Shown here in pieces: positions 1-26,263 of a stretch of DNA of 26,263 bases. The DNA comes from Gallionellaceae bacterium (lineage in GTDB: Bacteria > Pseudomonadota > Gammaproteobacteria > Burkholderiales > Gallionellaceae). Both the position numbers and the translations under genes were made by a program. Below the pieces are notes generated by a model. The model was not told the origin of the DNA, searched no databases, and saw nothing but the letters and a program-made list of their open reading frames with translations. The stretch's first letter is position 1; every line of letters starts with the position of its first letter. The stretch lies in assembly GCA_030690855.1 (NCBI GenBank), contig JAUYFR010000300.1, positions 1-26,263 on the forward strand, read 5' to 3'.

Positions 1-760
1 AGAAACCGCTCTTCATTAATTCAATGGTAAGTGCCTTATAGTCTGCGGCACCAGGAGTATGTGGTCCGTAAGCAAAAATATCTAAACCGTGCATAGGGCT
101 AGTTGCCAATGCCACGTTTTCACCAATGCGAGTATTGCAAACCTGTGAACCGTAGCGGTCTTTTAGTTTGTCGAAGATGTCATAAGAAAGTTTGCGGCGC
201 GAATCAAAGCGTGTAATTACTATCCTGCGTTCGAACTTTCGCTGTAGCTTTTTCTCCAACACATTGAGCGCAGCCTCTAAACGATGTACGCCCTGTTGTG
301 ACAAAAAGTCTGCCGAAACAGGAATCAAAACACGATCAGCAGCAAGTAACGCATTAAGTGTAAGCACGCCCAACATCGGACAACAGTCAATTAAAATTGG
401 AGCGCCGGTGAGCGCCAGCTCTTCTTCCAGCCCTTGTTTCAACAGCTTCGCCGCATTTGGGTCACTTCCATAGGTGGCGTCTATTTTCGACAGTTCAATT
501 GAAGAAGGGATAAGCTGCCATCCTGCTGGTGTTTCATGAAGTAAGTTCGCTAAGGGTACTTTATCTTTGAAAAAAGTGGCCATGTTGCGCTCTTGCGCAC
601 GGGCGTCTTTTAAACCGGAGGCAATGCTCAATGAACCTTGTGGGTCCATGTCTAAGGCGATAGGGTGCTTTTGGGCAATGGCTAACCCGGCAACAATATT
701 CAAAGTAGAAGTTGTTTTTCCTACTCCGCCTTTTTGATTAAATACGGCGATGACCGCCAT
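1..760 (-). CDS. Orphan ParA/Soj-family ATPase (3' end runs off the window; not in the ORF track)
   Basis: Hand translation from ATG at 760 is open for 253 codons to the edge: MAVIAVFNQKGGVGKTTSTLN (deviant Walker A), DMDPQGS, LIDCCP (Walker B), LNALLAADRVLIPV. GGAGA RBS just upstream. Confidence 0.9.
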   Translation of the reverse strand, partial: MAVIAVFNQKGGVGKTTSTLNIVAGLAIAQKHPIALDMDPQGSLSIASGLKDARAQERNMATFFKDKVPLANLLHETPAGWQLIPSSIELSKIDATYGSDPNAAKLLKQGLEEELALTGAPILIDCCPMLGVLTLNALLAADRVLIPVSADFLSQQGVHRLEAALNVLEKKLQRKFERRIVITRFDSRRKLSYDIFDKLKDRYGSQVCNTRIGENVALATSPMHGLDIFAYGPHTPGAADYKALTIELMKSGF

Positions 761-769
761 ACGATTTCT

Positions 770-840
770 CCACGTTATGGCAACGACACTTTCTAAGCCA
801 ATTATTCAACCGTGACAGACTTGGCTAAGTTTCTTGGTTT
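770..840 (-). other. attTn7-type site at the glmS 3' end, apparently unoccupied
   Basis: glmS ends in the conserved [11 protein letters not shown], the TnsD-binding region. The 41-bp spacer (761-801) shows no Tn7 end. Confidence 0.55.
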
Positions 841-2628
841 ATCGACGTCAGTTCCCTTTTGCAATGCTACGTAATATGCCAGCAATTGCAGCGGTATCGT
901 GTGCAGAATAGGGCTTAAAAAACCTGCGTGTTCGGGCATTTGCATCACGTGCACACCTTCGCTCGAGTGAATTTTGGTTTCTGAGTCTGCAAATACATAG
1001 AGTTGGCCGCCGCGAGCTTTAACTTCTTGCAGATTTGATTTGAGCTTTTCCAGCAAAATGTCATTAGGTGCAACCGCAACCACCGGCATATCGCTATCCA
1101 CCAACGCAAGCGGCCCATGTTTAAGCTCACCCGCAGGATAAGCCTCTGCGTGAATATAGGAAATTTCTTTAAGTTTAAGTGCGCCCTCGAGTGCAATCGG
1201 ATAGTGCAGCCCTCTACCTAAAAACAAAGCATGATGCTTATCCGCAAAGTGTTTAGCCAATTCTGCAATTTCTGGTTCGGCTTTTAATACTGCCAGCACC
1301 GCACTCGGAAGGTGACGTAAATCATGTAGATGTGCCTGCTCTTGTTTAGCACTCAATCTGCCATTTTGTTTTGCTAATACCAGCGTAAGTAAAAACAATG
1401 CGGCCAATTGTGTCGTAAACGCCTTGGTCGATGCCACACCAATCTCTGGGCCTGCCCTAGTTAAAAAGCGTAATTTTGATTGGCGAATAATCGCACTCTC
1501 TGGCACGTTACAAATCGCCAATGTGTGTTTATGTCCAATAGACTTCGCATGGTTAAGCGCGGCTAGGGTGTCTGCCGTTTCGCCAGATTGTGAAATCGTC
1601 ACAATCAACGTTTCTGGGTCTGCCACACTCACGCGATAGCGGTATTCACTGGCTATTTCTACGGCACACGGCACACCGGCAATTTCTTCTAACCAGTATT
1701 TAGCCACCATACCTGCGTGACTGCTGGTACCACAGGCCAAAATAAGAATACGGTTTATTTGAGCAAAGGAGTTGGCCGCTTCGGCCCCAAAAATGCCTGG
1801 AACTAAGCTTTGGCTGTTACATACTGACTCAAGAGTATCTGCCAAGGCCTGCGGTTGTTCATGAATTTCTTTTTGCATGTAGTGTTGATATTCACCTAAC
1901 TCTACACTTTCATTATTCAATTCACTGATGTTAACTGGGCGCTCAATCGCGCCCCCTTTTGCGTCATAAATTTTGTAACCAACCAACGCCAACGCTACGA
2001 CGTCACCTTCTTCTAGGTAAACAACTTTTTGCGTTACTTGCAATAAGGCCGACATATCTGAAGCGATGAAGTACTCACCTTCACCTACCCCCAATAACAA
2101 TGGACTCCCTTTGCGGGCGCCAATCAATTGATCTGGGTTGTCTGCCGCAATAACACCAATCGCATAAGCGCCAACTAACTCGGCTAATGCGCTCTGCGTT
2201 GATTTCAACAGGTCTTTATTTTTTATATAGTATGAATGAATTAAGTGCGCGATTACTTCGGTATCGGTATCCGATGTAAAAATATAACCCTCGCCAGTTA
2301 ATTTGCTACGTAATTCTTCATAGTTTTCAATGATGCCATTGTGAACGACGGCAATTAGTTCGTTACTAGTATGGGGGTGAGCGTTACGCTCGCTTGGCAC
2401 ACCGTGTGTTGCCCAACGAGTGTGCGCAATGCCAATTGTGCCGTTTGTTTTTAGGCTTTTTTCGGCAAGTTCAGCCACGCGGCCAGTGCTACGTACTCGC
2501 TCCAATGATTTGTCGTTCACTACCACCAAGCCTGCGGAGTCGTAGCCACGGTATTCCAACCGAAGCAGTCCCTCTACCAGAATTGGAACAACATTTCTTT
2601 TAGCTACAGCACCGACGATTCCGCACAT
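802..2628 (-). CDS. glmS: Glutamine--fructose-6-phosphate aminotransferase
   Basis: N-terminal MCGIVG nucleophile, [25 protein letters not shown]-terminal [11 protein letters not shown]; 608 aa. Confidence 0.99.
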
Positions 2629-2647
2629 AATTTTTTCGCTTATGAAA

Positions 2648-4015
2648 TTAGGTTATTTTTTTCTTAACGGGTCGCTTCCAACCCGTAATGCTGATTTGTT
2701 TTGAACGGGACAGGGTTAATTCCTCTGCCGGCGTATCTTTTGTAATCGTCGATCCGGCGCCAATCGTTGCACCTCGTCCAACTGTTACGGGGGCAATCAG
2801 TTGTGTATCTGAACCAATAAATGCATCGTCTTCAATTATCGTGCGGAACTTATTCGCGCCATCATAGTTACATGTGATGGTTCCTGCTCCAATGTTGACT
2901 CGTGCACCCACCGTGGCATCACCTATGTAACTCAAATGATTTGCTTTACTCTTATTTGAAATTTCGCTGTTTTTGATTTCAACAAAATTACCAATATGCA
3001 CTTCATTATGAAGCTTGCTGCCAGGCCTAATTCTTGCGTAAGGCCCAATGTGACAGGCCTCCCCGATTTCGCCCCCATCAATATGACTGTAGGGTGCGAT
3101 CTGCGTATCCGCAGCAATTGTCGAATTTTTAAGCACGCAATAGGCGCCCACCTTTACTCCGCGAGCTAGTTTTACAGCGCCCTCGAAAATACATCCAACA
3201 TCGATTTCTACATCTTGCTCACACTCTAAGTTTCCGCGAATATCAATTCTTGCAGGGTCTATAACCGTGACTCCCTTGCTCAGCAACTTGTTTGCTTGCT
3301 CCCGCTGCCACAGTCTTTCAAGCTCTGCCAGCTGTACTTTGCTATTTACCCCCATAACCTCCCATGGATGGTCTGGCTGTGTTGATCTTATTTCCACTTT
3401 TTGGGCTACTGCCATCGCTACTATGTCAGTAAGGTAATACTCCCCCTGAGAGTTGTTGTTTTGCAATTTCGAGAGCCAATTACGCAACATTGCTGTTGGT
3501 GCTGACAAAATACCCGTATTAATTTCATTGATTTCTCGCTGTTGAGGAGTGGCATCTTTTTCCTCTACGATACTGATAATTTTGCTTGTTAAATCTCGCA
3601 CAATTCTGCCGTAACCTTTAGGCTCGTCCAAATACTGAGTAAGTAAATTTAAAGAGTTTTCAACCTCCAGCAATCGCAGTAACGTATCTGCTTGGATGAG
3701 CGGCACATCACCATATAACACTAACGTTGTGCCGTCTGTACCCAATAGTGGCAGCGCTTGCTGTACTGCATGGCCGGTACCTAATTGTGGTTCTTGTAGT
3801 ACAAATTTGGTATTTGATTTCGTTACCGCGTTAGGTACGGACTCTCCGCCATGACCATAAACGACGATCGTCTTGCACGCATTAATTTTCTTAGCCGTAT
3901 CAAGTAAATGTTGCAACATCGCTTTGCCAGCTAGTTCATGCAGAACCTTTGGTTTTGCCGAATACATTCTGATGCCCTTGCCTGCAGCAAGAATTACAAT
4001 ATTCAAATTAGTCAT
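2648..4015 (-). CDS. glmU: Bifunctional UDP-GlcNAc pyrophosphorylase / GlcN-1-P acetyltransferase
   Basis: [23 protein letters not shown], hexapeptide-repeat region, NYDGANK; 455 aa; located between atpC and glmS. Confidence 0.99.
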
Positions 4016-4051
4016 ACTAAGTTTTGGCGTTATGATTAGTTAAGTATAAAC

Positions 4052-4075
4052 AAAAAAAACGGCATCAGCCGTTTT
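4052..4075 (-). terminator. Rho-independent terminator of the atp operon
   Basis: Minus strand reads AAAACGGC-TGAT-GCCGTTTT followed by TTTT (8 T in total), starting ~30 bp after the atpC stop. Confidence 0.85.
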
Positions 4076-4103
4076 CCTTGTGATGCTTTTAACAGCAATC
4101 AAT

Positions 4104-4532
4104 TTAGTGCGTGTTACCTTTGCGCAACCGTGAAATTGTCTGCAATTGTGCCATCGCTTCTGCCAATTCAGCCTGAGCTGCCGCATAATCAATGTCTGAA
4201 GTGCGATTCTTCATGGCCTCTTCAGCTGCTCGCTTAGATTCCAACGCCCGCGCTTCATCTAGATCAGCACCACGAATCGCAGTGTCAGCCAAGATTGTCA
4301 CTACATTCGGCTGCACTTCCAGCATCCCGCCAGATACGTAAATCATTGTATCCTCAGAGCTTTCTGGAGTTTTAAGACGAACGGCGCCAGGCTTGATGCG
4401 TGTTAACAACGGAGCATGGCGAGGATAAATACCCAACTCGCCTGCTTCGCCTGGAACAATCACAATCTCTGCTAATCCTGAGAAAATGGATTCTTCAGCA
4501 CTTACCACATCGACATGTACTGTCATTGCCAT
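4104..4532 (-). CDS. atpC: F1 ATP synthase epsilon subunit
   Basis: [37 protein letters not shown]; operon position. Confidence 0.98.
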
Positions 4533-4544
4533 TTTGGTTTACCT

Positions 4545-5987
<1,443 letters not shown>

Positions 5988-6001
5988 TCAAAGCCGGCTC
6001 A

Positions 6002-6871
6002 TTAGTTAACCGCTGCTGCACCACCAACAATTTCCGAAATTTCTTTCGTGATGGCCGCTTGTCGCGCTTTGTTGTAAACCAGCTTAAGCTCACCGATAAC
6101 CGTTTTCGCATTATCTGAAGCGGCTTTCATTGCAACCATACGAGAACTTTGCTCTGACGCTTGATTTTCAGTCACTGCTGAATAAACTAGCGACTCGATA
6201 TAGCGCAATAGCAATTCATCAACCACCACTTTTGCATCTGGCTCGTAAATGTAATCCCACTGGCCATCACGACGATCTTCGGCAACATCACCTGACAATG
6301 GTAACAGCTGCTCAAATGTTGCCTCTTGCTTCATCGAATTTACGAAATGATTATAAGAAATGTAGATCGCATCCACTTCTCCCGCCACATACGCATCCAG
6401 CATTACCTTTACTGCACCAATCAGATTTTCAACGTGCGGCGTATCGCCTAAACCAACAAGATGTGACTGAATTTTTGCACCAATACGATTCATAAAGCTA
6501 AAGCCTTTATTACCGATCGGCGTAACTCGAAGCCCCGTTCCCGCGACATCAAATTCCTTCATTTTATTTGTTACAAGTCTTAGCACGTTGGTATTCAAAC
6601 CACCGCACAAGCCCTTATCTGAAGTAATTACAATGATGCCAACGTTCTTTACCTGCTCACGCTTAACCAAGAATGGATGTTTATATTCTGGATTAGCATG
6701 TGCCAAATGCGCGGCAACTTGTCTGATTTTTTCAGCATACGGCCGAGCAGCCCGCATACGCTCTTGCGCACGACGCATCTTTGCTGCTGCAACCATTTCC
6801 ATCGCGCGCGTAATTTTTCGCGTATTTTCTACGCTTTTAATTTTGGTGCGTATCTCTTTGCTACCAGCCAT
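6002..6871 (-). CDS. atpG: F1 ATP synthase gamma subunit
   Basis: [38 protein letters not shown]. Confidence 0.99.
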
Positions 6872-6885
6872 GATTAGACTCTCGC

Positions 6886-8427
6886 TTAGTAAACTGCTGT
6901 TGACTTAAAGTTCTCAATTGCCGCAGTCAATGTTTTTTCATTGTCAGCGTTAAGATCTTTACTTGTCTCGATCGCGTCCATCAGATCTTTATGCTTTGAC
7001 TTCAAGAACGCATGCAACGCACCCTCAAATGCCAGGGCCTTTTTAACCTCAACATCATCGAAGAAACCCTTGTTCACACAGAACAGCGTCACACCCATTT
7101 CTGCAACAGAAAGCGGAGCATACTGAAGTTGTTTCATCAATTCAGTCACCAAGCGCCCACGCTCTAACTGCTTACGTGTAACTTCGTCCAGGTCTGAAGC
7201 AAATTGCGCAAAAGCAGCCAATTCACGATATTGAGCCAGCGCCAAACGCACGCCACCACCAAGCTTCTTAATAATCTTAGTTTGAGCCGCGCCCCCCACT
7301 CGAGACACCGAAATACCGGCGTTAATCGCGGGACGAATACCTGCGTTAAACAAGTCGGTTTCCAAGAAGATCTGGCCGTCTGTAATCGAGATAACGTTGG
7401 TTGGAACGAAAGCTGAAACGTCGCCAGCCGCAGTTTCAATAATTGGCAACGCGGTCAATGAACCCGTCTTGCCCTTTACCTCACCCTTAGTGAACGCCTC
7501 TACATAGTCAGCATTTACGCGAGATGCGCGCTCAAGCAAACGAGAGTGTAGGTAGAACACATCGCCTGGGTAAGCTTCACGACCCGGCGGACGACGAAGC
7601 AATAGTGAAATTTGACGATACGCCCAAGCCTGCTTAGTCAAGTCATCATAAACGATCAGCGCATCTTCACCGCGGTCGCGGAAATATTCACCCATCGTGC
7701 AACCCGCGTAGGGCGCCAAGAACTGCATTGCTGCAGAATCAGAAGCAGTAGCAGCTACAACAATGGTATAGCCCATTGCACCATGCTCTTCTAGTTTGCG
7801 AACAACGTTTGCAATGGTTGAAGCCTTTTGACCAATCGCCACATAAACACAGGTCATATTCTGACCCTTTTGGTTTATGATCGCATCTACCGCTACCGCA
7901 GTTTTACCTGTTTGACGGTCACCAATGATCAATTCGCGCTGACCACGGCCAACAGGAACCATAGAGTCAATTGACTTCAAACCTGTTTGCACAGGCTGAT
8001 CAACTGATTTACGGGCGATAACACCCGGCGCCACTTTTTCAACTTTATCGGTCATCTTTGCGTTAATTGGACCTTTGCCATCGATTGGCTGACCCAACGC
8101 ATTTACCACACGGCCGCGCAACTCTGGGCCTACCGGCACTTCCAGAATTTTGCCTGTGCATTTAACCGTGTTGCCCTCTGAGATGTGCTCGTATTCACCA
8201 AGAATAACCGCGCCCACCGAGTCTCTCTCTAAGTTCAATGCCAAGCCGAACGTGTTGCCAGGGAATTCCAGCATCTCACCTTGCATAACGTCTGACAAGC
8301 CATGAATACGAACGATACCGTCAGTCACGCTGACAACAGTCCCTTCCGTTCTAGCTTCTGTCAAAGCTTCAAAGTTTTCAATACGACTACGAATCAAATT
8401 ACTAATTTCAGAAGGGTTGAGCTTCAT
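6886..8427 (-). CDS. atpA: F1 ATP synthase alpha subunit
   Basis: [32 protein letters not shown]; 513 aa. Confidence 0.99.
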
Positions 8428-8458
8428 CTGACTTTTCCTTATTTCGATAATTCGGTGA

Positions 8459-8992
8459 TTAGGCTAATGCTACGGCCAGTTCGGATAAACGAGTTCGTGC
8501 TGATCCGTCTATTACCTTGTCTCCAGCTCGAATAATAATCCCACCCAGCAATTCACGATTAGTTTCGCAGGTGAGCTTTATTTCGCGGCCCATTTTTGTT
8601 TTCATTGACGCTGATACTTTTTGCTTCTGGGCATCTGTCAGATCATAAGCAGAGGTTACAACAACATCCAAACTTTTTTCTGCCTCTGCACGCAACACTT
8701 CGAATAGCGCATAAATTTCCGGCAACACTAGCAATCGATTGTTTTCAACTAGTATTTTGATAAAGTTTTTAGCCATTTGGCCAGCCTTATCCGCCGATAA
8801 CGCTAGCATTAAGCCAGACAGTTGTTCTGTTTTTACCTTCGGACTACGAATGACAGATTGCATATCAGGATTCGCAACCGCAGCCGTAGCCGCGCTTAAC
8901 ATTTCTGACCACGCCTTCAGTTCGCCCAACTTTTGGGCTTCATCAAAGGCTGCCTGAGCATAGGGACGCGCGGCTGTTATGGCTTGTGACAT
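8459..8992 (-). CDS. atpH: F1 ATP synthase delta subunit
   Basis: [31 protein letters not shown]. Confidence 0.98.
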
Positions 8993-8997
8993 AGCGA

Positions 8998-9468
8998 TTA
9001 GATTTCCGCAACAAGTTTATCAAGCAAGTCGTTGTGTGCTTTTGCATCAATTTCACGACCCAAAATTTTGCCCGCGCCAGCCAGCGCGATAGCAGAAACC
9101 TGCGTACGCAACTGTTCTTTTGCACGGAACACCTCTTGATCAATCTCAGCTTTTGCCCCAGCAATAATACGATCACCTTCTGCTTTGGCATTAGCTTTTG
9201 CTTCTTCAATGATTTCGCTAGCGCGCTTATCTCCCGCAGTAATTATTTCACCCGCCTTTTCTTTGGCCTGATGAATAATTTCTGCGGAACGCTTTGCTGC
9301 TAAATCAAGATCATGTTTACCACGCTCTGCTGCGGCCAAGCCATCAGCAATCGTTTTTGCACGCTCTTCCATTGCTTGTAGCAATGGAGGCCACACAAAC
9401 TTCATGGTAAACCAGATAAGGATGGCAAATGTAATTGCCTGTCCCAGTAAGGTTGCGTTGATATTCAC
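8998..9468 (-). CDS. atpF: F0 ATP synthase subunit b
   Basis: GTG start; [16 protein letters not shown] transmembrane segment, KFVWPP, then a long Ala/Glu/Lys helix. Confidence 0.98.
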
Positions 9469-9503
9469 GACAGCCCCTTTCAGTCAATAACGATTATGGA
9501 CAA

Positions 9504-9788
<285 letters not shown>

Positions 9789-9808
9789 TTAAATTAATAA
9801 AGCGAAAC

Positions 9809-10588
<780 letters not shown>

Positions 10589-10963
10589 TCACACAAAAAT
10601 TAGTGCTGCCCAATAGACCGCCAATGTCGCAATATATGTCGCAAACAGCGGTAGCGCGTGTACCTCTTTGTACTGCGTAAATACCAATGAGAACAACAGA
10701 ATGGTGAAAGCCAACTTATACGCTTCGGCGCTGTAATGCGACCTTATTATTGTTTTTAAGTCCGATCCTTTTGGAGCAAACATTTTTTTTGCGTAAACCA
10801 AGCTAGTCAAAAAACCAACTGCCCCTCCCGCAAAAGCCGATATAGCCGAACCCGCGTTCGTTGTAATTAGCACTATTAGGCTTATTACAACAGTTACGCT
10901 TATTTGCGTAAGCACGATCCAGATTACCGCTTTTTTACTTGCAAAATCTTTGAAGCTGTACAT
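10589..10963 (-). CDS. atpI: ATP synthase protein I (start uncertain: TTG 10972, ATG 10963 or GTG 10915)
   Basis: Four hydrophobic segments, AEAYKL motif, located immediately upstream of atpB. Confidence 0.85.
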   Translation of the reverse strand: MYSFKDFASKKAVIWIVLTQISVTVVISLIVLITTNAGSAISAFAGGAVGFLTSLVYAKKMFAPKGSDLKTIIRSHYSAEAYKLAFTILLFSLVFTQYKEVHALPLFATYIATLAVYWAALIFV

Positions 10964-10991
10964 TCTACTCAAGCCCGCTTATTTACGTCAA
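10962..10991 (-). promoter_or_regulatory. Putative sigma70 promoter of the atp operon
   Basis: TTGACG (10991-10986), 18-bp spacer, TAGAAT (10967-10962), directly after the parB stop. Confidence 0.6.
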
Positions 10992-10995
10992 TGGT

Positions 10996-11838
10996 TTATT
11001 TTAAGCGCGCAATAATCTCTTCAAGGTGATCGTTGCTTGTATATTCAATTATCAGCTTACCCTTACCTTGCTTGCCAACCTTGATTTGAACCGCCGTGCC
11101 CACTGCCTGCGACAGCTCTTCTTGCAGATTCAAGATGTCTCGACTTACTTCTGCCTTTCCCGACTTTGCTTTCGGATTTAGCATCGCTTGCACTAGCTTT
11201 TCAGCATCTCTTACCGTTAAGTTATCCGCAATAATTTTATTAGCAGCAGAAATTAGCTGCGCAGCATCCAACGGCAGCAAAGCTCTTGCATGGCCCATAT
11301 CTAACTTGCCATCCATTAACATGCCTTGAACCAGTTCTGGCAGTTTCAGCAAACGCAATAAATTACTTGCCGCACTGCGTGAACGGCCTACCGCATCAGC
11401 TGCTGTTTGATGCGTCATTTGAAACTCATCAATTAAGCGCTGAATACCCACGGCTTCTTCCAGTGGATTTAAGTCTTCGCGTTGAATATTTTCGATCAGC
11501 GCCATCGCTAGCGCAGCGTTATCTGGGACTTTCCTTACCAAAACAGTAACTTGCGTCAGCCCCGCCAGTTGTGCGGCCCGCCAACGGCGCTCTCCTGCAA
11601 TAATTTCGTAGCCACCGTTTACTAGTTCGCGAACCAAAATTGGTTGCATGATGCCTTGTGCTTTAATCGAGGCTGCAAGCTCGGCCAAGGACTCTTCATC
11701 CATTCGACTTCTAGGCTGGTATTTACCTGGAACAATCTGGTCAACTTTTAATTCTTTCAGTGCATCATTACCCTGATCTTTACTACCCGCCAATAGTGCA
11801 TCTAATCCGCGCCCCAGTCCTTTATTTAGTTTTACCAT
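10996..11838 (-). CDS. parB: Chromosome partitioning protein ParB/Spo0J
   Basis: LGRGLDALL N-terminus, GERRWRA CTP-binding motif, ENIQREDLNPLEEA, HTH GRSRSAASNLLRLL. Confidence 0.98.
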   Translation of the reverse strand: MVKLNKGLGRGLDALLAGSKDQGNDALKELKVDQIVPGKYQPRSRMDEESLAELAASIKAQGIMQPILVRELVNGGYEIIAGERRWRAAQLAGLTQVTVLVRKVPDNAALAMALIENIQREDLNPLEEAVGIQRLIDEFQMTHQTAADAVGRSRSAASNLLRLLKLPELVQGMLMDGKLDMGHARALLPLDAAQLISAANKIIADNLTVRDAEKLVQAMLNPKAKSGKAEVSRDILNLQEELSQAVGTAVQIKVGKQGKGKLIIEYTSNDHLEEIIARLK

Positions 11839-11851
11839 TTCTTTTCCTAAT

Positions 11852-12631
11852 TTATTTTGCTGTTAAACGCGAGGCGTTATTGAGTAACTCGCCGGCTAAC
11901 GCCAGATATGCCTGAGTTCCCTTTGATTGGCTATCATGATAGAGCGCTGGCAAACCATAACTTGGTGCCTCCGCTAACCGAACGTTTCTAGGAATAACGG
12001 TACGATAAACCTTGTCACCAAAGTGTTGCAGCAACTCGTCGGACACTTGTTGTGCAAGTGAATTGCGAGGGTCAAACATCGTACGCAACAGGCCTTCAAT
12101 TTCCAATTCGGGATTTAAATGCGTACGCACTTTACGTATGGTATTAACCAAATCGCTAAGACCTTCAAGTGCATAGTATTCGCATTGCATCGGGATCATC
12201 ACTGACCGAGCCGCGCATAGCCCATTAAGTGTTAGTAAATTTAATGATGGCGGACAATCAATCAACACATAATCATAGTCATCATAAACGACTTCTAGGG
12301 CCAGCTTTAAACGCATCTCGCGTCCATCAAGCTCCACCAATTCAATTTCTGCGCCTGCCAACTCTCTATTCGCTGGAAGTACATCATATTTTGCCCGTTC
12401 AGCAGTTATTCTTACTTCACGAATCACTTTTTGACCTAATAGCACATCATAAACCGTGGTTGCCAAATCAGCTTTGTCGATGCCGCTACCCATCGTAGCA
12501 TTACCTTGGGGGTCAAGATCAATCAGCAAAACTCTTTGTTTTGCTGCTGCTAAACTTGCTGCTAAATTGACAGTTGTTGTCGTTTTACCGACCCCGCCCT
12601 TTTGATTGGTTATCGCCAATATTTTGATCAT
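11852..12631 (-). CDS. parA: Chromosome partitioning ATPase ParA/Soj
   Basis: NQKGGVGKTTT, DLDPQGNAT, IDCPPSL, IPRNVRLAEAPS. Confidence 0.98.
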   Translation of the reverse strand: MIKILAITNQKGGVGKTTTTVNLAASLAAAKQRVLLIDLDPQGNATMGSGIDKADLATTVYDVLLGQKVIREVRITAERAKYDVLPANRELAGAEIELVELDGREMRLKLALEVVYDDYDYVLIDCPPSLNLLTLNGLCAARSVMIPMQCEYYALEGLSDLVNTIRKVRTHLNPELEIEGLLRTMFDPRNSLAQQVSDELLQHFGDKVYRTVIPRNVRLAEAPSYGLPALYHDSQSKGTQAYLALAGELLNNASRLTAK

Positions 12632-13251
12632 TTGTTTTCTCTCATTACCACTAAGCAGCGTGCCGCCTCTAATTTAGGTATTTGCAACACCACGTTTTGC
12701 TCAACTCTAATGTCATTCGGTAATCGCAATAGCTCTTGTTCAGGAGAACCTTTCATTGCTGCCCAGCCACCGCCCTCTTTTAATAAGTGCCGTGTTGAAA
12801 AAACAAAATCAGCGGCCTCAGTAAATGCACGGGAGGTAATGCCATCGAATTTATTCACAACATTAAACTCTTCGACACGCCCGCAGTACACTTCTACATT
12901 ATTTAAACCCAGCTCAATTACTGCCTGCTGAACAAAACTGGTTTTTTTACTATTGCTGTCCAACAGTGTAAATGACCACTCTGGCCGCACAATCGCTATT
13001 ACAAGGCCTGGCAAACCTGCTCCACACCCCACATCCAGCCACCGAGTTGGCCATAAATACTGCACAACCGCCAAACTATCCAGCAAATGATTGCTCACCA
13101 TTTGTTCTTGTTGCCGTATTGCCGTCAAATTATAGACTTTGTTCCACTTATGTAATAACACCAAATAATCCAAGAGTTTTTGCTGTTCTTCTGGGGTTAC
13201 CGCCAATCCAAGTTGTCCAATTCCGGTCGACAGGTCTTGAGTTAGCGTCAT
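12628..13251 (-). CDS. rsmG: 16S rRNA m7G527 methyltransferase (GidB)
   Basis: [32 protein letters not shown]; 4-bp overlaps with both neighbours. Confidence 0.98.
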
Positions 13252-15146
13252 GTTGACAGTGGCTGCGATACGGTTATCCCGCCACGCTTTAAATGCACTA
13301 AAAGTAAAGATATCGCTGCGGGCGTTATTCCCGAAATTCTACCCGCCTGCCCCAATGTTTCTGGGCGAAACTTTTCAAGTTTTTGCCGTGCCTCGGTTGA
13401 TAACCCGCCGACCAATGAATAGTCCAAATTAACTGGCAGCTTCAACATTTCATTCTCAACATGCCGAGTTATTTCGGTATGTTGACGTTCGATATAACCT
13501 TGATACTTTGCTTGAATTTCCACTTGCTCAGCAACTTTTTTATCAATTGTTGTTGAAGCCACCCCCTCCATTGACATAAGTGTTTCATAGCCAACATCGG
13601 GTCTGCGCAATAATTCATAAAGAGAATATTCACGTTCAATGTTTTTCCCCAGCACACGCTCAGCTTCTGCAGCCGATAAAATTTTAGGGTTTACCCATGT
13701 CGACTTTAAGCGCTCTATTTCAATTGCAACTGCTTCTCGTTTTGCATCAAAGGCCGCCCAGCGCAGCGCATCTACCAACCCTAATTGGCGGCCGATCTCG
13801 GTTAACCGCGCATCCGCATTGTCTTCGCGTAACTGCAAGCGATATTCTGCACGACTTGTAAACATTCGATACGGCTCCGACACACCTTGTGTAGTTAAAT
13901 CATCAACCAACACACCCAAATAGGCTTCATCACGGCGCGGCGCCCACGCCTCTTCTTCAGTAGAAAATCGTGCCGCATTTAAACCCGCCAACAACCCCTG
14001 TGCCGCGGCTTCTTCATATCCTGTTGTGCCATTAATTTGGCCCGCAAAAAACAAGCCTTTTATCGCTTTAGTTTCCAAAGAAGTTTTCAGTCCGCGCGGA
14101 TCAAAATAGTCATACTCAATTGCGTAGCCTGGTCGAGTAATATATGCGTTTTCAAGGCCCTTAATGGAGCGCACTAGTTGGAGCTGAATATCAAACGGCA
14201 AGCTAGTCGAAATGCCGTTTGGATAAACCTCATGCGTTGTTAACCCTTCGGGTTCCAGAAAAATCTGATGGCCATCTTTATCGGCAAAACGCGTAATTTT
14301 GTCTTCGATAGACGGGCAATAGCGCGGCCCCACTCCTTCAATAACCCCCGTAAACAGGGGGGAGCGGTCTAACCCACCGCGAATAATGTCGTGAGTTTGT
14401 ACGTTGGTATGGGTAATCCAGCATGGCATCTGTTTTGGGTGCTGCTCAACACGCCCCATAAACGAAAACACGGATACCGGCGTATCCCCCGGCTGCTCAA
14501 TCATTACTGAATAGTCAATGCTACGCCCATCTATGCGCGGGGGCGTTCCTGTTTTCAAACGCCCAATTGGCAATCCCAGCTCTCGCAAATCTTTAGACAG
14601 GGCCACCGAAGGAGGATCACCCGCCCGCCCCGCCGGATAATTAGACAATCCAACATGTATTAGCCCGGACAAAAATGTGCCCGTTGTTAACACCACACTC
14701 TTTGACATGAAGCGAAGACCAAGCAGCGTTTCTACACCCGCCACTGCATCGCCGTTCATAATTAACCGTTCAACTGCCTGCTGAAACAACCAAAGATTAG
14801 ACTGATTTTCAAGCCTTCCGCGGATTGCCGCCTTGTACAAAACACGATCCGCTTGCGCTCGCGTTGCTCTTACCGCCGGTCCTTTTGATGAGTTTAATAT
14901 ACGAAACTGTATTCCACCCTCATCTGTCGCCGCTGCCATAGCGCCACCCAACGCATCCACCTCTTTTACCAAGTGTCCCTTGCCAATACCGCCAATGGAC
15001 GGGTTGCATGACATCGCCCCCAATGTTTCAATATTGTGAGTGAGCAGCAACGTCGTCCGACCTAACCGCGCGCTTGCTAGCGCAGCCTCGGTCCCCGCGT
15101 GCCCCCCTCCTACAACGATAACATCAAACATTTTTGGGTAATTCAT
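13248..15146 (-). CDS. mnmG: tRNA uridine 5-carboxymethylaminomethyl modification enzyme (GidA)
   Basis: [45 protein letters not shown]. Confidence 0.99.
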
Positions 15147-15164
15147 TTATACCGCGCCAAATCA

Positions 15165-15201
15165 AAGGCGCGCATCATACATTAATTGAACTCATTGAAA
15201 A
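15165..15201 (-). promoter_or_regulatory. Possible mnmG-rsmG-parAB promoter
   Basis: TATGAT (15179-15174) followed by a GC-rich GCGCGCC; weak -35 TTTTCA with a 16-bp spacer. Confidence 0.4.
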
Positions 15202-15219
15202 TAGCCCATGTCCGCAAAG

Positions 15220-15235
15220 TGTTTCACGTGAAACG
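15220..15235. promoter_or_regulatory. parS: parS centromere site 1
   Basis: TGTTTCACGTGAAACG, 15/16 match to the TGTTTCACGTGAAACA consensus, in the mnmE-mnmG spacer. Confidence 0.92.
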
Positions 15236-15242
15236 CGCGCAT

Positions 15243-16583
15243 TTATTTTCCAATACAAAAGCGACTGAAAATTTCGCCCAACAAGTCGTCGCTCGTAAAG
15301 CGCCCTGTTATCTCACTTAAAGCCACTTGCGAAAGCCTAAGGTCTTCTGCAAGTAGCTCCATGGTCGCTGCATTTACTGACGTTCGGGCTAAGCAAACTT
15401 TCGCTTTGTTAAGCGACTCTAGATGTCTGGCTCTGGCCATAAAGGCGCCAGACTCTCCATGCCATCCCAACATTTTTAATAGTTTCGCCTTTAATAGATT
15501 TATGCCTTCTTCTGTTTTTGCTGACACATAGATATAGTCTATTTCGTCTTTTGTTTCTTCATGAGCGGCCATCCCCACGAGATCAATCTTGTTGATGACA
15601 TGTAGCCTTGGTATGGCGCCCGGTATCTGCTCTAATATTTTTTCTGTAGCAGAGTCGTCTTTTTTTATTGCGTCCTCTAGGAGCAAAACCAGATCGGCGT
15701 TGTCAATGGCTTGCTTGGTGCGCTCCATTCCCATTTTCTCAACCACATCTTGAGACTCGCGCAAACCCGCCGTATCAATGATGTGAAATGGTACGCCATC
15801 TATATTAATTGCCTGACGAATTGCATCTCTTGTTGTACCAGCAACTTCGCTGACTAAGGCGACCTCCTCTCCTGATAGTCTATTTAGCAAGCTAGATTTG
15901 CCAACGTTTGGCCTTCCAACCAACACCACATGAGCGCCCTCTCTTAGGATGCCACCTTGTTTTGCTAAGTCAAAAATTCGGTCTAGCTCAAACTTAATAC
16001 TATTAAGTTTGTTTTCTTGCCGCGCCAAATTCTGAGCAGGTATTTCTTCTTCCGGAAAGTCTAACGAGGCTTCAATTTGCATACGAAGCTCAATGAGTTG
16101 TGCAAGCAAACGATGTATTGCTTGTGAAAAATCACCCTGTAACGATCGCATAGCGCTGCGAACCCCCTGTTCGGTGGTTGCGTTAATTAGATCAATTACA
16201 CTTTCCGCCTGTACTAAATCGAGTTTATTGTTAAGAAAGGCGCGCTGAGTAAACTCCCCTGCCTCTGCAGGTCTAGCACCAAGAGAGAAACAGCGTTGCA
16301 GAATTAAGCCAAGAACCGCTGTTCCGCCGTGTCCTTGTAGCTCAATGACATCTTCACCGGTGTAAGAGTGGGGGCCTGGAAAATACAGCCCAATTCCATA
16401 ATCAAGGACCACTCCTTCGGCACTCTTAAAGGGCACATAAGTAGCATGGCGAGGAATTAGTTTTTGACCAAACAGTGGAAGCAAAAAAGACGAAAGGTCT
16501 TTACCGGAAAGACGAATAACACCAATCCCCCCTCGGCCAGGTGCCGTAGCGATTGCCGCGACAACATCAAGTTTTGACAACAT
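15243..16583 (-). CDS. mnmE: tRNA modification GTPase (TrmE)
   Basis: AIATAPGRGGIG, GRPNVGKSS, DTAG, NKID, C-terminal FCIGK. Confidence 0.99.
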   Translation of the reverse strand: MLSKLDVVAAIATAPGRGGIGVIRLSGKDLSSFLLPLFGQKLIPRHATYVPFKSAEGVVLDYGIGLYFPGPHSYTGEDVIELQGHGGTAVLGLILQRCFSLGARPAEAGEFTQRAFLNNKLDLVQAESVIDLINATTEQGVRSAMRSLQGDFSQAIHRLLAQLIELRMQIEASLDFPEEEIPAQNLARQENKLNSIKFELDRIFDLAKQGGILREGAHVVLVGRPNVGKSSLLNRLSGEEVALVSEVAGTTRDAIRQAINIDGVPFHIIDTAGLRESQDVVEKMGMERTKQAIDNADLVLLLEDAIKKDDSATEKILEQIPGAIPRLHVINKIDLVGMAAHEETKDEIDYIYVSAKTEEGINLLKAKLLKMLGWHGESGAFMARARHLESLNKAKVCLARTSVNAATMELLAEDLRLSQVALSEITGRFTSDDLLGEIFSRFCIGK

Positions 16584-18198
16584 CCTTTTGACCGCCCTCT
16601 AAACTACGTGTTATGTACCATTGTTGAGCAATAGAAAGCACGTTATTTACGATGGAATATAAAACCAGCCCTGCGGGGAAAAAGAAGAACACAACGCTAA
16701 AAACAACTGGCATCCACTGCATTAACTTCGCCTGTATTGGGTCTGGCGGTGTTGGATTAAGCCTACCTTGAATTAACATACTAATGCCCATAATGGCTGG
16801 CATGATGTAGTATGGATCTGCAACCGACAGATCCGTAATCCAGCCAATAAAAGGAGCGTGGCGCAACTCAACACTCGCCAGAATTGACCAATAAAGTGCA
16901 ATAAATACCGGGATTTGAATCAATACGGGCAAGCAGCCGCCAAGAGGATTGATTTTTTCAGTTTTATAGAGATCCATCATCGCTTTATTTAGCTTTTCGC
17001 GATCATCACTATATTGCTGTTTGATTTTTTCTAGCTTCGGTGCAACCACCTTCATTTTTGCCATCGAACGGTAGCTCGCAGCAGATAGTGGGAAAAATAC
17101 TAATTTAATAAGGACCGTTAGCAGAATGATTGCTAAGCCCCAATTTTGAACCCAGCCTTGAATAAAGGTTAGTAACCAAAACAATGGAGTTGCAATAATA
17201 GTAAGCCAGCCATAATCAACTGTTAAGCCAAGTCCTGGTGCAATTTTGTCAAGATTTGAACTTGCTGGGCCAACATATAGTGGGGTTGTAATCTCACCTT
17301 TGCCGCCCGGCAGTATTGTTGGCATTGTCAAAACTGTACCAACTGAAAATTCTCTGCTTCCTAAAGATTTTGTATAAAACTCTCGTTCAGCGTTTCCGCT
17401 AGGAAGCCATGCACTCACAAAATAGTGTTGTAACATTGCCACCCAGCCGTCATTCGAAATTTTTATATGACTAGTTTTTCCTTTTTCAATTTCTGAGAAG
17501 TCAATCTTTTGGAACTTTTCTTTATCAGAGTAAACGGCAGCCCCTGTGTACGTTGGCACCAATGCTGAAGCGCCCTCTGGAACGCCGTCATCTCTAACTA
17601 ATTGATAGTAAGCCGATACTGATAAAGGCTTATCGCCTAGATTTTCAATTTCATAACCAACATCGATCAGATAACTATTCCGATGAAAGGTTAAAACCTT
17701 GGTTACACCTTTTCCGGCTGATAATCGTACCGAAACGGTATCTTTGCCATCTTGTAAACTAAACTCTTCAGCCGTTGAGATAAATTGCTCTCGATGCGTC
17801 GGCAAGCCCTCACCAAGTAAACCAGTTTGAGCGATATAAGTATGGCCTTCTTGTTTCTGAAGCAAAACAAATGCCTTATTTTTGTCTGTTGCATCTTTAT
17901 GTTGAAGCAACTCTACTCTTTGAATATCGCCGCCAAGCGTATTTAGCTCAACCAATAGGCTGTCCGTTTTAACAACGATTTTTTTTCCTTGAATTGCGCT
18001 TGCCGGGGCTTCAATTACTTTTGCACTATCAACCTGCGGCTGCGCCCTTAATGATGACGGCGCTTCTGGCAGCGTAGCTTTTGGTTTTTCGGCGATGGTT
18101 GACTGCGGTACTGGATGTTGATATTTTTCCCATCCATCCCAGAGCGCTACCGCAGAAAAGGAAAAAATAAGAAACAAGAAAAGCCGTTGAAATTCCAT
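16567..18198 (-). CDS. yidC: Membrane protein insertase
   Basis: Start set at ATG 18198 (MEFQRLFLFL) behind a GGGA SD. VDYGWL, NWGLAII, INPLGGCLP, LYSIVNNVLSIAQQW. Overlaps the mnmE start by 17 bp. Confidence 0.98.
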   Translation of the reverse strand: MEFQRLFLFLIFSFSAVALWDGWEKYQHPVPQSTIAEKPKATLPEAPSSLRAQPQVDSAKVIEAPASAIQGKKIVVKTDSLLVELNTLGGDIQRVELLQHKDATDKNKAFVLLQKQEGHTYIAQTGLLGEGLPTHREQFISTAEEFSLQDGKDTVSVRLSAGKGVTKVLTFHRNSYLIDVGYEIENLGDKPLSVSAYYQLVRDDGVPEGASALVPTYTGAAVYSDKEKFQKIDFSEIEKGKTSHIKISNDGWVAMLQHYFVSAWLPSGNAEREFYTKSLGSREFSVGTVLTMPTILPGGKGEITTPLYVGPASSNLDKIAPGLGLTVDYGWLTIIATPLFWLLTFIQGWVQNWGLAIILLTVLIKLVFFPLSAASYRSMAKMKVVAPKLEKIKQQYSDDREKLNKAMMDLYKTEKINPLGGCLPVLIQIPVFIALYWSILASVELRHAPFIGWITDLSVADPYYIMPAIMGISMLIQGRLNPTPPDPIQAKLMQWMPVVFSVVFFFFPAGLVLYSIVNNVLSIAQQWYITRSLEGGQKDVVKT

Positions 18199-18227
18199 CT
18201 TTGAATATCCCAAAAAATAAAGTCGCG

Positions 18228-18437
18228 CTAAGGAACGGGGTCGTAACCGCCCGCACCCCATGGATTACAACGCAGTATTCGCCAAACTCCATGCTTAATT
18301 CCACGTATAAGCCCATGTTTTATCAGGGCATCTCTGAAATAAGTAGAACAAGAGGGGGTAAAGCGACAAGTAGGAGGAAATAGAGGGCTTATTAAATATT
18401 GATACCCTCTAATTATGAATAAAATAACGCGAATCAT
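18228..18437 (-). CDS. yidD: Membrane protein insertion efficiency factor
   Basis: [32 protein letters not shown]. Confidence 0.97.
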
Positions 18438-18784
18438 AGAGTTGCTATTCTGGCATTAATTAACAATCGAGATAAAGCCTGTCTAAACTCTGGTGTTTCG
18501 TTGCTAATTATCGAACGCTTTACTCTAATAATGATGTCGATAGTATTAACGTTCCCAGCTGTACTTAATCGAAAAACCTCTCGAACAACTCTTTTTATTC
18601 GATTTCTGGTTACTGCCTTAACCGCAACCCGCTTACTTACAATAATGCCTATTCTATCTAACCCTGCCTCATTTTTAGAGGTATGAAGAACAATCCACTT
18701 ATTCGTTATTGGCCTGTTCTTCAGGATTCGTTCGAATTCATCACTACTATGAATTCTCTTAGAATATGAAAAATTTTGTGTCAC
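18434..18784 (-). CDS. rnpA: Ribonuclease P protein component
   Basis: GIIVSKR and the AVTRNRIKR (RNR) motif; GTG start 1 bp after the rpmH stop. Confidence 0.95.
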
Positions 18785-18785
18785 A

Positions 18786-18920
18786 TTACACTGCTAAGCG
18801 TTTGCGACCTTTAGCTCTACGCGCAGCAATAACTGCTCTTCCACCTTTTGTTTTCATACGAACCAAAAATCCGTGTGTGCGTTTTCTTTTAGTTACTGAT
18901 GGTTGATATGTACGTTTCAT
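18786..18920 (-). CDS. rpmH: 50S ribosomal protein L34 (not in the ORF track)
   Basis: Hand translation gives [44 protein letters not shown]; AAGGA SD upstream. Confidence 0.99.
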
Positions 18921-18949
18921 GATTATTCCTTACTTGTTCGCGTTGAAAA

Positions 18950-18985
18950 GCGCGCGATTACAATACTTTACTTGTTTCCTGTCAA
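18950..18985 (-). promoter_or_regulatory. Putative rpmH operon promoter
   Basis: Perfect TTGACA (18985-18980), 17-bp spacer, TGTAAT (18962-18957), then GC-rich CGCGCGC. Confidence 0.6.
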
Positions 18986-18999
18986 GTTTATTTTATACC

Positions 19000-19030
19000 T
19001 GTGGATAACTTTTTTTTCTAGCTGTAGAAT
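19000..19030 (+). promoter_or_regulatory. Perfect DnaA box over the -35 region of the putative dnaA promoter
   Basis: TGTGGATAA at 19000-19008 (reverse complement TTATCCACA) and a -10-like TAGAAT at 19025-19030; fits known dnaA autoregulation. Confidence 0.75.
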
Positions 19031-19060
19031 GCGCTTCAGTTTTAATCCTCCAATACTTTC

Positions 19061-20404
19061 ATGCCTCATCAAAAACTTTGGAATAGCTGCCTTGATTACT
19101 TTAAGACTCAGCTTCCTGCTCAACAATTCAACTCTTGGATTAAGCCCTTAATTGTTGAGGTTAAAGACCAAAAAATTGTAATCGTTACGCCTAATGGATT
19201 TACATTAAACGTTATTCAAGAACGATTTTTACCAGAAATATCTAAGCGTGCCCTTGAGTTTTTTTCAACACCTGTCCATATTGAACTGCGCATAGAAAAA
19301 CAGAGACAAATAGCAATAACTCCCAATAATCCTTCAAGTATTAAAGCTGAAATAAAAACGATAGCAAAAAAAACTTATCAAAACTCAGTCAAGCTAAATT
19401 CATCCTTACTATTCGAAAACTTTGTTACCGGTAAAGCTAACCAGCTTGCCCATGCCGCAGCTATTCAAGTAGCAGACTCACCAGGAACAACTTACAACCC
19501 TTTATTTATTTACGGCGGTGTCGGTTTAGGTAAAACGCACCTATTACAAGCCATCGGTAACCAATTTAAACAAGAAAATAACCAGGCTAAAATTTGCTAT
19601 GTTCACGCAACAAATTACATTTCTGATGTTGTTCGCGCTTTTCAAACTAAACAATTTGATGAATTTAAACAATTCTACAACTCGTTGGATTTGTTATTGA
19701 TTGACGATATTCAATTTATTGCCGATAAACCAGGAACACAACAAGAGTTTTTCTATACGCTTAACTCTTTGATTGATAAGAATAAACAAGTTGTTATTAC
19801 GTGCGATACTTTTCCAAAAGAAATTAATGGGATAGAACCAAGATTAACCTCTCGATTTAGCTGTGGTTTAACGGTAGCTATTGAGCCTCCCGGTTTAGAA
19901 ATGCGTGTTGCTATTCTTTTACAAAAATCTACTCAATCGAAAAATCCTATTGGCGAGGATGTGGCTTTTTTTATTGCCAAACATGTACGATCAAATATTA
20001 GAGAGCTTGAAGGTGCATTAAATAGAATTGAAGCTTTCGCCCGTTTTCATAAACGTCCTATTAATGTTGAATTAGCAAAAGAGGCTCTCAAAGATCTTTT
20101 AGCTGCTCAAAATAAACAAGTATCAATTGAAAATATTCAAAAAACAGTTGCGGACTTTTATCGAATTAAAATAATTGATCTATTATCTAAGAAAAGAACA
20201 AGAATTATTGCAAGGCCTAGACAAATGGCAATGTGTTTAGCAAGAGAATTAACCCAATTAAGCTTGCCGGAAATAGGAAATGCTTTTGGCGGTAGAGATC
20301 ATTCGACCGTTTTACATGCTTGCAAAACAATTGAACAATTAAAAAATACAGATAATTCAATACACTCTGACTTCAATTTACTTAATCAAACCTTAAGGAA
20401 TTAA
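19061..20404 (+). CDS. dnaA: Chromosomal replication initiator DnaA
   Basis: YNPLFIYGGVGLGKTHLL, LLLIDDIQF, NIRELEGAL, GGRDHSTVLHA. Confidence 0.99.
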   Translation: MPHQKLWNSCLDYFKTQLPAQQFNSWIKPLIVEVKDQKIVIVTPNGFTLNVIQERFLPEISKRALEFFSTPVHIELRIEKQRQIAITPNNPSSIKAEIKTIAKKTYQNSVKLNSSLLFENFVTGKANQLAHAAAIQVADSPGTTYNPLFIYGGVGLGKTHLLQAIGNQFKQENNQAKICYVHATNYISDVVRAFQTKQFDEFKQFYNSLDLLLIDDIQFIADKPGTQQEFFYTLNSLIDKNKQVVITCDTFPKEINGIEPRLTSRFSCGLTVAIEPPGLEMRVAILLQKSTQSKNPIGEDVAFFIAKHVRSNIRELEGALNRIEAFARFHKRPINVELAKEALKDLLAAQNKQVSIENIQKTVADFYRIKIIDLLSKKRTRIIARPRQMAMCLARELTQLSLPEIGNAFGGRDHSTVLHACKTIEQLKNTDNSIHSDFNLLNQTLRN

Positions 20405-20599
20405 CTATGTATTTTCCCTTTATAAAATGTTTATAAGTCCATAAATAAAAGAAAACAGAAAAGTTATTCACAATATATAAACAATATAAAACATGAGTTG
20501 TGAACAATATAAAAACAACTTAACTTATTGTTTATAGGTTTTAATTAGAGTTATACATAAAAAAAGATCACATTATTATTGTTATTAAGGATATATAAA
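20405..20599. other. oriC: Probable oriC (dnaA-dnaN spacer)
   Basis: 37/195 G+C (~19%). DnaA-box-like 9-mers: TTATTCACA 20464-72, TGTGAACAA 20499-507, TTATACATA 20551-59, TGTTTATAA 20428-36. Trinucleotide run TTATTATTGTTATTA at 20573-87. Flanked by two parS sites. Confidence 0.75.
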
Positions 20600-21703
20600 A
20601 TGTTTATTGAAAAAATTGATCGAGATTCCATACTCAAACCCTTGCAAACAGTTGTTGGTATTGTTGAAAGAAAACAACCGCTACCAATACTTTCTAATGT
20701 TTTAATAGAAAAAAATGTTGGTACCATTAAATTAGTCGCAACCGACTTAGAGATACAAATTTCCACACAACATCAGTTAGAGGCAGGAGCAGCCATCGGT
20801 TCGGTAACGGTCTCAGCAAAAAAATTACAAGAAATTCTTCGAGTTTTGCCTGATCAAAGCCAAGTATCGCTAGATATTCAAGAAAACAAACTGCTAATCA
20901 AAGCTAATAAAAGTAAATTTAGTTTACAAACATTACCTGCACAAGATTTTCCATTAGTTACAAACTTAATTGAAGGCGCTACTAAAATTGTTTTAAAGCA
21001 AGGGTTACTAAAAAAACTCTTAGCATTAGTTCAATATGCGATGGCGCAACAAGATATTCGTTATTACTTAAATGGTGTTTTATTAGTAATTGAAAATAAC
21101 ATTATTAGACTGATTGCTACGGATGGTCATCGTTTAGCCTATGTCAGCGCAAGTATAGAAAACGAAGGCCCAAAAAAAGAAGTGATTTTGTCTAGAAAAA
21201 CTGTCAATGAATTATCAAAACTTCTTTCTAATAATGAAGACCCGATTGAGCTAGAGTTAGCTGAAAAACAAGTCAGGATTACTTTTGCAGATATTGTATT
21301 AACTTCAAAAGTAATTGATGGTAAGTTTCCAGACTACGAACGAGTGATTCCTAATTATACAAATCATCTACAACTGGATCGATTAACTATTGTGCAAGCC
21401 CTTCAGCGAGCAGCAATTCTATCCAATGAAAAATTTAGGGGCGTGAGATTTGTTCTAACAGAAAAGAATTTACGTATTATCAGTAGCAATAGTGAACAAG
21501 AAGAGGCCCAAGAAGATATTGAAAATGAATATCATGGTCCGGCATTGGATATTGGTTTTAATGTAAATTATTTGCTTGATGGGCTAAACAACACACCAGC
21601 GCAAGAAGTAACATTCTCATTTGGAGATCCGAACAGTAGTATTTTGATTACCGTTCCAGGAGAAGAAGAGTTTAAATATGTAGTCATGCCAATGCGCATT
21701 TAA
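20600..21703 (+). CDS. dnaN: DNA polymerase III beta sliding clamp
   Basis: Start set at ATG 20600 behind an AAGGA SD. PILSNVLI, RYYLNGV, ATDGHRL, GKFPDYERVIP, VVMPMRI. Confidence 0.99.
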   Translation: MFIEKIDRDSILKPLQTVVGIVERKQPLPILSNVLIEKNVGTIKLVATDLEIQISTQHQLEAGAAIGSVTVSAKKLQEILRVLPDQSQVSLDIQENKLLIKANKSKFSLQTLPAQDFPLVTNLIEGATKIVLKQGLLKKLLALVQYAMAQQDIRYYLNGVLLVIENNIIRLIATDGHRLAYVSASIENEGPKKEVILSRKTVNELSKLLSNNEDPIELELAEKQVRITFADIVLTSKVIDGKFPDYERVIPNYTNHLQLDRLTIVQALQRAAILSNEKFRGVRFVLTEKNLRIISSNSEQEEAQEDIENEYHGPALDIGFNVNYLLDGLNNTPAQEVTFSFGDPNSSILITVPGEEEFKYVVMPMRI

Positions 21704-21708
21704 TTACA

Positions 21709-24171
<2,463 letters not shown>

Positions 24172-24241
24172 AGAGCGAGTTGCCTTAACCAGAAAAAAGG
24201 AGTTGTTTGCTGAAAGTTAGTGAGTTACACGGAGAGCTGTT

Positions 24242-24595
24242 ATGCATATTTCAATAATAAAGATATTGGTTTTACTTCTTTTCTTTTTTCTGTCGGGTTG
24301 CGGAACACTCGAAAATAAAACTATCCTCTTGAATGTTGGAGACTCTAAGAAGGCGGTTCTTGATGTTATGGGGACACCAGCAGACCGCCAAATAAGCGGG
24401 CAACAAGAGGCTTGGCAATATTGCGTTTCTGGAGCTGGGTTTGGGTGGAATGACCATAAAATTATTTGGTTTAACGCTGGGCAAGTAACCGGAATTAATT
24501 CTTATAGATCGAGCGTGAGTGGTTGCCAAGGAGGAATTAAACCCGTGCGCTGGGAAAATGCCCCGGATTCTGTTTTGGAAATCAGGCGTCGATGA
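24242..24595 (+). CDS. Small lipoprotein, possibly SmpA/OmlA(BamE)-like fold
   Basis: Hydrophobic signal with LSGC lipobox (Cys20); GDSKKAVLDVMGTP and EAWQY resemble the SmpA_OmlA pattern; GGAGAG SD. Confidence 0.7.
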   Translation: MHISIIKILVLLLFFFLSGCGTLENKTILLNVGDSKKAVLDVMGTPADRQISGQQEAWQYCVSGAGFGWNDHKIIWFNAGQVTGINSYRSSVSGCQGGIKPVRWENAPDSVLEIRRR

Positions 24596-24658
24596 TTCAA
24601 CCCTGTATTTGAGTAGGATGGTTTGCCGTTGGGGAATTGTTCAATTTTAATGTTAGTG
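24595..24658 (+). mobile_element. Degenerate attC-like integron recombination site
   Basis: ATTCAAC (RYYYAAC) - 5 bp - ATTTGAGT - 24 bp - GTTCAAT - 6 bp - GTTAGTG; 64 bp, with the 7-5-8...7-6-7 spacing of known attC sites. Stem pairing is only partial. Confidence 0.55.
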
Positions 24659-24666
24659 AGTACAAC

Positions 24667-25098
24667 ATGACTCTCACCAATGCACATGCCGATCAGATTG
24701 CAACACTATTAAACGAGCGAAACCAGCTTACCCAAAAGCTCACGCGTAAGAGTGTTCTTGACCATGCGGATAGTTATATTTGTCGCTTCTCAGATGCAAA
24801 TGAAGTTGTTGCGTGTGTTCAAGTAAAGAGCGTTCAGTGGTACCAAACTGAAATTCTTCATCTTACTGTGGCCGAATTTCAAACGAGAAAAGGATATGCC
24901 AAATGGTTATTGTGTGAGGCGGAGCGCGTTGCTCGTACAAAAGGCGCTCGTTTGCTCCAATGTACCATTCGCGAAAGCAATATCGGAAGTCGCACGTTGT
25001 TTGAAAGTTTTGGTTTTTTGTACATCAACACATTTAATAACCCGAGCAGCGGGAACAACGTAATGATTTTTCAAAAAGTATTACTCTGTGTTCAATAA
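24667..25098 (+). CDS. GNAT-family N-acetyltransferase
   Basis: Motif A-like HLTVAEFQTRKGYAKWLL and motif B-like ESNIGSRTLFESFGF. Start set at ATG 24667, because the upstream in-frame part lies inside the attC-like site. Confidence 0.85.
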   Translation: MTLTNAHADQIATLLNERNQLTQKLTRKSVLDHADSYICRFSDANEVVACVQVKSVQWYQTEILHLTVAEFQTRKGYAKWLLCEAERVARTKGARLLQCTIRESNIGSRTLFESFGFLYINTFNNPSSGNNVMIFQKVLLCVQ

Positions 25099-25106
25099 TC
25101 TCTGTA

Positions 25107-25150
25107 ACCTAACACGAAAATAGAGCGAAGCGGTCAGGCTCGATTTTTTT
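25107..25150 (+). other. Second attC-like half site or terminator-like hairpin after the GNAT gene
   Basis: ACCTAAC (RYYYAAC) 8 bp after the stop, then AAAATAGAGC/GCTCGATTTT inverted repeat (9/10) with a T7 run. No GTT at the position expected for R'. Confidence 0.45.
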
Positions 25151-25189
25151 AAACTAAGCAGTAAAGTTGCCTTGTAACCCAATAAACAG

Positions 25190-25210
25190 AAGGCCTGCAG
25201 AGCAGGCCTT
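25190..25210. terminator. Perfect 9-bp hairpin between the convergent transcription units
   Basis: AAGGCCTGC-AGA-GCAGGCCTT; followed on the minus strand by CTGTTTATT, so a plausible topA terminator. Confidence 0.55.
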
Positions 25211-25276
25211 GTAAAACGAGCTACAGCCGCACAATATCTATGCGGCAGGGGGGGGGGATTCAAATTAGTCGAAAAC

Positions 25277-26263
25277 CTATTCCTTGGCCTTTGCGGCCTT
25301 TTTAGCTGCCGCTTTCTTGGCGGCGGGTTTTTTCACTGTTTTTTTCTTCGCCGCAACCTTTTTAGTCACCGTTTTCGCGGTCTTTGGCTCAGCTTTGGCT
25401 TTAGGTGTTGCTTTTGTCTTGGTCGTTTTGCTGGTGGCCCTTTTGGCGGCAGGTCTGCGTGAAGGCTTCGTTGATGGACCTTTCGCCACTTTGGCGGCGA
25501 TTAGTTCCAGCGCTTCTTCTAGTGTAATGTCATCCGGCGAAATATCTTTTGGTAGGGTTGCATTAATCTTGCCATGACGTGCGTAAGCGCCGTAACGGCC
25601 GCTACAAATTTCAACGGTCGCTTTGTCCTCTGGGTGGTCGCCTAAGGTACGTAATACGGTTGCTCCGCCGTCTCTGGCTTGAGCCAGCAATTCAACGGCC
25701 CGGTCTAATGCAATATCAAAGATGCTGTCGGTGCGTGGAATAGATTTGAATTTGCCATCGTGACCAATATAAGGGCCAAAGCGTCCGATGTTAACAATGA
25801 CCTTTTTGTTGGTCTCTGGGTGTAAACCGAGATCTTTTGGTAGTGATAACAGTTTTAGCGCATTTTCTAAATCCGCTTGATCAACGGGCATTTCCTTGGG
25901 CCATGACACGCGTTTTGGTTTGGTTTTGGCACCCTCTTCCACTTCGCCCAGCTGGACATAGTGACCGTACGGACCTTTCAGCAGTAATACGGCTTGCTGA
26001 GTTTCGGGATGCACACCCATTTCTACCCGCGCGGCGGCATCGTCTTGGCTTTCGCCGCTGAGGCTGCGTTTGTATTTGCACTCAGGGTAGTTGGTGCAAC
26101 TAATAAAGCTGCCATAACGGCTGAGCTTTTTGGCTAGCGGTTTGCCACAGTCTGGGCACGCCTCATCAATCAATTCCACCGGACGGTCAATGTTGGTTTT
26201 TTCTTTGATGAGCCCGGAAAAACCTTTCCAGAATTCATCCATCACGCCGATCCAGTCGCGCTT
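25277..26263 (-). CDS. topA: DNA topoisomerase I, C-terminal part (5' end outside the window)
   Basis: Frame is open to the right edge (KRDWIGVMDEFWKGF). One C4 Zn ribbon (CPDC...SCTNYPEC), three (L/M)GxHP...G(P/R)(Y/F)GxY repeats and a Lys/Ala-rich tail. Confidence 0.9.
   Translation of the reverse strand, partial: KRDWIGVMDEFWKGFSGLIKEKTNIDRPVELIDEACPDCGKPLAKKLSRYGSFISCTNYPECKYKRSLSGESQDDAAARVEMGVHPETQQAVLLLKGPYGHYVQLGEVEEGAKTKPKRVSWPKEMPVDQADLENALKLLSLPKDLGLHPETNKKVIVNIGRFGPYIGHDGKFKSIPRTDSIFDIALDRAVELLAQARDGGATVLRTLGDHPEDKATVEICSGRYGAYARHGKINATLPKDISPDDITLEEALELIAAKVAKGPSTKPSRRPAAKRATSKTTKTKATPKAKAEPKTAKTVTKKVAAKKKTVKKPAAKKAAAKKAAKAKE

Follow-up and report, generated by a model that had tools for sequence, protein, structure and literature searches.

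Two Probable Former Integron Cassettes Stranded at the gyrB-topA Junction of a Gallionellaceae Genome From Groundwater

Introduction

In a groundwater Gallionellaceae MAG (72% complete), the block at 24216-25135 between gyrB and topA is best explained as two gene cassettes that once belonged to an integron and now lie apart from any integron platform, a reading that we hold to be probable together with the insertion route proposed for it below. The cargo comprises a lipoprotein of predicted BamE/OsmE-type fold (ORF1) and a GNAT acetyltransferase (ORF2), and the pair represents integron cargo turned into ordinary chromosomal genes. All coordinates refer to the window, that is, the whole stretch of 26,263 nucleotides that was analysed, in which the block is situated about 3.5 kb from the oriC region, as located by the GC-skew minimum. 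An initial annotation of this DNA had proposed an integrase-less cassette pair at the site. The cassette pair finds support in an attC-derived spacer, in homologues residing in cassettes, in a junction that varies among relatives and in the presence of an integrase in the host. The term “integrase-less” is right for the locus, as no integron integrase gene (intI) was matched in the 26-kb window, but wrong for the genome, which carries intI on another contig (C197).

Results

The gyrB-topA Junction

The gyrB gene (21742-24171, + strand; 809 aa) was identified by NF011501 (1270 bits) and the Pfam GyrB domains, and is followed by a left chromosomal flank (24172-24215, +), the first ~30 nt of which align weakly with two relatives (G002 and G010). 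On the opposite side, the ancestral topA-proximal flank (25136-25189, +) aligns with G012, G002, G007 and G010, where other cargo is found, and leads into a GC-rich hairpin (25190-25210) with a terminator-like match on the - strand. This hairpin is kept in the same four relatives, and is likely both the terminator of topA and the end of a gyrB read-through transcript. The 3′ part of topA (25277-26263, - strand; Toprim_C_rpt at 4e-51, Zn_ribbon_Top1) is convergent with gyrB. The flanks of the block are thus gyrB and topA, and no adjacent intI, attI or Pc accompanies it.

No intrinsic terminator was detected past the gyrB stop in 24172-24241, in agreement with the initial annotation; four relatives (G011, G012, G014 and G015) possess a GC hairpin followed by a T-run immediately 3′ of gyrB. 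Promoter-like or terminator-like sites between gyrB and ORF1/ORF2 were likewise absent, which would fit read-through transcription of both ORFs from gyrB. A short sequence of the left flank, AGTTGCCTTAACC (24177-24190), is repeated at 25165-25179 as AGTTGCCTTGTAACC. The resulting direct repeat of 13-15 nt, AGTTGCCTT(GT)AACC, was considered and set aside as a target duplication; it is marginal (p 0.023 by shuffling) and has no counterpart in six relatives. The gyrB-ORF1 junction recurs in a freshwater metagenome from a separate study, and is therefore no assembly artefact. In the likely source sample, contigs with the insert show a lower read depth than its flanks, and one contig departs directly past the gyrB stop.

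No orthologue of ORF1 or ORF2 was found in 40 relatives, so that neither gene is fixed at this position in the genus, and the expectation of empty or differently filled junctions was borne out. The junction carries no cargo in G003, G011 and G023 (132-191 bp), and in other relatives it is filled with unrelated genes (toxin-antitoxin, HEPN, DUF). Such non-attC cargo occurs in G002, G007, G010, G012, G014 and G015, and neither the covariance model nor the profile described below revealed attC remnants in these fills, for which reason an attC acting as a shared landing pad was discarded. The convergent arrangement of gyrB and topA is conserved across the family and the order, the two genes either overlapping at their ends or lying 29-191 bp apart. 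The junction is a general hotspot with attC-less cargo, and an IntI-independent route into it therefore exists.

Cargo Genes and Their Homologues

GTTAG occurs at 24216-24220 and 24652-24656, in both cases inside an identical 10-mer, GTTAGTGAGT, whose copies start 26 and 15 nt ahead of the ATGs at 24242 and 24667, respectively. The first copy (24216-24225, +) is the 5′ boundary of cassette 1, an R′-type core in which crossover is expected at G|TT. The left junction reads GAAAG|TTAG, compatible with GWT, and TGAAAGTTAG is found at the locus; GTTAGTG deviates from the strict GTTRRRY at its final two positions. Upstream of the 24216 boundary no attC-like signal was detected.

ORF1 (24242-24595, +; 117 aa) encodes a lipoprotein with the lipobox LSGC, preceded by a Shine-Dalgarno sequence (GGAGAG, 24231-24236). 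Its Pfam match to BamE is weak; nonetheless, Foldseek searches with its AlphaFold model (pLDDT 85.7) retrieved, with E-values from 3e-3 to 1e-2, OsmE, BamE and an immunity protein of a T6SS, and the modelled fold appears BamE/OsmE-like. At least 120 homologues were found, the majority on short contigs. One of them (L058, 93% aa identity) displays GTTAG 23 nt upstream of its ATG and TTTACGTTAGG immediately past its stop, and the Vibrio diabolicus homologue is a cassette with VCR-type attC repeats on both sides, within an array of 12 repeats. The GNAT beside this Vibrio gene is unrelated to ORF2, and a conserved lipoprotein-GNAT pairing was accordingly rejected.

ORF2 (24667-25098, +; 143 aa) encodes a GNAT N-acetyltransferase (PF00583 at 3.4e-12), and the 5′ boundary and leader of cassette 2 (24652-24666, +) read GTTAGTGAGTACAAC ahead of its ATG. 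In a homologous cassette (L069) the corresponding sequence is GTTAGCGAGCACAAC; 16 of 18 bases match the 24652-24666 leader, ATG included, and at both mismatches L069 has C where the gyrB-topA locus has T. At third codon positions the two genes are 58% identical, with 43 transitions to 17 transversions and an excess of T in the window opposite C in the homologue. Another homologue (P0125, 76% aa identity, on metagenome contigs) shares the GTTAG...ATG boundary of the gyrB-topA locus, and its stop is overlapped by the R″ of an intact attC of the same type that comes next (57.3 bits); the attCs adjoining this homologue score 57 and 52 bits. Homologues of both ORF1 and ORF2 thus adjoin attC sites in real arrays, as anticipated, and each gene is a compact, promoterless ORF placed after a G|TT core common to its homologues. 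ORF1 and ORF2 are of cassette ancestry.

The Spacer as a Decayed attC

The 64 bp at 24595-24658 (+) derive from the attC of cassette 1, with R″ at 24595-24601, L″ at 24607-24612, L′ at 24641-24645 and R′ at 24652-24658; the order and spacing of the four boxes at the 3′ end of cassette 1 are those of an attC. The R″ box, ATTCAAC, overlaps the ORF1 stop (TGA, 24593-24595). The motifs reported in the initial annotation (GTTAG, ATTCAAC and ACCTAAC) are all present where it had placed them, and the proposed 7/5/L″/loop/L′/6/7 spacing is that of the genuine attCs of this genome, which are 63 nt long. Its pairing of ATT(T)GA with TCAAT (24607-24612 with 24641-24645, one base bulged) does match the L helix that covaries in real attCs, but no working pairing exists in what is a non-folding fossil.

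A lineage-specific attC covariance model (R1) was trained on 13 attCs adjoining intI in relatives (84% of cells paired; observed covariation matched by 0 of 500 shuffles). It aligned the spacer full-length, exactly at 24595-24658, and scored it no higher than noise (10.1 bits, E 1.5); two matches inside housekeeping genes score above it. A purine/pyrimidine profile built from real attC sites scored the spacer at 25.3 versus 11.9 for the next best position, a 13-bit gap, placing it at rank 1 of ~3.99 million non-array genome positions, and at rank 1 or 2 across all pseudocounts and training sets tried. With a four-letter profile the spacer, a site specified in advance, ranks 22 to 89 (top 2e-5); under control codings it is at the median (strong/weak) or at a weak rank (keto/amino). 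The purine/pyrimidine coding was picked after the alignment had been seen, a concern that is reduced, though not removed, by the control codings and by the genome-wide null. These rank differences among codings follow the pattern expected if the spacer diverged by transitions, and comparison with the attC consensus gives 27 identities (43%), 23 transitions and 13 transversions, 14 of the 23 transitions being C>T on the + strand. The spacer is therefore a transition-decayed attC.

Its folding has been lost. The bottom strand reaches -1.8 kcal/mol (z +0.85) versus -13 to -22 kcal/mol for the real attCs of comparison; R″ and R′ pair at AAC/GTT only, and once this pairing is imposed the energy becomes +2.0/+2.5 kcal/mol, a poorer value than for 99.4% of all 985 AAC...GTT pairs that the window contains. 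A functional attC was ruled out, as the DNA hairpin is absent on either strand; the recombinogenic bottom-strand hairpin is thus missing, which makes this a former, not a mobile, cassette. An RNA hairpin on the + strand formed through G-U pairs was also dismissed (-13.7 kcal/mol, z -0.11 versus shuffles, in a register unlike that of attC). Concerning the tempo of decay, the 23:13 ratio of transitions to transversions in the spacer stands beside 43:17 at the third positions of ORF2, and the rate looks neutral; targeted hypermutation of the attC is needless as an explanation, since the third codon positions of ORF2 have diverged to a comparable degree and with a comparable preference for transitions.

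Behind cassette 2, the left half of its attC (R″-L″-stem; 25107-25135, +) alone survives. Its ACCTAAC (25107-25113) lies 8 nt past the ORF2 stop, and left-half profiles place it at rank 227 (four-letter) and 1540 (purine/pyrimidine) of 4.0 million positions. A full site at 25107-25172 was rejected, as its right half is conserved flank from ~25136 and shows no attC likeness; the covariance model is silent at this second site. The right end of the insert lacks the G|TT of an intact R′, and with the right half of the attC absent the insertion mechanism is unreadable from this junction.

Host Integron and a Second Stranded Pair

The suggestion to look for intI and sister attCs elsewhere in the genome proved fruitful. 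An integron integrase (TIGR02249, 444 bits versus a curated cut-off of 265) is encoded on C197, the sole match above cut-off in the genome; its 282 aa contain no stop, and the N-terminus is cut by the contig end. Seven intact attCs (71-81 bits) are found on contigs C33 and C331. IntI was found in 10 of 16 genomes of the genus, with arrays next to intI in G007, G008, G017, G019 and G023.

On contig C8, sdhA is split from sdhB by an ORF1 paralogue (49% identity), the gene of a further lipoprotein and an attC in a decayed state (16.4 bits, E 0.03-0.05); the gap measures 10-67 nt in six relatives. Cassette stranding has thus occurred twice in this genome, at gyrB-topA and at sdhA-sdhB. A candidate third relic (C104, 3118-3181, - strand) was not retained, its scores (purine/pyrimidine 11.9, four-letter -22.8) being at the top of the noise and no small ORF adjoining it.

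Discussion

Origin of the Cassette Pair

The most likely route would be an attG-type event, in which IntI inserted a circle of one or two cassettes into the chromosome at a G|TT, co-oriented with gyrB, at a position that in relatives usually carries the gyrB terminator. Whether in one joint event or in two, once outside an array the attCs would no longer have been under selection for folding, and would have drifted at about the neutral rate along the transition-biased, AT-ward spectrum of the lineage. The attC of cassette 1 would thereby have retained its length, R and L boxes and purine/pyrimidine pattern while losing the stem, and that of cassette 2 its left half only. Such decay means that an integrase can no longer excise the cassettes, which would persist as chromosomal genes, fixed and lacking promoters of their own; read-through from gyrB would presumably transcribe them up to the hairpin common with topA.

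A less probable course, which nonetheless carries appreciable weight, is that a fragment of cassette origin with already decayed attCs (e.g., from the CALIN of another strain) entered the gap with no integrase involved, either by homologous recombination via the conserved flanks after transformation, or by illegitimate recombination, as for the cargo of relatives. The hotspot with attC-less cargo in six relatives would agree with this course, as would a right insert end away from any R′ core. The marginal flanking repeat also speaks for it, and counts against the explanation that we prefer, since an attC x attG event predicts no direct repeat. Besides, the attC decay equals or exceeds the third-position divergence from distant homologues, which is much for an insertion that postdates the split from G007 (GyrB C-terminus 99% identical). 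Against it, the left junction falls exactly at G|TTAG, as in the homologous cassettes, with no attC remnant upstream; IntI and live attCs are present in the genome; a second pair is stranded at the unrelated sdhA-sdhB site; and IntI insertion at genomic GWT near oriC has experimental precedent. Insertion by IntI remains our favoured route.

Chance likeness, by which ordinary strain-specific accessory genes would merely flank AT-rich intergenic DNA resembling an attC, is highly improbable: the covariance E-value of 1.5, the better matches inside genes, the missing hairpin and a + strand RNA fold no better than shuffled speak for it, but it does not account for rank 1 of ~4 million positions with a 13-bit gap, for a four-letter score in the top 2e-5, or for homologous cassettes with the same boundary sequence and intact attCs. 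CALINs are classically explained by loss of intI from an integron, and the cargo at this site does vary among species; an ancestral integron at gyrB-topA reduced in this manner is nevertheless hardly credible, even less so than chance, given the convergent gyrB/topA with gaps of 29-191 bp or overlaps across family and order, the absence of any intI fragment from the window, the attC-free fills of relatives, and the location of their integrons on other contigs.

Significance

The locus offers a natural, datable case of cassettes that exit an array, settle among essential genes near the replication origin and lose the ability to leave, and a field counterpart to the laboratory insertion of cassettes by IntI at genomic sites. 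Standard attC detection relies on structure and overlooks such fossils. They are recovered, against a clean genome-wide null, by a purine/pyrimidine profile drawn from the attC family of the host itself, which offers a practical way to gauge the integron-derived share of the accessory content of core genomes. We advance with considerable reserve the broader conjecture that cassettes with attCs too decayed for covariance models to detect are commonly stranded in core operons of integron-bearing bacteria, as already seen in this 72%-complete genome behind gyrB and in the sdhA-sdhB gap, and that the uneven C>T load of the two strands stems from deamination of the attC top strand during its exposure as lagging-strand template. 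If true, integrons would supply core chromosomes with far more genes than CALIN/SALIN counts imply, and deamination would constitute a built-in path to irreversible cassette fixation.

Comparison With Known Systems

The block would belong to a known kind, that of CALIN/SALIN elements and attG insertions. As reportedly defined by Cury and colleagues in 2016, CALIN and SALIN are clusters of attC sites, or single ones, without an integron integrase. The gyrB-topA block resembles them in combining cassette-type ORFs and attC-derived sequence among core genes, far from intI, and it differs in that its attCs are too decayed for the attC covariance model, the second being a half site. A CALIN comprises at least two attCs passing the model and no integrase nearby; here the integrase is indeed absent, and the lineage-specific model gives its noise-level score at site 1 and nothing at site 2. 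On that score the locus would not count as a CALIN, and represents a fossil stage beyond it. Two-cassette clusters are the commonest size of CALIN (IntegronFinder 2.0, PMC9024848).

Regarding attG insertions, IntI has been shown to insert cassettes at genomic GWT with a bias towards oriC, and with expression of the inserts from resident promoters, in experiments with E. coli and V. cholerae and with IntI1-3 and IntIA (Loot et al., bioRxiv 10.1101/2022.09.11.507474). The gyrB-topA pair shares with such insertions the G|TT left junction, the intergenic position near oriC, the co-orientation with a resident transcription unit able in principle to express the insert, and an IntI-encoding genome. 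It departs from them in being read from a natural fossil with a degraded right junction. Lastly, the arrays of the lineage itself (C33, C331 and those of relatives) have in common with the locus the 63-nt attC family, bounded by GCCYAAC and, opposite it, by ACGTTAGGC, equal cassette sizes, and an ORF stop at or beside R″; their attCs, however, have a GC content of ~60% and folding energies of -13 to -22 kcal/mol, whereas the spacer has 38% GC and is unfolded, and the gyrB-topA cassettes stand without a nearby intI, attI or Pc.

Locus and Genomic Context

The metagenome-assembled genome holding the locus comprises 2.02 Mb in 364 contigs and is 72% complete, C301 being the contig that forms the window. 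Two small genes are situated here between gyrB (21742-24171, +) and the 3' part of topA (25277-26263, -). ORF1 (24242-24595, +) encodes a 117-aa lipoprotein with a predicted BamE/OsmE/BLIP-like fold (model pLDDT 85.7; Foldseek matches at E 3e-3 to 1e-2 and target-normalised TM-scores of 0.5-0.65, a T6SS immunity protein among them), and ORF2 (24667-25098, +) a 143-aa RimI-like GNAT. Cumulative GC skew changes direction at about 20.4-21.0 kb, which places the locus some 3.5 kb away from the presumed origin and co-oriented with replication, in line with the few kb proposed initially. The turn falls within the dnaA-dnaN stretch (19200-21600), where G+C drops to 28-34%, the remainder of the window having 44-51% and the whole genome 48.7%; DnaA is normal and full-length, with 94% identity to the DnaA of "MAG: Gallionellaceae bacterium."

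A groundwater metagenome is the best public holder of the gyrB-ORF1-ORF2-topA locus. Contigs of the likely source run (X1) cover 23700-25153 and 25230-25600 with zero differences, one piece bridging gyrB into ORF1, and a freshwater metagenome from another study contains the same gyrB-ORF1 junction (4 differences in 146 nt). The depth of the insert contigs in X1 is 3.8-5.3 vs. 8.2-9.4 for the flanks, and one contig matches gyrB to 3 nt beyond its stop (24174) before passing into unrelated sequence; at contig level, these figures hint that more than one allele of the junction co-occurs there.

The convergent gyrB/topA pair is kept across the order, and comparison of its junction in relatives revealed a short gap in some genomes (132-191 bp in G003, G011, and G023) and unrelated cargo in others (794-2229 bp in G007, G002, G010, G012, G015, and G014), including a TumE toxin with an HVO_A0114 partner (G014), HEPN/DUF4145 (G010), an MtlR-like protein (G002) and DUF2971 (G015). 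The two genes are not a fixed feature of this locus across the genus: 40 relatives contain no orthologue, with zero matches to ORF1 and only distant GNAT paralogues of ORF2. No attC was detected in the relatives' fills by covariance model or by profile, and the junction is thus a general hotspot, at which an integron origin is demonstrable only for the fill of this genome.

Integron and Cassette Homologues

An integron integrase gene, interrupted by the contig end, was found elsewhere in the genome (C197; TIGR02249, 444 bits, cut-off 265), and 10 of the 16 genomes of the genus carry one. Arrays adjoining intI in five relatives supplied canonical attC repeats, 13 of which were used to build a covariance model, R1, with a covariation-backed structure (84% of cells paired; none of 500 shuffles reached the observed covariation). 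The search for sister attCs with R1 recovered seven at 71-81 bits, at cassette spacing, on contigs C33 and C331.

Homologues of both genes adjoin attC sites, in keeping with the initial annotation. P0125, an ORF2 homologue (76% aa identity), is found on three metagenome contigs among small genes that run in one direction. Directly after it comes an attC of the same type as in the window's lineage (57.3 bits, E 6e-12), the R'' of which overlaps the P0125 stop; two genes upstream there is a second attC (52 bits), and the P0125 leader before the ATG is GTTAGCGAGCACAAC, vs. GTTAGTGAGTACAAC for ORF2. For ORF1, a Vibrio diabolicus homologue (63% identical) is bounded on each side by a VCR-type attC repeat, within an array that has 12 of them, and a 93%-identical homologue (L058) has GTTAG 23 nt 5' of its ATG and TTTACGTTAGG directly past its stop, with a further small gene and a further attC-like site downstream. 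Another ORF2 homologue (L067, 78% identical; GCA_038241165.1 contig, 2016-3833) stands alone between folB and ppsA, with a hairpin 3' of its stop and the boundary ATTAACGAGC where the homologous cassette in L069 has GTTAGCGAGC; judged by eye, it resembles a stranded cassette whose core sites have decayed. Most homologues of both genes are on contigs of 1-2 kb, and array genes are typically found on short contigs. An identical 10-mer, GTTAGTGAGT, opens both cassettes in the window (24216-24225 and 24652-24661), homologous cassettes elsewhere having GTTAGATTAC and GTTAGCGAGC.

The Spacer as a Decayed attC

All motifs listed in the initial annotation were found, at the positions given there, by direct check of the window sequence. 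The 64-bp spacer does not stand up as a structure: its bottom strand folds at -1.8 kcal/mol (163 of 200 shuffles being as good or better) vs. -13 to -22 kcal/mol for real attC sites of relatives, and forcing the AAC/GTT pairing gives a positive energy, worse than 99.4% of the window's 985 AAC...GTT pairs. With filters off, R1 aligned full-length exactly at 24595-24658 (+), at 10.1 bits and E 1.5, which is noise by the usual criterion; two higher-scoring hits lie inside housekeeping genes.

Since visual alignment with the attCs of this genome left mostly transitions as mismatches, the whole genome (~4 million positions) was scored with profiles from 12 ungapped 63-nt attCs. The spacer reached 25.3 in purine/pyrimidine coding (genome mean -57.8, sd 14.9), exceeded only by the seven true attCs and followed by a next best position of 11.9. 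Its rank was stable over three pseudocounts and three training sets: first place, dropping to second when five training sites were used. The four-letter profile ranked it 22nd to 89th, keto/amino coding was weak, and strong/weak coding placed it at the median. Against the attC consensus it shows 27 identities, 23 transitions (14 C>T, 4 G>A, 3 A>G, 2 T>C) and 13 transversions; it has kept its length, its R and L boxes and the bulged base, and has lost the GC stem. The spacer thus appears to be an attC after transition-dominated decay.

The best non-array site after the spacer (C104 3118-3181, -, locus L087; purine/pyrimidine 11.9, four-letter -22.8) is an attC-like stretch within 318 nt of intergenic DNA that no small ORF adjoins; it may be either another relic or noise.

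Once its folding was no longer selected, the attC would have drifted nearly neutrally under the same spectrum as the third codon positions of ORF2. These are 58% identical to the L069 homologue, with 43:17 transitions to transversions and an excess of window T vs. homologue C (20 v 10) and of window A vs. homologue G (10 v 3); the fossil attC is 43% identical to the consensus, at 23:13. Both window genes have 42-43% GC vs. 46-50% in their homologues. A special mutator acting on the attC is unneeded, given the like divergence and transition bias of ORF2, and roughly neutral drift fits the decay. Strand asymmetries of mutation in replication and transcription are established, and the C>T bias of the + strand would agree with its serving as template for lagging-strand synthesis and as the non-template strand in transcription.

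Boundaries and Expression

On the left, the chromosomal flank runs through G at 24216 and is followed by TTAG of the first cassette; a profile scan found no attC remnant upstream. Past ORF2, positions 25107-25135 can be recognised as the left half of an attC (227th of 4 million positions with the four-letter profile). At about 25136 begins sequence without attC likeness that is alignable to G012, G002, and G007, genomes with other cargo, so the right junction is uninformative on mechanism. A 13-15-nt direct repeat, AGTTGCCTT(GT)AACC, flanks the insert (24177-24190 and 25165-25179); it is marginal (p 0.023) and has no counterpart at the same junction in relatives.

No promoter-like site was found before ORF1 or ORF2 by sequence scan, nor any terminator between gyrB and ORF1, as proposed initially, several relatives having a hairpin with a T-run directly after gyrB; a conserved hairpin at 25190-25210 is the sole terminator-like element ahead of topA. 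Transcription of both genes by gyrB read-through is therefore plausible, and each has its own Shine-Dalgarno sequence.

A Second Stranded Pair

Contig C8 (1-1191; locus L022/L072) opens with the last 23 codons of sdhA, followed by a 128-aa, 49% paralogue of ORF1 (116-502), a 175-aa second lipoprotein gene (599-1126) and, immediately before the sdhB start at 1191, a decayed attC (1131-1191; 16.4 bits, E 0.03-0.05), the top non-array four-letter match in the genome. Here sdhA and sdhB are 1116 nt apart; six relatives have 10-67 nt between the two genes, whereas G009 has 472 nt and G006 1264 nt. C8 holds a second stranded cassette pair, splitting the sdh operon.

Comparison With Known Systems

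A decaying two-cassette array behind gyrB is upheld with corrections, attC ancestry being argued by profile and cassette ancestry by homologues; we regard the two ancestries jointly as quite probable. Of its two attCs, the first is full-length but decayed and only the left half of the second persists. IntI-mediated insertion at an attG, a genomic GWT site, would have placed the cassettes behind gyrB, a step for which we see an even chance.

Insertion of attC-bearing cassettes by IntI at genomic 5'-GWT-3' sites, enriched near oriC, has been described, with a sizeable fraction expressed from resident promoters, and SALINs (single attCs without integron integrase) and two-cassette CALINs (attC clusters without it) were proposed as its natural traces (Loot et al., bioRxiv 10.1101/2022.09.11.507474). 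The gyrB-topA locus resembles such genome-inserted cassettes. It falls outside the operational definition of a CALIN because its attCs no longer pass the covariance model; it differs likewise from a mobile cassette, since the hairpin is gone. We class it as a known phenomenon at a fossil stage.
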